From the NCBI GenBank assembly GCA_016933575.1, contig JAFGAR010000081.1, positions 1 through 64,000 on the forward strand: a stretch of DNA of 64,000 nt, in the 5' to 3' direction. Both the position numbers and the translations under genes were made by a program. This DNA is from Candidatus Thorarchaeota archaeon (GTDB lineage: Archaea > Asgardarchaeota > Thorarchaeia > Thorarchaeales > Thorarchaeaceae). The notes below the pieces were generated by a model, which was not told the DNA's origin, ran no database searches, and was given only the letters and a program-made list of their open reading frames with translations. Numbering within the stretch: the stretch's first letter is position 1; every line of letters begins with the position of its first letter. Shown here one piece after another: positions 1 to 64,000 of the stretch.

Positions 1-213
1 CAAGCTCCGGCGAGGTGTTCAGCCCACTGGTACTAATGTCCGAGGCGTGCAGACTGAAAGTGTGCTTCGCACAGTACCTAGAGTTGTCTAGGGGTTTTGT
101 AGAAGTACTTCCATCCTTTGTTGTCTTATTTTCATACATTTTATGACTAGTTTGAAAATGCAAGGTTGATAAGCCTAGGTCACTTTACTTGTATGTAGGA
201 GTGGTAGATTCTC

Positions 214-747
214 ATGTTTCAATTGAAACTGACGCGCCCTATTGATAGGAAAAAGGTCGCCTATGTTGCTATTGTTGTAGTAGTCCTCTTGATTGGAATT
301 CCAACCATTGGACATTTACCAGTCCATCGAACTAGTTTCGTTTATGAAGATGTTCAGGCTGATGTGTCTGACCCTGATTTTGATATCATACAAGTCAAAT
401 CCTATGCTCAAACTCGATATATCGTACTTGAGTTGACTGTTGCTGGTTTGATTCAGACATCAGACTCAGAGTTTTCAGATCCTAATCACTTATATCGTAT
501 AACTGTTGTAGCACGGGGAGTAGATAGAGGAGTCCATATCTACTCCTGCAAATATCAATCTGGAGTAATAGAGCAATATGGTTTTGATTTTCAGATTGTA
601 AACTCAACACTGAGAATCTTCTTTCCTTTCACTGCTTTCGTTTCAGATTCATATATGATCGGACTTGAAGGGAGTGCACAGTATACCTTTGATCGTGATT
701 TGACTCCAGAGGACAGAGATTCGCCTCTTGCACGGCTTCTGTTTTGA
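214..747 (+). CDS. Hypothetical membrane-anchored protein
   Basis: 177-aa ORF with an N-terminal hydrophobic helix (VAYVAIVVVVLLIGIP) followed by a beta-rich domain; GGAG upstream. Confidence 0.7.
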   Translation: MFQLKLTRPIDRKKVAYVAIVVVVLLIGIPTIGHLPVHRTSFVYEDVQADVSDPDFDIIQVKSYAQTRYIVLELTVAGLIQTSDSEFSDPNHLYRITVVARGVDRGVHIYSCKYQSGVIEQYGFDFQIVNSTLRIFFPFTAFVSDSYMIGLEGSAQYTFDRDLTPEDRDSPLARLLF

Positions 748-831
748 TCTCCATACACACAATGATACTTAGCTGATTTGATAATTAGACTCTTATCCAT
801 TGCTTGACCATACCAGTGTTAGGTTGAAAAG

Positions 832-1404
832 ATGTCTAATACTGAAAAGATTGAGATTGATAATGGCATTGCTCCTTTTCCTAAACCTGCAGTTCTTTTA
901 GGTGCTATAATCGATGGAAAACCAAATTTCATGAACTTGGCTTGGATGACTCGTATTTCCTTCAAACCTCATCTCTGGATAATGTCCCTTGGGAAGGGCA
1001 AATACACCGGGCAAGGTATTCGGGAGCAGGGAAAATTCAGTATCAATATACCTGGTGCCGACCTTGTTGTAGAACTTGACTACTGTGGCATCACCTCGGG
1101 TAGGAAAGTAGACAAGTCCAAGATCTTCGATATATTCTACGGAAAACTTGGGGATGTTCCAATGATACGCGAATGCCCTGTATGCATTGAGTTGACAGTA
1201 AATCAAATAATCGAGATGTATGAACGGGACCTGATCATTGGAGAAGTCAAGCATATCTATACCGAAGAACGATTTCTGACTGATGGGAAACTTGATCAGA
1301 AGAAGATCAATCAACTCATTTACACACAACCTCCCGGCCATTACTGGACTCTTGGTAGCACCATAGGTGAGGCATTTTCCATTGGAAAGGAGCTGAAAGC
1401 CTAA
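832..1404 (+). CDS. Flavin reductase-like / flavoredoxin family protein
   Basis: Motifs FPKPAVLLG, GKPNFM, FSINIP, DYCGITSGRKVDK, PMIRECP, LIIGEV. Confidence 0.9.
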   Translation: MSNTEKIEIDNGIAPFPKPAVLLGAIIDGKPNFMNLAWMTRISFKPHLWIMSLGKGKYTGQGIREQGKFSINIPGADLVVELDYCGITSGRKVDKSKIFDIFYGKLGDVPMIRECPVCIELTVNQIIEMYERDLIIGEVKHIYTEERFLTDGKLDQKKINQLIYTQPPGHYWTLGSTIGEAFSIGKELKA

Positions 1405-1482
1405 GTAATCCCTTTTCCATTACTAGTTCAAAGGCAAAGCAAACCCTTAACATGTTTCACATGTACTTGTTATTGTGATTGC

Positions 1483-1782
1483 ATGTCCAAGCCTAGTGAA
1501 ACAAAGAAACCCTCTCAAAGAAAGAAGATTGGGGAAGTGCTCTTTGCAATTGGGTTCTCAATCATACTGACACTATTTCTCACGGTCATTGCTAGTTCTT
1601 TAGTGACCTCATTCTGGGGTCCTAGTACTCCTGTAGTTTATTATGAGAATCTGTTAACTCCAATATTTATTGCTGGTCTCATCATGATACTTGTTGGACT
1701 TGCTTTCTTTATTCTCCCTGAAGGCCCATCAAAGGATGGAACTTGGGTGATGAAGATGAGCCCATTTATTGGTAATAATTGA
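1483..1782 (+). CDS. Small 2-TM membrane protein
   Basis: 99 aa with two clear hydrophobic helices. Confidence 0.7.
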   Translation: MSKPSETKKPSQRKKIGEVLFAIGFSIILTLFLTVIASSLVTSFWGPSTPVVYYENLLTPIFIAGLIMILVGLAFFILPEGPSKDGTWVMKMSPFIGNN

Positions 1783-1891
1783 TTCCAACTCTCTCCTCTC
1801 TCATTACTCAAATGATTAGTTCTTGCGTTGAAGTTGTTGTTTTTAATATACCAAGTTCTGTGCTACTATGAATATTTAGGATTGTGAGAGT

Positions 1892-2674
1892 ATGAGAGTC
1901 TTTGGATTAGATAAGAGGATGTTAGCATCCATTTCAGCAATCGCAATTATTCTTGTATCGTCTACAATCTTTCTTGTTTTTACTTCTCCCGGTCCTTTGG
2001 TAGGAGTGAGGGTGGCAGTCTATGATGATCATGGGACAACTGCTGCAAGTCAATTTGCCCTTGAGAGTATGTTCCGTTGGATGGGTGCTGAGGTCACCGT
2101 GATAAATGGGACTGATGTGGAGAATGGAGCTTTAGACTTCTATGATATATTTGTGGCACCAGGTGGTTGTTGGTGTGACGAGCGATGTGAGATTCTTGAC
2201 GATTTTGAGATCGTAAGGGAGTTTGTCCTTAATGGCGGATCCTATTTTGGTGTGGATGGCGGTGCATCATATGCCACGAGTTACAGGCTTGGTCTCTTTG
2301 ATGGGGTCCTTTCCGCTGATTGCAATGGATCTGGAGACTGGTTACTTGAGATGAACGTGAATCGTGATTCAACTGGACCTGACCTCTCAGATGAACCTGA
2401 ATCATACATTCTATTCTATGAGGCATCTGGGTATTTTCTTGCTGATAATATGACTGGGATTATTCCAATATGTACATACACTGATACTGGTTATGCTGGT
2501 ATGATTGCATTCGAATATTGTGAAGGTACCGTCTTTCTATCCAGTCCACATCCTGAGTATGAAGAGGGAAGTATGAGAGATGGCACTGACTTCTGGGATA
2601 CAGATCCAGATCCTGACTCAGAATGGAACTTGATGCTGAAAGTAGTCTTATGGTTGGTGAACGAGTCAACCTGA
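1892..2674 (+). CDS. Membrane-anchored BPL_N / class I glutamine amidotransferase-like domain protein
   Basis: VAVYDDHG, FVAPGG, REFVLNGGSYFG and SSPHPE motifs typical of BPL_N; N-terminal TM helix. Confidence 0.8.
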   Translation: MRVFGLDKRMLASISAIAIILVSSTIFLVFTSPGPLVGVRVAVYDDHGTTAASQFALESMFRWMGAEVTVINGTDVENGALDFYDIFVAPGGCWCDERCEILDDFEIVREFVLNGGSYFGVDGGASYATSYRLGLFDGVLSADCNGSGDWLLEMNVNRDSTGPDLSDEPESYILFYEASGYFLADNMTGIIPICTYTDTGYAGMIAFEYCEGTVFLSSPHPEYEEGSMRDGTDFWDTDPDPDSEWNLMLKVVLWLVNEST

Positions 2675-2677
2675 CCC

Positions 2678-2705
2678 ACTGTTATGCATCATCATTCATA
2701 ACGAT
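2678..2705. promoter_or_regulatory. ModE-like operator upstream of AOR
   Basis: ACTGTTATGCA-N6-TTCATAACGAT versus the ModE-type ATCGTTATATA-N6-TATATAACGAT: 7/11 and 9/11 matches with the same spacing. Confidence 0.5.
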
Positions 2706-2771
2706 ATGAACTTTTAGACCACATCGCATATTAGGGTCTTCATACATTACTCCATAATTGGAGTTGATGAA

Positions 2772-4565
2772 GTGAGTAAGATACTCAGAGTGAATATGAA
2801 CGATTTAAGCCACAAATGGGAATCTGTTCCAAAGGAATACGAGACCCTGGCTGGAAGGGCATTCACCTCAGCTGTTGTGAACAAAGAGGTTGACCCGATG
2901 TGTCATCCTCTACGGGAGAACAACAAGTTTGTTATCTCCCCCGGGTTATTAGCTGGAACTCCAGCTCCATCATCCGGTCGGCTGAGTGTAGGCGCAAAGT
3001 CACCTTTGACAGGAGGAATCAAAGAGGCTAATGCTGGTGGACTTACAGCTGATCGACTTGCACGAATTGGTGTTCGCGGCATCATCCTTGAAGGGGTTCC
3101 TCCTACCGGCTCGAAGGATTGGTACAGTATTGTCATTCGAAAAGACAGTTGTGAGATAGTAAAGACAAACAATTACGCAGGCAAAGGTCTCTACGAACTG
3201 ATCGGAAAGATCTGGAAGGAGTATCCTGTTAAACCGGGCATTATCGGATGTGGTGTTGCCGGTCAACGCTTGATGAAATGCGCTGGAGTCTTTGGCAACA
3301 ATCCTGAGAATACTGATCCTGGTCGCTACGCTGGGAGAGGTGGTCTTGGAGCTGTTCTTGGATCCAAGCATATTGTAACAATTATTAGTGATCCTACAGG
3401 AGGATTAATACCCGAACCCAAGGACAAGCAGCGATTCGAAAATGGTCGGAAATCTCTCCGGGAGGCTCTCGATAAGCATCCTGTTACAGGGAAATTGACC
3501 GACGATGAGGGTAATCCCTTTGGTGGCCTAAAGAACTACGGAACCAATATTCTACAAAACATCCTAAATGAGGCTGGTGGCCTACCAACGAGAGGCTTCA
3601 GTTCAGGACGATTTGAGCAAGCTGCAAAGATTTCTGGTGAAGCAGTGCATGAACTTGTTGATAAGACGAAGAAAAAGTTCGGCGAAGCTGCAGAAGGCGC
3701 GTACGCTCATGCCTGTCATCCCGGGTGTGTTATGCGGTGTTCAAATTCAGTACCCTATGAGAAGACGGGAAAACTCCAAGTTTCACCTCTTGAATACGAG
3801 TCAGCTTGGGCTCTTGGATCCAACCTTGGAATTGGAAATCTCCATGATGTTGCTGAACTGAATAGACTTTGCAATGATATAGGTCTTGATACTATTGAAG
3901 CTGGAAATACCCTGGCAATGTTGATGGAAGGTGGTCTCATCAAGTATGGGGACGGTCCCGGTGCAATCAAGGCACTAAAAGAAGCCTACAATCTAGATTC
4001 TGCTTTGGGCAGACTTGTCTGTTCAGGTACTCAGACAGCTGGCGAAGCTCTTGGTGTAACTAGAATCCCAGTTGTAAAAGGTCAAGCTCTACCAGCTTAT
4101 GATCCACGTCCTATTCGTGGAATTGGTGTAACCTATGCGACAACAACAATGGGGGCAGACCATACAGCTGGATACACCATTGCTGCTGAAATTCTAGGTA
4201 TCAAAGGCACTGTTACAGATCCTCGCGCCTTAAACAAAGCTGAACTATCCAGAGCATTTCAGGCAACAACAGCCTACATTGATGCAACAGGTTACTGTCT
4301 ATTCATTGCCTTCTGTATTTTGGATAACGATGATGGCTTCAAGGGTATGACTGATTCAGTGAGTGGATTCCTAGGTAAGGATATTGATGTCACCGAATAT
4401 GGAATGGCGATTCTCAAGAATGAGCGAACATTCAACAAGAACGCTGGATTCACTGAAAAAGATGATAGACTTCCTGAGTTCTTCAGAACCGAACCACTAC
4501 CGCCACATAATGTTACCTTTGATGTAACAGATGAAGAAATAGATGCAGTCTACAAGGGAGTATAG
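2772..4565 (+). CDS. aor: Aldehyde:ferredoxin oxidoreductase (W/Mo-bis-pterin)
   Basis: KSPLTGGIKEANAGG, AGRGGLGAVLGSK, CHPGCVMRC Fe-S motif, EYE, GLDTIE, AYDPR, DDRLP. Confidence 0.95.
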   Translation: MSKILRVNMNDLSHKWESVPKEYETLAGRAFTSAVVNKEVDPMCHPLRENNKFVISPGLLAGTPAPSSGRLSVGAKSPLTGGIKEANAGGLTADRLARIGVRGIILEGVPPTGSKDWYSIVIRKDSCEIVKTNNYAGKGLYELIGKIWKEYPVKPGIIGCGVAGQRLMKCAGVFGNNPENTDPGRYAGRGGLGAVLGSKHIVTIISDPTGGLIPEPKDKQRFENGRKSLREALDKHPVTGKLTDDEGNPFGGLKNYGTNILQNILNEAGGLPTRGFSSGRFEQAAKISGEAVHELVDKTKKKFGEAAEGAYAHACHPGCVMRCSNSVPYEKTGKLQVSPLEYESAWALGSNLGIGNLHDVAELNRLCNDIGLDTIEAGNTLAMLMEGGLIKYGDGPGAIKALKEAYNLDSALGRLVCSGTQTAGEALGVTRIPVVKGQALPAYDPRPIRGIGVTYATTTMGADHTAGYTIAAEILGIKGTVTDPRALNKAELSRAFQATTAYIDATGYCLFIAFCILDNDDGFKGMTDSVSGFLGKDIDVTEYGMAILKNERTFNKNAGFTEKDDRLPEFFRTEPLPPHNVTFDVTDEEIDAVYKGV

Positions 4566-4578
4566 TTTTTAGAAACGT

Positions 4579-4616
4579 GGAGAAGAGAAACGATTCTCCT
4601 CTCCCCTCCTCTTTTT
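4579..4616 (+). terminator. Hairpin plus T-tract after aor
   Basis: GGAGAAGAGAA-ACGA-TTCTCCTCTCC followed by CTCTTTTT. Confidence 0.5.
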
Positions 4617-4662
4617 GACTATAGGCAAACACATTTCAAATTGAAAATACTGAGAACTATCA

Positions 4663-4971
4663 ATGATTGAGATTCATCTTTACGGCAGGCTTAGAACCCT
4701 TGTTTCAGGAAGTAGTGCTAGTGATGATACTGTTTTGTCTTTAGAGTACATTGAGAATGAAACTTTCTCTCAACTTATTTCTCGTCTAGAACTCACACCC
4801 AAGGACTTGGGGGACTGCTTCATAAATGGTACACTTGCAAAGAAAGATAGTGTACTCACTAATGGAGACCGGATAGGTCTTTTCCCATTTAACATGGTTC
4901 TTCTCTGTGGTGGCCAACACCTCAAGGGTCACGGTTACACAAGGGAAGACATTGATGTTGATTATTACTAA
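4663..4971 (+). CDS. MoaD/ThiS (ubiquitin-fold) protein with a C-terminal extension after GG
   Basis: IEIHLYGRLR...FING...GDRIGLFP beta-grasp pattern; internal GG followed by 18 more residues. Confidence 0.75.
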   Translation: MIEIHLYGRLRTLVSGSSASDDTVLSLEYIENETFSQLISRLELTPKDLGDCFINGTLAKKDSVLTNGDRIGLFPFNMVLLCGGQHLKGHGYTREDIDVDYY

Positions 4972-4982
4972 GTGATGATGAA

Positions 4983-5225
4983 ATGAGAGTTTCTGTCAAA
5001 CTTTATGCTACTCTTCGAAGGTTTGCGCCTCTAGGTACTGCTATTGGGGATGCGTTTGATGTCCAATTAGAGGGTTCAACAGTATCTGATCTCATCCAGC
5101 AACTTAAGATAAAGATTGAAAGTGCTAAGATTATTATGATTAATGGTATACGGATTCTTGATCTGCATACAAGATTGAACGAGGACGACTTAGTCGTTAT
5201 CTTTCCCCCTGTGGGTGGTGGCTAA
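4983..5225 (+). CDS. moaD: MoaD/ThiS/SAMP sulfur carrier protein
   Basis: VKLYATLR...MING...IFPPVGGG C-terminus; adjacent to aor. Confidence 0.9.
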   Translation: MRVSVKLYATLRRFAPLGTAIGDAFDVQLEGSTVSDLIQQLKIKIESAKIIMINGIRILDLHTRLNEDDLVVIFPPVGGG

Positions 5226-5278
5226 TTCTATTCCGATTATACAACATATGCTTTGAACAATATACTATTATAAAGAAT

Positions 5279-5417
5279 CTCGGTGGGTCGGCATGCGTAC
5301 TTGTCCTGAGGACTACGGAAGCTGGACTTCACAAGGTGAATCTTAAGCAGGAGCTCCAAGATGCATGTCGTTGCACTCAAAGTCGTTGTTCTCCTAACGA
5401 TGAGCGCCACCCGTGAG
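5279..5417. ncRNA. Candidate structured intergenic RNA (three-way junction), unassigned
   Basis: About 55% GC over 5281-5430 versus about 25% in the preceding 60 nt; nested stems 5289-5298/5361-5370, 5304-5308/5348-5352, 5373-5379/5401-5407, closed by 5281-5286/5407-5413. Confidence 0.45.
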
Positions 5418-5530
5418 CCTCGGGACCTCACCTTCGTTTATTAAAAAATATGCGAATGATTTTACTAGATTTGCATTGTAATCTGAGTATTGCCACAGTG
5501 CCATGAAGATATAGAAAATCAAGTCATTTA

Positions 5531-5734
5531 TCAAATTTGAATCATGATATTTTGAAGCTCATCAAGTAATTCATTCAGATCTTCTACTAAATTACGATTT
5601 CCATCATAAACCCATTCATATTTCCAGTAGTTTGCTTCAATATTCCGTTTTTTTCCATTAGTAAGAATACATCCAAAGAAACTTGGTTTGATAAAATCGA
5701 TGAAAAAGTAGTGAATATCTATAGAATTCCACAA
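5531..5734 (-). pseudogene. Possible AT-rich gene fragment
   Basis: 67-aa ORF in a low-GC patch; protein-like C-terminal helix but no convincing start or family. Confidence 0.25.
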
Positions 5735-5772
5735 TCCATTATGCCTATAATATTGAAGTTTAGCACTATAGA

Positions 5773-7026
5773 TTATATCTTAACATCAATCACTTTTCTT
5801 TCAATTCGACTTCTCTCTGCTGCAAATGTCATGAGGTGACTCTCTAAAGTTTCCTCTGGTCCGGAGAGTATCTTAGTCGCATCGTTTTCTGAAACCGCAG
5901 TAACAAATGCATGGATCAGCCCATAATCACCCCCGCCATGGTCTGAGAGTGCCTCTGGTTTTTCATCCTGAGATAGATCAACTATTTCTGATCTTCCCGT
6001 CAAGAACTCAAACACTTGGATCTTTGTACCATTTCCATATATCTCACCACGAGTCCCAAATATTCTAGTTTCTCTTGGTCTTGCCTTTGTGAATGCAGTC
6101 ATTGTAAACGAGGCGGTTTCTCCATCCTCAAACTCCAGGTTGACTATTTGATGGTCCACAACATCATTGTCACACTCATATACACATCGACCATATTGCC
6201 CCTCCCTAAGTGCTTTAATCACTCCAGCTACTGTGACATCAGGCGTTACAACACTAACCGGCCATCCAAGTTTTCCATGTTTGACGAGATTGAGATAGAT
6301 GTGTTTAGCTGAATAGGGACATTGCGGTTCATAGTCACAGTCTAGACAATTATCTCCAGCAATAGAAGGTTTATTCTCCTTTTTGAAATGAGTGAGCGAC
6401 CCAAAGGAAGATATAGTCTTGCACTTCTTTCCAACAATATATCTAATCCAGTCTATGTCATGACATGACTTTGTAAGAAGCATAAACGCTGACTCTTTCT
6501 CATTTCTCCAATTCCCTCTAACAAATGAATGAGCTTGGTGCCAATAACCTACTGGTTCAAGATGTTGGATACTTATGACATCGCCAATCAGCCCTGAATC
6601 AATGATAGACTTAAGCTCCTGAGTATATCGTGTATATCGCAAGACATGTCCCACTGCAAAGATGATCTTCTGTGATACGACTGCTTTTGTTATATCTTTG
6701 CAGCTCTTCTCATCTGGTGCCATCGGCTTTTCAAGGAGGATGTGATAATCCTTCTTTGCAAAGGCAATTGCTGTATCTTTATGCATGTGGTCTCGAGTTG
6801 CAATTATGACAGCGTCTGCGATTTTTGGTTTCTTTGCTAGGTCTTTCCAATCAGTGAATACATTCTCTTGTGGAATATTATGGTCTTCTACCATTTTAGT
6901 CCTGTAATATTCACGAGGTTCTGCTACTCCCACAATTCTCGCTCTATCTGGGTGTAGTTTCGCATAGGCAGCATAGACAAATCCTCTATCTCCAGCACCG
7001 ACAATGACTAATTCGACGGGTTTCAT
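5773..7026 (-). CDS. Gfo/Idh/MocA family NAD(P)-dependent oxidoreductase
   Basis: GAGDRG Rossmann motif, EKPMA, VGHVLRY, HSFVRGNWR, KSCHDID, HGGGD. Start moved to MKPVEL; ORF is open to 7080. Confidence 0.92.
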   Translation of the reverse strand: MKPVELVIVGAGDRGFVYAAYAKLHPDRARIVGVAEPREYYRTKMVEDHNIPQENVFTDWKDLAKKPKIADAVIIATRDHMHKDTAIAFAKKDYHILLEKPMAPDEKSCKDITKAVVSQKIIFAVGHVLRYTRYTQELKSIIDSGLIGDVISIQHLEPVGYWHQAHSFVRGNWRNEKESAFMLLTKSCHDIDWIRYIVGKKCKTISSFGSLTHFKKENKPSIAGDNCLDCDYEPQCPYSAKHIYLNLVKHGKLGWPVSVVTPDVTVAGVIKALREGQYGRCVYECDNDVVDHQIVNLEFEDGETASFTMTAFTKARPRETRIFGTRGEIYGNGTKIQVFEFLTGRSEIVDLSQDEKPEALSDHGGGDYGLIHAFVTAVSENDATKILSGPEETLESHLMTFAAERSRIERKVIDVKI

Positions 7027-7146
7027 GTTACACCCTCTCTCGATATACGTGCCTGTGAAATAATCGGTCATCCATTTCAATGTATAGGACAGCTGAAAAG
7101 AAATGGAGTCCGAAGAATACTAATAGCACTCTCCGGATACAATATG

Positions 7147-8136
7147 TTATTTTTCTTCAGAACCAGATAGTCGACGAAGTTGCTTGGTTTCCTTTGCAGC
7201 TCTAGTTGCTCCAGCAAGGCCTGCGAGTCCCATAATCTCGCCATTTACTATGTCCAGAGGAATTGCAAAGACTATAGTATTACTCTGGTCGAAGCTGATA
7301 TCTTCTAGACTCGAGAGTGTTCTAAGATAGAGGGCTTGACTACTCATCTGTTGCACAGCTGCTTCGAGGTTATGGGCAGCACGAAGCTCGCCTTCGCTTT
7401 TAATGATCACAGCTCGTCGTTCTCGTTCAGCCTCTGCCTGACGTGCAATCACACGTTTCATATCATCTGGCAATTCAATGTTCTGTAGGTTGACACTGAT
7501 GATATCGACACCCCAATCATCACTGATCCGGTCAACAATCTCCTTGATTCGGTCAGCAATCTCATCCCGTTTCTCTAGCAGTTCATCAAGTTCAACATTC
7601 CCAATGACATCCCTCATTGTTGTTTGAGCATACTGAACAACACTCAATTTGACATCCATGATGTTGATGAGGCTCTTTGCTGTATTGATGACCTTCATGA
7701 AGACAACTGCATCAGCCATTAGACTGATGTTATCTTTCGTCATCACTTCTTGCTTTGACACGTCCAGAGTCTGAATGCGCAGATCTTGTCGTAGGAATTT
7801 CTCTATGACTGGCCATTTGAAAAAGATGCCAGGACCTACTAGTCGCTTATACTTTCCAAACCTCAAGATGATTGCTTCTTGCCACTGTTTGTTTATTGCC
7901 AAGGTAGCAGGAATGAGGATTAGGAAGAGTCCTCCCAGTACAGTCATCAAAGTACTCTCAAAACCTATTCCAATAGGAATTCCGAATTGATTTCCATAGA
8001 TTCCTAGGAACAGAAAAATGACAGCTAGGAATAGAAATGACACAAATGGCACAGGAGACCCCGAGTACTCATAGGTACTCATTCTAGTTTCACGTGGATT
8101 TCTCTTCTCACTGATATTATCGGTAGCTTCGCCCAT
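7147..8136 (-). CDS. SPFH/band 7 (stomatin-like) membrane protein
   Basis: ILRFGKY, GPG, DLRIQTLDV, TKDN, AQTTMRDVIG, RQAEAERERRA. Confidence 0.95.
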   Translation of the reverse strand: MGEATDNISEKRNPRETRMSTYEYSGSPVPFVSFLFLAVIFLFLGIYGNQFGIPIGIGFESTLMTVLGGLFLILIPATLAINKQWQEAIILRFGKYKRLVGPGIFFKWPVIEKFLRQDLRIQTLDVSKQEVMTKDNISLMADAVVFMKVINTAKSLINIMDVKLSVVQYAQTTMRDVIGNVELDELLEKRDEIADRIKEIVDRISDDWGVDIISVNLQNIELPDDMKRVIARQAEAERERRAVIIKSEGELRAAHNLEAAVQQMSSQALYLRTLSSLEDISFDQSNTIVFAIPLDIVNGEIMGLAGLAGATRAAKETKQLRRLSGSEEK

Positions 8137-8234
8137 TAATGGTTCCCACCGAATTATTCATGTATTGAAGACATATATTTTCTCCCAGAGTCCTCATTCA
8201 GAACCTGTTCTAGACCTACATACTTAAATTTTGA

Positions 8235-8555
8235 ATGTTAACGATGGTTACTGTGAATACAATGACATTAGTGATCCTCTACCAGACAATAGTGAAACCC
8301 AATGAAATTGATACGCTCAATGAACTCAGGGCCGAGTTTAAGACGCTGTATGAAAAACATAATATCGATGTAGTTGGACATTGGAACAGTCAAGAAGAAC
8401 CTAACAAGAATTACTATATGGCAAGATATCTAAGTGATGCAGATTATCAACACAAAACTCGCACACTTCATAATGACGAAAACTATCTACGTCTGACTGC
8501 ACAGCTGAACGAGATCCGGACTGATTTTAAACTTGAACGACTAACTCCGCAATAG
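8235..8555 (+). CDS. NIPSNAP-like small alpha/beta protein
   Basis: LYEKHNIDVVGHW...YYMARY pattern; start may be ATG 8262. Confidence 0.7.
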   Translation: MLTMVTVNTMTLVILYQTIVKPNEIDTLNELRAEFKTLYEKHNIDVVGHWNSQEEPNKNYYMARYLSDADYQHKTRTLHNDENYLRLTAQLNEIRTDFKLERLTPQ

Positions 8556-8571
8556 CAAGAGGTCAGAGTCA

Positions 8572-9402
8572 ATGTGTGATCTTCTTGGACTCTCTTTCAG
8601 TACTGACATTTCAGCAAGGATCTCTTTAGACATATTTCAAGATAGAGGTCGCGTAAATCCTGATGGTTGGGGAATGGCTTTCTATTATGACAAATCTCTT
8701 CGAATCATCAAAGAGGCTCAATCTGCTCTGAACAGTCCATTGTTTGATTTCATGGAACGATATATTCACTCGAAGACGATTATCTCCCATGTACGAAGAT
8801 CTACTCGAGGCATCCCCAGTTACTTGAACACTCATCCTTTCTATCGTGAGATGAACATTGGTCATACGCGACAGGAGTACTCCTTTGCTCACAATGGCAC
8901 GCTCACAAATCTTGCTCGATTGAGCACACTCAATTGCAAGCCTCTTGGTGAAACAGACTCTGAACTAGCATTCTGCTACATAATTGAAACAATACAGAAT
9001 CGAGGAATTCAGAACTGGACTGAGGGTGACTATGCATTCTTAGAGAATACCTGTAGAGATATCAATGATGACGAAAATACTTTCAATTGTATGCTCTCTA
9101 ATGGTGAATTACTATTTTGTTATTCTGATGAGAATGATCACAACAATGGTCTCCGGTATCTTTGTCAGAAACAACCTTTTGGTACGATTGAATTAATCAG
9201 TCCAGATGAGAAACTTGGAGCAATTGATATTCATACAGCAACTCCTACCGATTCTTTAGCTGAAAACGAATTGGGATATGTGATTTCAACAAGAATCCTT
9301 ACGGAGGGCGATTGGACTGAGTTCCGGGGTGGCGAACTCATAGTCTTCAGGAATGGTGAAATAGTCTATCCTTCTCATCGGGTTACTCAGTCAAGCTCAT
9401 AA
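8572..9402 (+). CDS. Class II glutamine amidotransferase (YafJ/EgtC-like)
   Basis: N-terminal MC nucleophile, NPDGWG, SHVRRST, NTHPF, FAHNG, GETDSE. Confidence 0.93.
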   Translation: MCDLLGLSFSTDISARISLDIFQDRGRVNPDGWGMAFYYDKSLRIIKEAQSALNSPLFDFMERYIHSKTIISHVRRSTRGIPSYLNTHPFYREMNIGHTRQEYSFAHNGTLTNLARLSTLNCKPLGETDSELAFCYIIETIQNRGIQNWTEGDYAFLENTCRDINDDENTFNCMLSNGELLFCYSDENDHNNGLRYLCQKQPFGTIELISPDEKLGAIDIHTATPTDSLAENELGYVISTRILTEGDWTEFRGGELIVFRNGEIVYPSHRVTQSSS

Positions 9403-9425
9403 GAATCAATGAAGCAACAATTGTT

Positions 9426-10271
9426 ATGCAATTACCAACGCGAAGAGCATACCATGTGATATTCGACTCATCCTTAGTTGAATCAGTCAGGTATGCAGCC
9501 GCAAATGATTGGAATGGCATAGTTCCGGATTTTGGAGTACCCAAGTACTCGCCAGAAAAACTATCATCAAGCGAACGGACTCAGCTCCGTGATCTCTCAC
9601 GAGACCTATCAATCGAGTGGGGATTTCATGCACCTGGTGATGACATTAGCCTCATGACCACATATCCTCCCGTCCGCGTTGGTATTCTTTCCTATTTCAA
9701 ACAAATAATAAATCTTGCACGAGAAATCAGTGCTGGTCCCACGAATGTTGTTCTCCATGCCGGATTCACTCCCATGTTCAAAAAGGCTGGAAATCAATTA
9801 TCTGATAGCTTCAATGACCAATATGCATCAACGTATGCCCAAGTACTTCGTGAGAATCTCTCTGAGCTTCTTACTCATGCACGACCTCACGTTCGACTTG
9901 TCATTGAAAATCATGGTTGGACACCACCTATCAGGGAAGTTATTGAACATCTCATACCCCAAGGATTGAAGTTGTGTTTGGACATTCCTAAACTGTATGG
10001 TACTGATCTTAAAATCAATCAAGCTGATTGGGGTCTCTTTCAGAGGTTTAAAGGGTCAATTGAAGTAGTTCACGTTCATGACACAATTCCACAAATTGGA
10101 TCCCATCAAGTTGTAGGAAATGGGCTCATCGATTTTGAACCAATTTTACGATTTCTTAGTGGTCTCCCAGCAAAACCTCAATACGTATTTGAGGTTCGCC
10201 CTAGAGATGAGGCTCGTAGAAGTCTGATCAACATCGGACAGATCATGAAGATCTTTAACTTCAATCTATAG
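9426..10271 (+). CDS. Sugar phosphate isomerase/epimerase-like TIM barrel (AP endonuclease 2 fold)
   Basis: FHAP, VVLHAG, IEN, CLD, HVHD, HQVVGNGLIDF, FEV. Confidence 0.85.
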   Translation: MQLPTRRAYHVIFDSSLVESVRYAAANDWNGIVPDFGVPKYSPEKLSSSERTQLRDLSRDLSIEWGFHAPGDDISLMTTYPPVRVGILSYFKQIINLAREISAGPTNVVLHAGFTPMFKKAGNQLSDSFNDQYASTYAQVLRENLSELLTHARPHVRLVIENHGWTPPIREVIEHLIPQGLKLCLDIPKLYGTDLKINQADWGLFQRFKGSIEVVHVHDTIPQIGSHQVVGNGLIDFEPILRFLSGLPAKPQYVFEVRPRDEARRSLINIGQIMKIFNFNL

Positions 10272-10364
10272 AATGTTAGAATGTCCCTGAACCTAACAAG
10301 TAAAGAATTGCAAATAGAATGACTCCCATTATCAGTAGCATAATTGCTACTATTGTTCTCCAAT

Positions 10365-11147
10365 TCATCTGTGTGAAATACCTCCACTCCTTTTACTCTC
10401 TCGTAGTGCATCTCTAATCTCAATGAACATGTTCAGTGTGTCCCTACTGAATACTCGTTTTTTCCGTCTAACATTCAACTTCTTGGTTTCTGCTAATGGT
10501 TTGCGACCAAAGTTCCTCATCTCACGTAAAATAAAGTCGCGCAGTTCTTCGTAGAATTTGATGCCCTCTATTTTCTCCTCAAAAGCATTTGAGGTCAATC
10601 TCTGAATAAGTAGTGATGTCAAATTTGCCGCATGGGTCCCTGTTGAACCTCCTGCTGTTTCAATAAGAACCGAACCTATTCCAAACATCCTGTCGAAGGG
10701 ACCTGCACGTGTTCTCACATTCACTATAGTACGGAATGGCACGTGTTTCTTTGTTATATTGATGATACCTTTGTGAGTGTATATGAACGGCATTGCATTT
10801 CCAGACCAGCCCACTGCAGAATACTCGATTCGTCTTATGTAGATGAATGTGTAGACAGATCCTACAACAACGAATATGACGACAGCTGTTGCATAGACAA
10901 AATTCGTAGTTTCCCAACCAATAATGACCAGAAGTTCGATTGGTTGAAAAAGATCTAGGATATTCTCCAAGAAGACTGGGTTTGCAAAACCCACGAACAA
11001 GAGTGATAATCCCGACCAGATGAGAAAGAGGATAATCCCAACCTTGAGCATCTTCTTGTATAGAAACGCATTGAGAGGCTGGAACGTTCGACCACTTGTT
11101 ATGTGATCAATTGGAGGTTTTATCACCCGTTCCTCATCCTGAGTCAT
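10365..11147 (-). CDS. 2-TM bacterial PH domain (bPH_2/YdbS-like) protein, paralog 4
   Basis: KGIINITKKHVPFRTIVNV, GPFDRMFGIGSVLIETAG; most divergent copy. Confidence 0.85.
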   Translation of the reverse strand: MTQDEERVIKPPIDHITSGRTFQPLNAFLYKKMLKVGIILFLIWSGLSLLFVGFANPVFLENILDLFQPIELLVIIGWETTNFVYATAVVIFVVVGSVYTFIYIRRIEYSAVGWSGNAMPFIYTHKGIINITKKHVPFRTIVNVRTRAGPFDRMFGIGSVLIETAGGSTGTHAANLTSLLIQRLTSNAFEEKIEGIKFYEELRDFILREMRNFGRKPLAETKKLNVRRKKRVFSRDTLNMFIEIRDALRESKRSGGISHR

Positions 11148-11165
11148 CTTGTGTATACCTCACAC

Positions 11166-11876
11166 TTATTCTCTTTTCAAAAGGTCCCTAATCTCTCGTA
11201 GAACAATGAGAATCTCATCCTCTAGACTATCTTCTGTTCTTGGTACAGGTTCTTCTACTGGAACTACAACCTCTGTTCCAGTTACGTAAGGATCTTTGAA
11301 CTTCCGAAGTTCTCTGAGTATAAAGTCTCGAAGCTCTTCGTAGAAGGTGATTCCCTCTAGTTTTTCCTCTGCTGCTGTTGTTGCACCTGAGTATCCAGCT
11401 GTTTCAATCTCAACTGCACCAATTCCAAACAGCCTGTCGAAGAGACCTGCCCGACTTGAAATATTGGTTATTGTACGAAATGGAACGTGTTTACGAGTGA
11501 TATTGATGATTCCCTTCTTCACGAAGATTTCTGGCATTGTTTCTCCAGACTGCGCAATAACTGAATACTCGATAGACCTGAGATATATCGGTACTATGAT
11601 TATTCCTGGAATCAACCAAATTGCTGTTATGACCCAATACCAGAGATTCAAGGTTAGCCACCAGTATTGGAAGAATGCTGAGAAGTTGTCGGAGCCAGTG
11701 AATAGAGTAACTAGCCATAAAACGAGGATAAACGATCCAAATATGATTGCCCAGATTCCAAATGCTGTAAAGATTCCGATGAACCACATCTTGTTCCTGA
11801 ATGCCTTAGAGGGCCTGAATACCTTTCCACTTGCAACATTCTCTACTGGTGGTTTGATTACTTTTCCTTCGCTCAT
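11166..11876 (-). CDS. 2-TM bacterial PH domain (bPH_2/YdbS-like) protein, paralog 3
   Basis: KKGIINITRKHVPFRTITNI, DRLFGIGAVEIETAG, C-terminal LREIRDLLK. Confidence 0.88.
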   Translation of the reverse strand: MSEGKVIKPPVENVASGKVFRPSKAFRNKMWFIGIFTAFGIWAIIFGSFILVLWLVTLFTGSDNFSAFFQYWWLTLNLWYWVITAIWLIPGIIIVPIYLRSIEYSVIAQSGETMPEIFVKKGIINITRKHVPFRTITNISSRAGLFDRLFGIGAVEIETAGYSGATTAAEEKLEGITFYEELRDFILRELRKFKDPYVTGTEVVVPVEEPVPRTEDSLEDEILIVLREIRDLLKRE

Positions 11877-11948
11877 TTACTGACAATCTCCTTTTCTTCG
11901 CATTATCGGGTTATTGTCCTAAAAGGAACATTAGCTTCCCGATTCTTC

Positions 11949-12695
11949 TCAGTCCAATTTATTCTCAATTCGTTCTAACACATCCCTGATCTCACGCAAT
12001 GTGATGAGCATCTCATCATCAAGACTATCACTGAGTCTTGGAACTGGTTCTTCTCTGGGAAGAACGACCTCTGTTCCAGTCACGTAGGGGTCTCTGAACT
12101 TCCGAAGCTCCTGTAAAATGAAATCACGAACTTCTTCATAGAACGTGATTCCTTCGAGCTTCTCTTCAGGTCCTGTCTGACCTCCTGCACCCCCTGAATA
12201 TCCTGCAGTCTGAATCTCCACTGTGCCTATGCCAAAGAGCCTGTCGATGGGACCCGCTCTGGAACTGATGTTCGTTATGGTTCTGAACGGAACGTGTTTC
12301 CTTGTGACATTGATCAAGCCCTTCTTGACATAGATCTCAGGCATTACCATTCCAGACTTTGATATCACACTGTACTCGATACTTCTGATGTATAATGGTA
12401 TTCCAATCATGGCAGGAAGCCACCAGACTACCAGCGAGAGAGCATACCAAAAGCTGAGAATGGGGAGTACATCAAAGAATATCGTGAAGAAGGTGGACCA
12501 CGGAGCATCTTGATCCATCATGTAGATCCAAGCTCCCAAGATGAGTACCCCTACGGTCAGCATCCAAACGAAAATAGCTACCACTGTTGCAGTGAACCAT
12601 TCCTTGTAGCAGAACCTAGTGTCCGGTTTGAACACTTTACCCTTAGTGACATCTTCCATTGGTGGTTTTATTATCCTTCCTTCTTCACTTCCCAT
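11949..12695 (-). CDS. 2-TM bacterial PH domain (bPH_2/YdbS-like) protein, paralog 2
   Basis: KKGLINVTRKHVPFRTITNI, GPIDRLFGIGTVEIQTAG. Confidence 0.88.
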   Translation of the reverse strand: MGSEEGRIIKPPMEDVTKGKVFKPDTRFCYKEWFTATVVAIFVWMLTVGVLILGAWIYMMDQDAPWSTFFTIFFDVLPILSFWYALSLVVWWLPAMIGIPLYIRSIEYSVISKSGMVMPEIYVKKGLINVTRKHVPFRTITNISSRAGPIDRLFGIGTVEIQTAGYSGGAGGQTGPEEKLEGITFYEEVRDFILQELRKFRDPYVTGTEVVLPREEPVPRLSDSLDDEMLITLREIRDVLERIENKLD

Positions 12696-12718
12696 TGTTT
12701 CCTAACCTCGCTTACATA

Positions 12719-13453
12719 CTATAACTTGGTCCTAAGAATCTCTCGAATGTCTCGGATTGCCAGGAGAATCTCATCATCCAAGGATCCATCAATTCTTACG
12801 ACTGCTTCCTCTTGTGGAACACTTACCTCTGTAGCAGTGGCATATGGACCCCTGAATTTCCTGAGTTCGCCAAGCACGAATCGTGTCAGTGCCTCAAAGG
12901 CTTTGATTCCCTCAAGCTTCTCTTCAGGACCCGTTTGTCCGCCTGGCCCTCCTGAATATCCGGCAGTCTGAATCTCGACATTGCCAATCCTGAACAGTCT
13001 ATCGAATACGCCAGCTCGTGAGCTGATGTTTGTGACAGTTCTGAATGGGACATGTTTCTTGGTGATATTGATGATTCCCTTGCGAACATAGATCTCCGGG
13101 GATGCCTCACCAGACTCTGAGATTACAGAGTACTCAATTGAGTTGATATATACTGGAATTCCAATAAGTGCGGGGATCAACCACACTAGATTCGCAATGA
13201 TTGTCCAGTAACTCGCAAATCCGAGCCATTGACTTATGAAGAGCGCATGGCTCCACCCTTCATCCAGTGATATCAGGTACGACATGCCGTACACTGAACC
13301 AATGACTATGAACCATAGTGCAACAGCCACCATGATTGCAGTGAACCAATACTTATTCCGCAAGGCTTTCGATGGCCTGAATGTCTTACCACTAGATATT
13401 GTTTCCATAGCTGGGAAATAACCAGCTGATACTTCCTCGTTCGTTTCATTCAC
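12719..13453 (-). CDS. 2-TM bacterial PH domain (bPH_2/YdbS-like) protein, paralog 1
   Basis: Same PH motifs. Start set at GTG 13453, overlapping the upstream stop, by alignment with the paralogs; ORF is open to 13507. Confidence 0.85.
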   Translation of the reverse strand: MNETNEEVSAGYFPAMETISSGKTFRPSKALRNKYWFTAIMVAVALWFIVIGSVYGMSYLISLDEGWSHALFISQWLGFASYWTIIANLVWLIPALIGIPVYINSIEYSVISESGEASPEIYVRKGIINITKKHVPFRTVTNISSRAGVFDRLFRIGNVEIQTAGYSGGPGGQTGPEEKLEGIKAFEALTRFVLGELRKFRGPYATATEVSVPQEEAVVRIDGSLDDEILLAIRDIREILRTKL

Positions 13454-14102
13454 CTTCTTGTGTTTCTCTCTGATAGCGAGGAAGCTGTTTTGCACCAAGC
13501 TTGCCAAAGATACGTACAGACTGTTCTGTCATGTACATCTCTTCCTCCTTTGGGTTCAAAGTGAGGTTGTACTCTTTGAGGATCGTGTCGAGTGTTTCTC
13601 TACATTCCTCTACCTTTGGGCACGGTTTACCATCGCTCTTTTTCGACTTGTCCACTGGTGTTCCATCACAGAGTTTACCACCATAATTGGTATGCTCATA
13701 CCAGATAATTACACCAAGTCCAAGCGTGAAGACAATGTAGACATTCGTGTTTGCCTGATAGTCAAAGCCTGTGAGAATTCCCTTCTCTCCATTAACATTC
13801 TCAATGTCAAGGCGATGACTGTTTGCATGTTGCTTTAGAGAATCCTCTATCTTTGACTTAGCCCTACTCAGAACCCTGGACACATAGGCGGCACTTGTGA
13901 ACTGCATCCTTTGTATCTTTTCTTTCTCTTTCCTTGCTTTCTTAGAGTCAGTGATTTTACTATCAATCTCTTGAGCAAGGATATCGAAGAGGTACTCAGG
14001 AATGTCCATGGGTCTCTCATACCCACTGAAGATGTCCGAGGTGGGTTTTCCATGATGGTATTCCCACCATACCACTGCTTCATGAGTCGAGAGCAATCCC
14101 AT
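13446..14102 (-). CDS. Putative transcriptional regulator with an interrupted HTH and a Cys-rich C-terminal domain
   Basis: Recognition-helix-like TSAAYVSRVLSRAKSKIE; C-terminal WYEH...C...CPxxxxC; GAGG upstream of ATG 14102 (ORF open to 14126). Confidence 0.65.
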   Translation of the reverse strand: MGLLSTHEAVVWWEYHHGKPTSDIFSGYERPMDIPEYLFDILAQEIDSKITDSKKARKEKEKIQRMQFTSAAYVSRVLSRAKSKIEDSLKQHANSHRLDIENVNGEKGILTGFDYQANTNVYIVFTLGLGVIIWYEHTNYGGKLCDGTPVDKSKKSDGKPCPKVEECRETLDTILKEYNLTLNPKEEEMYMTEQSVRIFGKLGAKQLPRYQRETQEGE

Positions 14103-14142
14103 ACTATACTTCCTCGTGTCACGCACAATTTAACCTTTTCTG

Positions 14143-14220
14143 GTCAAAATTTACTGCGTTCTGGTAAACATTTATATACGAACGAATATAAATCTTTACC
14201 ATCAGGCTGTAAACATTTAC
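14143..14220. promoter_or_regulatory. Divergent promoter with four GTAAA-N2-TTTAC operator palindromes
   Basis: Sites at 14143, 14164, 14188, 14209; TATA-like TTTATATA (+, 14171) and TTTATA (-, 14187-14192) overlap the two inner sites. Confidence 0.75.
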
Positions 14221-14226
14221 AGTCTT

Positions 14227-15012
14227 ATGGTGTTGAAAATGATGACACGAAACGGATCGGTAATTCGAACAGAAGGTCTGAACAAGAGCTTCAGCTCAGT
14301 TCAGGCTGTAAGGAATCTGAATCTAGAAGTTGCTCCGGGCAGTCGGTTCGGTTTTCTTGGACCGAATGGCGCTGGGAAGACAACCACTGTACGAATATTA
14401 TCGGGACTCTTGAAACAGACCAGCGGGAATGCCACAGTGTGTGGTTTCGATATCAATACTCAACGAGATGATATCAAGGCTGCGACTGGTCTACTACCAG
14501 AATCTCCTGGATTGTATTCAAAGCTCTCCGCAGTGGAATTTCTAGAATTCATTGGAGCATTGAACGGAAGAAACGGTGAATCTCTGAATAAACGCATTGA
14601 CAGTCTATTGAGTATTCTCGGACTTGAGGGTAGACAGAACGATCTTCTAGAGTCTTACTCTTCAGGTATGAAACAGAAAGTCCTTGTTGCATCAACTCTC
14701 TTACACGAGCCAAAGCTTGTCTTTCTTGATGAGCCTACATCGAGATTAGACCCAGCAGCAAGTGCGTTAGTAAAAGACTTGATTCTGATTCTTGCGGAAG
14801 AGACTGAAACTAGCTTCTTCATATGTACTCATCAGACCTCATTTGCTGAAGATGTATGTGATGTAATGGGAATTCTCAATGCAGGCGAACTTGTTGTACA
14901 TGGTTCTCCATCTGAGATAATCGCATCGATGAATGTGAATGACCTTGAAGATGCATATCTGAAGATTGTTGGTGGTCATGTTGACAGGAAGACCCTACTA
15001 GCCTGGAGGTAA
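14227..15012 (+). CDS. ABC exporter ATP-binding protein (DrrA/CcmA-like)
   Basis: Walker A GPNGAGKTT, signature YSSGMKQK, Walker B FLDEP, H-loop CTH. Confidence 0.96.
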   Translation: MVLKMMTRNGSVIRTEGLNKSFSSVQAVRNLNLEVAPGSRFGFLGPNGAGKTTTVRILSGLLKQTSGNATVCGFDINTQRDDIKAATGLLPESPGLYSKLSAVEFLEFIGALNGRNGESLNKRIDSLLSILGLEGRQNDLLESYSSGMKQKVLVASTLLHEPKLVFLDEPTSRLDPAASALVKDLILILAEETETSFFICTHQTSFAEDVCDVMGILNAGELVVHGSPSEIIASMNVNDLEDAYLKIVGGHVDRKTLLAWR

Positions 15013-15018
15013 TCTTCT

Positions 15019-16698
15019 ATGACGCGACAATGGCTTGCTATTGCAAAGGCTGAATTCCAAGTATTATTTGCAAGCATGAGATCGCATAGGAAGACGTATG
15101 TGAGTATACTTGCTATCATTGCATTTTCTTGGGCAATGGTGATTGCTCCCGTAGTGATTGGGTACTTCATCGGTCTGATAATCCCAATGGAATCCCTACA
15201 ACCACTCTTGCAATTGATCTTTCCAGGACTGATGCGTACAATTGTTCTTTTCCTGTGGATCTTGTTACTGCTATTCCCACTATCCTATGCTCTTCAAGAG
15301 ATAAAGATAGGTCAGTGGGAGATATTCCTGTCAAATAATGTATCTACCCGAAATATCATGGCAGGTACGTTCTTGGGCAAGATTCCTCTCTTTGGACTAA
15401 TTGTTGTATTCTTTTCACCTCTCCTGATTACACCATTAGTCCTAGCATTTGAGGTCAATATAGTAGGGCAAATTATGTTGTATGGCGTAATCACTCTGCT
15501 TGCATTAGGAACAATATGGCTCTCAAACTTCATTACTAGTATAATTCAAGCGAGACTGGGTGACTCCTCACGAGGTAACGATATTGCTAAGGCATTATCA
15601 ATGGTCATTGCAATCATTGTCATCATCCCAATGTATGGCTTGATGTTCTTCCTTCCAACTGTATCTGAAATGATGGGAATGGATGCTTTTCTTCTCCTCC
15701 CACCTACATGGTTTGCAGATACCCTGAGCTGGTTAGCAATCACTTTCAATGGAGTCGGACTGACCGTAGATCAAACTACTATCTTTGGTAATTTTCTCCA
15801 GCTAGACCTTCTAGTATCATCTTTACTGATGGGCGGCTTTGTCTTTGCGACAATCATCATTGCACTCAGAGCAGCTGACAGAGTATTTACTATTGATGCT
15901 GGTGTTCGAACGCAAGTCGTGACAACAGTGCGAAACGAGAACTTGATCCTTCGAGGGATTAGAAGACTTAGTTCTGGACCATTTGGTTCACTTATGGTAT
16001 CTAATTTCAAGGACTTCACCCGGAAGGCACAGAATCTATCAAAGATATTTTATGGTGTAGTTCTAGCATGTATATTACCAATCATCTTGACAACTGTAGA
16101 TGCTGAATACATTCAGATTAGGGAGATGATCATAATGATCATTGCAATGCTGTCGCTTGTTGGATCATTCCCATTCGCTGGAGCTGGTTTCCTTGAGAGT
16201 AAAGATCAGCTATGGATGATTCAAGGAGCACCAAATGGAGCCTCGAAGTTTGTTAAGAGCAGAATTGTGACTCAGGCGATGATAGGTATACCTCTGATCT
16301 TCATTCCTGCAACGCTGATGTACATCCTACTTGAAATGACTCCCTTTGAACTACTGGCATTGATTGGTCTTGGATATATGGCAATATTTGGAGGCATGCT
16401 CATTTCAACTGGTATAACTGCTGGTAATCCGAATTATGAGGATACAAAGTCGCCAGCGCATCAGGCAAACCTGATGACCTCAGTCATGCTGGCAGAGTTC
16501 TCAATTATTGGAGTCCTCTTTATCGATATGTTCCTCACAATCGGGCTAGGTATTGATATGCTTGGATTCATTGCAAGTATTGTTGGGTCCAACTATCTGA
16601 TGTTCGGAATGTCTTTCGTAGGCATATTGGTCCAGTGGTCCCTTGGTGCAATCTTGGTGTGGATAGGTATTCGAAAGTTATCAAGTCCAGCCAGTTAG
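15019..16698 (+). CDS. ABC-2-type exporter permease (large, multi-TM)
   Basis: 559 aa with more than ten hydrophobic helices, directly after the ATPase. Confidence 0.85.
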   Translation: MTRQWLAIAKAEFQVLFASMRSHRKTYVSILAIIAFSWAMVIAPVVIGYFIGLIIPMESLQPLLQLIFPGLMRTIVLFLWILLLLFPLSYALQEIKIGQWEIFLSNNVSTRNIMAGTFLGKIPLFGLIVVFFSPLLITPLVLAFEVNIVGQIMLYGVITLLALGTIWLSNFITSIIQARLGDSSRGNDIAKALSMVIAIIVIIPMYGLMFFLPTVSEMMGMDAFLLLPPTWFADTLSWLAITFNGVGLTVDQTTIFGNFLQLDLLVSSLLMGGFVFATIIIALRAADRVFTIDAGVRTQVVTTVRNENLILRGIRRLSSGPFGSLMVSNFKDFTRKAQNLSKIFYGVVLACILPIILTTVDAEYIQIREMIIMIIAMLSLVGSFPFAGAGFLESKDQLWMIQGAPNGASKFVKSRIVTQAMIGIPLIFIPATLMYILLEMTPFELLALIGLGYMAIFGGMLISTGITAGNPNYEDTKSPAHQANLMTSVMLAEFSIIGVLFIDMFLTIGLGIDMLGFIASIVGSNYLMFGMSFVGILVQWSLGAILVWIGIRKLSSPAS

Positions 16699-16716
16699 AA
16701 ATTGGAGCTGTTCCCA

Positions 16717-17359
16717 ATGCTAGGGAATTGGTACCATATTGTAAAGGTAGAGTACTTGGTGATGACCGCCAGGTTTCGCTCTCAACGTAAAGCGGTGATG
16801 ATGAGCCTATTCACTCTTAGTGTGATTTGGGCTCTCATCATCGTGCCAACGATAGCATCAATCCTTCTTCAATGGTTTGGGGCTCAAATGGAGTTTCTAT
16901 TGGTTCTTGGATTCTCAGAATCAACTATGGATAGTGAAGAGTTCTCCCAATGGCATTGAGCGGTATGTGAAAGCTCGTATTGCAGAATCCTTACTATTTG
17001 GATTCCCAATGACTATAATTGTGTCGATTATGATTCAGTTTGCAGTTGGATTAGATCTAGCTGAATCACTAGTGATTCTCTTTAGTACATCTCTAGCTAT
17101 GATTGGTGCTGTCTTGGTAAGTACCGGGAATACCACTTACAATCCCTATTATGATGATACTCAGAGTAAGTCCTTCAAAGATAATACTGGAATCATGATG
17201 TCTATCATAATGTTCTGAATGATTGTAGTTACTCCACTATCGATAATTCCTCTGTTTAGAAATCTCATTGTCTTATCATGCGTCCCCACAATGATACTGG
17301 TGACTGTTGGAACCATCCTCATCATTAGAGGCACACGGAAAATAACACGACCTGATTAG
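16717..17359 (+). pseudogene. Decayed paralog of the ABC permease
   Basis: N-terminus WYHIVKVEY matches WLAIAKAEF of the upstream permease. It then jumps with a frameshift to FLDSQNQLWIVKSSPNG (cf. FLESKDQLWMIQGAPNG). In-frame TGA at 17216-17218; C-terminus RGTRKITRPD matches IGIRKLSSPAS. Confidence 0.85.
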
Positions 17360-17366
17360 ATTTCCC

Positions 17367-18128
17367 CTATTTCGCTGCATGAATAATCATATTTCTTGAA
17401 TACTTTCTATCGAAGGGATTTCTCATATAATCCGAATAGAACTCCACTTTTTTGAAACCTGCTTCACCAAGGACATTTCTCATGAGATCAAAGTTCAGAT
17501 TAAGCACCTTCTGGGTTGATACTTCAGAGGTCCAAGCCCTATCAACGGTTCTAAAAGCAGACATCACCAGTGTTGATGAGGTGGGGTAATTGGTATGTTC
17601 AAAGAGTCTAGCAAAAGTGATATCTTCTCCGTTACTCAACTTCCCTGTTTTCGTTGGAAATGTTCTGAATCCGGTCCAATGTATCTCTTCAAAGTTCAGA
17701 ACCTGAAGCACTAGTGATCCTCTCTCTTCAAGTAGATCAAATATATCCCGTAGAACCGCCTCGAGAACATAAACATTCTCTAAAAGCGCAAACGAATTTC
17801 CCAAGCAGATTACCAGATCATATCTCCTAGATGTATTCTCCCTGATTTGAGTCATATCCGCCACGATGAAAGTGGGTGAGACTCCCATCTCAATAGCATG
17901 GTTTCTAGCAATCTGAATCATTGTTTGGCTATGGTCTATTCCAACAACTTCGAATCCCTGTAAAGCAAGTGCAACTGAATGTCTACCACTTCCACAGGCA
18001 ATATCAAGGATACGTACCCTCTTTGAAGAAGGGATACATGAGAGTATGAAGGGCATCTCTCTCTCTAATCGCGATTTCCAATCTATTGAATTATCATAAG
18101 CCACTGAGATTTCGTCAAAAGAGCTCAT
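17367..18128 (-). CDS. Class I SAM-dependent methyltransferase (glycine/sarcosine N-MTase-like)
   Basis: ILDIACGSGRH, GIDHSQTM, DLVICLGNSF; start set at MSSFDEI. Confidence 0.9.
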   Translation of the reverse strand: MSSFDEISVAYDNSIDWKSRLEREMPFILSCIPSSKRVRILDIACGSGRHSVALALQGFEVVGIDHSQTMIQIARNHAIEMGVSPTFIVADMTQIRENTSRRYDLVICLGNSFALLENVYVLEAVLRDIFDLLEERGSLVLQVLNFEEIHWTGFRTFPTKTGKLSNGEDITFARLFEHTNYPTSSTLVMSAFRTVDRAWTSEVSTQKVLNLNFDLMRNVLGEAGFKKVEFYSDYMRNPFDRKYSRNMIIHAAK

Positions 18129-18199
18129 TGTATTTTTTTGGTGACTACTAATACCTATAAGCCTACACCTACAAACAATATACAGAGGAGTCAAATCAA

Positions 18200-18436
18200 A
18201 TGCTTGGTTATGTAATTGTGGTAGTATTTGCTGTTGGAATCGTTCTGTACCTAGTAAGCTCATCACGTAGAGACCATCCTCCAGAATCAAACGTCCACTC
18301 AATGCTTTACTCCCATGGTTCAAGGGATGAAGCTAGCGAGTTCTACTATCCATCAATTAGGGACTCTACCCAACCATTTCCCCTCTCAAAGAGAGAAGAA
18401 CGCGAAAAGACCGAAACATTTAGAGGTAAGAAATAG
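18200..18436 (+). CDS. Small single-TM hypothetical protein
   Basis: N-terminal TM helix; GGAG upstream; fills the gap between two minus-strand genes. Confidence 0.6.
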   Translation: MLGYVIVVVFAVGIVLYLVSSSRRDHPPESNVHSMLYSHGSRDEASEFYYPSIRDSTQPFPLSKREEREKTETFRGKK

Positions 18437-18438
18437 GT

Positions 18439-19248
18439 CTATGTGTCTGAGAACTCAATCTCACCGGGAGTGAACAGGACGCGCCCTTCCATGCCTCCAG
18501 CAACATTGATAGTCTGTCCGCTCACATGACCTGCCAATTTGTCAGATGCAAGGAATAGGATGGCACTCGCTATGTCTTCAGGAGTTGCAGTCTTTCTCAG
18601 TGGTATTGTCTGAAGAATTCTTGTGACCATATCCTTGTCTTTGAGGGCGTCTTCTGCCATCGGTGTGAGGGTCCATCCGGGATTTACTAGATCTACCCGC
18701 CCCCTCGGAGCAAGATGAACTATCTCATTCTTAAGACTCATTAGTAGACCATGCATTCCTGCCTTGGTTGTCGAGTAGTCTGCATACCATGCCTCTCCGA
18801 ATAGACCTGCGGTAGATCCAATCATAATCAGTGCTGCAGACTCACCATCATGCCTTTCTAGGTTGGCAAAGAAATATTTGGCACAGAGAAATGTGCCTGT
18901 TAGATTGACTGAAAGAGTATTTTCCCACTGTTCAAGGCTCATATCTTGAATTGCAATGCCCTCTGGATTCGCTATACCCGCATTTGCAACAAGCACATCA
19001 ACTCTTCCGAAGACACGATTTGCCTCCTCGAATAGATTCCTGACACTATTTTCCTCAGTCTGATTGACCTTAATCACGTGCAGATGTTCTGGCCATGATC
19101 TCTTGAGAGAATCAAGAGACCCCTTAGAAGAGTTGAATGTACCCGTGACCTTTGCTCCCTCCGCCAAGAATATCTTAGTTGTTTCGAAGCCAATTCCTCC
19201 TGAAGCTCCAGTAATTACAATATGCTTTCCTTCGAGGCCTGTATCCAT
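18439..19248 (-). CDS. Short-chain dehydrogenase/reductase (SDR)
   Basis: TGASGGIG, VANAG, YSTTK catalytic motif, VNPG; GGAGG upstream of MDTGLEG. Confidence 0.95.
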   Translation of the reverse strand: MDTGLEGKHIVITGASGGIGFETTKIFLAEGAKVTGTFNSSKGSLDSLKRSWPEHLHVIKVNQTEENSVRNLFEEANRVFGRVDVLVANAGIANPEGIAIQDMSLEQWENTLSVNLTGTFLCAKYFFANLERHDGESAALIMIGSTAGLFGEAWYADYSTTKAGMHGLLMSLKNEIVHLAPRGRVDLVNPGWTLTPMAEDALKDKDMVTRILQTIPLRKTATPEDIASAILFLASDKLAGHVSGQTINVAGGMEGRVLFTPGEIEFSDT

Positions 19249-19313
19249 GAAAAAACCTCCTTTCGACGACTCCTTTGTCTGCTTAATGCTCACTTCTCTC
19301 GTGCAATAATAGA

Positions 19314-19808
19314 TTATCTTAATGAATCAGATTTCCAAAGAATCCTGTGGTACTGTTCAACAAGAACTTCTGGCCAGCTACCTACAGACCTTAGAAGAAG
19401 ATCTGCAGTAAGACCTACATCTTTGTCTAGAACAAGTTCCTTTAGATTTGCACATTGAAAAAGCGGCGATAAGTCCACTCGCTTTAACCGATTATGTTCA
19501 AGGGACACTTCTTCTAGATCTGGACAAAAACTGAGCGGACCAAAGTCTATATCCTGCAATCGATTATTATTCAATCTAATCGATCTAAGTTTTTTTCCAC
19601 ACTTCTCAAGAGGCGAGAGGTCAATCTCAATCAGTGAGTTATTACGTAAACACAGAGTCTCGAGGTTCTCACACCATATGAGTGGGAGTAAGTCAACAAT
19701 TGTGATATCTCTAAGATCTAAGTTTATAGAAGTTTCATCAGTTCTGAATCTCGCCGTCTTCTCAAGACCTGTAGTAGTTTCATATCTTATGAAAATCTCA
19801 GATACCAC
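19314..19808 (-). CDS. Leucine-rich repeat protein
   Basis: Repeats LxxLxLxxNxLxxIDLSPL (NSLIEIDLSPL, NRLQDIDFGPL, NRLKRVDLSPL). Confidence 0.9.
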   Translation of the reverse strand: MVSEIFIRYETTTGLEKTARFRTDETSINLDLRDITIVDLLPLIWCENLETLCLRNNSLIEIDLSPLEKCGKKLRSIRLNNNRLQDIDFGPLSFCPDLEEVSLEHNRLKRVDLSPLFQCANLKELVLDKDVGLTADLLLRSVGSWPEVLVEQYHRILWKSDSLR

Positions 19809-19971
19809 TATCAGTTTCCTCCCATACTACTTGCGCTATCAATCCTTATGAAATGCTTTCCTATTAAGACTCATCTTCATTAGGAAGACATCTTTTTTGA
19901 ATTGTTTGCTAATCGGATTGTCTATATACCGAGACTCTTACAATTTTCTATTGTTTGGAGGTTTCTCCATA

Positions 19972-20856
19972 ATGCTGAAAATCAGTCATCCATCAACATT
20001 TTCCGTTGTAGCTAGAGATCCATCTAGTGGTGATTTAGGGATTATTGTTCAATCGAAGTTTCCAGCTGTTGGTTCTGTCGTCCCCTGGGCTAGAGCTGAG
20101 ATTGGTGCAATTGCAACTCAAGCTTGGGCTAATGTTTCTTATGGACCCAGAGGTCTAAACCTTCTCAAATCAGGTCTGAATGCTAATGATACTATGAAAT
20201 CTCTTTTGAAAGATGATGAAGGAAGAGAACATCGTCAGGTTGGTATCGTTGACCCCAAAGGGCACGCTGTTGCTCACACTGGGAAAGAATGTATGGAATG
20301 GGCCGGACATTTAGTGGGGGATGGATATACATGCCAGGGCAATATTCTCGCAAGTGAAGCTGTTGTGGCAAATATGGCAGACGCCTATGAGAACACTGAT
20401 GGTGATTTAATAGATCACCTTTTTGCAGCTCTTAATGCAGGTCAGGGTGCAGGTGGAGATAGGAGAGGTATGCAATCTGCAGCGATTCTTGTTGTGCGAG
20501 AGGGTGGCGGCTATGAAGGTGGGAATGATCGATATGTAGATGTTCGAGTAGATGAACATCCACGGCCAATTGAAGAACTAGAACGTATCTTCAAGATTTA
20601 TGATATGACTCTTCTTAACCGTGAAGATCCAAGTAGGTTGCGTAAAATAGAAGGCAAGTTCTCCATCAAAATTCAGAAAGCTCTTCTTACTCTCGGCTAC
20701 CTTGATTCTGTGGATGAAAGCGATTTTCCAAAGAAAGCAGCTTCAGCTCTCACTGAATGGACCAATACAAACAATTTCGAGAATAAAGCCCGTAATGATG
20801 GTACGATCTGGCAAAGTGTGGTTGATCATCTCTTTCGAGATGCAGGTATCGAGTAG
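19972..20856 (+). CDS. DUF1028 family Ntn-hydrolase-like protein
   Basis: TFSVVARDP, GAIATQA, RQVGIVD, QGNIL, GGDRRGMQSAA, DVRVDEH. Confidence 0.92.
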   Translation: MLKISHPSTFSVVARDPSSGDLGIIVQSKFPAVGSVVPWARAEIGAIATQAWANVSYGPRGLNLLKSGLNANDTMKSLLKDDEGREHRQVGIVDPKGHAVAHTGKECMEWAGHLVGDGYTCQGNILASEAVVANMADAYENTDGDLIDHLFAALNAGQGAGGDRRGMQSAAILVVREGGGYEGGNDRYVDVRVDEHPRPIEELERIFKIYDMTLLNREDPSRLRKIEGKFSIKIQKALLTLGYLDSVDESDFPKKAASALTEWTNTNNFENKARNDGTIWQSVVDHLFRDAGIE

Positions 20857-20932
20857 CTGTACAGGACACAAAGTCAATGCGTAATAGGTAGAAGAGTTAA
20901 GGAATGAGTCCTGTCCTTCTTATTGAGAGGAT

Positions 20933-21409
20933 GTGAGTTTGAAAACAGAAGCAGTATTTGAGTTGGCATCTTTTTTCTCATTATTGTTAGCCATCTTTAT
21001 TGGACTAGTTAGCCCTATGACCAATCCCAGTGTTCCTGTTTTTCTTTCTAGCTTGACCCTGATAGTTCTAATTGTATTTGTCCGAATAATTGGCAAACGA
21101 ATGAAATGTCGAGATGTCTGGATTCTCCTCCATGACTCAGTAATGGCTCAACGAAGCAATTTGATTTGGTACGTTCTCAATGAGGCTCATGGTTTTGCTC
21201 CGCCTGATTACCAATTAATGGTCCTAGAGTCATTCTTTGACAAGAGTAAGACCCTACATACAGAACTGGCAAAACTCAAACAGATTGCTGAAGAAGAAAT
21301 GAATGAACGCTTCGTTACTGAGATTCAGAAGCAGTTAGAAGAATGGGAATCAATCTTGAATCAAATGCAACAAAGAATTAACAATATGGATTTCACTCGA
21401 AAGCTCTAG
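20933..21409 (+). CDS. 2-TM membrane protein with a C-terminal coiled coil
   Basis: Two hydrophobic helices, then an E/Q/K-rich helical tail. Confidence 0.7.
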   Translation: MSLKTEAVFELASFFSLLLAIFIGLVSPMTNPSVPVFLSSLTLIVLIVFVRIIGKRMKCRDVWILLHDSVMAQRSNLIWYVLNEAHGFAPPDYQLMVLESFFDKSKTLHTELAKLKQIAEEEMNERFVTEIQKQLEEWESILNQMQQRINNMDFTRKL

Positions 21410-21501
21410 GAGTATCTACATTAACCAAAAAAGTGCTTGTAGTCAATGTATATCCGTATTGTCTAAAAGGAACTCTATTCAGTAAATACTGGGGCTCCAA
21501 A

Positions 21502-21762
21502 ATGAGCAATGTGCAGAGAAGTATTGTTCAGGTAGATTGGTCCTTGTGCTATGGTTGTGAAAAATGCATCATTGCCTGCCCAGTGAATGTGTTCATCCTA
21601 ATAACTACCAAAGATGGAAGAGAAGTAGTTGATTCGGCACACGAGTCTGATTGCATCTTTTGCCTTCTCTGCGAAATTGTATGTCCTGTTGAAGCCATTA
21701 CTATCGCACGAGAACGCGGGTCGGAGGATACATTACAGTCTTTGTTACATGGTTCTGACTAG
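21502..21762 (+). CDS. 2x[4Fe-4S] ferredoxin
   Basis: CYGCEKCIIACP and CIFCLLCEIVCP. Confidence 0.93.
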   Translation: MSNVQRSIVQVDWSLCYGCEKCIIACPVNVFILITTKDGREVVDSAHESDCIFCLLCEIVCPVEAITIARERGSEDTLQSLLHGSD

Positions 21763-21783
21763 CTGTTGATTGAGGTATGAATA

Positions 21784-23052
21784 ATGTTTGATGTTCTACT
21801 TACAGAGGAAGAAAAACGAATCCGAGATGAAACTCGTGCTTTTGTACGCGATAAGGTTGACCGTGATCTGATCATAGCAATGGACAGTAAGGAGAAGGAG
21901 TATCCATACGAGTTCATTAAGGCTGCGGCAAAAGAGAATCTCCTGGGACTTCGCTTCCCTAAGGAATTTGGGGGAAGAGGGCTCGGATGGGTATCGGAGA
22001 TGGTGGCTCTTGAGGAGATTGGAGTCTTAGGCATAGCTCTTGGATGTGCATTCTCTCTACCAAGTATTATTGGAGAAGCAATCAACCAGTTTGGAACCGA
22101 CCAACAGAAGAAAGAGTATCTCCTTCCCACATTGAAAGGAACAAGAATATGTGGGGAGGGTTTGACAGAACCAAGAGGTGGTTCGGATTTCTTTGGTACA
22201 AATACAACAGCTATAAAGAAAGAGGGACACTATATAATCAATGGCGAGAAACGTTTTGTTGCTGGAGGCGTTGGCGCTGATTATTTCTTAGTCTATGCGA
22301 AAACTGATTTTAACGCAAAACCTCACGAATCCTTGAGTGCATTCTTGGTTGATCGCGATCTGGGAGTTAAGGTTGAAGAAGAGTACGAACTAATGGGCTG
22401 TCGTGGAATGGGAGCTGCTCGAATTGTTATGAAAAATGTAGAGATTCCAGAATCTAATCTGATAGGACCATTGAATGATGGTAATGCTGTCTTCAATGCT
22501 ATGATGGTCCCTGAACGACTTACTTCCGCAGCGGGACCAATTGGTATGGGGCGCGCGTCCATCGAAATTGCAGCAAGGTATGCTGACAAGAGAGAGGCTT
22601 TTGGTCGTACAATTAAACGATTTGAAGGAATAAGCTTCAAGATAGCAGACTGTGCAACCCAATTAGATGCTGCGCGAGGCCTTGTCTATCGAGCTGCGAA
22701 GAAAGCAGACACTGGTGAGTGGTGCAGAAAAGAAGTATCGCAGGCGAAGGTATTTGCGACAGAGGCTGGATTTGCTGCAGTTCACGAAGCTATGCAGATT
22801 CTTGGAGGAATAGGTTATACCGATGTATATCCCATCGAGCGACTCTATCGTGATGCACGCTTAGCAACAATCTGGACTGGTAGTAATGAAGTACAACGTT
22901 TGATAATCCAGAACGAGATCTTTACAGAGATTCTCTCAGAGGATCGTTCTCTGAAACGTGATGTTGAACTTGACACACCTGGAGCCCATAAGATCCAAGA
23001 AAAGGTCTATTCTGAAGACCCTAAGAAGCATTTTCCTAAAGAGAATCCTTGA
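21784..23052 (+). CDS. Acyl-CoA dehydrogenase
   Basis: LTEPRGGSD, NGEKRF, REAFG, MQILGGIGY, ERLYRDAR, IWTGSNEVQR. Confidence 0.95.
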   Translation: MFDVLLTEEEKRIRDETRAFVRDKVDRDLIIAMDSKEKEYPYEFIKAAAKENLLGLRFPKEFGGRGLGWVSEMVALEEIGVLGIALGCAFSLPSIIGEAINQFGTDQQKKEYLLPTLKGTRICGEGLTEPRGGSDFFGTNTTAIKKEGHYIINGEKRFVAGGVGADYFLVYAKTDFNAKPHESLSAFLVDRDLGVKVEEEYELMGCRGMGAARIVMKNVEIPESNLIGPLNDGNAVFNAMMVPERLTSAAGPIGMGRASIEIAARYADKREAFGRTIKRFEGISFKIADCATQLDAARGLVYRAAKKADTGEWCRKEVSQAKVFATEAGFAAVHEAMQILGGIGYTDVYPIERLYRDARLATIWTGSNEVQRLIIQNEIFTEILSEDRSLKRDVELDTPGAHKIQEKVYSEDPKKHFPKENP

Positions 23053-23077
23053 ATCACGAAAACATATATTCATATAC

Positions 23078-23089
23078 TAACTATAGTTA
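23078..23089. promoter_or_regulatory. Perfect palindrome TAACTATAGTTA upstream of the small metalloprotein gene
   Basis: 12-bp palindrome in an AT-rich promoter region. Confidence 0.35.
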
Positions 23090-23157
23090 ATATTATGCTA
23101 GACACCTTTGAACTGGGTGTTGTTGAGTAACAAATGATAATATTGTGAGGAATTACA

Positions 23158-23325
23158 ATGAGTAAACTAGTTTGCAAGAAATGCGGTGCTGAAGTATCAG
23201 TACCAGTACACTGCGGAAAGGACATGCACATTGAAGGAAGCCAGCTTGTATGCTGGATGGGTGCAGTCTGTGGACATCAAGACATCCCTAAGCACTGTGG
23301 AACAGCTATGGCTATAAAACAATAA
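23158..23325 (+). CDS. 55-aa Cys/His-rich protein with two desulforedoxin-like modules (absent from the ORF track)
   Basis: Hand translation MSKLVCKKCGAEVSVPVHCGKDMHIEGSQLVCWMGAVCGHQDIPKHCGTAMAIKQ; GAGG upstream; internal duplication. Confidence 0.85.
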   Translation: MSKLVCKKCGAEVSVPVHCGKDMHIEGSQLVCWMGAVCGHQDIPKHCGTAMAIKQ

Positions 23326-23352
23326 GTCAAGGAGATTTGTGGGGATCTACTA

Positions 23353-23895
23353 GTGATTCTAGAAGAGATAATGAAACGACATAGTGGACGAGCATTTACT
23401 AATCAACCAATAAGTGATGAAATGCTGAATTCTATTCTTGAGGCAGGCCGATGGGCTCCTTCGTGTGCAAATACCCAAGCATGGAATTTTGTCGTCATTC
23501 GAGATAAGGAAGTACTTGATGAAGCACATGAAGCTTTGAGTGGAGGAAATGCCTATGCAAAAGCCGCTCCGGTGATGATTATTGTTGCAGCTAAGGAAGA
23601 TGGTGGTTGCGGAGCTCATGGACTCCCGTATTTTACGATGGATGTTGGTCTAGCCGTTGAGAACATGCTACTTCAGGCAGTCCATCTCGGTCTAATGGGT
23701 CATCCCACAGCAGGTTGGAATGAGGCTGAACTCAAAGAAATAACAGGAATTCCCAAAGAATATCGAATCATTACTGTAGTATTTTTCGGGTATGAAGGTG
23801 ATATTTCTCAACTTGATGAAGCTGATCAAGCGAAGGAAAGTAGGCCCCGAAAACGGAAGGAATTATCAGAGATTGTCCACTGGAATCATTGGTAA
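23353..23895 (+). CDS. Nitroreductase family protein
   Basis: RHSGRAF, WAPSCANTQAWNF, ENMLLQAVHLGL. Confidence 0.95.
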   Translation: MILEEIMKRHSGRAFTNQPISDEMLNSILEAGRWAPSCANTQAWNFVVIRDKEVLDEAHEALSGGNAYAKAAPVMIIVAAKEDGGCGAHGLPYFTMDVGLAVENMLLQAVHLGLMGHPTAGWNEAELKEITGIPKEYRIITVVFFGYEGDISQLDEADQAKESRPRKRKELSEIVHWNHW

Positions 23896-23949
23896 TTGAC
23901 CAGAGAGTTAATGTTCAATATTTTCTTAAATAGAACCTGAGGCGATGAG

Positions 23950-24315
23950 ATGCAACCAACTTCCATTCTGGATATTGCCTATATTAGTGCACCTAGCCTT
24001 ATAGTGGGAATGATCTTAGGTTATGTGTTCGGAGATCTGGGAACTCTCAGATCAATTCAAAGAATCGGTCTAACAATCTTCTCAAGCATTTGGGGGGGCT
24101 TGATAATTGCCATTCTCCTAGCACCTTTTTTCACGGTTGGTACATTTGAGATCCTAATCTCAATAGTTTCTTTTCTCGGAGGTTCTATCATTGGATTATC
24201 ATCGAATTGGACCCCTCCCAAGGAGAAGTCACGAAAGAGTCACATAATCTATGAACCTGATGATGAAGATGATTTTGATCGTCAGATTGAAGAAGCCCTC
24301 AAAGGGGAATATTGA
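23950..24315 (+). CDS. Small 3-TM membrane protein with an acidic tail
   Basis: Gly-rich hydrophobic helices; PDDEDDFDRQIEEAL tail. Confidence 0.75.
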   Translation: MQPTSILDIAYISAPSLIVGMILGYVFGDLGTLRSIQRIGLTIFSSIWGGLIIAILLAPFFTVGTFEILISIVSFLGGSIIGLSSNWTPPKEKSRKSHIIYEPDDEDDFDRQIEEALKGEY

Positions 24316-24417
24316 GTGCATATATATTACTACCAGCTATCCGAGTATTTCTTAATAAGAGTTAAAGGGAACCACATGAAGTAGTCTTCTATTCTGTGCT
24401 TTCCGGAGGATGTATGA

Positions 24418-25653
24418 ATGCGACGGACGCTACCACATAGTCTTATCATTTTGACCATCACTTGCCTCTTATGGTCTGCAATCCTTGTACCAGTACAAGC
24501 AGTGCCTCCCGTAGGGTGGAGTGGCGATTCTAATCTTTCATTTTTGCTTGAGGTGAATGGAGTCAATGCCGCTGGATTAAACGCTTCGAATCCTTTGCCA
24601 ATTAGTCTCTCTTCAGATTTAGACCTTGAACTCCAGATCTATGTTGATACGAATCTGACTATACATTCTGGTACCTTTACCATGTCTTACCTATATATTC
24701 CACTAATCAATCAGCCATTCGATTTGAGCTCTTTTGGTGAAATTCCCGAAAATACAACTGCAAGCCTTCTTAATGCATCCATCCCTCTTGGAAGTCTTCT
24801 CGGGGTTGGCAATCTCAGTCTCATCTCCGGGACAATAACAGGTGCATTCACCTTCATATATTCCACCTCGACTGCTCCAAGTGTCAATGAAACAGTCAGT
24901 GAAGACTTTGTTCTCCGCATTGGAGACACTGGTGTGGGTGCTATTCTATCAGTCAGTGGTCTCATTACTGCCGCATTCACGGTGATGTCTGTATTCACCC
25001 TTATTCTCTCCTTGGATGAGTTCCAACAGGGAATAATGGCAGCTCGAAAGCTACGCGGTGCGAAACGTGCCTCCGATGTTGGAATCTTCCCGAGAGCAGT
25101 AGTTCTCCGAAGAAAACCAAAGAAAGGCGCAGAAAAGATTGACAAGGACGAGCTCATCCGTAGGGTCAGTTCAGCAGCTGGAAATGCTTGGAATCAGAAA
25201 TCCTGTCCAAAGTGCGGCCGGAAATGGAAGAAAGACTCTCCGACCTGTGCAAAATGTGGGATAGATACTAGCGCTGCAATTGCATACTTCTCTGATGACA
25301 TCGCTGAATATGCACCAAAAGCATTGACAGTGATCAAACCAAAGTCTAAGGTCACTGTTGGTCAGCTAGGAAAACGACTCCGTCTAAAGCCCGACAAAGC
25401 TGGAGCTCTTGCAGCAGCTCTCGTTGATATGGGCGCGCTCCAAACAAAATCAGTGAAAGTACCTCTGAAAAAGGTAGCATTCTCTGGAATGACCTTGGCT
25501 GGTACTTATTGGTCTTGGATGCAAATGATTGGTGGCGCAACGCCAGACTGGGTGACGGTGCTTCTTACCATCACTGCAGGTCTAGTAGTTTCTGTGATGA
25601 TAGGATACTTCATGAATTTCCTCGCACGTGTACCTGAACTAGGATACGACTGA
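24418..25653 (+). CDS. Membrane protein: signal peptide, extracellular domain, TM, zinc ribbon, winged-helix-like domain, 2 TM
   Basis: Signal peptide ending VQA; multiple N-x-S/T sequons; CPKC...CAKC; VTVGQLGKRLRLKPDKAGALAAALVDMGAL. Confidence 0.8.
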   Translation: MRRTLPHSLIILTITCLLWSAILVPVQAVPPVGWSGDSNLSFLLEVNGVNAAGLNASNPLPISLSSDLDLELQIYVDTNLTIHSGTFTMSYLYIPLINQPFDLSSFGEIPENTTASLLNASIPLGSLLGVGNLSLISGTITGAFTFIYSTSTAPSVNETVSEDFVLRIGDTGVGAILSVSGLITAAFTVMSVFTLILSLDEFQQGIMAARKLRGAKRASDVGIFPRAVVLRRKPKKGAEKIDKDELIRRVSSAAGNAWNQKSCPKCGRKWKKDSPTCAKCGIDTSAAIAYFSDDIAEYAPKALTVIKPKSKVTVGQLGKRLRLKPDKAGALAAALVDMGALQTKSVKVPLKKVAFSGMTLAGTYWSWMQMIGGATPDWVTVLLTITAGLVVSVMIGYFMNFLARVPELGYD

Positions 25654-25672
25654 AAAGTATCATAGACAATAA

Positions 25673-25710
25673 AGACGAGTTCTCAAGGAACTCGTCTATG
25701 CCCTCTTTTT
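25673..25710 (+). terminator. Hairpin plus T-tract terminator
   Basis: AGACGAGTTC-TCAAG-GAACTCGTCT, a perfect 10-bp stem, followed by CTCTTTTT. Confidence 0.7.
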
Positions 25711-25804
25711 CTTACACTATGTCTAGCCAATGTATATAACAAGTCCAAATACTTTTTCGATTAATTGAGCGGCAATAAAACTCTATTACAGGACTGTATC
25801 CCAA

Positions 25805-26551
25805 ATGAATAAGCAAGATGATTATCAGACCTCTTGGAATAATGACGAGGTTCACGTGAGTGTTCCATTCAGTGCTGCAGGCGTTGGTACTACTGTAATA
25901 ATCACTTCAAAATTTACAGGAAAGATGATACTCTTAGATGTGGGTGATGGCGCGTTACGGGATCTTCTCAGTGCTTCAGCAAATTATGGCTTTGTAAATG
26001 AGATTGATTTGATAGCTATCTCTCATGGGCATTTTGACCATGTGGGCGGCTTACATTCCCTTCTTGGATTCATGAGAATGATGAAACGTACAAATCCCCT
26101 CAATATCGTTATACCCGCACAGTGCAAAGAAGCTCTTGGAATAATTCAAGGTTTTAGGGAATACTATCGAGAGACACTTCCTTTCAAAATATGGTATCAT
26201 GAATCATCACACGGTTCTGGGTTTGATACGGACTTCTTCAAGGTAAAATCGTATGGTGTTGAACACTACTCTCTCGAGAATGCATCAATTGATGAGAATG
26301 AGGTTCTAGAACCAGCATTAGGATTCAGAGTTCAAGTTGGGGAAACAACTGTGGCATATACTGGGGACACAAGAATGTGCCCCGGTGCAGAACTAGTTGT
26401 ATCAGATGCAGACTTTGCGCTTATTGAAGCCACTTATCAAGACAGTCCTGGCACCGAACGACAAGTCCATCTCTCCAGAGCTGAAGCCCAGAAACTTGGC
26501 ACTCTTGCAAAAGAATTCACACTCATCCACATGATTCCAAAATCCGATTAG
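25805..26551 (+). CDS. MBL-fold metallohydrolase (RNase Z/BN-like)
   Basis: LLDVGDG, SHGHFDHVGG, YTGDT, EATY, VHL, LIH. Confidence 0.9.
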   Translation: MNKQDDYQTSWNNDEVHVSVPFSAAGVGTTVIITSKFTGKMILLDVGDGALRDLLSASANYGFVNEIDLIAISHGHFDHVGGLHSLLGFMRMMKRTNPLNIVIPAQCKEALGIIQGFREYYRETLPFKIWYHESSHGSGFDTDFFKVKSYGVEHYSLENASIDENEVLEPALGFRVQVGETTVAYTGDTRMCPGAELVVSDADFALIEATYQDSPGTERQVHLSRAEAQKLGTLAKEFTLIHMIPKSD

Positions 26552-26557
26552 ATTATA

Positions 26558-27616
26558 CTAGAAGAATCCCTGAATTGCCCAAAACACTGCTATTGCAAAT
26601 AGTGCTGAAACTGGTACAGTCACAACCCATGATACAAGAATATCTTTTACTTGTTTCATTTGAACAGGGGTTTCAGATACCCACCCAACTGCAATCAATG
26701 CCGCCACTAGGACATGGGTACCACTCAATGGGAGACCCAGTAATGTCCCTACGAAGATAATCATCGATACCGATACACTTGCTGCCAGTGCTGATGAAGG
26801 TGAAAGTGTTACTACTTCGGTTGCCAAGGTCTTAATCACCTTCCTACCTACTACAATCAATCCTAATGCCATTCCAGTTCCGCCAACAAGCAAGGGAATT
26901 ATGTATCTTGGAATTACTATGAACCCGAGGTCGTATGTCCCAATGAAATCAGGTAGCACAGTTAGGGGTGCAATAGCATTCGCTACATCATTTCCTCCTC
27001 TACTCAATGATGTCAATATTAGAAATCCAGCAAGCAGATATGATGCAATTTTTTCTTGACGCTCAAAGTCTGAAAAGCCCTTTGCACGTTTCTGTATCTT
27101 TCTGACGAGAGCAAAAACGGCTGCTGCAAAGAGAAATCCGATTACAGGTGAGAGAATCCATCCTAAAAATATCTCAAATACCACATACCAATCAATGACA
27201 TCAACGCCCCATTCAGAATACCCCAAAAATGGGGCAAATATTGCTACGCCCATGACTGAACCAACTATACATTGAGTTGTACTGATTGGTAGTCCTTTAG
27301 TAATTGAGGCAAGAAGAAGCCAGATTATCATTGATATCAAGATTGCAAAGACCATATCTATGGTCAGAGTCATGGGCTCAGTTCCTCCTCCTACAAGATC
27401 CGAGCCGACTTTTTCGGATACATTGCCTCCTAGTGACAATGCACCAACTACTGTTATAATTGCACCAATTATGACTGCTGCTCGTACTGTGAACACTCTC
27501 GCTCCCACTGCGGGTGCCATCGCCTCATCATTACCTCCTATTGCAAAAGCAACGAGAAAACTAATGATGAAGAGAATTCCTAGCAGTAAGGGGTCCAATT
27601 TGAAAAAAGCCTCCAA
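26558..27616 (-). CDS. pit: Inorganic phosphate transporter, PiT family
   Basis: GGND signature twice, PISTTQ, LPLSGTH, SWVVTVP. Confidence 0.93.
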   Translation of the reverse strand: MEAFFKLDPLLLGILFIISFLVAFAIGGNDEAMAPAVGARVFTVRAAVIIGAIITVVGALSLGGNVSEKVGSDLVGGGTEPMTLTIDMVFAILISMIIWLLLASITKGLPISTTQCIVGSVMGVAIFAPFLGYSEWGVDVIDWYVVFEIFLGWILSPVIGFLFAAAVFALVRKIQKRAKGFSDFERQEKIASYLLAGFLILTSLSRGGNDVANAIAPLTVLPDFIGTYDLGFIVIPRYIIPLLVGGTGMALGLIVVGRKVIKTLATEVVTLSPSSALAASVSVSMIIFVGTLLGLPLSGTHVLVAALIAVGWVSETPVQMKQVKDILVSWVVTVPVSALFAIAVFWAIQGFF

Positions 27617-28279
27617 CTATAGATGTGTGACAGCTAGGGCACGAATGAAATCTCCTGTTTCCTCTGAAGTTATTGCCACTCTCAATATTCGCTCTGAGAT
27701 AGCCCGAAACAACGTGACTTCCACAGGGCTGAATTCCTTCTCATTAAACAGCTTGTTAAGAAGCCTGAATTGAATATCTCTTGCATCTTCTCGTACTTTG
27801 TCTATCTTCAGCGTTATTTCAACCGATTTCTCAAAGTCTGAGAAGAGATACTTTACTGCATCTTGGAGTAGATCCGTACAAATCCAACATCTTTCAGCAA
27901 TCTCTTGAATTTCTTTTGGAGGTCTGTAATTACGTCCTACCAGCATCATTCGCACTGCATCTTCTGCAGCATCAATAACACCATCCATAAGGGTGACAAG
28001 TCTATGGCGGTCCTGGGTTTGTTGGGGCAGATATGCTTTCTTTGAAAAAATCTTCTCAAAGAGTTCATCTTTGATACTGTCCGCTTTTCGTTCAATATCT
28101 ATGATTTCCTCCTCCAAGTCATCTAAGTGTTCCATTCTTCCATCAAGCCAATCATCCGCACACACGTGCAACTTAGCGCTGGCTGATTGCAATGCTTTTC
28201 CCAATTTAAGAAGTAATTTATCCGCCTTTTTCTGGAGTTCTTTATCACCAAGGCCAAAAATCTTTGAGAAAGTCCCCAT
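27617..28279 (-). CDS. DUF47/PhoU-like phosphate transport regulator
   Basis: ERKADSIK, DGVIDAAED helical bundle; immediately upstream of pit. Confidence 0.9.
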   Translation of the reverse strand: MGTFSKIFGLGDKELQKKADKLLLKLGKALQSASAKLHVCADDWLDGRMEHLDDLEEEIIDIERKADSIKDELFEKIFSKKAYLPQQTQDRHRLVTLMDGVIDAAEDAVRMMLVGRNYRPPKEIQEIAERCWICTDLLQDAVKYLFSDFEKSVEITLKIDKVREDARDIQFRLLNKLFNEKEFSPVEVTLFRAISERILRVAITSEETGDFIRALAVTHL

Positions 28280-28373
28280 TATTATATTCTCCTAGATTAT
28301 TTTGCGATTTATTCAAGCGCTTACAAATTGAATCCGTCGAAGTAATAAATAGACCTTCTGCTAGATGTTGTTT

Positions 28374-30152
28374 TCAGGATGCGCTTTCAAGAACTGCCTT
28401 GATTCTCATCACACCCGCACCAATCTTTTCCTGTTTAGCAATCTTGAATGAACCAAGTACACCAGTATGTTCGACATGTGGTCCGCCGCATAATTCCATG
28501 CTGAAGCTTCCTACTTGGTAGACAGATACTTCCTCTCCGTAATTCTCTTTGAAGAATGCTAGAGCTCCTTTTCCGATTGCCTCATCATAGGGCATGAAAT
28601 AATGTTCTACTGGAAGGTCCTTGGAAATAATATCATTGACAAGTCTTTCCACTTGTTCAACTTCTTCAGAGGTCAATTTTCGGGAGAATGTAAAATCGAA
28701 TCTTAGGCGATCATTAGTGATGTTGCTACCATTTTGAGTGACTTCATCGCCAAGGACTTTCCTAAGGGCTGCTTGAAGCAAGTGTGTTGCAGTGTGAAGT
28801 CTGGTAATCTCTTCACTATGATCTGCTAATCCTCCCTTGAATTTACCTTGAGTAGCAGTTCTCGAAATTTCTCTATGTTCTTCGAATTGTTTTGTGAATT
28901 CTTTCATATTGATGACAATTCCGTTCTCTTCAGCAAGGTCTCTAGTCATCTCGAGTGGTAATCCAAAACTAGTAAAAAGTAGGAACGCATCTTGTCCTGT
29001 AATGGTTCCTGTATCATTCAGGATCTTATCAAATCTCCGAAGAGCTTTACTCAGAGTCTGTCTGAATTTCTCTTCTTCAGCTTCGAGATTATCGATAACG
29101 AACTTCCTATTCCGCTCCACTTCTTTGTAGATGTCTTTGAACATCTCGATCATAATATCTGTTATACCAATCATGAAGCCCTTCTCAATTCCTAGTCTAT
29201 CTGCACTGTGTATTGACTTGCGCAGCAATCGGCGTACAATATATCCCTGTTCTACATTTGATGGACCAATCTGTCTATCATCCGCCATAATCATTATTGC
29301 TGACCTGACATGGTCTGCTATGATACGAGCGAGTCGCTCATCGGTTTCAGTGAACTCCTCTTTTGGTGATAGATTCCTGATATAATCTAAAATTGGTACG
29401 AAGGCTTCAGTATCAAAGACGGAGGGTACACCCTGAAGCATAGCTGCTGTCCTCTCAACACCCATTCCAGTGTCTATACTCTGTTGTTTCAAGGGCGTAT
29501 AAGTTCCATCTTCATTCTTATTGTACATCATGAAGACATCATTCCAGACCTCTACAAAATGACCACAATTGCATCCCGGTCTGCAGTCTGGTCCACATTT
29601 TGGAATTTCATCTACTTCAATAAACATCTCTGTGCACGGACCGCACGGGCCACTATTTCCAGCTATCCACCAGTTGTCTTCCTTTCCAAGAAAATAGATC
29701 CGTTCTTTGGGAATCCCCACACTCTGCCATACCTTAGCTGCCTCTTTATCCTGCGGAGAATCATCATCTCCTGCAAATACAGTAACTGATAGCTTGTCTG
29801 GGTTAAATCCTAGCCATTTCTTTGAGGTGAGAAATTCATAACTCCACGTGATAGCCTCCTTTTTCCAGTAATCCCCAAGACTCCAATTTCCTAACATTTC
29901 AAAGAATGTCAGGTGCGTAGTATCCCCTACATCCTCAATATCTGTTGTTCGAATGCACTTTTGTACATTAGTAAGCCGTCTTCCTTCTGGATGGGGTTGA
30001 CCTAGGAGATATGGGACTAGGGGGTGCATGCCTGCTGACGTGAATAAAACGGAAGGATCATCTTCAGGAATCAGTGAAGCTGAAGCAATTACAGCATGTC
30101 CTCTCTTCGCAAAGAATCTAAGATACACGCTTCGTAATTCACTGATTTCCAT
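28374..30152 (-). CDS. alaS: Alanine--tRNA ligase (compact, 592 aa)
   Basis: DPSVLFTSAGM, QKCIR, HLTFFEMLGNWS, DTGMGVER, editing HTATH and ELCGGPH. Confidence 0.96.
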   Translation of the reverse strand: MEISELRSVYLRFFAKRGHAVIASASLIPEDDPSVLFTSAGMHPLVPYLLGQPHPEGRRLTNVQKCIRTTDIEDVGDTTHLTFFEMLGNWSLGDYWKKEAITWSYEFLTSKKWLGFNPDKLSVTVFAGDDDSPQDKEAAKVWQSVGIPKERIYFLGKEDNWWIAGNSGPCGPCTEMFIEVDEIPKCGPDCRPGCNCGHFVEVWNDVFMMYNKNEDGTYTPLKQQSIDTGMGVERTAAMLQGVPSVFDTEAFVPILDYIRNLSPKEEFTETDERLARIIADHVRSAIMIMADDRQIGPSNVEQGYIVRRLLRKSIHSADRLGIEKGFMIGITDIMIEMFKDIYKEVERNRKFVIDNLEAEEEKFRQTLSKALRRFDKILNDTGTITGQDAFLLFTSFGLPLEMTRDLAEENGIVINMKEFTKQFEEHREISRTATQGKFKGGLADHSEEITRLHTATHLLQAALRKVLGDEVTQNGSNITNDRLRFDFTFSRKLTSEEVEQVERLVNDIISKDLPVEHYFMPYDEAIGKGALAFFKENYGEEVSVYQVGSFSMELCGGPHVEHTGVLGSFKIAKQEKIGAGVMRIKAVLESAS

Positions 30153-30240
30153 ATTGTACCATCTCTGTATATAATTCGGTTAGAGTGCTCATTTCATGAC
30201 TGATTTTAACGCTTTCGAAGAATACGTATTTTCTATCCAC

Positions 30241-30738
30241 TTATAGCATTATCAGACCAGTAGGCGTCATTCTATATTTTCTAAGCCTTTCACTTATCCA
30301 TGGATATCTATCTAGCCAGTCAAGAAATCTATCATTTGACAAGATATCTGCATTCCGATCCTGAGCAGTCTGGATTATTTTCAAATCATCATTCATTCCT
30401 CGAGGAGCTTGCACCATCTCTAAACTACCTAGGACTGAGTTCAAAATATCTGGTTTGTCTATCTTATGAAAGAGTGCAGTAGATATTACGAAAATTGGTC
30501 TGTACCCTCCATTGGTCAGACTATTATGAGCAAGAAGGAGATTATTTACAAGGGGTTTATTTTCAGGTGACAAGTGATATGCAATGTTATTTCCATCGAC
30601 TACGATGGTACGTTTCTTTCTCTTTGAAACAGAAGATTGTTCGCCACGGGCACGACTTCTGCATTTCACAATATGTCTATCTAGCTCATCTCGGTTGAAA
30701 AGTTTGTCACAGTGTGGACATCGAGCTCGTTTTGGCAT
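30241..30738 (-). CDS. C2HC zinc finger fused to a Zc3h12a/Regnase-like NYN (PIN) ribonuclease
   Basis: CPHC-x11-H-x3-C; IVVDGNNIA, DDLKII, ILSNDRFLD. Confidence 0.85.
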   Translation of the reverse strand: MPKRARCPHCDKLFNRDELDRHIVKCRSRARGEQSSVSKRKKRTIVVDGNNIAYHLSPENKPLVNNLLLAHNSLTNGGYRPIFVISTALFHKIDKPDILNSVLGSLEMVQAPRGMNDDLKIIQTAQDRNADILSNDRFLDWLDRYPWISERLRKYRMTPTGLIML

Positions 30739-30885
30739 GGGGTGACCTTCGTCTATAGATTACAACTCAGACCCTCTCTGACACTATAAAAATCGAGCCA
30801 TTATCTACCATTGCAGGCGAATACCAAAAATGCGCATTTCTGCATGTTACTAAAAATAGTTAAGTGAATTTTACACATATTATTT

Positions 30886-30954
30886 GGCGTTCTGTTTCCG
30901 TAGTGTCGTCCTCCCGGCGGCTCTTTCACGGGGGCTGAGCGCCGCTTCTTTTTT
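30886..30954 (+). ncRNA. Candidate small structured RNA
   Basis: GC-rich island; 5' GGCGTTC pairs with 3' GAGCGCC; inner GU-rich hairpin; ends in TTCTTTTTT, antisense to both flanking genes. Confidence 0.35.
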
Positions 30955-30957
30955 GCT

Positions 30958-32259
30958 CTATCCAAGAAAAGATGTCATCATAAATAGCCAACCTGTCCCT
31001 ATGAGCAGGTGTAGCAATGCTAAAGGTGTAGCAATCTTCGCAAACATTTTGAAACTTATTCGATCGTGTTCATTCTCAGCTAAAGCCATTGCAACAAGGT
31101 TTGCAGGTGCTCCTATTGGGAGTATATATCCTCCAATATTTACAGCAAAAATCAATATTGCTGGAAAAACTGAAGATGATAAAGCTAGAGTTGCCGCAAT
31201 AGGTGCAAGTACAATTGACACGGGTATATTATCAATGACTGCTGACAATAGAGCTGGGACCCATACAAGAAAGACAACCGCCCCCCCAAGATTCGCCTCA
31301 ACAATGGCACCGATTATGTCACCGATATCATCAATGAATCCCACGTAGTCTAAAGCTGCGACAAGTCCGAAAATACCTATGAGAAAGAATACCGTGTTCC
31401 AATTAATCTCAGATAGGATCTCTTCAACATGTCCTCGAGTCATGATCAAAACAGTAAATGCCACTACTACAGCTACCAAGGCTGGTTGGAGGCCAGAGCC
31501 TTGGCCAAAGGTGAATGCCAAGGCTAAGATTGCAATAGCAACAAGTGAGAAGTAAAAATCATTCTTCGATCTAATCATGTGCTGTGGCGATACAACAAAG
31601 ACTTGGTCTGCAATATCTTCATCACATTCACTTAGTTGTTCCCTAAAGATTCTAGTTAGAATGTACAATGTGACAACTAGTAATATTATTGCTAAAGGCA
31701 TCATCACAACGAAGAGTAAGCCACCATTGAATGAAGTAACTCCTTGTAAGAATACCACCTCTGCAATCACAAGATTGGGCACTGCTCCAACAATGGATGG
31801 AATTGATGCAAAATTAGACGTGATTGCCTCTGCTATTAGGAACGGTTTGAAGTCAAGCTCAAGAGCTTTGCATACCTCGATCGTCAGCGGTCCCATGATC
31901 AACATAGTAGATGTCGTATCGAAAATGAATGAGATTGCGAATACAAAGACAATGAAGACAATGAATAGACGTCTTGTATCTCCACCAGTAGGTTTTGATA
32001 ATGTCAATGCTATATATTGAAACATTCCTGAATGACCGGCTACAGATACGACTGTCATCATTCCAATGATGAATAGGATTGTACCCCACTCAATTTCATG
32101 GACCAATGTATTGAAGTCAATACTGAATCCCCAAAAGACAAGGCCAGCAAGTCCCATACCAGTCATGGACATTGCAGCACGATTGACCTTTTCACTTGAG
32201 ATAGCAATGTATGTTCCAATAAATACGAGTAGAATCAGGGTTCCTATGGGCTCTTGCAT
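30958..32259 (-). CDS. ArsB/NhaD/SLC13 (ion transporter superfamily) permease
   Basis: IEWGTILFIIGMM, GAVPNLVI, SAVIDNIP, NIGGYILPIGAPANLV. Confidence 0.92.
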   Translation of the reverse strand: MQEPIGTLILLVFIGTYIAISSEKVNRAAMSMTGMGLAGLVFWGFSIDFNTLVHEIEWGTILFIIGMMTVVSVAGHSGMFQYIALTLSKPTGGDTRRLFIVFIVFVFAISFIFDTTSTMLIMGPLTIEVCKALELDFKPFLIAEAITSNFASIPSIVGAVPNLVIAEVVFLQGVTSFNGGLLFVVMMPLAIILLVVTLYILTRIFREQLSECDEDIADQVFVVSPQHMIRSKNDFYFSLVAIAILALAFTFGQGSGLQPALVAVVVAFTVLIMTRGHVEEILSEINWNTVFFLIGIFGLVAALDYVGFIDDIGDIIGAIVEANLGGAVVFLVWVPALLSAVIDNIPVSIVLAPIAATLALSSSVFPAILIFAVNIGGYILPIGAPANLVAMALAENEHDRISFKMFAKIATPLALLHLLIGTGWLFMMTSFLG

Positions 32260-32344
32260 TGTCTCACATCATTATTCTGAATTACAACTGTAGTATGTTA
32301 AAACGCACACTAAATACCTAGCTATTACTCGTTGTCGCGTTTCG

Positions 32345-33262
32345 TCATCTTGATGAAACATATGGTAATCCTGAACAAATGTCCCCTTTGATAAAATTTG
32401 GTACTTGAAGTCCATCATCAGAGATCTCAATCACTGCCACAGCTTTTTCTACCAATTCTTCAAGGTCTTCGTCAGCTGGTCTACCATATCCAAGCGGAAC
32501 GGTCATGGCAGTTATTGTTCCTACTTTGATTAAATTTCTCACATGGCTATGACCTGAGATTGAGAGAACGATTCTTTCATCATTAAGTAGGATTCTTCCC
32601 GAACTCTCTGCACCCATGAACGCACTATGAAAGTCCCATGGAAGTCGATTCTTGTATACGGTCAGGTCTCTAAATGGCAGATGATGCGAAACATAGACTA
32701 TTCTCTTGATGCTATTAGGAAGTGTCTGCAAATCATACTCCAATTTCTGATTGAAAAGGTTAGTAGCCTCGATATCGTTGAAACTCCAGTCCACCCTGAA
32801 GAGATCATACCATACTGCTCCCCTGTATTCCTTCTGTTCATAATGCTCTATCTTGATATCCAGTTCCGGTTGTCTAAATGAATAATCATACCATCCGATA
32901 CTACCCACAAAAGCAGTATCTTCAGTAACATACGGCTGGTCTGGAATATGAAGAAAGCCCTTCCTCTTACAGATTGCCCCTATCTCGTGAGAATACTTCT
33001 CTAAGGACCCTGGTCCCCCGTTGTGTTCAAACCATATATCGTGATTTCCTGCAACATAGAGGTTCTTGCATCCCTGCACATGTAAGAGCGATAATGAATC
33101 TACAAGGACTTTTAGGTAATCACTGATATCCCCTGCAATCACAAAAACATCTGGTTGTAGATCTTCTACTCTCTGCTGTATTGCTTGGAGGAGGTTCCTA
33201 TCTTGCCCATCTGGAAGGACATGAAGATCTGATACAGCAGCAATTCTCACAATAGTACACAA
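32345..33262 (-). CDS. Calcineurin-like metallophosphoesterase
   Basis: SDLH, AGD, GNHD, GWYDYSF, HHLP, GHSH. Confidence 0.93.
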   Translation of the reverse strand: MCTIVRIAAVSDLHVLPDGQDRNLLQAIQQRVEDLQPDVFVIAGDISDYLKVLVDSLSLLHVQGCKNLYVAGNHDIWFEHNGGPGSLEKYSHEIGAICKRKGFLHIPDQPYVTEDTAFVGSIGWYDYSFRQPELDIKIEHYEQKEYRGAVWYDLFRVDWSFNDIEATNLFNQKLEYDLQTLPNSIKRIVYVSHHLPFRDLTVYKNRLPWDFHSAFMGAESSGRILLNDERIVLSISGHSHVRNLIKVGTITAMTVPLGYGRPADEDLEELVEKAVAVIEISDDGLQVPNFIKGDICSGLPYVSSR

Positions 33263-33386
33263 TCCACTATTCTGCCCCGTCGGAAATCCATGCTCTTAAA
33301 AGGATTAGGCGAAACAGCTACACCAAATCCTTGATATTACCCATTGAGTCGAAACAGCATGTAACGATCTCACTGGAGTTTCCACA

Positions 33387-35030
33387 ATGTCTAATAGAAT
33401 AGTCGCAACAAGACTCGCAGATGCTGATTTATCGCAGGTCAAGACTGTGACCAATCAAGCTGAGATTACTGATACGTATGCACTCTATCTCGACGATGAG
33501 AGTCATTCTTTTAATGGAATGGCTGAGAAAATCATGTTTCCAACAAGTGAAACCGAGATATCATCAATTATGAGAAATGCCTATGAAACGGGTGCACCTG
33601 TCACAATTCAAGGAGGAAGAACCGGTCTTACTGGAGCTGCCGTTCCGCTAGGTGGTATTGCACTAAACCTTGAGAGAATGACAAAGATTCTGTACATGGA
33701 TTTCAATGAGGATCAAGATCTTTATTCTATTGCGGCAGAAGCAGGGATGACCTTAGAAGATCTTGTACGTCACATTAGTTCCAAAAACCTTGGCATGCTT
33801 CAGGGAACTGGTACAGATAAACAACAATCAGCACTTACTCGTTTCTTGGATAATGAGGCTGAATATACATTTCCTGTTGATCCTACAGAGATGAGTGCTT
33901 GGTTGGGCGGTATTGTTGCGTGTAATGCATCTGGAGCAAGGACTTATAAATATGGGGCGGTACGAGACTGGGTCCGTCGAATAAGAGTAATTCTAGCAAA
34001 TGGCGATGTTCTTGATATCACTCGTGGTCATATCCACGCCATAGATGGCAAGTTTATCATCGTGCTAAGTAATGGAAACGAAATTGAGTTCATTGTCCCT
34101 AGCTATAAGATGCCAAAAACTAAGAATGCGGCTGGACTCTATGCCGAACCAGATATGGACCTGATTGACTTATTCATTGGATCTGAAGGTATTCTTGGTA
34201 CTATCACTCTTGTTGAACTAGGTCTCTCAAAATTACCTCGTAATATCATGACCGTGATGGCATTTTTCCCAAGTGAAGATGATGCTGTGGACTTTGTCTA
34301 TGAAATACGCTCTCCAGAATCAAAGGTAAAAATGGATTTTCTAGAATACTTTGGTCCTAATGCAATCGAGATGATTAAAGAGAAAGCCAGTTCAGCTGGG
34401 ATCACTGTCCCTGCGATGAAGAGTGATACGAAGGCAATTGTTTTCTTTGAATTCTCTTACACCGAAGATCAGATGGAGGAATTGATAATGGCTCTGGAAG
34501 AGGTCCTCAACAAGCATAACACATCTTCTGAGTCAAGTTGGGCTGGACTAGATAGAAATGAATTAGAGAAGATGAAGACAGTCCGTCACTTTGTACCTGA
34601 AACTGTGAATGGTCTGATTGCTCAAAGAAAAGCCCAGTTCCATGAAGTTCACAAGATTGGGACTGATATGGCTGTACCTGATGAGGCTCTGAGAGACTAT
34701 CTAAGGTTCTATCGTTCAACACTTGAAGAACAAGGTATGGAGTATGTTATCTTTGGGCATATTGGAAATAACCACTTGCATGTCAATATGATTCCACGAA
34801 ATAATGAGGAAGTGAAACAGGGAATGGACAATTACATGCTTTTTGCCAAGAGAGCTGTGGAGCTGGGAGGCACTGTGGCTGCAGAACATGGGATTGGTAA
34901 ACTGAAACGTGCATTCCTTGAAGTGATGTATGGTGAGAAAGGAATCAAGGAAATGCAAGCCGTTAAGAGTGCACTCGACTCCAAATGGATTCTAAACCGA
35001 GAGAATATGATTCCTGTACCTGTTGAGTGA
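33387..35030 (+). CDS. FAD-linked oxidoreductase (D-lactate/glycolate dehydrogenase GlcD-like)
   Basis: GGRTGLTG, NASGA, IGSEGILG, GHIGNNHLH, AEHGIGKLK. Confidence 0.93.
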   Translation: MSNRIVATRLADADLSQVKTVTNQAEITDTYALYLDDESHSFNGMAEKIMFPTSETEISSIMRNAYETGAPVTIQGGRTGLTGAAVPLGGIALNLERMTKILYMDFNEDQDLYSIAAEAGMTLEDLVRHISSKNLGMLQGTGTDKQQSALTRFLDNEAEYTFPVDPTEMSAWLGGIVACNASGARTYKYGAVRDWVRRIRVILANGDVLDITRGHIHAIDGKFIIVLSNGNEIEFIVPSYKMPKTKNAAGLYAEPDMDLIDLFIGSEGILGTITLVELGLSKLPRNIMTVMAFFPSEDDAVDFVYEIRSPESKVKMDFLEYFGPNAIEMIKEKASSAGITVPAMKSDTKAIVFFEFSYTEDQMEELIMALEEVLNKHNTSSESSWAGLDRNELEKMKTVRHFVPETVNGLIAQRKAQFHEVHKIGTDMAVPDEALRDYLRFYRSTLEEQGMEYVIFGHIGNNHLHVNMIPRNNEEVKQGMDNYMLFAKRAVELGGTVAAEHGIGKLKRAFLEVMYGEKGIKEMQAVKSALDSKWILNRENMIPVPVE

Positions 35031-35037
35031 TACAAAT

Positions 35038-35316
35038 TCATACACTCTGAGCCTGTAACTCGGCATCTATCATCTTTGCACAGAGGTCCGGTTCTTCCTC
35101 ACATAGTCTTTCGAAATTTCTGATACCCATCCGAGTCCAGTATTCACGAAGTGCATCATTAAGTATCATAGACTGGGTTGAGTTGCATTGCGCGATTGAT
35201 TCCCTTATCCCTACCACTAATTCCTCTATTGAGGCTTTTCGTATCTTTATTCGAGCCCAAAAGTCACACATCTTTCCGCGACAGGGTCCCTTAACCATCA
35301 CACAATATTGAACCAT
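35038..35316 (-). CDS. Small Cys-containing hypothetical protein
   Basis: C-x6-C-x4-CxxW N-terminal motif; GAGG upstream. Confidence 0.65.
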   Translation of the reverse strand: MVQYCVMVKGPCRGKMCDFWARIKIRKASIEELVVGIRESIAQCNSTQSMILNDALREYWTRMGIRNFERLCEEEPDLCAKMIDAELQAQSV

Positions 35317-35439
35317 TTTAAAACCTCATCTGGCCTAGGGCTTTCGAATACAAGCATTTCATAAGCATTATCTTAGTTGCATAGGCATCTTTACAGCAAA
35401 GAATGGCAAACTAAAATCACTATCGTGGTGTTGCGTACT

Positions 35440-35796
35440 ATGCACGATACATCAAAGAACAATGATTCACACACTCTTGGCCAAAAGATTCGGAAAGAGC
35501 AAACAACAGTTAGAAAGATGATTCATATTTATTGTGAGAAGAAGCACAAAACCGCCCATAATACTCTTTGTGATGAATGTACAAGACTGTTAGACTATTC
35601 TCTGCGTCGATTGGAACTCTGTCAATTTCAAGAAGACAAACCAACCTGTCGAAGATGCAAAGTCCATTGTTATAATCCTGAAATGAGAACTCGAATTAGA
35701 CAGGTCATGCGGGTTTCAGGTCCACGAATGTTGTTGAGAACCCCTATTCTGTGGATCAAACATAGATCTCACGACAGAGATGAATTGTATGAATGA
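35440..35796 (+). CDS. ygbA: YgbA (nitrous oxide-stimulated promoter) family protein
   Basis: MIHIYC, LCDEC, RLELC, KPTCRRCKVHCY, MRVSGPRML. Confidence 0.9.
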   Translation: MHDTSKNNDSHTLGQKIRKEQTTVRKMIHIYCEKKHKTAHNTLCDECTRLLDYSLRRLELCQFQEDKPTCRRCKVHCYNPEMRTRIRQVMRVSGPRMLLRTPILWIKHRSHDRDELYE

Positions 35797-35846
35797 TGAA
35801 AGGAGCATTATTTCGTTACACTCTAACATTGAACCGAATTAGTAAA

Positions 35847-35885
35847 TCGAATGGGCAACTCTCGCATTGCCTGCTGCCCATTCGA
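35847..35885. terminator. Inverted repeat between convergent genes
   Basis: TCGAATGGGCA...TGCCCATTCGA, an 11-bp stem. Confidence 0.6.
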
Positions 35886-35895
35886 CTAGTTTTGT

Positions 35896-37188
35896 CTACT
35901 TGTACACAACTTCTACTAGATGTGCACTACAGCTGATACAGGGATCATAGGCTCTAGCAATCATCTCAAACTTTAGTTCGATATTCTCCATCTGATTTTT
36001 AGCAAGCAGATTTTCGCCACCAGTGCGAATGAATGCCTCTATATCATCTAGAAACATTGCTGTGGGTGTTATGAAATCTGCCGCTACTGTCTTTCCCTCT
36101 TTGATCTTGTAATGATGGATTAGAGTACCTCTAGGCGCTTCAACTGCACCTGTCCCAACTCCAGTGTCTTGTTTGGGTTGGGCAATCTTTGGGTCCTCAC
36201 TAGACAGGAGTTGGTTAACTACATCTATGACACCCTCAAGCGAGTATACCTGTTCGATAGCCTGAGCAAAATTATTGTACAGTGGATTGCGGTACCAGCG
36301 TTCGTTGAAGAGTTTCTTATACGCCTGTTTTGCTTTTCCCTTCAGTCGCTCGCCGAGAAGGATGATTCGTGCAATTGCCCCGACTGTGAATGGTGCATCA
36401 TTGTAGGTTCCACGCTTTGCAAAACTATGACTGACCACACGCTCCTTTATTACATTCTTGTATCGATCAACAGGATGTTCCTCACCATCTGACGTGATTA
36501 AGATATCACCATAGTAGTCATAGTCATCATGGGGCGGCTTACAACAGAGAAATTGCGTTTCGCGTTCCATATGGTCAGGAATTTGAAGTTCAGCAAGAAG
36601 GTCAATAGTGTCCATAGCAAAGGGTAGTAGTTCCAATGCCTCCTCCTTAATAGCTATGAGTTCATCCTTTGTTGGTAATTTGTTGAATCCACCAAGTACA
36701 GGATTCTCTCCATGGATCATTCTTCCTCCCATCATTCGCATTATTTTGTTGCCATATTTCTTGAGCTGCAAGGCCTTGACTACTGTACCGCCATGCTTGT
36801 CAGCCATGGCTACAGCATTATCATAACCGAGGAAGTCTGGTAGTGCTAAGAAGTACAAGTGTAAGCTGTGACTCTCTAACATCTCACCATGATGCATTAA
36901 TTGACGATATGCTTGAGTTGTCTCTGGAATTTCTACTTCAAGAGCCTTCTCAAGCCCTCTCAATGCTGCATACTTGTGTGAGAGGTTGCAGATTGCACAG
37001 ATTCTTGGAACTATGCTTAGATCCTCTTCAGGGGTCTTTCCAACAACAAGCTGTTCAAAGAGCCGGGGTCCTTCAAGTATACGCACCTCTACATTGCTAA
37101 TCTTGTTGCCCTGAATCTCTACCTTTATTCCTCCATGACCTTCGACTCGGGCAAGAGGTTCAATAATGATTTCTTTCTTTGCAGACAT
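35896..37188 (-). CDS. hydA: Group 3b [NiFe]-hydrogenase large (alpha) subunit
   Basis: ARVEGHG, L1 RICAIC, EAPRG, L2 DPCISCSAH; ORF open to 37209. Confidence 0.95.
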   Translation of the reverse strand: MSAKKEIIIEPLARVEGHGGIKVEIQGNKISNVEVRILEGPRLFEQLVVGKTPEEDLSIVPRICAICNLSHKYAALRGLEKALEVEIPETTQAYRQLMHHGEMLESHSLHLYFLALPDFLGYDNAVAMADKHGGTVVKALQLKKYGNKIMRMMGGRMIHGENPVLGGFNKLPTKDELIAIKEEALELLPFAMDTIDLLAELQIPDHMERETQFLCCKPPHDDYDYYGDILITSDGEEHPVDRYKNVIKERVVSHSFAKRGTYNDAPFTVGAIARIILLGERLKGKAKQAYKKLFNERWYRNPLYNNFAQAIEQVYSLEGVIDVVNQLLSSEDPKIAQPKQDTGVGTGAVEAPRGTLIHHYKIKEGKTVAADFITPTAMFLDDIEAFIRTGGENLLAKNQMENIELKFEMIARAYDPCISCSAHLVEVVYK

Positions 37189-37205
37189 TCTAACTTCCTC
37201 CATAT

Positions 37206-37991
37206 TCAAAGATTCTCTATATACTTCAGAATCTTATGGCCTCCATAGTTCTTTACTCGTCTAATGATATCTTTCTTTGTCATTCCAAAACTTTCAAGAA
37301 GTTTCAGGTGTTGACTGAAATTTCCATCGTCGTTTGGACCCCAACATCCGACACATGGCAATCCATGATTAGGGCAGACTGAATTACATCCACCTGCTGT
37401 TATTGGTCCTAGACAGAACTTTTTGTCTAACAAGAGACAATGGTTCTCATTCAATTTACATTCATGACAGACAGGATGTGGATATGGTTCTGGAATTGCT
37501 TGATGTATCAATCTCGATATCAGAGCAAAGGTTTGTTTTGCATCAATTGGGCACCCTGGGAGATAATAATCTACAGTGACATACGCATCAAGAGGTCTCG
37601 CCTCTACCGGTTCTGTGATGAATTTTACATCTCCGTATACTTTCTGAAGGCGTTTTGTATAGCCATCATCTCCTGTGTACATGGCTTGAGGTCCGCCACT
37701 TACTGCACAGTTACCTATTGCAACGAGAACTTTTGCTCTCTTTCTGATATCCAGGAGATGTTCTTTTTCTTTTTCAGTACTTATACTTCCCTCAACAAAG
37801 GCTACATCAAGAGGGCCTTCCGTTGGGTTACTTGATGCCATGACAAACGATTGCATATTCACTGACCCAAACAAGTTTAGAATCTCATCCTCAGTATGTA
37901 TGATGAGTAGTTGGTCGCCAGCACATCCGGTAAAGCCATAGATTCCTACTCTGGGTTTCGGAACTGAAGTTGGTTCGCGTGTCCAAGCCAT
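37206..37991 (-). CDS. hydD: Group 3b hydrogenase small (delta) subunit
   Basis: TGCAGD, VEGS, GNCA, PGCP, VCHEC, CLGP, CVGCWG. Confidence 0.93.
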   Translation of the reverse strand: MAWTREPTSVPKPRVGIYGFTGCAGDQLLIIHTEDEILNLFGSVNMQSFVMASSNPTEGPLDVAFVEGSISTEKEKEHLLDIRKRAKVLVAIGNCAVSGGPQAMYTGDDGYTKRLQKVYGDVKFITEPVEARPLDAYVTVDYYLPGCPIDAKQTFALISRLIHQAIPEPYPHPVCHECKLNENHCLLLDKKFCLGPITAGGCNSVCPNHGLPCVGCWGPNDDGNFSQHLKLLESFGMTKKDIIRRVKNYGGHKILKYIENL

Positions 37992-38840
37992 TTAGATCAA
38001 CTCCCTAAAATGTAGAGTGTCCCAGTACGTGAAGACAGGTCCATCCGTACAGGTATACAAGTGGTCAAGAGCACAATGTCCACACTTTCCAATACCGCAT
38101 TTCATACGACGCTCCAATGATAGTTGAATCTGGTTCTTTGGAATCTTCAATTTGAGAAACTCATCAATAACAAATTTGTACATCACTGGTGGTCCACAAA
38201 CAACTGCTGTTGTCTTTCTTGGATCTATCTCAGGCAAGTCCTTGAATAGTTTCGTGACCACACCAACATTCTCGGTCCATTCACCGTCAGGTTTGTCGAC
38301 AGTATACATACAATCAATATCTTCACGTTCTTTCAATTGAAAGAACTCATCTCGAAAGAGAATTTCACCTGGATTTCTCGCTCCATACATGAAGAAGACT
38401 CTACTAAATTGGTCTCTATTGTCAAGCACGTAATATAGAATTGAGCGAAGGGGAATCACACCCAGTCCCCCCGCAAGGATGATAATGTCCTTGTTTACCA
38501 TCTGATCTAGCTTGAATCCATTACCGTATGGTCCTCGAATATAGATCATATCATTGTCTCGCTTCTTGAATAATGCTTCAGTCATTTTTCCCATTTTTCG
38601 AACGCCTAGCTCTAGAATTCCAGGTCTGCTTGGTGTTGATGAGATTGAAAATGGAGCCTCTCCAACTCCTGGAATAGACACCATTATGAACTGCCCTGGT
38701 GAATATGTAAATGACATTGCACGATTCATGTCAAGGTGTCGAACTTGGAAGAATCTGTGATCCTTGATTAAATCATAGTGTCGAACGATTCTAGCTGGTT
38801 CCGGTTGATAGGGATTCTCGTACATCTCTGACACATTCAT
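37992..38840 (-). CDS. hydG: Group 3b hydrogenase gamma subunit (FAD/NAD(P), 2Fe-2S)
   Basis: PGQF, GEAPFS, RGPYGNGF, AGGLG, CGPPVM, MKCGIGKCGHC. Confidence 0.95.
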   Translation of the reverse strand: MNVSEMYENPYQPEPARIVRHYDLIKDHRFFQVRHLDMNRAMSFTYSPGQFIMVSIPGVGEAPFSISSTPSRPGILELGVRKMGKMTEALFKKRDNDMIYIRGPYGNGFKLDQMVNKDIIILAGGLGVIPLRSILYYVLDNRDQFSRVFFMYGARNPGEILFRDEFFQLKEREDIDCMYTVDKPDGEWTENVGVVTKLFKDLPEIDPRKTTAVVCGPPVMYKFVIDEFLKLKIPKNQIQLSLERRMKCGIGKCGHCALDHLYTCTDGPVFTYWDTLHFRELI

Positions 38841-39877
38841 TTTTGGGGCACCTCTCTATTCGTAAGGGCTTGCGAAACCGTGAGTACATTGATATCCACA
38901 GGACAGGTTTCAACGCAGCGTCCACATCCGATACAACCAGGACTTCCGTATTCACTTCCAAAGGATTTCAATTTGTGAGTGTACCAAAGTTTCAATCGAT
39001 CTGCTCTCTTTGCTCTGAAGTTATGATCCCCTGATACGAGACTGTAGTCCACGAACATGCAGCTATCCCAGACCCGCTCTCGGCGACCGGTTGTTTCATT
39101 CGTCACATCAAAGACATCAGTCACATTGTAGCAGTTACATGTTGGACAGACCATGGAACACTGCCCACATGAGAGACACTTGTCTGCAAAATAATCCCAG
39201 ACCTCACTATCGTGGCTGAGCTCCATAATGTCTGGCATGCTCTTAAAATCGATATGAGTCTTGAACACCTTGTTCCTTTTGTTTCTCCATTCTATGTATT
39301 TCTGGATATCATCATGACTGACATCTTCTTCAAAGAATTCCTCTCTCTCATAGATCATATCATGACCTCTGCTTGAACCTACCCAGACTAAATAGAACTC
39401 CTTCAAATTGACAAAGAAGAGATCAAATCCTTCTTCCACAATATCTGTTCCGGCAGATTTGCATATGGATGACTCAGTAGGCATACATGAGAATCCAATG
39501 ATGAGGGAGTTCTCTCTTAGTCCTGCATAATACGGATCTGCTGGTTCCTTCAGGAAGATCTCATCAAGTCTTAGGAGACCATGAATCTCACAAGGATGCA
39601 CACCAATGATAATCCTCTTCTCAATCATGGAGTAATCAGGATAGAATCCTTTCTCGTTGAAGTGCAGCATTGTGAACCTCTTTGGATGAAAGAGCTTCTT
39701 CAATGGGATCATTGGATGATCATCTGAAATCTCAAGTTCTGAGGTCTTTTCCACACGGTCAAATGTCAGAATACCATTTCTTCTTACAGGTCCATATAGA
39801 GCACCAAATTTTTCTAGGCTCTCTAAGAACACGTCAAGAAATTTTGATTGCATTTTCAATATGCGCATATGCAACAC
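38837..39877 (-). CDS. hydB: Group 3b hydrogenase beta subunit (Fe-S, AsrA-like)
   Basis: HPCE, CLSCGQCSMVCPTCNC, WDSC, CIGCGRCVETCP. Confidence 0.95.
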   Translation of the reverse strand: MLHMRILKMQSKFLDVFLESLEKFGALYGPVRRNGILTFDRVEKTSELEISDDHPMIPLKKLFHPKRFTMLHFNEKGFYPDYSMIEKRIIIGVHPCEIHGLLRLDEIFLKEPADPYYAGLRENSLIIGFSCMPTESSICKSAGTDIVEEGFDLFFVNLKEFYLVWVGSSRGHDMIYEREEFFEEDVSHDDIQKYIEWRNKRNKVFKTHIDFKSMPDIMELSHDSEVWDYFADKCLSCGQCSMVCPTCNCYNVTDVFDVTNETTGRRERVWDSCMFVDYSLVSGDHNFRAKRADRLKLWYTHKLKSFGSEYGSPGCIGCGRCVETCPVDINVLTVSQALTNREVPQK

Positions 39878-40200
39878 CCTGTCCAGTGTAGCTGGTTGAA
39901 TCGACGTTGCCCAACTGCTTTCTGTTAAGGCTTTTTCCGTAGTTCACATATTTATTTGATATGATAGTGATAAGAAAAAAAGTTATGAATCCAGATTACA
40001 AATCTCAGTAATGAGAACTTAAACATTGATGTAATTCTTCTCGTAGTGAGAAATACCTCCACCTCTTTTCTCTCCAAGATATCGATTGGCAAATATTGCC
40101 ATAAAGCGCCTTCTTGTGGAAGGTCTTCCCTCTATCTCTGAGGTCTTATATGTTCAGGCTATACAATATCGTGAGAACACCACCAATAGAGGTTCGCTAA

Positions 40201-40563
40201 ATGGACACGGCTCGAAGCACGTTAGAATTTGGGAAAGACTGGAGATGCATGCTCAACTATCTTGCTGAATCTGAAAGTCTTGTTGATGTTTACCTATGTT
40301 CCAGTGCATATGGTCATGCTGATGATCGTGATGGGATGGTCGCTGAGACACATGGAGTTCGGATAATCTATGTGGGAGAGGACTATTTCATAGTTGGACC
40401 ACGAAGACCAGTGCACTCAAGCATTATTCCTATGGGCTGGATTTCGATGATTCGAGTTCATGATGATAATGCAAGTTCCAATATGGTCAGTCTAGTAGAA
40501 TCCGAAACCATTGACTCAAATGAGATAGAAATGGATGCTCCTGAGATAGATCTAGAGCATTAG
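40201..40563 (+). CDS. Hypothetical small beta-barrel protein with an acidic tail
   Basis: GVRIIYVGEDYFIV...IIPMGWISMIRV, an Sm/SH3-like strand pattern; GAGG upstream. Confidence 0.65.
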   Translation: MDTARSTLEFGKDWRCMLNYLAESESLVDVYLCSSAYGHADDRDGMVAETHGVRIIYVGEDYFIVGPRRPVHSSIIPMGWISMIRVHDDNASSNMVSLVESETIDSNEIEMDAPEIDLEH

Positions 40564-40645
40564 TTTCATGTGCCCCATCTGAAGTACATGTGATGAAGGT
40601 TCAACCCATTTATATCAATCAACGTCTAGTCTTATTGGTGACTAA

Positions 40646-41173
40646 TTGATGCCTTTCACACCATACCACTTTGGACCTATGTTCTTGTTAGGAATTCTTT
40701 TGCTATCCTTTGTTGATTTATCGACAATCATGATTGCTGGTGTGATTCTTGATATTGAAGTAATAGTGGTTCTGGTCTTCAATCTCTCACAGCCACTTCA
40801 TGGATTCTTTCATACCTATTTTGGAGCAACCTTAGTAGCAATTACGTTATCAATAGTCCTCTGGCCGCTCCGTAAGTTTCTCAATGATATTGTTATTCTC
40901 CTTGGTATTCATCAGGAGTCGAACTATCGAATGATACTCTTTGGAAGTCTGATTGGGACCGAATCCCATGTCTTTCTAGACTCATTTCTCTATTTAGAAA
41001 TGAACCCATTCTATCCGCTCTTGGGAAATCCATTTCTCGATCTGATTCCAAGTGTGATGATATATGATCTCTGTATTATAACGGGCATTCTTGGTCTTGT
41101 TCTCTACGTAATTCGTATACTTTATAGAAAGCCAATATCTTTCCCAAATGTATGGAGCGAGAAGCGTGACTGA
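40646..41173 (+). CDS. Membrane-bound metal-dependent hydrolase-like protein (DUF4184/YdjM-like)
   Basis: MPFTPYH, DIE, HGFFHT, SHVFLD, PFYP. Confidence 0.85.
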   Translation: MMPFTPYHFGPMFLLGILLLSFVDLSTIMIAGVILDIEVIVVLVFNLSQPLHGFFHTYFGATLVAITLSIVLWPLRKFLNDIVILLGIHQESNYRMILFGSLIGTESHVFLDSFLYLEMNPFYPLLGNPFLDLIPSVMIYDLCIITGILGLVLYVIRILYRKPISFPNVWSEKRD

Positions 41174-41879
41174 TTTCTATTCTAGACTGGCAAGATACTA
41201 TGATCAAATGTATTCATTCATAGATTATGAGAAAAATGCGAAGACTTTGAATGAGATAATTCAGAGATATAAAAAAGCCCCAGATACTAGGCTCTTGGAC
41301 GTCGCCTGTGGGACTGGCACTCATCTCAAATATCTAAAGAATACGTACCAAGTTATGGGATTTGACATAAGCAATGAGATGTTGGAAATTGCTGATAAGA
41401 AATGCCCAGACATTGAATTCATTCAAGGTGATATGACATCTATGAGTTTGGATAGGAAGTTCGATGTCATTACATGTCTGTTTGGCTCTATTAACTACCT
41501 CGTAAAGAAAGCTGATTTAGTTAAAGCAATACATGCATTTTCTAAACACCTTGTCACTGGAGGTCTTGTCATCATTGAGCCTATATTCACAACAGACTCA
41601 TATCGCGAAGGTTCCTTAGGGATACTCTGCGTTGATCTACCAGAAATCAAGATCGCTCGTACAAATGTGACACGGCGAGAGGGTGATATTGCTTATCTTG
41701 ATTTTCATTTTCTGATATCAACTCCTGAGACCGGGACTGAGCACTTTGTTGATCCAAGTCCAATGGGTATCTTCTCAAAAGATATGTTTCTGAAAATGAT
41801 GGAAGAGAGTGGGCTCTCTGCGTCCTTCGTAGAACCCGGATTAGCCAAGGAGGGTCTTTTCATTGGTATCAAGAAGTAA
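41166..41879 (+). CDS. Class I SAM-dependent methyltransferase (TylM1/DesVI-like)
   Basis: YYDQMY, LLDVACGTGTH, GDMT, FDVITCLFGSINY; GTG start at 41166. Confidence 0.9.
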   Translation: MTDFYSRLARYYDQMYSFIDYEKNAKTLNEIIQRYKKAPDTRLLDVACGTGTHLKYLKNTYQVMGFDISNEMLEIADKKCPDIEFIQGDMTSMSLDRKFDVITCLFGSINYLVKKADLVKAIHAFSKHLVTGGLVIIEPIFTTDSYREGSLGILCVDLPEIKIARTNVTRREGDIAYLDFHFLISTPETGTEHFVDPSPMGIFSKDMFLKMMEESGLSASFVEPGLAKEGLFIGIKK

Positions 41880-41935
41880 GCTTGCCATTTTTCCCCTTTC
41901 CACTAATTGATTAATACAAATGTGAATGCTCTATT

Positions 41936-42466
41936 ATGGAAGTTGCTACATTTGGTTCCGGGTGTTTTTGGTGTACTGAAGCAGTCTTTCAACAGTTGAA
42001 AGGCGTCAATTCTGTTGTATCTGGATACTCTGGAGGTCATGTTGAGAATCCTAGCTATGAACAGGTTTGCACAGGAAAGACTGGGCATGCTGAGGTCTGC
42101 CAGATTGAATTTGATCCAAAGCAAATATCCTTTGAAGAACTTCTTGAGATTTTCTTTGATACCCACGATCCTACAACATTAAACCGCCAAGGAAACGATT
42201 TCGGCACGCAGTATCGCTCTGTTATTTTCTATCATAATGAAGACCAGAAACAGCTTGCTGAAAAGATGAAAAGTGATCTTGAAGGTAAGAAGACATTCAA
42301 AGGACCCATTGTGACTGAGATTGCCGCATTTGAGAAGTTTTACCCAGCAGAGAATTACCATCAGAATTATTTCCGTGATAATCCCAATCAAGGATATTGT
42401 CGCTACGTCATCGCTCCAAAAGTAGCGAAATTCAAAAAAGTATTCAAACTCAAACTCGATACCTAA
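41936..42466 (+). CDS. msrA: Peptide methionine sulfoxide reductase MsrA
   Basis: [35 protein letters not shown]. Confidence 0.97.
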
Positions 42467-42496
42467 CCTATAGAAATATTATTATCTATAGTTAAT

Positions 42497-42997
42497 TCAG
42501 ATATCTCGGTCAAAATGAACGATATTCCTCCATTTGTTTGGTTTCCAAGACAGGCTTTGAAATTCCTTGAAGATCTGCACGAGAATAACAATAGAGCTTG
42601 GTTTGAAGATCATAGCATGAAGTAGATGAAGTTCAATTTCAATCCAATCCTCTTGTGGTGATTCAAGTATCTTATCAATAGCCTGAACAATCTGGTCATG
42701 GTAAAATTGTTGGTCCATATCAGTCATGTCAGGAATATATTTCCAAGGATGTATGTGTGGCACATCCTTGTATTTCTCTTGACTCAAATCTATGACATCT
42801 TTCTTTCTTGTCCACCATGCATGGCCTGCAGCAAGATATCCGAGATTTATAGGGACCTCATTCTCAAGGACTGTTTTACATAATAGTCCGACAAAGTCAT
42901 AGTAGTTACTAGCCTCATCCATGAGGGTGTCAAGAATTGATTTCGTATCATCATCTATGAATGGGTAGTATTTTGTGACGGTCCCCATTGGTTTCAA
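42497..42997 (-). pseudogene. Truncated paralog of the upstream TPR-like protein
   Basis: N-terminal ~125 aa align with 42994-44505 (PMGTVTKYYPFID...DWIEIELHLLHA); homology then stops abruptly. Confidence 0.75.
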
Positions 42998-44505
42998 GTA
43001 ATCGTGTCCTCCTGTTGGAGAATTTGTTCAATATCCTGTATTCGCTTAGTTATTCTTCGTCTAAGAGTTTGAACACCCAGAGAATCTGTGATAGTTAAAG
43101 CATCTTGAAGTGTTGCTAATGCATCTTTGAGTTGCCCGTTATTTTGGTAAAACTCAGATTTGAGTAGCCCTGCATACATTCTGATACCTGGTAGGTCACG
43201 ATCACATGCATACTTTTCCAGAGTGGAAAGCCACTTTCCAGGAGCTGCAACTTTCGTATCATCTCTTGATTGAGAGGCAATCAAATTTTCAACTCGTGCT
43301 AGGTCAAGAAGTGCAGAATTCTGGTCAGTTCCTGTTAGAAACTTATTTGCAATATCCCATGCTCTTTCTATCAATTCTAAGGCAGTTAGAAAATTTCCTT
43401 TTCTCATTTCAATTACTCCTGAAATGTGATAATAGACTCCCAGATAACGTTCCGAGCCAGTTTTAATCAATAATGGGTATGCAGTTTCTAAAGTCTGTTC
43501 AGATTCATCTATTATATTTACCAATGCTAATGCCCAAGCCTTAAAGTAAAACATCTTTGCACTTTCAATTTGAGCATTTGCTCCAATTCCTTTGTTAATC
43601 CACTCCAGCGATTTTTCACCATCCCCTAATGTAGCATAAGTCCTTGCAAGTATCACGAATGTAGTATCACTAATGCGTCTATCATCTCCATCCAATATTT
43701 TCATGATTTCGTGATGACATGAAATTGCTAAATCAAATTCTCCCATTGTCTCATAGAGAATGGATGAATCATTCAAAATTTCAGTGAAAAAACAAGGTGC
43801 TTGTAGATTTTCAACAAGCTCATAGAGATCTTCAAAGATTGTCGCTGCTTCATGAACGTTGAGATAGGTTTGTATCACTCCTTCTTGAAGCATATTCATG
43901 TATAGATACAATTCATCGTCATAGGATTTCGCAAGAGTTTTTCCTTTTTGAAGACATTCAAGAGCTTCCGTCATTTCACCTTCCCTTGCTTTTGCTATCG
44001 CTTCGAATGCATATATTATCGATTCAAAGCAACCCAAGTGTGAATGTGGAGCAATCAAGGCTTTTACTTTCTCTAGTGGTTCTAATAGACTAATGACTTC
44101 TCCAAAGGGATGATGAAAAAATGCATGAAGAATGTGAAGGTCTGCTTCAATCCAATCATCAACTGGGTGTTCTAATACACAATCAATATGCTTAATGACT
44201 GTATCATGAGCTTGTACTTGATCTCTTTCTCCCGAGTCAACAATATGCAACCATGGTTTTATCCAAGGAACATCATTGTATTTTTCCCCAATTAATTGCA
44301 GATTACCACTCATTCTGCACCACCAAGCCTGAACTGTAGCAAGATATGCAAGATTGATTGGAACATCATTCTCAATAGTAGTTTTACATAATATTTGTAC
44401 AAATTCATAGTAATTGTCTGATTCATCCATCAGAGAGTTCAATATCGACTTAGTTCCTTCATCAATGAATGGGTAGTATTTTGTGATGGTCCCCATTGGT
44501 TCCAC
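42994..44505 (-). CDS. TPR-like helical repeat protein
   Basis: Repeated helix pairs (GEFDLAISCH, GDGEKSLEWI, GNFLTALELIERA, GQLKDALATLQDA). Confidence 0.8.
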   Translation of the reverse strand: MEPMGTITKYYPFIDEGTKSILNSLMDESDNYYEFVQILCKTTIENDVPINLAYLATVQAWWCRMSGNLQLIGEKYNDVPWIKPWLHIVDSGERDQVQAHDTVIKHIDCVLEHPVDDWIEADLHILHAFFHHPFGEVISLLEPLEKVKALIAPHSHLGCFESIIYAFEAIAKAREGEMTEALECLQKGKTLAKSYDDELYLYMNMLQEGVIQTYLNVHEAATIFEDLYELVENLQAPCFFTEILNDSSILYETMGEFDLAISCHHEIMKILDGDDRRISDTTFVILARTYATLGDGEKSLEWINKGIGANAQIESAKMFYFKAWALALVNIIDESEQTLETAYPLLIKTGSERYLGVYYHISGVIEMRKGNFLTALELIERAWDIANKFLTGTDQNSALLDLARVENLIASQSRDDTKVAAPGKWLSTLEKYACDRDLPGIRMYAGLLKSEFYQNNGQLKDALATLQDALTITDSLGVQTLRRRITKRIQDIEQILQQEDTIT

Positions 44506-44594
44506 GAGAAGATATTCCCTCCAGAGATTTTCTTCAATTAAAATGGTCTATTGAATAAAGAGACAAAACATATATAGAAATATCGAGTAAATAA

Positions 44595-44636
44595 TATACG
44601 CGATACGTGATACATAAAACACGACACGTGTTACGA
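44595..44636. repeat. Heptad repeat array (consensus GATACRY)
   Basis: TATACGC GATACGT GATACAT AAAACAC GACACGT GTTACGA, period 7. Confidence 0.6.
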
Positions 44637-44651
44637 GATGAGGTGGAACGA

Positions 44652-45032
44652 ATGGAAAATATTGTCGACCCTGATATGAAAAGAACAGAACTTGCGTTCG
44701 AAGAAGATGAGGAAATTGAAATCATAATTCCCCGGAAGTGTGAGAGCTGGGAAGAGCAGCCCTCAAAGGTCAAGCATTCTTATGCTAAACCAGTCAGTGG
44801 ACTAGTAGCAATTGTTGCTTTGCTCTTTGTCCCACTAGTTACTTTTCCTGGTGCAGTAATCTTTGTGCTACTTTTTGAAATCTACTTGATCGATTGGACC
44901 TACTCGAAAGCTCGTTCTGTACGTAAGAATCAATCATCAATCCCTGCAGATAGAATAAGCCATCATAAGTCAGATGTTGAGATTGATAGCAAAATACCGC
45001 AGACCAGACCAAAGGATCAATTTACAAAGTAG
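44652..45032 (+). CDS. Small membrane protein with a central hydrophobic hairpin
   Basis: GAGGTGG ribosome-binding site before ATG 44652; hydrophobic segment VSGLVAIVALL...VLLFEIYL. Confidence 0.7.
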   Translation: MENIVDPDMKRTELAFEEDEEIEIIIPRKCESWEEQPSKVKHSYAKPVSGLVAIVALLFVPLVTFPGAVIFVLLFEIYLIDWTYSKARSVRKNQSSIPADRISHHKSDVEIDSKIPQTRPKDQFTK

Positions 45033-45051
45033 AATCTGCAAATGTAATGAT

Positions 45052-45095
45052 GATACACGATACGCAATCTTATATACGCATATAGAATGATACTA
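45052..45095. repeat. Second GATAC heptad array, upstream of the RHH gene
   Basis: GATACAC GATACGC AATCTTA TATACGC in phase, plus GATACTA at 45089. Confidence 0.55.
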
Positions 45096-45109
45096 CTTGG
45101 GTAAAAACA

Positions 45110-45433
45110 GTGTCAAAAAAAGAAAAGCCAACACGAACAACTCTTCGTGATAGAGTATTGCAGAATATTTCTGCTGATGGCTTCGAGGAAATAGATCGTG
45201 AGATTCCTGTGGTGGCTAGGATGAACAAACGGGTCGTCGAAATCCTTGATGCCATGGTCGCAATTGGCATATTCAAAAGCCGGTCCGAGGCTGCAGCAGC
45301 TCTCGTTGAAGGAGCGATTGCATCCAGAGAGGACTTCTTTGAAGACATTCGAAAACAGGCTTCTAGTCTTAGTGAGCGACAAGATGCTGCAATGAAAGAA
45401 GCCCAAGATGCAATTCTTGGAAAGCTGAAGTGA
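45110..45433 (+). CDS. Ribbon-helix-helix (CopG/MetJ-like) transcriptional regulator
   Basis: VVARMNKRVVEILDAMVAIGIFKSRSEAAAALVEGAI, followed by a coiled coil. Confidence 0.85.
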   Translation: MSKKEKPTRTTLRDRVLQNISADGFEEIDREIPVVARMNKRVVEILDAMVAIGIFKSRSEAAAALVEGAIASREDFFEDIRKQASSLSERQDAAMKEAQDAILGKLK

Positions 45434-45565
45434 TGTGCGTGGAAAGACGCGTTGTCTCGTAATAATCTGAATCTGGGGAATTGCTCAAAGATAATAGTAT
45501 CAATAAAGAACACTCTGAAGATTCAGCAAAACTCCAATTTTATGTACAGAGCTCCATTTTCAGTT

Positions 45566-45988
45566 TTATCTGAATGAATCAACTATCATATCAATTAAGC
45601 TCAGTTCGGATATGACAGGATATTCGTAGGTTACAGTTACTTTGAAAGGCGCGTTGGCAATAACTTCAATGATTGTTGTCGAGTGTTCTCCGTTATAGTT
45701 GAATCTTGCATACACCGAAGTCAATGCTGTTAGGAGAACGTTTTTCGTTTCAATCCATGTTCCATTTGAGTACAGAAATCGTATCAAAGCTGTAATATTG
45801 CATCTGACTGTAACCCACGTGATTTTTGGACCACCGTATGCTATCTCAAGTCTATTCTGTTCTCCCGATTCGTAAGTTGTTTCACGACTAATTTCTACAA
45901 GTTGAGGAACTGGAATAAAACTCACCATCGCAATCAGTATGAAACTTGTAGCATAGAAGAGAGTTTCACGTCGTTTCACGATAAACAA
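45566..45988 (-). CDS. Hypothetical membrane-anchored beta-rich protein
   Basis: N-terminal TM; GGAGG upstream of the TTG start. Confidence 0.65.
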   Translation of the reverse strand: MFIVKRRETLFYATSFILIAMVSFIPVPQLVEISRETTYESGEQNRLEIAYGGPKITWVTVRCNITALIRFLYSNGTWIETKNVLLTALTSVYARFNYNGEHSTTIIEVIANAPFKVTVTYEYPVISELSLIDMIVDSFR

Positions 45989-46111
45989 CCTCCGATAGAT
46001 TGAGATCGAGTTCGTTCCATTATGAATTGTTTACATATTATTGTAATAATTCTATATAGTTTTTGAGTAATGAACTCTATGATTTGAGGCGCTCTTTTCC
46101 TTCACCTATAA

Positions 46112-46138
46112 GAAAAGGACGTGGGGATGAATCCCCAC
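46112..46138 (-). terminator. Terminator after ahcY
   Basis: GTGGGGA-N4-TCCCCAC stem followed on the minus strand by CCTTTTC. Confidence 0.65.
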
Positions 46139-46147
46139 AAGTATCTT

Positions 46148-47404
46148 CTATGTTCCTTCAGCATACGCCTTGGCATATCGCTTTTGTTCTTCGGTCCATT
46201 CATCTATGGTAATTCCCATAGTATGGAGCTTCAACCTTGCTGTTTCTTGATCGAGTTCTTTTGGAAACTCGTATACACCTGGTTTGAGTTCCTTTCCATT
46301 CTTTGCTAACCACATCATTGAATTGAATTGACTGCTGAAACTCAGATCCATCACAGAGCTTGGATGACCTTCTCCCGCCGCTAGATTGACAAGTCTACCT
46401 TCGCCCAGTAAGTAGATATTTCTTCCATCTTTGAGAGTGTACTGGTCTAATGCATGTCTAACTCGCTTCTTTTCTTTAGTTAAAGCCATGAGTTCTGGTT
46501 CGTTAATTTCTACATTGTAGTGTCCAGCGTTCCCGAGGATAGCTCCGTCTTTCATGACTTTGATATGAGCGCCAGTAACGACATCTTTCATTCCTGTGGC
46601 AGTGAGAAACACATCTCCTAATGGAGCGGCGTCATCCATCTTCATGACCTGATAGCCATCCATTCTTGCCTGCAGTGCTCTAACTGGGTCCACTTCAGTG
46701 ACAATCACATCTGCACCAAGACCCTTGGCACGCAACGCCATGCCCCTGCCGCAATAACCATAACCGCCAATAACAACAGTCTTCCCAGCGACAAGAATTG
46801 CTGAGGCTCTCAGTAGACCATCAAAGACCGACTGTCCTGTTCCATATACATTATCGAACAGGTGTTTGGTATCTGCGTCGTTTACTGCCATGATTGGATA
46901 TTTCAGCGCACCATCTTCAGCCATGGCTCTAATTCTGATGACTCCCGTAGTAGTCTCCTCAGAACCTCCATACAAGTTTGGAATGAGTTCTTCGTGTTTA
47001 TTGTGTAGTGTGAATATGAGATCTGCTCCATCATCAAGTGTCAGAGTTGGCTTTGACTTGAGTGTCTGTTCAATACACCAGTAGTATTCCTCAGTATTCA
47101 ATCCGTGCCATGCAAAGACTGGCACATCATTAGCTGCAAGAGCTGCTGCTACTTTGTCATTGGTTGAGAGGGGATTACATCCTGACCATGCAACCTCAGC
47201 ACCAGCTGCACGAAGTGTTTCAACCAGAACTGCGGTTTCTTTGGTCACATGCAGACACCCTGCAATTCTCATTCCCTTGAGAGGTTTGGTCTTTGCGTAT
47301 TTCTCTCTGAGATGCATGAGAACTGGCATGTGTTTCTCTGCATAATCTATTAGCATCCTGCCTTCTTTGGCAAGACCTATGTCTTTGACCTTATATTCAG
47401 TCAT
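46148..47404 (-). CDS. ahcY: Adenosylhomocysteinase
   Basis: GCLHVT, CNPLST, EETTTG, KHLFDNVYGTGQS, GYGYCG, GRLVNL, GHPS. Confidence 0.98.
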   Translation of the reverse strand: MTEYKVKDIGLAKEGRMLIDYAEKHMPVLMHLREKYAKTKPLKGMRIAGCLHVTKETAVLVETLRAAGAEVAWSGCNPLSTNDKVAAALAANDVPVFAWHGLNTEEYYWCIEQTLKSKPTLTLDDGADLIFTLHNKHEELIPNLYGGSEETTTGVIRIRAMAEDGALKYPIMAVNDADTKHLFDNVYGTGQSVFDGLLRASAILVAGKTVVIGGYGYCGRGMALRAKGLGADVIVTEVDPVRALQARMDGYQVMKMDDAAPLGDVFLTATGMKDVVTGAHIKVMKDGAILGNAGHYNVEINEPELMALTKEKKRVRHALDQYTLKDGRNIYLLGEGRLVNLAAGEGHPSSVMDLSFSSQFNSMMWLAKNGKELKPGVYEFPKELDQETARLKLHTMGITIDEWTEEQKRYAKAYAEGT

Positions 47405-47492
47405 TTTCATCAACAATGTTCGCAGAGACCGTTAAGTATATGAATCTTCCATCAGTATAATAAATGAAATGCACAAAAAACAGGGTTAAAAA

Positions 47493-48428
47493 ATGCAAAT
47501 TATGCTTTCGGATGCGGAACGCAATCTCCTTCAAGCTCTGGTACAAAATTCGAGATACACCCCTACCATTCTTGGACAGCTGTGTGGTAAAAGTCGTAAT
47601 TGGGTAGCTCGCACTATCAAAGGTCTGGTTAAGAATGGTGTAATTAGAAGCTATACAACCATCATTGACCCTGCTCAAGTGTTAGGAAGTCGAAGTACAG
47701 CTCTCTTCATGAAGAGTAATCCACGGGAACAAGATGTCAGTGCAAAAATAATGGAGATGAATGAGCTTGAGTCACTTGATGGAATTACAGGTGAATTTTC
47801 ACTACTTGGCTTTTTCAGACTTGATGGACAGAATGACTTCGAGGATTTGCTAGATAGAGTGGATCGAGTAGTTGCAAGCACTGGTTCTGGGAAGTATGAC
47901 TTAGTCCAGTTGTTAACGACTTACAAAAAGAACCGGTTCAAGATTTCATCTATGCATACTCCTGAATCATATCTCTCCAAGAAACAACTTGAACTTCTAA
48001 GAACTATGTATGTTCAAAAACCGACTCCAGAAAATCCCTATCCTTTGACTCAGGAGATGATCGGTGCGTTGATGGACCCTCCCTTAAGTCAGCCTGCCGT
48101 ATCAAAGGCAATTGAGAAGCTCGTTCTCAAACGTGCGATTATTGGTTATTCAACTGATATTGACCTTGCACTTATTGGATTACCCGTGAAATTTTTCGTC
48201 AGAATAAAGGTCACTCCTGGAACTGCCAGTGATATTGCTCAAAAGATGGTGGAGATGAATGAGGTTTGGGACCTATATCGCACGAGCGAAGACTATAGCC
48301 TCCTTGCTACTATACGAACAGATAGTGTTAGATCATGCAATCAAATGCTTCGGAAGCTATACGAACACGAGAGTGTTATCGATACCAAGTCTTACATATC
48401 CCTCGAGGAATGGTTCATTCCCCATTGA
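47493..48428 (+). CDS. Tandem (duplicated) Lrp/AsnC transcriptional regulator
   Basis: Two HTH+RAM units (GVIRSYTTIID...ITGEFS; AIIGYSTDID...RTSEDYS). Confidence 0.88.
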   Translation: MQIMLSDAERNLLQALVQNSRYTPTILGQLCGKSRNWVARTIKGLVKNGVIRSYTTIIDPAQVLGSRSTALFMKSNPREQDVSAKIMEMNELESLDGITGEFSLLGFFRLDGQNDFEDLLDRVDRVVASTGSGKYDLVQLLTTYKKNRFKISSMHTPESYLSKKQLELLRTMYVQKPTPENPYPLTQEMIGALMDPPLSQPAVSKAIEKLVLKRAIIGYSTDIDLALIGLPVKFFVRIKVTPGTASDIAQKMVEMNEVWDLYRTSEDYSLLATIRTDSVRSCNQMLRKLYEHESVIDTKSYISLEEWFIPH

Positions 48429-49017
48429 AAAGGGCTGCGGGTTCTGTTGGAGGATCTCCAACCCAGTGCCTGTACCATAGGTCTCCCTTGGAATACATTC
48501 TATATCCTATTCCTATCCATAGTACTATCATGGCAATATGGGTCAAAGTTCTAGCAATGAAAAATGCTGTTTGTATACTAAAGGCTGGCATAAACAAGAG
48601 AACTAAGGGACCAATCACATCAAACGGATTTACCCAAGGCCAGAGTATTGGATTATACCAATGCATTGGATAGTCAAGAACGAGATGGGACATCACTCCA
48701 ATAAAACAGGACGCAATAAACCAAGGGGTAATCCGACAGACCTCTGCTAAATCTTCCTTAGGAAGATTAAACGTACTTGAAATAATGACTGGATAGAGAA
48801 ACCGTGTGACAACAATTGCCAATAGCGTTCCAACCGTCATTGCTCCAATAAGGCTATGCAAGAAAAGATGGTCTGGAAGGTTGTTGAAGAAGACCCACAT
48901 TATTGGCACTTCAATATCCGGAATGACTGAACCAACAACCAACCCGGGTAGAGAGAATTTCCTGTTCGTCTTTGAGATCAAGTATGCAAAGGGATAATGA
49001 AGTGGCGTGATTGGCAT
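48415..49017 (-). CDS. DUF4184-like membrane metal-dependent hydrolase
   Basis: MPITPLH, GSVIPDIE, HSLIG, SHLVLD, PILWP. Confidence 0.85.
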   Translation of the reverse strand: MPITPLHYPFAYLISKTNRKFSLPGLVVGSVIPDIEVPIMWVFFNNLPDHLFLHSLIGAMTVGTLLAIVVTRFLYPVIISSTFNLPKEDLAEVCRITPWFIASCFIGVMSHLVLDYPMHWYNPILWPWVNPFDVIGPLVLLFMPAFSIQTAFFIARTLTHIAMIVLWIGIGYRMYSKGDLWYRHWVGDPPTEPAALFNGE

Positions 49018-49092
49018 TCTAGATCAACAACCATTTTGACTGAAATCCCGTGTAATAAGGTGTTTTTGAAATGCTAAGGATTGTACTCATAC

Positions 49093-50811
49093 CTATCTAT
49101 GCATCTCATATCTTCCATTGAGTGAATATACCTCTTGAATGACTGCTTCATACCTCTCTTTGTAAACATTAGGTTTCATTATCATACGCAGCAGGATTTC
49201 TTGTTGTTTTTCTGTAGTGCTCTGCTTTGAATGCATTTGGAGGGCATATCGTGAGAAATCTCGGACCATGAAGTCGAAGATTTGATCCAGCAAATGATCT
49301 TTTATCTTGTAGATCTTGGCATTTTCAATAATCAATTGTCCATAGACGACTAACGAGAATAGTTCACCCGCATTAAGTATGAAGTCTAGATCTTCACCCT
49401 GTTTCTCATCTGGTGTTGCTTCGGTCATGAACTCGTTAAAGACCTCAATCTGTCTCTTGAAGATGTTAACATTTGGAAGGTCGACCGAATCATAGATCGG
49501 CCGATAGTCATGAAATCGAATCTGACTCAATCCTTTGGTGATGCCTTGGTCGAAGAGAAATTCATCATCTTTTGCCTCACTAATAGTGCCTACAAGTGGA
49601 TACTCCTGTGGCATGAAGAAGTAGGCAGGCATGAACTTGATGATCTGTGCCATATTTACGTGAACAGTACCTTCCAATTTTGGTAGTGCACGGATGTCTC
49701 TTGCTGCCATGGAAAAGTATGTCTCTCCCTCAAAACCACGCGCGGCTATGATGTCCCAGAGAAGGTCTATCACTTTCTCGCCTTCACTGGTTACCTTCAT
49801 CTTCACTAGAGAGTTATAGAGAATATATCGTCGGTCCTCTGGTGAGGCTACCCTCATGTAGTCCCCTGCTCGTAATGCAAAGAGTTTCATGGCAACCAGA
49901 CGTGCATAAGCATCAGCAAAGAACTGCCTGATGTGTGAGAATTCTGTGACGAACTTACCGTAGAGATTCCGATTTGATGCATGATTGATAGACTCATAGA
50001 GGGCATGGGTACAAATTCCAATTGAAGCCCAGCCAAGGTTGAATTTTCCAACATTGACCGTATTCAATGTGCAATCCCATGCATCTCGACTCTTGGATAG
50101 GATGTCTGATTCTGCGATTGGGTAGTCATTCAATTTGTACTCTGCAACGTAAGACTGTACATTCACGACATTTCTTACGCACTCATAATTGGGATGTTGA
50201 GAGTCTGCAACGAAGAAGACGTAGTTGCCATAGTTTTTGTCCTCAGGGTCCGATGGTCTGTCTGTCTTCCCAAAGACTGAGACCATCCGTGCTACATTGC
50301 CATTTCCGATATAGTATTTCGAGCCATTTGCAATATAGCTCCCATCATCCAACACATTGAGTTTCATCTCTGATGAATACAGATCTGCTCCATGATTCTT
50401 TTCACTTAATCCAAATGCAAAGACTTCTCCATGTTTCAGATACTTTGCTGCCTTTTTCTTGGCTTCCTCATTCTTACTCATCCATATTGGCCCTAGTCCA
50501 AGAATAGTGACCTGCCAAGTATACCAGTAGTGGAGTCCATAGAATGCGAGAATCTCATTGAACTCCATGTTACGCCAGGTGTCCCATCTACACTCAGGCT
50601 CACCATATTTACTTGGAGTAAGCATCTTGTAGAATATCTCTTCTCCCTTTACGAAATCAAGAAAATCTTGATACCAGACTCTCTCGTGGTCATCGTTTTT
50701 GAGAGCGACTTTTCCCTTGTTTTCAAAGAACTCTATAGTCTTTCTCATTATTTCCTTAGAATCATTATCCGGATATGTTCGAGTTAGATTGTTTGGATCA
50801 AGAAGAATCAT
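49093..50811 (-). CDS. Acyl-CoA dehydrogenase (long FadE-like)
   Basis: FGLSEKNHGAD, NGSKYYIGNGN, LPKLEGTVHVN. Confidence 0.93.
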   Translation of the reverse strand: MILLDPNNLTRTYPDNDSKEIMRKTIEFFENKGKVALKNDDHERVWYQDFLDFVKGEEIFYKMLTPSKYGEPECRWDTWRNMEFNEILAFYGLHYWYTWQVTILGLGPIWMSKNEEAKKKAAKYLKHGEVFAFGLSEKNHGADLYSSEMKLNVLDDGSYIANGSKYYIGNGNVARMVSVFGKTDRPSDPEDKNYGNYVFFVADSQHPNYECVRNVVNVQSYVAEYKLNDYPIAESDILSKSRDAWDCTLNTVNVGKFNLGWASIGICTHALYESINHASNRNLYGKFVTEFSHIRQFFADAYARLVAMKLFALRAGDYMRVASPEDRRYILYNSLVKMKVTSEGEKVIDLLWDIIAARGFEGETYFSMAARDIRALPKLEGTVHVNMAQIIKFMPAYFFMPQEYPLVGTISEAKDDEFLFDQGITKGLSQIRFHDYRPIYDSVDLPNVNIFKRQIEVFNEFMTEATPDEKQGEDLDFILNAGELFSLVVYGQLIIENAKIYKIKDHLLDQIFDFMVRDFSRYALQMHSKQSTTEKQQEILLRMIMKPNVYKERYEAVIQEVYSLNGRYEMHR

Positions 50812-50927
50812 GGCTTTGTCTCCTAGAGATAATTATAGAAGTATTTGTCTGTAAAATGTGTTCTGGCATACTGCTACTACGATACTCTTAAAGAGAATGA
50901 ATAAATCTCTGAATTTTAGGTGCTAAT

Positions 50928-51455
50928 ATGGGACTTTACGAGTTCGATGGTAAGAAACCAAAGATAAATCCCGAAGCATATGTTTCTCCTCGTGCTTCTC
51001 TAATCGGGGATATTGAAATTGGAGCTGATTCTAGTATTTGGGAATTTGCTGTACTTCGAGCTGATATGAACTATATTCGAGTCGGTAAGGGAACTTCAAT
51101 CCAAGATAATGCCACTGTGCATACGACCTTTACGAATCCTACAATCATCGGTGACTATGTCACAGCAGGTCACAACTGTGTCATACACGCATGCGAGATT
51201 GGTGATAGAACTGTTGTTGGTATGGGTTCGATTGTCCTTGATGGAGCAAAGGTTGGGAATGATTGCGTGATTGGGGCTGGTTCAGTAGTCACAAACAATA
51301 CAGTAATCCCTGATGGAAGTCTAGTGCTTGGTATTCCTGGCAAGGTTGTTAAGGAAGTGCCTGAAGCTCAGCGTGAAGCCTTTCTTGCAGGAGCTCAACT
51401 CTATGTGGAACTTGGCAAGACCCACAAGAAATCTGCTTCTGGAAGGTCTGACTGA
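50928..51455 (+). CDS. Gamma carbonic anhydrase family (CaiE/PaaY-like) protein
   Basis: Hexapeptide repeats; IQDNATVH, GHNCVIH, GIPGKV. Confidence 0.93.
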   Translation: MGLYEFDGKKPKINPEAYVSPRASLIGDIEIGADSSIWEFAVLRADMNYIRVGKGTSIQDNATVHTTFTNPTIIGDYVTAGHNCVIHACEIGDRTVVGMGSIVLDGAKVGNDCVIGAGSVVTNNTVIPDGSLVLGIPGKVVKEVPEAQREAFLAGAQLYVELGKTHKKSASGRSD

Positions 51456-51479
51456 GGTATCTCTTCGATTCAATATAGA

Positions 51480-52031
51480 TTACCGAAGATCTGGTCCCTG
51501 AGTATCTCGACGGTATACCTTTGTTTCTTCTTCTTTCATCGAGTTACAACCTTTGAAAGCTGCGATGCATACTAGAGCTGGAATTGCAATGTACCATGGT
51601 ACAAAGAGTAGGAGGAGAATGACAATACAAATTAACAATCCATTTTCCGAGTTACCTGATTTTGCGGGAGTTTCGTAGACAAGAACACTCTCGCCAACTG
51701 TGTCAATGAGTTTCCCACAATTTTGGCAATGTACGCGACCGTCCTCCCCCCTCTGATTATCCTTGTAGATGTATTGTGCCATGCAATGTGGACATTTCAC
51801 TTTGACTCCTTCAGATGTTGGAACGAACACTTCTCTTGAGGGTACAATAGCATCTGGTTGATCTGTCCTGGCAGTAGTATATCCTTGCACACCAAAATCC
51901 GTGGAGATCTGCATTGCACAGTTTTGGCATTCTACACCCCCATAATCATTAATCTTCTCTGTAGAGTACCAATAGGTTGCTCCACAAGATGGACATTTTA
52001 TACGATATCCATCCAGATTCTCAGAAGACAC
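51480..52031 (-). CDS. Double zinc-ribbon membrane protein
   Basis: CPSC...CQNC and CPHC...CQNC followed by a hydrophobic hairpin. Confidence 0.8.
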   Translation of the reverse strand: MSSENLDGYRIKCPSCGATYWYSTEKINDYGGVECQNCAMQISTDFGVQGYTTARTDQPDAIVPSREVFVPTSEGVKVKCPHCMAQYIYKDNQRGEDGRVHCQNCGKLIDTVGESVLVYETPAKSGNSENGLLICIVILLLLFVPWYIAIPALVCIAAFKGCNSMKEEETKVYRRDTQGPDLR

Positions 52032-52073
52032 ATTTCATCTCTCATACACAATCTAATCATAATTTATCTATTT

Positions 52074-52706
52074 CTATTCAAAGACCTTCAGAAGGCTGTA
52101 CCCCTGAAATGCTGACCAGAGAATCAGAGCATAGACCGATAGTTTCTGCCATAAGGCTGTTCCAAACATAGTAAATGCTGGACTGAAGAATGCTCCAATA
52201 TGGAGGAAACACACAATGACAACAATGAATCCAATCAACGCATAGACATTCTGGTAATTGTTATTGAGGAGTATAGCTATTGAATAAATGAGGATTCCAA
52301 GAGTTATGAGTAAAAAGAAGAGCATCGTTGTCAATCCATGTTGAGCAGGATAGACGTCTGCAGCAAACAGAGCCAGTGCCGAAAGGTTGGGTGCAGCCGC
52401 AACACCTAGGATAGTACCTATCCAGCTGAGGCCCTTCAATAGCATAGTTTCAGTAAATACTGTCCGCATTGCAAACAGGAATGGTATGAGGCAGACTGCC
52501 GCACTTGTGCAGGCAATCGAGAAGAGTGCGTAGTTCAACATGGAAGGGATACTATTTGTCACAGTAAGTCCGAGTTCACTGAAGTAGTTATCCAAGAATG
52601 AATATCCGCCAGGATATGTCAACATCGCAATGAACGTGACAATGATGAATATCAGACCACCAATTATTCCCAAATATGCGCTAAGTCTTTTCCAAGATAA
52701 TTTCAT
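52074..52706 (-). CDS. DUF998-like multi-TM membrane protein
   Basis: YPGGYSFLDNYFSELG, conserved His, WQKL. Confidence 0.8.
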   Translation of the reverse strand: MKLSWKRLSAYLGIIGGLIFIIVTFIAMLTYPGGYSFLDNYFSELGLTVTNSIPSMLNYALFSIACTSAAVCLIPFLFAMRTVFTETMLLKGLSWIGTILGVAAAPNLSALALFAADVYPAQHGLTTMLFFLLITLGILIYSIAILLNNNYQNVYALIGFIVVIVCFLHIGAFFSPAFTMFGTALWQKLSVYALILWSAFQGYSLLKVFE

Positions 52707-52887
52707 CTCAATAATCTCTCCCTAAACTGAGTGTAGTGATAGTCCAAATACAATACCACAACTCACTAATAAATCAGAGGTCCTTAGTTATCGGTGTAAT
52801 CAAAGAAGAGCATGTGAAATAGGAAGTAGTTGTGCTCGGTTTGTAAGAGTGGATTATAAACCTCAAAATACTGGTGACTGTCTACTA

Positions 52888-54636
52888 TTATTGTCCTCTT
52901 TTTCTCATTTCTTCTTCCCGAAGTTCTCTTCTGAGGACTTTTCCGACATTGCTCATTGGTAGATTCTCTACAATCTGAACTTCCTTTGGACGTTTGTACC
53001 CGGCCATCTTATCCCGAGCCCACTCGATGAATTCCTCAGGTGTAGCAGTTTCACCATCTTTAAGCATAATGTATGCCTTCACAAACTCATTGCTTGGGTC
53101 CTCATCTCTTGGAATGCCAACAGCTGCAGCCATCTTCACCTTGGGATGAGTAAATAGAATGTCCTCAATCTCTCGTGGATATGCCTTCATTCCCCCAACA
53201 TTGATCATCTGTTTCTTTCTATCACTAATGTAAGTATAACCACTCTCATCAATGTATCCGATATCTCCAGTAAGGAAGAATTGTTTTCCGTTGAACTCCC
53301 GCATCACATTTTCTGTTTCCTCGGGCTTCTTCCAATACCCCCTGAAGACCTGAGGTCCATGAACTGCTATCTCTCCAATCTCACCAAGTGGTAACTCTTT
53401 GGTTCCTGTTTCCATATCCACAATTTTGCAAATCGTATCAGAGATTGGGATTCCTATCGAACCAAACTTACGGTACTTTCTATTAGTCGGATTGATGTGA
53501 GTAACAGGTGAGGTTTCCGTGAGTCCGTATCCCTCAAAAAGAAGAGTCCCGGTCACGGCTTCAAATGCCTTGGCAACTTCTGGTGGAAGTGGCGCAGCAC
53601 CTGAGCTACAGATACTCACTGATGATAGGTCATACTTGCTTACGTTTGGATGGTTGGCAATTGCAGCATAGAGTGCTGGTACACAGTTCAGGACAGTCCC
53701 TTTGTTCCTTGACAGTTCACGCAGCAAATCCGAGAGTGGTGGTTTTCCAGATCTTGGGTCGGGAATGCAGATAAGTTTCCCAGCAAACCATGTAGCCATC
53801 AACATTGTGAGAGTAAGACCATACGAGTGATACCAAGGTACAGCTCCAACAAAGACCTCTTCACCATAACGAACTCCACCGTACCTTTCTACATCTTCTT
53901 CTTCTAGATAGACCCACTCTGCTATCTGTAGAACGTTGGATGATAGATTGTAATGCGTGAGTTCAGCTCCCTTTGGAGTTCCCGTTGTACCACCAGTATA
54001 AATCAAGACTGCAGTATCCATCGGGTCGATATTGACTTGAGGAGCAAGTGGTTCATACTCTTTCAAGACATCATCATAGAAAGTGGTTCTGTCCTCTCTG
54101 TAATAGGGGCTCTTTGGAATCTTACCCAGAATGCCGCCAATCACTGCCTTTGCCTTTGATAGAAATGGTTTCACACTACAAATAACAACTGTATGAACAT
54201 TCGTACCTTCAATGGCTTCATAGCAGGTTGGTGTGAAGGTCGGATGGTCTAAAGCAAAGACAATCAGAGCTCCCGTATCCTTGAGTTGATAGTTCAATTC
54301 ACCAGCCTTGTACAATGGATTGCAGGTCACAACCATGGCACCAGCCTTGAGTGCTCCATAGAATATCTCAGGGAAATGTGGTACGTTTGGAAGAAAGATA
54401 GCTACTTTGTCCCCTTTTTTGATACCTTTACTAACAAGGAAATTTGCTACACGGTTAACACGATTACCAACTTCTGCAAATGTTAATGTTCTATCCATGA
54501 ACACAGTGAATGGCTGGTCTCCAGCTCTCTCAACTGCTCTATCTAACATTGTAAACAGGGCTTCCCTTGGATAGTCAAGGTTCTTCTTTGTGCGTTCTGG
54601 CCATGCTGGTCCTGATTGCCAATATGCTTCATCCAT
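52888..54636 (-). CDS. Long-chain acyl-CoA synthetase (AMP-forming)
   Basis: YTGGTTGTPKG, EGYGLTETSP, TGDIG, DRKK, VGKVLRR. Confidence 0.95.
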   Translation of the reverse strand: MDEAYWQSGPAWPERTKKNLDYPREALFTMLDRAVERAGDQPFTVFMDRTLTFAEVGNRVNRVANFLVSKGIKKGDKVAIFLPNVPHFPEIFYGALKAGAMVVTCNPLYKAGELNYQLKDTGALIVFALDHPTFTPTCYEAIEGTNVHTVVICSVKPFLSKAKAVIGGILGKIPKSPYYREDRTTFYDDVLKEYEPLAPQVNIDPMDTAVLIYTGGTTGTPKGAELTHYNLSSNVLQIAEWVYLEEEDVERYGGVRYGEEVFVGAVPWYHSYGLTLTMLMATWFAGKLICIPDPRSGKPPLSDLLRELSRNKGTVLNCVPALYAAIANHPNVSKYDLSSVSICSSGAAPLPPEVAKAFEAVTGTLLFEGYGLTETSPVTHINPTNRKYRKFGSIGIPISDTICKIVDMETGTKELPLGEIGEIAVHGPQVFRGYWKKPEETENVMREFNGKQFFLTGDIGYIDESGYTYISDRKKQMINVGGMKAYPREIEDILFTHPKVKMAAAVGIPRDEDPSNEFVKAYIMLKDGETATPEEFIEWARDKMAGYKRPKEVQIVENLPMSNVGKVLRRELREEEMRKRGQ

Positions 54637-54790
54637 TATCCTTCAACTCCTCTATGGTGCTTGCAGATTCATCTGTATAATTTCTATTCCTCTACTATTG
54701 CTATAGTTTCAGATATTCTTTGAGGTTTTCAGCAAAAGACGTTGAACCAAAGAAATTTAGCACTTGAAGAAGATTGCATTTTGAAAATCC

Positions 54791-55276
54791 ATGCTTGAAG
54801 GAGATTACGAGGGCAATCTTAAGCAATACGAGAGTAATAATGGAGAGTTACTCATTAGACTTGTCAACCTTTGTCGAGTGCTCTTCTATTTCACTGCTGC
54901 TTGGGTGCAGTATGACCCACTCATAGATTGCATTATTTTGACTGGTAACTGTGATGTAATGCTTGTTTTAGTCCCACTCTTCTTAGGGATATTGGATTTT
55001 GCAATGATAGTTTGGAGCCGAAAGGCTTCAACAAAATTCTGGAATATTGCTCTAATTATCCCAATCATCTCAATCGCGGTGGCAATAAATACCATCAGTC
55101 CACTTGTATTCCTGTTATCACGGACTATTCCTGAAACAATTATGCTCAGTCTGAGTATAGCTGTCCTTCTGGTATCAATAATTGAGTTCCACGGGCTGCG
55201 TCAAATGATACACTATTGGACAACGAAGCCAGCTCCAACAGAATCTATAGATGAAGTTAGAACCTATGAGATCTGA
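54791..55276 (+). CDS. Hypothetical multi-TM protein
   Basis: Three to four hydrophobic helices; start uncertain. Confidence 0.6.
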   Translation: MLEGDYEGNLKQYESNNGELLIRLVNLCRVLFYFTAAWVQYDPLIDCIILTGNCDVMLVLVPLFLGILDFAMIVWSRKASTKFWNIALIIPIISIAVAINTISPLVFLLSRTIPETIMLSLSIAVLLVSIIEFHGLRQMIHYWTTKPAPTESIDEVRTYEI

Positions 55277-55327
55277 AAATGATTTGGAGAAGTCTTTTGT
55301 ACTAGTGACAATCTCTCAAGGACTCGA

Positions 55328-56416
55328 GTGGAGATGAATTCTACAGAACATAGACGGAAAGGCTCAAAGGTTAGAGCATGGTTGCAAGAAGTCAAGCTGG
55401 GCATTCTCCCAGCTTCAACAGTCCCTATCTTTGTGGGGACTGCAGTGGCTTTTGGTCTGTATGGTGTTTTCTATCTGGATCTTTTCATGCTTACGCTTCT
55501 TGCGGGTATCTTCCTTCATTGGGGTGCTGATGTAGCCAATGACTATTTTGATCATACTGAGGAAGGAACTGGTAGTGATGATATCAATATCGAGTTCATA
55601 CGTCCCTATAGTGGCGGCAGTAGAACTATCCAACAAGGACTTCTAACACCTCGAGAGGTCGCAATCGGTGCTGTTATGTGTTATATCATCGCTGGAATCA
55701 TAGGAATCTATCTCGTGCTCCGGCTCGGTTGGGTCATTCTAGCTTTTGGTCTTGTCGGTGCATTCTTTGGGTTATTCTACTCAACCCCTCCAATTAGGTT
55801 AGTGAAGCGAGGAATTGGTGAACTTGTGATTGGTGTTGTCTTTGGAGTGTTAATGGTGGTAGGAGCTTTTTATGTACAAGTACAAATCCCCATTACACTT
55901 GCATGGCCTCTAGTAATTCCCTTTGACGAATTCTTAGAGCCTGGTTTCATGTCAATTCCTGTATCAATTCTTATTGCTTTAGTACTCTACATTAACGAGT
56001 TTCCTGACTATGTTGCAGATCGAGACGCGAATAAGCGAACCTTCGTTGTTCGACTTGGACGAAAGAATGCAGCAATCGGGTATACGTTCCTTATGATTGC
56101 TGTTTATGCAGGAATTGTAGTAATGGTTCTTCTCAATCTGATTCGTTTCGAGGCATTATTAGCCTTAGCGACACTGCCCCTTGGTGTCCTTGGAATTGTG
56201 ACGACCCTGAAACATTATGATGAGAGTGCTAAACTTGCACCTGCCAACTGGGCAACAATTGTTGGACATCTCTTTACAGGTCTCTTTCTAACCCTTGGAT
56301 ACTTCCTCTATGGACTCACCTTGTTATGGGAATTCACTCTGGCTATTGGAATTGCTCTATTTATTTTCATTACTCTCTTGGCAGCTAAGCTTGGGCGGTC
56401 TTCTAGCGATGCTTAG
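55328..56416 (+). CDS. menA: 1,4-dihydroxy-2-naphthoate prenyltransferase (MenA/UBIAD1, UbiA family)
   Basis: ANDYFD, YSGGSR, YSTPP, GIGE, INEFPDYVAD, KRT. Confidence 0.88.
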   Translation: MEMNSTEHRRKGSKVRAWLQEVKLGILPASTVPIFVGTAVAFGLYGVFYLDLFMLTLLAGIFLHWGADVANDYFDHTEEGTGSDDINIEFIRPYSGGSRTIQQGLLTPREVAIGAVMCYIIAGIIGIYLVLRLGWVILAFGLVGAFFGLFYSTPPIRLVKRGIGELVIGVVFGVLMVVGAFYVQVQIPITLAWPLVIPFDEFLEPGFMSIPVSILIALVLYINEFPDYVADRDANKRTFVVRLGRKNAAIGYTFLMIAVYAGIVVMVLLNLIRFEALLALATLPLGVLGIVTTLKHYDESAKLAPANWATIVGHLFTGLFLTLGYFLYGLTLLWEFTLAIGIALFIFITLLAAKLGRSSSDA

Positions 56417-56455
56417 ATAATATGCTAAATGTGACAATAATGACGAATATCCATG

Positions 56456-56488
56456 AAAAAAAGGTATGGCGGGAGCAATATCTCCCGC
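56456..56488 (-). terminator. Terminator after the second acyl-CoA ligase
   Basis: GCGGGAG-N6-CTCCCGC stem with a T7 tract on the minus strand. Confidence 0.7.
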
Positions 56489-56498
56489 TATTCATTAC

Positions 56499-58250
56499 TT
56501 ATGCTAGTCCTCTCTTCTTTAATTCCTTTGCTCGAAGTTCTCTTCTTAGGACTTTACCTGCAGTGCTCACTGGAAGATGGTCCACAATCTCAACTTCACG
56601 AGGTCTCTTGTAGCCAGCTAATTTTTCCTTAGCCCAAGCTACAATCTCCTCAGGAGTTGCTGATTGTCCCTCTTTCAATACAACAAAAGCTTTAACAAAT
56701 TCGTTACCTGTATCATCCTCTTTTGGTACACCAATGGCAGCTGCCATCGCAATAGCTGGATGTTCATAGAGGGTATCTTCTATCTCTCTTGGATATGCTT
56801 TGAGACCACCAACATTGACCATGTCTTTCTTTCTATCTGAAATGACAAAGAAACCATCCTCGTCAATATGACCTATGTCCCCGGTCAAGAAATACTTCTT
56901 GCCCTTTATTTCACGGAACACTGAAGCGGTTTCTTCTGGCTTGTTCCAGTATCCCCTAAAGACTTGTGGTCCATGTACTGCAATCTCGCCGGTTTCACCT
57001 TGAGCTAACACTTTATCGCCAGTTTCCATATCTAGAATGACTGAGTGGGTATCTGGAATTGGGACACCGATAGCACCAAATTTGCGAAGATTTGTCAGAG
57101 ATGGGTTTGCGTGAGTCATCGGTGAGGTTTCTGTTAATCCATATCCCTCAAAGACAATAGCACCTGTTGCAGCTTCAAAGTTCTTTGCCAGTTCTGGCGG
57201 GAGCGGTGCTGCTCCTGATCCACATGCTTTGATGGATGACAGGTCATACTTTGCAACATTTGGATGATTCACCATTCCAGCATATAACGCTGGTACGCAA
57301 TGCATTACTGTTCCCTTATACTTCTGAATATCTGCGAGCAGCTCTGATAACGGTGGTTTTCCTGCTCGTGGGTCAGGTATACAAATTACTGCACTTCCCA
57401 TCAAATAGGAAGCAACCATAGTAAGTGTTAGTCCATAGCTGTGATACCATGGAAGTGCACCTACATAGATATCTTCACCGCGCTTCAATTTCTCTGGTGT
57501 TCCACCGCCAGGAGGCTCCAATTGAATCCACTCGTCAATCTGCATCACATTCGCATACAGATTGCGATGAGTCAACATTGCTCCTTTCGGAGTTCCAGTG
57601 GTACCGCCAGTATACAGAATCAGTGCTAGATCTTCCTTTGCATTAATCTTAACATCTGGGGCCTTTGGTTCAAACTCAGTTACGATATTATCATAGAAGA
57701 ATGTCTTATCTTCTTCGTAATAGGGGCTCTTGGGTATCTTACCTAACAGGCCTCCAAGAGTTGCCTTTGCTTTTGGAAGAAAGCTCTTCACGCTACATAC
57801 AATAATCGTTTCAACATCTGTACCTTTTGCTGCTTCATAGGTAGTTGGTGTGAATCTCTTATCGTCCATGCAGAAAACGGCTTTCACCCCTGCATCTTTG
57901 AGTTGAAAATTGAGTTCTCCTGTGGTGTATGATGGATTACAAGTAACTGCGATTGCTCCTGTCTTCAGAATTCCAAAGAAAATTGGTGGATACTGAGGAA
58001 GGTTTGGTAAGAATATTGCTACGCGGTCACCTTTCTTTATTCCCCTACTGACTAAGAAATTAGCTATCCTGTCAGCATGGTCTCTTACCTTCGCAAAAGA
58101 TCTAGATACTCCTGCCCAGATAGTTGACGGATTATCTGGATGTTTCTCAGCGACATGATCAAGCAGCTTGAAAAGCGGCTCATCAGGGTAATCTAGAGTC
58201 TTTTTGACTGTCGGAGGCCAACGTTTGGTATGCCATAATTGGTCTTCCAT
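56499..58250 (-). CDS. Long-chain acyl-CoA synthetase (paralog)
   Basis: YTGGTTGTPKG, EGYGLTETSP, TGDIG; closely similar to 52888-54636. Confidence 0.95.
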   Translation of the reverse strand: MEDQLWHTKRWPPTVKKTLDYPDEPLFKLLDHVAEKHPDNPSTIWAGVSRSFAKVRDHADRIANFLVSRGIKKGDRVAIFLPNLPQYPPIFFGILKTGAIAVTCNPSYTTGELNFQLKDAGVKAVFCMDDKRFTPTTYEAAKGTDVETIIVCSVKSFLPKAKATLGGLLGKIPKSPYYEEDKTFFYDNIVTEFEPKAPDVKINAKEDLALILYTGGTTGTPKGAMLTHRNLYANVMQIDEWIQLEPPGGGTPEKLKRGEDIYVGALPWYHSYGLTLTMVASYLMGSAVICIPDPRAGKPPLSELLADIQKYKGTVMHCVPALYAGMVNHPNVAKYDLSSIKACGSGAAPLPPELAKNFEAATGAIVFEGYGLTETSPMTHANPSLTNLRKFGAIGVPIPDTHSVILDMETGDKVLAQGETGEIAVHGPQVFRGYWNKPEETASVFREIKGKKYFLTGDIGHIDEDGFFVISDRKKDMVNVGGLKAYPREIEDTLYEHPAIAMAAAIGVPKEDDTGNEFVKAFVVLKEGQSATPEEIVAWAKEKLAGYKRPREVEIVDHLPVSTAGKVLRRELRAKELKKRGLA

Positions 58251-58443
58251 ATTGTGTTCCTCTCCTTCTGATAACTTGGCTCTTCATCACTAGCCAAATT
58301 CATTCAAAGTATAGCTACTCAACATAGCTTTCGTTGCTCATATTTCCTTCTACTCGTTATTAATCAACCTTCTAGCGGAACAAATAAGATGTAGCAGGAT
58401 AGATATTCACCATTATCTCTCTAAAATTCTCGAGGAATCTACG

Positions 58444-59661
58444 TTGAGTAATGAAGGAGTAGTAGAGCAATCAAGTGCAGGCTTACGTGAACTCGTAAAG
58501 GCTGGAGAGGAAGTAATTGGATACATCTACCCCCATGCCCCACTTGAACTAATGCTTGCACATGGCCTGACACCATCATTGGTGAGAGCTCTTCCTGGCG
58601 TTGCCAGCGGATTTGAGGAGAGTCTTCAGACCTTCGCGTGTTCGTATGTCAGAAATCTGTACAACCAACGAACGAATAATCAGCTTCCCTATCTCAGAGC
58701 TCTTTTATTTCCAAGCAATACCTGCGATTCCCTCCAAAACTTGACTGATATCTGGAGATTTAGATTTCCTAGTGATAGAGTATTCCGTCTGTCTTATCCC
58801 GTATCTCGTTATACAAATGATGACTCTGGTTTCATCTTTCTGACACAAGAACTGAAGCTTCTAAGTAAGGCAATTGAGAATATTCTTGATCGACCATTCT
58901 TGGAAAGTGGTTATGAGCGAGCTGTGAGTCTGATCCGTGACTTTCGACTCGATACGCAGTACCTATATAGCTCAAGAATTGTAGATCCCGAAGTTCTATC
59001 CTATGCTGAACTAGCTAGACTGGTTAGACAATTCTACTCAACGCCACTTCCCGTAGTTGCCTCCGAAATCCATGACATTTCTGTAGCAATACAAGAATCA
59101 ATGGAATCAAGAGGACTCTCTGATTCTGTTCTCTCAGTTATGACTGCGCTGCAGAATAGGGACTTTTCTTCTGTCAAGATTTCAAGGAATGATGCAAAAC
59201 CGCGAATCATTATTATAGGGGGGATGATTGATCCTCAAGCAATAGCATCCATAATCAATGGAATCCAAGGTGTTACTGATTCAATAATTACTTTGGATTT
59301 ACTCTCTTTTGGTTTCAAGAGCGTATTTACCCCCCCTGTAAACGAAAAGGGAGATCCCTATGAGGAGATGGCAAAATCTATTCTGGGTGCACCGGGAGAA
59401 CCTACACAAGAGGGATTGACCTATAGAATGAATTTCTTGAGAGACCTTGTCAGAGCTTTTGACATTGATGGTATTGTCATTTGTGAGCAGTCCTTCTGTG
59501 ATCCTGATCAATTTGAAGCCCCATCTATGGAAAAGGCGGCAGATAAGATTGGAGTACGTACAGTGAGAATTCCAATAGACCCTGAACTATCAGATCGTTC
59601 ACGAATGGAAGTAAGAATTCAGAGTTTCTTGGAATCGATGAGTGAAAATGAGGTGATGTAA
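58444..59661 (+). CDS. 2-hydroxyacyl-CoA dehydratase / benzoyl-CoA reductase family subunit
   Basis: PLELMLAHG, CSYVR, NTCD, FCDP, RIQSFLE. Confidence 0.88.
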   Translation: MSNEGVVEQSSAGLRELVKAGEEVIGYIYPHAPLELMLAHGLTPSLVRALPGVASGFEESLQTFACSYVRNLYNQRTNNQLPYLRALLFPSNTCDSLQNLTDIWRFRFPSDRVFRLSYPVSRYTNDDSGFIFLTQELKLLSKAIENILDRPFLESGYERAVSLIRDFRLDTQYLYSSRIVDPEVLSYAELARLVRQFYSTPLPVVASEIHDISVAIQESMESRGLSDSVLSVMTALQNRDFSSVKISRNDAKPRIIIIGGMIDPQAIASIINGIQGVTDSIITLDLLSFGFKSVFTPPVNEKGDPYEEMAKSILGAPGEPTQEGLTYRMNFLRDLVRAFDIDGIVICEQSFCDPDQFEAPSMEKAADKIGVRTVRIPIDPELSDRSRMEVRIQSFLESMSENEVM

Positions 59662-60879
59662 ATGACGGATGATAAGAAGGAAGAGAAAGTATATCGACAA
59701 CTCGCATCCAACTCATTACTTCAACAAATCATGTTTCAATACATGCTAGAAGGCATTCAAGCTAGTGATGAAAATCGGCTTGCATGGGTCACATCAGGAT
59801 TTCCCGTCGAGATTCCCGTGGCAATGGGGGTTGGTGTCAGCTATCCAGAGCAGTATGGAGCTGTTGTTGGGTCTCAAAAAGTGGGACCAGAAGTCTGCGG
59901 ATATGCTGAAGAAATTGGATACTCTCAAGAACTATGTTCCTATGCAAGATCCAGTATTGGCTCAGTTGAACATCCGAACGAGAGCCCAATGGATGGTCTT
60001 CCTAAACCACAAGCATTGCTTGCAGCCAATAATATCTGTGGCACAGTACTCAGATGGTATGATGCTGTATCAGAGCAAACCGGAGCTCCTGTGTTCTTAT
60101 TTGACACACCTCCCATCGATGGCGAACAAGCCCAGCATCACAAAGAGTATGTACGAAGAGGATTGGATCGACTGGTCGAATTTCTTAGTGACACATTCAA
60201 CACTAGTCTGACCGAAGAAAAGATGCGTGAGGTGGCGAGCCTGTCAAGCAAGGCTGTAAAACTTTGGACTAAATCTTTGGCTGCTTGTAAGACAACCCCC
60301 TCACCACTGAATTGCGCTGATAGATTCTTAGCAATGGCTCCTGTTGTATCAATGCGTGGAACTGAATTAATTATTGATTTTTATCAGACTCTCTTAGATG
60401 AAGTTGAAACTAGAGTGAAAGAAGGTATTGGAGCTATCCGGGATGAGAAGATACGACTTCTCTGGGATAACATACCACCTTGGCATTCTATTTTCAAATT
60501 CTTCAATGGACTCGCTAAGAGTGGTGTGGTCTTTCCAGCAGATACATACACTCACGCATGGTCTGGAAGCATTGAAGGTGATGATCTCTTTGGTAGCGCA
60601 GTGAATATCTATTCCAACGTCTATCTCAATAAGGGATTGAATGCCAAGATTGACAAGATGTGTGAACTAATCAAAGACTATAATCTGGATGGTTTCATCA
60701 TGTTCTCTGTACGTTCTTGTAAACGATACTCTCTTGGTCAGCTTGTATCCAAGGAAATCGTTTCAGAACGAACTGGTGTTCCCGGTGTTGTAATAGAGGG
60801 AGATATGGTAGATTCTCGTGTATTTAATGAAGCTCAGATACAGACAAGAGTCGATGCGCTTCTTGAAATGTTCATGTGA
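59662..60879 (+). CDS. 2-hydroxyacyl-CoA dehydratase / benzoyl-CoA reductase family subunit
   Basis: YPEQ, LCSYAR, LPKP, NNIC, RSCK, EGDMVD, TRVDAL. Confidence 0.92.
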   Translation: MTDDKKEEKVYRQLASNSLLQQIMFQYMLEGIQASDENRLAWVTSGFPVEIPVAMGVGVSYPEQYGAVVGSQKVGPEVCGYAEEIGYSQELCSYARSSIGSVEHPNESPMDGLPKPQALLAANNICGTVLRWYDAVSEQTGAPVFLFDTPPIDGEQAQHHKEYVRRGLDRLVEFLSDTFNTSLTEEKMREVASLSSKAVKLWTKSLAACKTTPSPLNCADRFLAMAPVVSMRGTELIIDFYQTLLDEVETRVKEGIGAIRDEKIRLLWDNIPPWHSIFKFFNGLAKSGVVFPADTYTHAWSGSIEGDDLFGSAVNIYSNVYLNKGLNAKIDKMCELIKDYNLDGFIMFSVRSCKRYSLGQLVSKEIVSERTGVPGVVIEGDMVDSRVFNEAQIQTRVDALLEMFM

Positions 60880-60889
60880 GGTCGAAACA

Positions 60890-61672
60890 GTGCATGGTCT
60901 AGGAATTGGTATTGATGTAGGTTCCACGACAACAAAGGGAATTCTTATTGACAAAGCTTTCAAGATAAAGGCAAAACACATCATACCCACTGGTGCATCT
61001 GCATCTATTGCGATCAATAGAGTGATAGAGAATCTGGAATCGCAATATGAAACAAAGCTAGATGGAATTCCAATCATAAGCACTGGATATGGTCGAACAC
61101 GCGTTGAGAATGCTGAAAAAGCAGTTACCGAGATAACATGTCACAGCATTGGTGTGTACACTCTGAATCCTGAGATACGGTTATTGGTTGATGTTGGTGG
61201 TCAGGACTCTAAGGTAATTCGTATCGGTCGTGATGGAAGACCTGAGGACTTTGAGTTAAACGATAAGTGTTCGGCTGGTACTGGACGATTTCTCGAGGTA
61301 ATGGCTCGCGTTCTGGATGTTACAATTGACCAATTGGGTCCCTTAGCGCTTCAATCAAAATCACCATCATCAATTAGCAGTACATGTACTGTATTTGCAG
61401 AGAGTGAGGTTGTAGGTCATATAGGCGCAGGTGAGAACCCTGCAGATATTGCTGCAGGTATCCACGCATCTATGGCAACCAAAATTGCATCTCTCTCAAG
61501 ACGTGTTGGTACTGCGCGTCCTGTGTGTGTTACAGGTGGGGTCGCGCTAAATCCAGCTTTTCGGTATTATCTTGCTAAACTTCTTGATACAGAGTTATGG
61601 GTGCCTGATATTCCACAACTGACTGGAGCCCTAGGTGCTGCTGTGATTGCTATTCGTGGGATAAGCAGCTAA
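60890..61672 (+). CDS. Acyl-CoA dehydratase activase (HgdC-type ASKHA ATPase)
   Basis: GIDVGSTTTK, TGYGR, EITCH, DVGGQDSK, NDKCSAGTGRF, STCTVFAESE, TGGVA. Confidence 0.95.
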   Translation: MHGLGIGIDVGSTTTKGILIDKAFKIKAKHIIPTGASASIAINRVIENLESQYETKLDGIPIISTGYGRTRVENAEKAVTEITCHSIGVYTLNPEIRLLVDVGGQDSKVIRIGRDGRPEDFELNDKCSAGTGRFLEVMARVLDVTIDQLGPLALQSKSPSSISSTCTVFAESEVVGHIGAGENPADIAAGIHASMATKIASLSRRVGTARPVCVTGGVALNPAFRYYLAKLLDTELWVPDIPQLTGALGAAVIAIRGISS

Positions 61673-61790
61673 AACTTCCTCATACTCAAATATGAAAAGG
61701 GTTGGAACTTCTTTCTAAAATGGGGCCTCTACCATCAAGGATATTAATGCTAGACTAAGCCTCGCCAACTCGAAGTCGACAGGTGCGTAG

Positions 61791-62129
61791 GTGATACATT
61801 TGGATCTTGTATTCGGATTTACACTTGTGATTGTTCTCAGTTTCCTGTTTGCCGCAGTGATCATATTAATTGGTCGTGCGGTCGCTCCAGAAGCACGATT
61901 GATAGGAGGGGCTGTAGAGTCGTATGCTTGTGGAGAGCCTGCATTCTTAGGCGGAAAAGTGCAGTTTAATCTCGAGCTCTTCAACTACGCATTGTACTTC
62001 ATGCTCTTTGATATTGTTGGCTTTATTCTGTTCCTCTCATGGGCTAGCCCAAGTATCATTGTAATCGTATATTTAGTCATGACCTTGGTTGCAGCAGCCT
62101 ATGTATCAGTCAGTCCTCAGGATGAATAG
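61791..62129 (+). CDS. nuoA: NuoA-like membrane subunit
   Basis: YACGE, YALYFMLFD; three TM helices. Confidence 0.88.
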   Translation: MIHLDLVFGFTLVIVLSFLFAAVIILIGRAVAPEARLIGGAVESYACGEPAFLGGKVQFNLELFNYALYFMLFDIVGFILFLSWASPSIIVIVYLVMTLVAAAYVSVSPQDE

Positions 62130-62140
62130 GAGATGATTTC

Positions 62141-62632
62141 GTGGGATTTCTAAAACGTCTTATCAACAAGGCACGCGTAAAATCGCCATACGTTTTTCAC
62201 TTCAACTCAGGGAGCTGCAATGGTTGCGATATTGAGATCATCGCCGCCCTAATGCCAAGGATAGACCTTGAGAGATTTGGCGTGAAGCTCGTTGGAAGTC
62301 CGAGACATGCAGATATTATGCTCTGTACCGGACCAGTAACTGAACAGATTAAACCAAGGCTTCAGAAGATTTACGAACAGATGGCTGAACCAAAATTCGT
62401 AGTAGCAGTTGGATCATGTGCATGCAGTGGTGGAGTATTTAGAAGTGGATACAATGTATTGGGTGGCGTAGACCAAGCGATTCCCGTAACAGCATACATT
62501 CCAGGATGCCCGCCTAAACCTTCAGCAATCACATTTGGTGCCTACAAACTCCTTGAAGTGCTCTCAGAGGCACTTAATAGAGAGGCTCCTGAGGTCGCAC
62601 CAGCTACTGAGAAGGAGGCTGTAGAAGCATGA
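62141..62632 (+). CDS. nuoB: NuoB-like / group 4 hydrogenase small subunit
   Basis: GSCNGCDIE, SPRHAD, GSCACSGG, IPGCPP. Confidence 0.92.
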   Translation: MGFLKRLINKARVKSPYVFHFNSGSCNGCDIEIIAALMPRIDLERFGVKLVGSPRHADIMLCTGPVTEQIKPRLQKIYEQMAEPKFVVAVGSCACSGGVFRSGYNVLGGVDQAIPVTAYIPGCPPKPSAITFGAYKLLEVLSEALNREAPEVAPATEKEAVEA

Positions 62633-63198
62633 GTGAAGAGACAGAGTTTGTAAGTGAGCATCATCCAGCTCCAAATGATGAAAGACATCAGCAAGAATAT
62701 TCATTGATGCAGAAAATAAAGAATGATCTTGGTGACGCCATTATTGATGATGGTACATATGTTCACCTACAGCCTCGAAGATTATTCATACAGGTTCGAC
62801 CAGACAGGCTTCGTGATGTCATCAAATACATGCAAGAAACTCACGATATGTGGCAATTTTCTACTCTCTCAGGTAGAGACTTGGGTGACGACCTACAAGC
62901 AGTCTATCACTTCTTTTTGACAGAAACGAAAGTTGGAATTAGCTTTAGAGTGAATGTTCCACGTTCGAAGCCTGAGTATTCTTCGATTACAGACCTGGTC
63001 CCCGCAGCAGAATATGTTGAGAACGAACTCCGAGAACTCTTCGGCGTCATCACAGCTGGTCATCCTTATGTTAGACGTGTTGAACTTCCAGAGAATTGGC
63101 CCAAGAATGAATATCCAATGAGAAAAGATTGGGCAGATCCTCGAGGTCTGATGGAGCGCTCTAAAACACTTGGTGCAAAAGCAGTGGAGGATTTGTAA
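62629..63198 (+). CDS. nuoC: NuoC-like subunit
   Basis: SITDLVPAA, ENELRELFG, GHP, YPMRKD. Confidence 0.9.
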   Translation: MSEETEFVSEHHPAPNDERHQQEYSLMQKIKNDLGDAIIDDGTYVHLQPRRLFIQVRPDRLRDVIKYMQETHDMWQFSTLSGRDLGDDLQAVYHFFLTETKVGISFRVNVPRSKPEYSSITDLVPAAEYVENELRELFGVITAGHPYVRRVELPENWPKNEYPMRKDWADPRGLMERSKTLGAKAVEDL

Positions 63199-63199
63199 G

Positions 63200-64000
63200 A
63201 TGACTGAAACTAGTGAGAGAAAAATTGTAACACCACCACGAATCTCAATTCCCATTGGTCCGCAACACCCCGCCCTAAAAGAACCAGGAATGTTCAAGCT
63301 CACTATCGAAGGAGAAAAGATAGTGGATGCCGAGGTAAATATTGGTTACAACCATCGAGGAATCGAGAAGATTGCCGAGGGTAATACGCACCTCCAGAAT
63401 CTATACCTTATGGCAAGAATCTGCGGTATCTGCTCAGCCACCCATAATGGCAACTATGCACAAGCTGTTGAGTTTGCTGCTGAAATCGAGATTCCGGAAC
63501 GCGCTAGATTCCTACGAACCCTTGTCTGGGAACTTGAGAGAATTCATTCCCACCTCCTATGGCTTGGTGTTGCTTTCCACGAAGTGGGTTTTGATACTGC
63601 TTTCATGTATTCTTGGCGAGACCGTGAAGTTGTCATGGATATGCTTGAGGATATATCAGGCAATCGAGTGAACTATGATTTCAATACAATTGGCGGCGTT
63701 CGCCGAGATGTGAATGACATTCTTATTCAACGTCTTAGAAAGGGTCTCGATAAGCTGGAAAAGCGAACACTCTATTATCGAGATGTAGCAATCCACGAGA
63801 AGACTTTTTGGAACCGTGTTGATGGTGTTGGACTCCTTCCAACTCATCTGGCGAAGAGTCATGGTGCTGTCGGTCCGACCGCAAGAGGCAGCAATGTGCC
63901 TATTGATGTTCGTTTCAACGACCCAACACAGGCATATGTGAACCTTGTTGACTCTGGAGAGTTTGAGATGGTTCTTTCTGATAGATGTGATGTTGCTGGT
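63200..64000 (+). CDS. Group 4 [NiFe]-hydrogenase large subunit / NuoD-like (partial, runs off the window)
   Basis: Hand translation: IPIGPQHPALKEP, GYNHRGIEK, L1 motif RICGICS, ELERIHSHL, GPTARG. Confidence 0.9.
   Translation, partial: MTETSERKIVTPPRISIPIGPQHPALKEPGMFKLTIEGEKIVDAEVNIGYNHRGIEKIAEGNTHLQNLYLMARICGICSATHNGNYAQAVEFAAEIEIPERARFLRTLVWELERIHSHLLWLGVAFHEVGFDTAFMYSWRDREVVMDMLEDISGNRVNYDFNTIGGVRRDVNDILIQRLRKGLDKLEKRTLYYRDVAIHEKTFWNRVDGVGLLPTHLAKSHGAVGPTARGSNVPIDVRFNDPTQAYVNLVDSGEFEMVLSDRCDVAG

What the first reader, a model, noticed from the sequence alone, without database searches (positions are those of the whole stretch)
10365..17359. Candidate undescribed envelope-defence module: four-paralog bPH_2 array, Cys-rich regulator and divergent ABC exporter
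Seen: four tandem 2-TM PH-domain paralogs follow a regulator-like gene on the minus strand, the first overlapping the regulator's stop codon. An ABC ATPase, a large permease and a decayed second permease run divergently from one shared ~120-bp promoter with repeated operators. Known: in Bacillus subtilis the bPH_2 proteins YdbS/YdbT belong to the SigW envelope-stress regulon and protect against a membrane-active bacteriocin. Inference: this is a self-contained, co-regulated toxin/antimicrobial resistance or membrane-stress system in an Asgard-like archaeon, with both arms having expanded by duplication.
Basis: partly seen in the sequence, partly recalled or inferred. Interest (0 to 1): 0.8.

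Follow-up and report, generated by a model that had tools for sequence, protein, structure and literature searches.

The report
Archaeal PH-domain membrane array with exporter
A Thorarchaeota genome carries a real, evolutionarily conserved gene module in which a previously undescribed DNA-binding protein appears to switch off both its own operon of four PH-domain membrane proteins and a neighbouring ABC exporter; the module resembles bacterial systems that handle membrane-attacking peptides, but its function is untested.

Summary
On the minus strand, a 218-aa regulator-like gene (REG, 13446-14102) is followed by four tandem 2-TM bPH_2 paralogs (10365-13453). A DrrA-like ABC ATPase, a 12-TM permease and a decayed second permease run divergently on the plus strand.

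- **Core unit.** In 80 related loci, REG is followed by a bPH_2 gene in 74 of 75 evaluable cases, across Thorarchaeota and Bathyarchaeota. This is a conserved two-gene core.
- **Operator.** The palindrome GTAAA-N2-TTTAC occurs 45 times in the 11.5 kb upstream of REG, against 2 times in the other 1.04 Mb. Both outliers sit at promoters of ABC ATPase genes.
- **This window.** Four such sites cover two back-to-back TATA boxes and are the only ones in the 64 kb.
- **REG.** It belongs to a small archaeal family with no Pfam model. It has a sigma-70-region-4/LuxR-type HTH and a Cys-motif domain with no PDB fold match.
- **Lineage pattern.** The ABC arm and the PH expansion (1-5 copies, positional orthologs) were seen only in Thorarchaeota-type loci.

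Co-regulation is well supported by comparative evidence. The proposed role, protection against or export of a membrane-active compound, rests on analogy with YdbST and with leaderless-bacteriocin clusters. First readers of this scan noted the same module in four other genomes. Novelty: a new variant of a known kind.

The parts
10365..11147 (-). PH1: distal and most divergent 2-TM bPH_2 paralog (260 aa). It has an insertion in the PH domain and a basic C-terminal tail.
   Evidence: PF03703 E 3.8e-10. It forms a 100/100-supported clade with the last-position paralogs of distant Thorarchaeota loci.
11166..11876 (-). PH2: 2-TM bPH_2 paralog (236 aa).
   Evidence: PF03703 E 2.2e-9. It groups with penultimate-position paralogs (support 91/99). 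Public databases name its homologs 'PH domain-containing protein / YdbS-like'.
11949..12695 (-). PH3: 2-TM bPH_2 paralog (248 aa).
   Evidence: PF03703 E 4.3e-10; alignment A1.
12719..13453 (-). PH4: first paralog of the array (244 aa from GTG 13453). Its start overlaps the REG stop codon (GTGAATGA).
   Evidence: PF03703 E 4.1e-9. Sequence read. Ortholog starts abut the REG stop.
13446..14102 (-). REG: 218-aa regulator. It has a sigma-70-region-4/LuxR-type HTH carrying a ~45-aa helical insertion, then a long helix, a 4-strand sheet, a Cys loop (C145, C161, C167, with H137) and C-terminal helices.
   Evidence: No Pfam or NCBIfam hit. Family alignment A2. AF2 model pLDDT 88.6. The N-terminal domain aligns to sigma4/LuxR HTHs and to EnfR 8HNO at Z 3.5-4.5. 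The C-terminal domain has no PDB match. Profile match to a wider ~150-190-aa family at E 5e-38.
14143..14154 (.). Operator site 1 (GTCAAAATTTAC), in the predicted REG leader.
14164..14175 (.). Operator site 2 (GTAAACATTTAT), overlapping the ABC-side TATA box TTTATATA (14171-14178).
14188..14199 (.). Operator site 3 (ATAAATCTTTAC), overlapping the REG-side TATA box (TTTATATT on the minus strand, 14185-14192).
14209..14220 (.). Operator site 4 (GTAAACATTTAC, extended to the 16-bp palindrome CTGTAAACATTTACAG at 14207-14222), in the predicted ABC leader.
14227..15012 (+). ABC ATPase, DrrA-like (261 aa from the first ATG; by comparison with relatives the real start is more likely ATG 14239 or 14242).
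   Evidence: PF00005 E 4.9e-26; TIGR01188 drrA 203.8 bits, below its cut-off. Orthologs 80-90% identical in the genus.
15019..16698 (+). PERM: single-chain permease of about 12 TM segments (559 aa), from a family without a Pfam model.
   Evidence: Hydropathy. All homologs are annotated 'hypothetical protein' with no Pfam domain. A Bathyarchaeia-type homolog (L081) reaches PF12698 ABC2_membrane_3. Protein-atlas leads point to 12TM_1/ABC_tran_2.
16702..17239 (+). Decayed second permease (PERM2 remnant): an N-terminal piece and a piece matching residues ~390-500, in two frames with an internal stop.
   Evidence: tblastn 34% identity, E 1e-18, to PERM. Best matches are the second permeases of L049, L044 and L051 (39-50% identity). 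One search reports 1 TGA inside.

Best explanation
This is a self-contained divergon under a single regulator.

**Proposed mechanism (inferred).**
- REG probably acts as a dimer. It binds four GTAAA-N2-TTTAC palindromes laid out symmetrically around position 14181/14182.
- The two inner sites overlap the two back-to-back TATA boxes. The two outer sites lie just downstream of the predicted transcription starts.
- Bound REG would therefore shut off both its own operon (REG plus four bPH_2 membrane proteins) and the divergent ABC-2-type exporter.
- An unknown signal would release REG. It might be sensed through the His/Cys3 site of the C-terminal domain, or relayed from the membrane.
- The cell would then make the four distinct [2-TM + PH] proteins, probably as a hetero-oligomeric membrane assembly, together with the exporter.
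- Together these would shield the membrane from, or expel, a membrane-active amphipathic compound such as a peptide.

**Shown here.** The gene content; the conservation of the REG-PH core; operator sites at REG and ABC promoters; the old, ordered PH paralogy.

**Inferred.** DNA binding by REG, repression, the signal, the PH assembly and the substrate.
For: - REG is followed by bPH_2 in 74 of 75 evaluable loci, across Thorarchaeota and Bathyarchaeota.
- The exact palindrome occurs 45 times in the 11.5 kb upstream of REG, against 2 times in 1.04 Mb elsewhere. Both outliers lie at ABC ATPase promoters. One is the L054 transporter, 4.4 kb from REG. The other heads a Bathyarchaeia ABC-permease-REG-PH operon in L095.
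- The half-site is enriched 25- to 41-fold upstream of REG, and the recognition helix YVSRVL is shared by every locus (it was one of the two patterns used to find them).
- In Bathyarchaeota promoters the palindrome directly follows the TATA box, a position typical of archaeal repressors.
- In five Bathyarchaeota genomes, and in the window's own genome, the only exact sites outside these promoters are single and intragenic.
- Within the genus the sites are conserved while the flanking intergenic bases vary.
- The REG N-terminal domain matches sigma4/LuxR HTHs, including the dimeric archaeal repressor EnfR (PMC10570040). Members of the wider family hit GerE and Sigma70_r4.
- PH paralogs form positional clades across genera.
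- A divergent ABC accompanies 28 of 33 loci with two or more PH copies, but only 3 of 23 loci with one copy.
- Bacterial precedent: ydbST is in the sigmaW regulon and protects against amylocyclicin (PMC3498285, PMC8144471). YdbS/YdbT-like DdE and DdF are needed to export enterocin DD14 and lie beside an ABC transporter (PMC8657885). Triads of PH protein, ABC transporter and regulator recur in leaderless-bacteriocin clusters (PMC11580447).
Against: - There is no expression or binding data. Two metatranscriptomes from the source study held none of this stretch.
- The loci compared are related genomes, so the counts are not independent events. A methyltransferase and a TIM-barrel gene are also syntenic in Thorarchaeota.
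- A second ABC-PERM pair in the same genome has no REG, no PH and no operator, so the transporter family is not tied to the system.
- Some loci lack the N2 palindrome. They carry the half-sites at other spacings or in everted orientation.
- The Cys motif is shared by paralogous regulators that sit next to unrelated secreted proteins, so it may be structural.
- The functional analogy comes from distantly related bacterial proteins. The PH proteins match no solved structure by sequence.
Confidence: 0.5

Rival explanations
1. Export and self-immunity apparatus for the organism's own small membrane-active peptide, equivalent to a leaderless or circular bacteriocin cluster. The PH proteins and the ABC transporter would move the peptide out and protect the producer.
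For: - In bacteria, PH-domain proteins, ABC(-2) transporters and a regulator recur in leaderless-bacteriocin clusters, and DdE/DdF are required for export (PMC8657885, PMC11580447).
- In genus relatives a membrane-anchored C39-like peptidase (PF13529, E 1.3e-8) follows PERM on the same strand.
- Small hydrophobic ORFs (70 aa, 2 TM) lie inside the PH array in those relatives.
Against: - The window's locus has no room for a core-peptide gene; its intergenic gaps are 18-124 bp.
- The C39-like gene and the 70-aa ORF are missing here. The own genome holds only a 35%-identical paralog of the C39-like gene elsewhere, and the 70-aa ORF was not found.
- Bathyarchaeota loci hold only REG and one PH gene.
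Confidence: 0.15
2. The PH proteins are not effectors. They are membrane-anchored partners that sense membrane state and hold or release REG, in the manner of sigma/anti-sigma pairs. The ABC exporter would be the real output.
For: - REG has a sigma-70-region-4-type HTH.
- REG and the first PH gene are tightly coupled, with overlapping or abutting stop and start codons, in nearly all loci.
- The PH domains are expected to face the cytoplasm, where REG is; this rests on the hairpin-then-PH layout and was not tested.
Against: - In five Bathyarchaeota genomes the exact operator occurs only at the REG-PH promoter. Such a circuit would have no output other than the PH protein itself.
- Expansion to 4-5 ordered paralogs is easier to explain for a structural assembly than for an anti-regulator.
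Confidence: 0.15
3. The ABC-PERM pair is an unrelated housekeeping exporter that merely neighbours an autoregulated REG-PH operon through conserved synteny in Thorarchaeota.
For: - Flanking genes (methyltransferase, SDR, LRR protein, TIM-barrel protein) are equally syntenic within the genus.
- A paralogous ABC-PERM exists elsewhere in the genome without REG.
- No divergent ABC was seen in 15 Bathyarchaeota loci.
Against: - Operator sites overlap the ABC-side TATA box and leader in the window.
- Operators stay with the ABC promoter when the transporter is detached from REG (L054).
- An ABC-2 transporter is fused into the REG-PH operon behind an operator-bearing promoter in a Bathyarchaeia contig (L095).
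Confidence: 0.08

Closest known systems
Bacillus subtilis YdbS/YdbT (bPH_2 membrane proteins of the sigmaW envelope-stress regulon)
   Same: - Same Pfam domain (PF03703), preceded by a 2-TM hairpin.
- Stress-regulon logic with a dedicated regulator.
- YdbS (2 TM + 1 PH) plus YdbT (6 TM + 3 PH), as described in PMC8657885, add up to four [2-TM + PH] modules. That equals the number of separate genes here.
   Different: - Here the four modules are separate genes, with 1-5 copies in relatives.
- The regulator is a repressor-like HTH protein from an undescribed archaeal family, not an ECF sigma factor.
- An ABC exporter is co-located.
- Sequence similarity is limited to the PH core, with no hit to any solved structure.
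Leaderless-bacteriocin export/immunity sets (DdE/DdF + DdHIJ of enterocin DD14; LnqC/D; aureocin A53 Orf7/8)
   Same: PH-domain membrane proteins are encoded next to an ABC transporter, and often a regulator (PMC8657885, PMC11580447).
   Different: - No bacteriocin structural gene was found at this locus.
- The host is an archaeon.
- The transporter has a single 12-TM permease from a family without a Pfam model.
Tfx family regulators (EnfR/TON_1525, PDB 8HNO; MTH0916)
   Same: - An archaeal regulator with an N-terminal sigma-70-region-4-like HTH.
- A long recognition or 'stem' helix, then a C-terminal alpha+beta domain.
- EnfR is a dimeric repressor acting on a promoter pseudo-palindrome (PMC10570040).
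- REG residues 1-90 align to 8HNO residues 4-54 at Z 4.5, rmsd 1.1 A, 51 residues, 26% identity.
   Different: - No TFX_C (PF14601) hit.
- The C-terminal domain was not matched to 8HNO in fold searches.
- REG carries a conserved His/Cys3 motif.
- In this genus REG has a 45-aa insertion inside the HTH.
DrrAB-type ABC-2 exporters
   Same: - The ATPase's best NCBIfam match is drrA (E 3.5e-60).
- A homolog of the permease reaches ABC2_membrane_3.
   Different: - The ATPase score is below the drrA cut-off.
- The permease is a fused 12-TM chain with no direct Pfam hit.

Membership tests
bPH_2 (PF03703) | Match to the Pfam HMM above the gathering score | tested here: met
   All four paralogs score 37-40.3 bits against a cut-off of 22. 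The genome search confirms them.
bPH_2 (PF03703) | Membrane anchoring by a TM hairpin N-terminal to the PH domain | tested here: met
   Two hydrophobic segments lie before the PH domain in each paralog (Kyte-Doolittle). This is a crude predictor.
bPH_2 (PF03703) | Oligomeric ring assembly of PH domains, as reported for solved PHb2 domains (Xu et al. 2010, cited in PMC11580447) | not testable with these tools
   No multimer prediction was available. There is no sequence match to solved structures.
YdbS/YdbT pair | One single-PH protein plus one fused triple-PH, 6-TM protein | tested here: not met
   All four proteins have a single PH domain and are 236-260 aa long. The total number of modules is the same, but the architecture differs.
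ABC-2 / DrrA-type exporter | ABC_tran ATPase that meets the drrA subfamily cut-off | tested here: not met
   PF00005 is met (92.4 bits). TIGR01188 scores 203.8 bits against a cut-off of 312.45. It is a generic ABC-2-like ATPase.
ABC-2 / DrrA-type exporter | Permease with an ABC2_membrane domain | tested here: inconclusive
   The window's PERM has no Pfam hit even at E 10. The L081 homolog (phmmer E 2e-33 to PERM) hits PF12698 at 31.9 bits against a cut-off of 31.6. Atlas leads point to 12TM_1/ABC_tran_2.
Tfx family | TFX_C domain (PF14601) | tested here: not met
   No hit for REG, for its Bathyarchaeota orthologs or for 44 members of the wider family.
Tfx family | Sigma-70-region-4-like HTH followed by a long stem helix and an alpha+beta head | tested here: inconclusive
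   The HTH and long helix align to 8HNO (Z 4.5, rmsd 1.1 A, 51 residues). The AF2 secondary-structure order is similar. The C-terminal domain search did not retrieve 8HNO.
LuxR/GerE HTH regulators | GerE (PF00196) or Sigma70_r4 HMM match | tested here: inconclusive
   REG itself has no hit. Of 44 proteins in the wider family, 12 hit GerE (best E 1.3e-6) and 4 hit Sigma70_r4 (best E 1.9e-5). That family matches REG at hhalign E 5e-38.
Leaderless-bacteriocin gene cluster | A structural gene for a small bacteriocin peptide within the cluster | tested here: not met
   No ORF-sized gaps exist in the window's locus. Small hydrophobic ORFs exist only in relatives.
Known anti-phage defence systems (PADLOC) | Match of the specific components to a PADLOC model | tested here: not met
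   Only generic ATPase similarity for the ABC protein. Nothing for PH1-4, REG or PERM.

The most novel reading that the evidence does not exclude
REG may found an undescribed archaeal class of one-component regulators. In this reading a sigma-4-type HTH is fused to a metal- or iron-sulfur-binding domain (WY-x-H ... C-x2-C-x5-C in the core family, a Cys spacing also seen in WhiB-like Fe-S proteins; that comparison is from my own knowledge). The REG-bPH_2 pair would be an ancient redox- or metal-triggered membrane-protection unit of anaerobic sediment archaea. In Thorarchaeota it would have grown into a four-subunit PH-ring machine working with a dedicated 12-TM ABC exporter. That would give the first assignable function for bPH_2 proteins outside bacteria.
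Probability: 0.15. Interest if true: 0.75.

Novelty: new variant of a known kind. Interest (0 to 1): 0.5.

Why it matters
- **bPH_2 function.** bPH_2 membrane proteins are widespread, but their mechanism is unknown even in Bacillus. This locus is a compact, conserved archaeal version with a clear regulatory handle: a 12-bp palindrome and a single dedicated regulator.
- **Natural variants.** Relatives offer one-gene, four-gene and transporter-linked forms that could be compared directly in experiments.
- **New regulator family.** The locus defines a small regulator family with no Pfam model. Its predicted operator is conserved across Thorarchaeota and Bathyarchaeota, which is unusual for uncultured archaea.
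- **Asgard biology.** If the protective or export function holds, it would add to what is known of membrane stress or inter-microbial antagonism in Asgard archaea.

Tried and rejected
I used the search for related loci and the fetch from genomes instead.
- **Expression.** No RNA holder was listed for the stretch. Two metatranscriptome runs from the source study laid no contig on it. This says nothing about expression.
- **REG folds.** Foldseek against the PDB gave nothing at E <= 0.001 for whole REG or its C-terminal domain. VIA-align wide gave only weak rows for the C-terminal domain (best Z 3.5).
- **PDB sequence searches** with the REG and PH profiles found nothing.
- **Family libraries.** Pfam and NCBIfam gave nothing for REG or PERM. 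PADLOC gave nothing specific.
- **Wider regulon.** The three other exact operator sites in the own genome, and the extra sites in Bathyarchaeota genomes, are single and intragenic. I dropped the idea.
- **Recent duplication of PERM.** No DNA-level similarity and only 34% protein identity. The remnant is an old paralog, so I rejected this.
- **Sigma-70 promoter and terminator scan** does not apply to an archaeon.
- **Internal N/C-half repeat in PERM** was not detectable by BLAST.
- **One notes look-up by words** failed on a syntax rule.

Full report
**What is there.** The minus strand carries five tightly packed genes:
- REG, 13446-14102, 218 aa.
- Four paralogs: PH4 12719-13453, PH3 11949-12695, PH2 11166-11876 and PH1 10365-11147.

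All four paralogs hit PF03703 bPH_2 above the gathering cut-off. They are 35-44% identical to PH1, with an invariant PH core. Each has a hydrophobic hairpin before the PH domain. They are the only bPH_2 matches in the 3.47-Mb, 85%-complete assembly.

PH4 most likely starts at GTG 13453, overlapping the REG stop (GTGAATGA). Ortholog starts abut the REG stop in the same way.

The plus strand carries three features:
- A DrrA-like ABC ATPase (14227-15012).
- A 559-aa permease with about 12 TM segments and no Pfam hit (15019-16698).
- Two out-of-frame fragments of a second permease (16702-17239).

Named homologs place the organism in the Thorarchaeota. The only DNA run that holds the stretch is a sediment metagenome, which may be its source.

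**The regulator.** REG has no Pfam or NCBIfam match. Its homologs are 'hypothetical proteins' of Thorarchaeota and Bathyarchaeota.

The core form is 167 aa. The window's form has a ~45-aa charged insertion between HTH helices 2 and 3, and a ~13-aa insertion between the first two conserved Cys. Invariant residues include the recognition helix (Y73, V74, S75, V77, L78, R80), plus H96, H137, C145, C161 and C167.

The AF2 model (pLDDT 88.6) shows this order of elements:
- two short helices;
- the two-helix insertion;
- a long helix (71-95);
- a four-strand sheet;
- the Cys loop;
- C-terminal helices.

The N-terminal part aligns to sigma-70 region 4 and LuxR-type HTHs. It also aligns to EnfR (8HNO), a dimeric Tfx-family repressor that binds a promoter pseudo-palindrome (Z 3.5-4.5; PMC10570040). 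These scores are individually weak, but nearly all 50 rows are of this HTH type.

The C-terminal domain, modelled alone (pLDDT 78), matched nothing convincing.

A profile search of 1.84 billion representatives found only 95 clusters. Most are ~150-190-aa proteins with the same build. They match REG at hhalign E 5e-38, and their HTHs hit GerE and Sigma70_r4. In Thorarchaeota relatives, such paralogs sit next to genes for secreted proteins.

REG therefore belongs to a small archaeal regulator family that has no Pfam model and that no paper in the held library describes. The Cys motif is a hallmark of that family rather than something specific to this locus.

**Linkage.** Within the genus the whole neighbourhood is syntenic, so that alone proves little. 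The 80 loci found with the REG profile are more informative.

| Group (record label) | REG followed by bPH_2 | Divergent ABC-PERM | PH copies |
|---|---|---|---|
| Thor/Asgard-labelled | 47 of 48 | 37 of 47 | 1-5, mode 4 |
| Unlabelled archaeon | 11 of 11 | 6 of 11 | 1-3 |
| Bathyarchaeota/Thermoproteota | 16 of 16 | 0 of 15 | always 1 |

 The single exception, L074, has a recombinase-like insertion downstream of REG.

Among loci with two or more PH copies, 28 of 33 have the divergent ABC. Among loci with one copy, 3 of 23 do. These genomes are related, so the counts describe a pattern and are not a statistical test.

In genus relatives the array-type PH genes lie at the REG locus. Many also carry one differently built bPH_2 gene elsewhere. 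Most other Asgard families sampled showed neither REG nor bPH_2.

**The operator.** The window's intergenic region holds four sites:
- GTCAAAATTTAC (14143-14154).
- GTAAACATTTAT (14164-14175).
- ATAAATCTTTAC (14188-14199).
- GTAAACATTTAC (14209-14220).

They are arranged symmetrically about 14181/14182. The inner pair overlaps two back-to-back TATA boxes: TTTATATA at 14171-14178 (+) and TTTATATT at 14185-14192 (-). They are the only matches with one mismatch or fewer in the 64 kb.

Across the 78 loci where the REG start could be placed:
- The exact palindrome occurs 45 times in the 150 nt upstream of REG (11.5 kb in total). It occurs twice in the remaining 1.04 Mb.
- Both outliers sit at ABC ATPase promoters. 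In L054 the ABC-PERM unit lies 4.4 kb from REG, and two sites flank its TATA box. In L095, a Bathyarchaeia contig, an operator-bearing promoter heads an operon of ABC ATPase, ABC-2 permease (PF12698), REG and PH.
- The half-sites are 25- to 41-fold enriched upstream of REG.

In Bathyarchaeota the palindrome directly follows the TATA box. Within the genus the sites are conserved while the flanking bases drift.

Exact sites elsewhere are single and intragenic, both in the own genome and in five Bathyarchaeota genomes. The predicted regulon is therefore essentially the locus itself.

Loci without the N2 palindrome carry the same half-sites at other spacings. Short-REG loci of the same genus have GTAAAC-N6-8-GTTTAC, and L049 and L052 have an everted arrangement.

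**History of the two arms.**
- *PH arm.* PH1 groups with the last-position paralogs of distant Thorarchaeota loci (support 100/100). PH2 groups with the penultimate ones (91/99). The array is therefore old, ordered and presumably sub-functionalised.
- *Module count.* Four separate [2-TM + PH] genes equal the module count of YdbS (1) plus YdbT (3), as described in PMC8657885.
- *Transporter arm.* The permease remnant is closest to the second permease of L049, L044 and L051 (39-50% identity). Several Thorarchaeota loci have ABC-PERM-ABC-PERM. The window thus holds a decayed PERM2.
- *Accessory genes.* Relatives instead carry a membrane-anchored C39-like peptidase after PERM and a 70-aa 2-TM ORF inside the array. 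Both are missing from this locus.
- *Second transporter copy.* A second ABC-PERM pair on another contig (ABC 73% identical, PERM 47%) has no REG, PH or operator.

**How it most likely works.**
- *Shown:* the composition, the conserved REG-PH core, operators at both promoters, and operators that stay with ABC promoters.
- *Inferred:* REG dimers occupy the four sites and repress both promoters. This rests on the sites' positions over and just downstream of the TATA boxes, and on analogy with EnfR. A signal then releases REG, and the PH assembly and the exporter act on a membrane-active compound.

The functional part rests on bacterial precedent:
- ydbST is in the sigmaW regulon and protects against amylocyclicin.
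- DdE and DdF are needed for enterocin DD14 export, next to an ABC transporter.
- Triads of PH protein, ABC transporter and regulator recur in leaderless-bacteriocin clusters.

I put about 0.8 on the regulatory architecture and about 0.4 on the protective or export role.

The rivals are a producer export/immunity cluster, PH proteins acting as sensor partners of REG, and mere neighbourhood. Each is listed with its evidence.

**Novelty.** Pairing bPH_2 proteins with an ABC transporter and a regulator is known in bacteria. New here are:
- the archaeal setting;
- the regulator family and its operator;
- the unfused, ordered four-paralog array;
- the 12-TM permease family.

No paper in the held library links Thorarchaeota or Bathyarchaeota with these proteins. 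First readers of this scan noted the same module in four other genomes; no follow-up checks were listed for those notes.

Noticed in passing
L037:10306-10518, L039:10507-10719, L096:10408-10629, L103:6651-6860: Genus relatives carry a conserved ~70-aa two-TM ORF, and sometimes a further ~41-aa hydrophobic ORF, between the first and second PH paralogs. The window has only a 23-nt gap there, and the ORF was not found anywhere in the own assembly.
   Followed up: partly
L030:4829-6391 (-), L039:4843-6381 (-): In relatives a 512-520-aa membrane-anchored C39-like peptidase (PF13529 E 1.3e-8; BtrH_N) follows PERM on the same strand. In the window this position holds the decayed second permease. The own genome has only a 35%-identical paralog, on contig C156.
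   Followed up: partly
L091, L092, L096, L098, L103, L105, L109 (upstream of REG): Within the same genus there are two REG forms in otherwise syntenic loci. The long form has the 45-aa HTH insertion and four GTAAA-N2-TTTAC sites. The short form is 62-64% identical over the shared part and has GTAAAC-N6-8-GTTTAC plus other palindromes. Regulator and operator seem to have changed together.
   Followed up: partly
G000:C78:59755-62180 (locus L122:6755-9180): A second ABC ATPase and 12-TM permease pair lies in the same genome (73% and 47% identical). It has an ordinary TATA promoter and no REG, PH or operator.
   Followed up: yes
L123:2293-2763 and 5460-5930; L124:2367-2756 and 4302-4796; L125:1849-2349: Thorarchaeota relatives carry several ~130-170-aa paralogs of REG (HTH plus WYEH..CxxCx5C). 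At least four of the five lie next to genes for large secreted or repeat proteins, which suggests a family of local regulators. None was found in the window's own assembly with the REG query.
   Followed up: partly
L074:5380-7500: This is the only REG locus without a downstream PH gene. It has a MerR/excisionase-like and recombinase-like reading frame there instead, so it may be a mobile-element insertion or an assembly join.
   Followed up: no
G018:C111:96-746: The REG ortholog of one genus relative has an in-frame TAG. This could be a pseudogene or a sequencing error.
   Followed up: no
window 7147-8136 (-): A stomatin/SPFH-like membrane protein gene, judged from its sequence only, lies 2 kb from the PH array. 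It was not part of the conserved block in the loci compared.
   Followed up: no

Follow-up and report, generated by a model that had tools for sequence, protein, structure and literature searches.

Which factor, if any, reads the four palindromes that lie between two divergent genes of a Thorarchaeota contig, and what would it control there? The palindromes occupy 78 bp (positions 14143-14220) of the DNA analysed, a stretch of 64,000 nt from contig JAFGAR010000081.1 that is referred to below as the window. A preliminary description made from the sequence alone had proposed that one repressor, probably encoded by the adjacent gene at 13446-14102, binds all four sites and shuts both promoters. 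The genes and sequence elements on which the argument depends are as follows, with all four palindromes read directly from the sequence.

10365-13408, minus strand: four bPH_2 (YdbS/YdbT-like) membrane-protein paralogues in tandem, immediately behind the gene of the regulator
13446-14102, minus strand: candidate regulator gene, 218 aa, putative helix-turn-helix (HTH) protein without a Pfam family
14110-14116, minus strand: Shine-Dalgarno-like CGAGGAA, 7 nt upstream of the regulator ATG at 14102
14143-14154: candidate operator O1, GTCAAAATTTAC, with a 16-bp extent at 14141-14156
14164-14175: candidate operator O2, GTAAACATTTAT, 21 bp from O1
14188-14199: candidate operator O3, ATAAATCTTTAC, mirror image of O2
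14209-14220: candidate operator O4, perfect GTAAACATTTAC, with a looser 34-bp palindrome at 14198-14231
14171-14178, plus strand: putative TATA box of the ABC-transporter promoter, TTTATATA, running on from O2
14192-14185, minus strand: putative TATA box of the regulator promoter, TTTATATT, running on from O3
14239-15012, plus strand: divergent ABC transporter ATPase (PF00005, 4.9e-26)
15019-16698, plus strand: transporter membrane permease, 559 aa, without a Pfam family, kept behind the ATPase gene in orthologous loci

The four bPH_2 genes and the regulator gene probably form one operon. PF03703 matches both of the bPH_2 paralogues that were scanned (two of the four), and the first paralogue could start at ATG 13408 or at TTG 13507. 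Between the divergent genes, an open reading frame at 13911-14471 overlaps the spacer and was dismissed as spurious; orthologous spacers carry 1- and 2-nt indels, and the spacer is thus non-coding. Other genes in the window also fit an Asgard archaeon, among them an aldehyde:ferredoxin oxidoreductase, a [NiFe] hydrogenase cluster, and LRR and Zc3h12a-type NYN proteins.

The arrangement of the four sites is highly regular. Their start-to-start spacing is 21/24/21 bp, which yields the two symmetric pairs first described, and O4 widens to a perfect 16-bp palindrome, CTGTAAACATTTACAG, at 14207-14222; all of this was recovered when the sequence was read again. The whole 78 bp is itself an imperfect palindrome whose 38-nt arms (14143-14180 and 14183-14220) are 76% complementary about a dyad at 14181/14182. 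O4 also lies within a second palindrome, with 16-nt arms (14198-14213 and 14216-14231) that are 88% complementary.

At up to one mismatch, O1 to O4 are the sole matches to GTAAANNTTTAC in the 64-kb window (n = 4), against 1.74 expected. Because four or more matches appeared somewhere in 7 of 100 shuffled sequences, this count alone is unremarkable, and the signal is the clustering. The genome-wide scan that had been suggested as a check covered 3,466,336 bases in 215 contigs (85.5% complete). It found 4 exact matches and 58 with one mismatch, and the array is the sole place with two of these within 120 bp. It is also the sole cluster of at least three sites when up to two mismatches are allowed. 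The remaining three exact matches fall within open reading frames of a crude ORF call, and the other pairs phased at 20-24 bp number just two, both on one contig (C156), with two mismatches in each member. By our own arithmetic from 62 sites per 3.47 Mb, the chance of three more sites within 78 bp of any site is about 1e-7 or less. The genome-wide motif scan revealed no further regulon members in the same genome.

The regulator was found by protein search in 37 of 61 genomes, among them 33 of the 36 others from the same family. Twelve close orthologous spacers, each unique and facing a transporter gene (regulators 78-88% identical), were compared, and in all 12 the four sites hold their positions. 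The numbers of invariant positions in these spacers are as follows.

Specified core positions of the four sites: 37 of 40
N2 spacer positions within the sites: 5 of 8
Flank positions: 14 of 24
Remaining intergenic positions: 16 of 68

Fisher's test of the core against the rest gives p = 7.6e-13, a significance that is overstated since neither loci nor positions are independent. The conservation of the sites in orthologous intergenic regions, on which the original proposal had been made to depend, is evident from the core and other intergenic positions (37/40 versus 16/68), and judged by this alignment the array is a strong phylogenetic footprint.

Even the departures from perfect symmetry are largely maintained. 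O1 deviates at its third position, with C or T there, in 12 of 12 close orthologues, and O2, its TTTAT half included, is invariant in all 12. O4 is likewise exact in every one of the 12, with variation confined to its N2 spacer. In O3, the half-site reads ATAAA in 9 of 12 loci, ATATA in L007 and L008, and TTAAA in L013. The site stays within one mismatch in 10 of 12 complete close spacers (L001-L006, L009, L010, L012 and L013) as well as in L011, which is cut by a contig end; L007 and L008 carry one further mismatch.

The inner sites are also the places where the promoters are expected. The right half of O2 is the start of the plus-strand TATA box and its left half covers the position of the BRE (TFB recognition element), and O3 carries the BRE/TATA position of the minus-strand promoter, whose TATA-like box mirrors the plus-strand box about the dyad at 14181/14182. 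The 6- and 7-mers most enriched at -80 to -5 of open reading frames in this genome are TATATA, TTATAT, TTATATA, TTTATAT, TTATTAG and AGGAGGT (crude ORF call; 2,577 ORFs, ATG starts only). The last is of the ribosome-binding type, TTATTAG is the top 7-mer, and TTTATAT and TTATATA are among the top ones. The idea that the deviations of the two inner sites create a TATA box for each direction thus agrees with the boxes being of a type enriched upstream of the genome's ORFs. In L009 and L010, the plus-strand box is replaced by TTTATTAG, which contains TTATTAG. A sigma-70 promoter scan, which is irrelevant to an archaeon, returned 2 hits against 1.2 expected.

The TATA-like boxes lie about 60 nt and about 83 nt from the start codons, which leaves room for leaders with conserved ribosome-binding sites. 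On the minus strand, CGAGGAA precedes ATG 14102 without change in 12 of 12 close orthologues and backs the regulator start as first assigned. For the transporter, ATG 14239 or 14242 is a more likely start than 14227, because orthologues align only from there; a GGTG precedes it. From the usual archaeal TATA-to-start distance of about 25 nt, transcription is predicted to begin near 14201 on the plus strand and near 14162 on the minus strand. In the transporter transcript, O4 would then span about +6 to +21 in its 16-bp extent (about +8 to +19 for the 12-bp core), upstream of the GGTG ribosome-binding site, and O3 would cover about -13 to -2 of the same promoter. The minus-strand promoter would be its mirror image: in the regulator transcript, O1, the site distal to that promoter, would span about +6 to +21.

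More distant relatives reveal which gene the motif accompanies. Eighty loci from named genome records were added, giving 85 unique upstream sequences, of which 83 have at least 100 nt upstream and served for counting sites (up to one mismatch, within 170 nt of the regulator start). A site is present upstream of the regulator relative in 68 of these 83 loci, a count whose independence is overstated because the loci are kin, and in 1 of 1702 control windows, which were drawn from these loci at distances of 300 nt or more. Distances between sites, measured at up to two mismatches, concentrate at 21 bp (51 pairs), with 10 pairs at 22 and 12 at 24; longer distances gather at 44-45 bp (35 pairs, 27 of them at 45) and at 66-67 bp (26 pairs, 21 at 66).

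What accompanies the regulator most consistently is the bPH_2 membrane-protein operon and not the ABC transporter. A bPH_2 gene lies behind the regulator in 83 of 85 unique loci, and a divergent ABC ATPase is found in 51 of 85. The two loci in which no bPH_2 gene was found are L110, whose sequence ends 5 bases after the match to the regulator, and L075. None of the 20 loci labelled Bathyarchaeota, Bathyarchaeia or Thermoproteota has the divergent ATPase. A site is present in 19 of these 20 (L101 has none), mostly in perfect form and abutting a TATA-like TTATAAA, and 18 of the 20 carry a degenerate partner, GTATT or GTATA-N2-TTTAC, nearer to the regulator start codon. The partner is 20-22 bp from the site, and 21 bp in nearly all cases. 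Retention of the site at these transporter-less loci means that the motif travels with the regulator gene and not with the transporter. The co-occurrence of motif and gene first noticed at a single locus accordingly holds in two archaeal phyla. The conserved unit thus consists of a TATA box, a proximal operator, 21 bp, a distal operator and the regulator gene, and we interpret the Thorarchaeota array as two such TATA-operator-pair units placed back to back.

There are also loci at which the motif model does not apply. Among 14 facing-transporter loci with regulators less than 48% identical, 7 keep a site at up to one mismatch. These 14 include loci of the same genus with a 167-aa regulator (L020 and L022-L029; regulator 45% and ABC ATPase 80-85% identical), whose outer palindromes differ, reading GTAAT-N5-ATTAC and GTAAAC-N6-8-GTTTAC. 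Given these differing spacers, the motif model is not universal. At the L014/L043 locus the array is absent, and a truncated regulator has been joined beside the 3' portion of the permease gene.

Standard profiles do not recognize the protein that accompanies the motif. Pfam yields nothing for the 218-aa regulator at E <= 0.01 and only noise for 38 family members at E <= 10. Specifically, none of the models Sigma70_r4 (PF04545), Sigma70_r4_2 (PF08281), GerE (PF00196) and HTH_10 (PF04967) matched the window protein, and all four are absent from the 25 most frequent of the 29 families encountered for the 38 members at E <= 10. A PDB sequence search with the family profile produced 0 matches at E <= 10, and Foldseek found nothing in the PDB for the full model at E <= 0.001. 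Protein-atlas comparisons, which serve as leads only, point to a cluster of its own, to a Bathyarchaeota cluster with 451 members, and, at scores of 0.75-0.81, to clusters of Sigma70_r4 and Tfx proteins (Tfx clusters alone, 0.75-0.76). Literature searches found nothing specific on the regulator family or the operator motif, and the family, which occurs in both Thorarchaeota and Bathyarchaeia, is to that extent undescribed.

Structure prediction was more revealing. The AF2 model of the regulator (pLDDT 87.8, pTM 0.83) has helices at residues 6-16, 21-27, 36-49 and 53-64 and a long helix at 71-95, followed by four strands at 99-135 and three further helices. Residues 1-94, with the insertion skipped, align to sigma-70 region 4 and to LuxR/GerE-type domains. 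In a VIA-align search against 48,161 PDB representatives, the region-4 and response-regulator matches reach Z 5.4-7.5 at rmsd 1.0-2.0 A over 45-57 residues, in a range (Z under 8) that is common. The leading ones are EnfR (8hno, Z 7.5), sigma-28 region 4 (Z 7.1), SigF region 4 (Z 6.8), NarL bound to DNA (Z 6.6), DesR, RcsB, DosR and many ECF sigma region-4 domains. The assignment gains weight from the low rmsd values and from a list made up of one fold class. Thus, the N-terminus of the regulator is predicted to fold as a sigma-70-region-4/LuxR-type HTH, with middling Z scores that cover about 50 residues.

An alignment of 38 relatives adds detail to this model. The N-terminal motif M-G-L-L-S-x-H-E-A-x-V-W and a helix G-K-x-T-S-D/E-I-A are conserved, and Y73, S75, V77, L78, R80 and K84 are invariant in the helix that we regard as the putative recognition helix. 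H96-R97-L98 is a further feature of the alignment. The invariance of the Y73-K84 helix across the family parallels that of the GTAAA half-site. Between HTH helices 2 and 3 sits an insertion of about 50 aa in the clade of the window and of a few residues in the 167-aa forms; it is helical, and we count it against the favored interpretation. The C-terminal part holds three invariant cysteines, C145, C161 and C167 (C-x2-C-x5-C in short forms). Folded alone, this domain is modeled at pLDDT 75.5 with a best Z of 3.4 among 48,161 chains; it was given no fold assignment, which is not proof of a new fold.

A motif that is confined to one locus, conserved, phased and linked to an HTH gene is best explained as a set of operators for a local, autoregulated repressor, and all parts of the original proposal that sequence analysis can address were borne out. 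The four palindromes are very probably binding sites of the neighboring DNA-binding protein, and we assign a probability of about 0.72 to the reading that the adjacent protein (13446-14102) recognizes all four and autoregulates. The back-to-back promoters would share the spacer, with the box at 14171-14178 driving the ABC transporter and that at 14192-14185 driving the regulator and the four bPH_2 genes. Each promoter would be followed by a pair of 12-bp palindromes, better described as 7-2-7 elements, placed 21 bp or two helical turns apart, and the proximal palindrome of each pair would double as the BRE/TATA of the opposite promoter. Regulator dimers would bind each 7-2-7-like palindrome, and the paired sites, being on one face of the DNA, would probably be filled cooperatively.

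Occupancy of the array would keep TBP and TFB off both TATA/BRE elements and RNA polymerase off both promoters, and would also cover about -13 to +20 of both promoters, so that both operons would be repressed: the regulator with its four bPH_2 genes, and the ABC transporter. A signal would then release the regulator, maybe sensed through the C-terminal domain, whose three cysteines suggest a metal or redox input. In this scheme, we infer the binding of the regulator, the start positions, repression over activation, cooperativity and the signal; for the repressor role, the cooperativity and the block of both promoters, our reasoning is based on the positions of the sites and their 21-bp phasing.

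Three other explanations merit consideration. Perhaps the least probable is that the palindromes are core-promoter elements, the inner sites being BRE/TATA and the outer ones decayed or alternative copies, with no dedicated factor involved. The inner sites do hold TATA-like boxes of the enriched type, BREs look like A-rich stretches before the TATA box, and the regulator promoters of Bathyarchaeia also read GGAAAGATTTATAA, a sequence similar to O3. This explanation does not account for the outer sites, which match the inner ones in invariance although they end in TTTAC and not in a TATA box, nor for the strict 21-bp pairing, which has no core-promoter role, nor for a motif confined to one locus. 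Furthermore, GTAAA-N2 precedes just 1 of 32 upstream TTTATAT boxes, possibly the one at this very locus, which led us to reject GTAAA as a general BRE of the genome. Hardly more probable is control at the RNA level, in which the outer palindromes would form hairpins in both 5' leaders and govern stability or translation. RNA from 14201-14245 does fold with a 9-bp stem over O4 (-9.7 to -9.9 kcal/mol), the palindrome reaches past the core with flanks that differ among orthologues (e.g., CGCG/CGCG versus CGTG/CACG), and one mid-distance clade has a G-U-compatible position. However, the O4 hairpin is unexceptional (z -1.72; 10 of 200 shuffled sequences fold as well), the structure predicted for the minus strand shows no folding of O1 onto itself, and O2 and O3 are upstream of one of the two predicted starts. 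In mid-distance orthologues, moreover, GGTAAAGATTTA persists with no potential for a hairpin. Rfam models found no family at threshold in 13900-14500; the matches to mir-500 (23.7 of 78 bits), Glutamine-II (13.6 of 33) and snoU85 (12.6 of 41) are far below their gathering scores and were set aside as chance.

A third explanation, unlikely to a lesser degree, retains the operators and changes the factor or its effect: the sites could be read by a protein encoded elsewhere, or the adjacent protein could be an activator or a dual regulator. Some archaeal factors activate or repress according to the position of their site, and Thorarchaeota genomes encode many weak paralogues of the regulator of about 160 aa. 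A remote factor is difficult to reconcile with a motif that follows the regulator gene through two phyla and through the loss of the transporter, and this genome (G000) has one copy of the regulator at E <= 0.001. As for activation, the sites cover TATA/BRE and the DNA just downstream of both predicted starts, which is a repressing position, and no site sits where activators usually bind, immediately before a BRE, without overlapping the opposite promoter.

How would the proposed repressor compare with known systems? Archaeal repressors such as MDR1, LrpA, Phr and TrmB occlude the BRE/TATA or the start at their own or divergent promoters. The Thorarchaeota locus resembles these in having palindromes that overlap TATA/BRE and the region just downstream, predicted autoregulation and local target genes. 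It differs in the protein family and in its nested pairs phased at 21 bp, in which one half of an inner operator is the TATA box of the opposite promoter. LuxR/GerE-type domains (NarL, DosR and RcsB) and sigma-70 region 4 offer a further parallel, with structural matches of Z 5.4-7.1 and rmsd 1.2-2.0 A over 45-57 residues. NarL sites have an inverted 7-2-7 heptamer layout, and O4 in its extended form, CTGTAAA-CA-TTTACAG, has the same heptamer-2-heptamer arrangement. Unlike these proteins, the regulator lacks a receiver domain as well as sigma regions 2 and 3, and it would act on archaeal TBP/TFB promoters.

The best HTH match is EnfR (TON_1525, PDB 8HNO) of Thermococcus onnurineus, at Z 7.5 and rmsd 1.0 A over 49 residues with 26% identity. 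EnfR is described as a dimeric archaeal repressor of the Tfx family; the DNA that it protects is a 36-bp pseudo-palindrome, which overlaps a TATA-like box (PMC10570040). Like the regulator, EnfR is a small archaeal protein that combines an N-terminal HTH of the sigma-70-region-4 type with a long helix and a C-terminal part of alpha+beta structure. The Thorarchaeota protein departs from EnfR in its HTH insertion of about 50 aa, its three invariant C-terminal cysteines and its four 12-bp operators in place of one 36-bp site. Membership of the Tfx family was considered and rejected, because TFX_C is absent and the C-terminal domain has no PDB match above Z 3.4. TFX_C (PF14601) gave no match on the regulator, in this genome or in any of 36 other genomes of the same family, in a search that matched one Asgard genome and two control genomes. 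Alignment by hhalign of 38 regulator relatives with 27 Tfx proteins (the EnfR and MTH0916 family) returned a probability of 4% and E 0.011 over 36 columns, confined to the N-terminal GLLS/T...EIA helices.

The gene content of the locus has bacterial counterparts. In Firmicutes, a leaderless bacteriocin is exported by YdbS/YdbT-like PH-domain proteins that work with an ABC transporter, and DdE and DdF are needed for peptide export at the enterocin DD14 locus (DdE/DdF plus DdHIJ; PMC8657885). A paper on the sigma-W regulon mentions ydbS and ydbT (PMC3498285). The Thorarchaeota locus has the same gene content as the enterocin DD14 locus and B. subtilis ydbST, with bPH_2/YdbS-YdbT-like proteins beside an ABC transporter. 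It differs from both in its archaeal host, its different regulator and the lack of an identified peptide gene; none was found at the locus.

A more ambitious interpretation, which we consider rather doubtful as a whole, would make this a new family of archaeal sensor-regulators, spanning Asgard Thorarchaeota and Bathyarchaeia, whose operators mimic BRE/TATA and compete base for base with TBP/TFB. The mimicry would rest on the comparison of GTAAA-N2-TTTAT with GTAAA-N2-TTTAC. The Cys3(+His) domain would sense a metal, the redox state or a membrane signal, maybe relayed by the bPH_2 partners in the manner of a sigma/anti-sigma pair, and the output would be a peptide-export or envelope-stress module.

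For the simpler reading, in which a local repressor shuts its own and the facing promoter, the regulatory logic is that of a textbook archaeal repressor, and what is new is the regulator family and the nested four-site architecture. The value of the finding therefore lies in a new family and a clean architecture and not in a new mechanism. To our knowledge, very few specific transcription factors of Asgard archaea are known, and our literature search found no experimentally characterized example. The locus provides a small system that lends itself directly to testing, namely a protein of 218 aa and a 78-bp fragment that contains four predicted sites, for which the half-site, the 21-bp phasing and the target genes are already fixed by comparative evidence. 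At stake is the specificity of a Pfam-less protein family in two archaeal phyla that dominate sediments. The pair could show how one factor shuts divergent archaeal promoters, and it may help to explain what the widespread bPH_2 membrane proteins do.

In sister genomes of the same genus as the window (loci L020 and L022-L029), the regulator encoded at the same locus is a 167-aa form that is only ~45% identical to the window's protein, whereas the ABC ATPase facing it is 80-85% identical to its counterpart. The operators of these loci are likewise unlike those of the window, and take the forms GTAAT-N5-ATTAC and GTAAAC-N6-8-GTTTAC. Sequence comparison with these loci indicates that the regulator and its predicted sites have diverged, or have been exchanged, much faster than the neighbouring genes.

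The putative plus-strand TATA box of the transporter promoter is replaced by TTATTAG in L009 and L010, two other loci that encode relatives of the regulator. This 7-mer is the most enriched upstream of ORFs in the window's own genome (39 observed versus 7.8 expected) and outranks TTATATA, and it may be a TATA variant typical of the lineage. The ribosome-binding motif enriched upstream in this genome is AGGAGGT.

Additional features of the window

10365-13408, minus strand, four tandem bPH_2 (PF03703) paralogues, two-TM membrane proteins, immediately behind the regulator gene
16702-17218, plus strand, pair of short ORFs that follow the gene for the permease (559 aa)
19314-19808, minus strand, small leucine-rich-repeat protein
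30241-30738, minus strand, Zc3h12a-like NYN ribonuclease domain protein

Of the 85 unique loci, 83 have a bPH_2 gene directly after that of the regulator, and loci from Bathyarchaeia are among them. Pairs of the window's paralogues that were compared are ~50-56% identical, and the start of the first is ambiguous between TTG 13507, inside the end of the regulator gene, and ATG 13408. The two short ORFs beyond the permease gene are similar to the N-terminus of that protein, on comparison by eye, and to its residues 391-484 (34% identity, tblastn). Together they look like what is left of a second permease paralogue that has undergone an internal deletion.

In genome G007 (L014/L043), the match to the regulator begins at residue 36 and adjoins a 3' segment of the permease gene that encodes residues 336-559. 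This locus appears to have lost its promoter array, the ATPase gene and half of the permease gene, or else the contig is misassembled. Farther along the window, the leucine-rich-repeat and Zc3h12a-like NYN proteins belong to domain families that are mainly eukaryotic.

A protein search across many Thorarchaeota genomes found several weak paralogues of the regulator in most relatives (155-190 aa, 22-35% identity), which align to its residues ~55-145, and a single copy in the window's genome. These matches suggest a wider family of small regulators, whose members would have the recognition helix and the beta-sheet domain in common.
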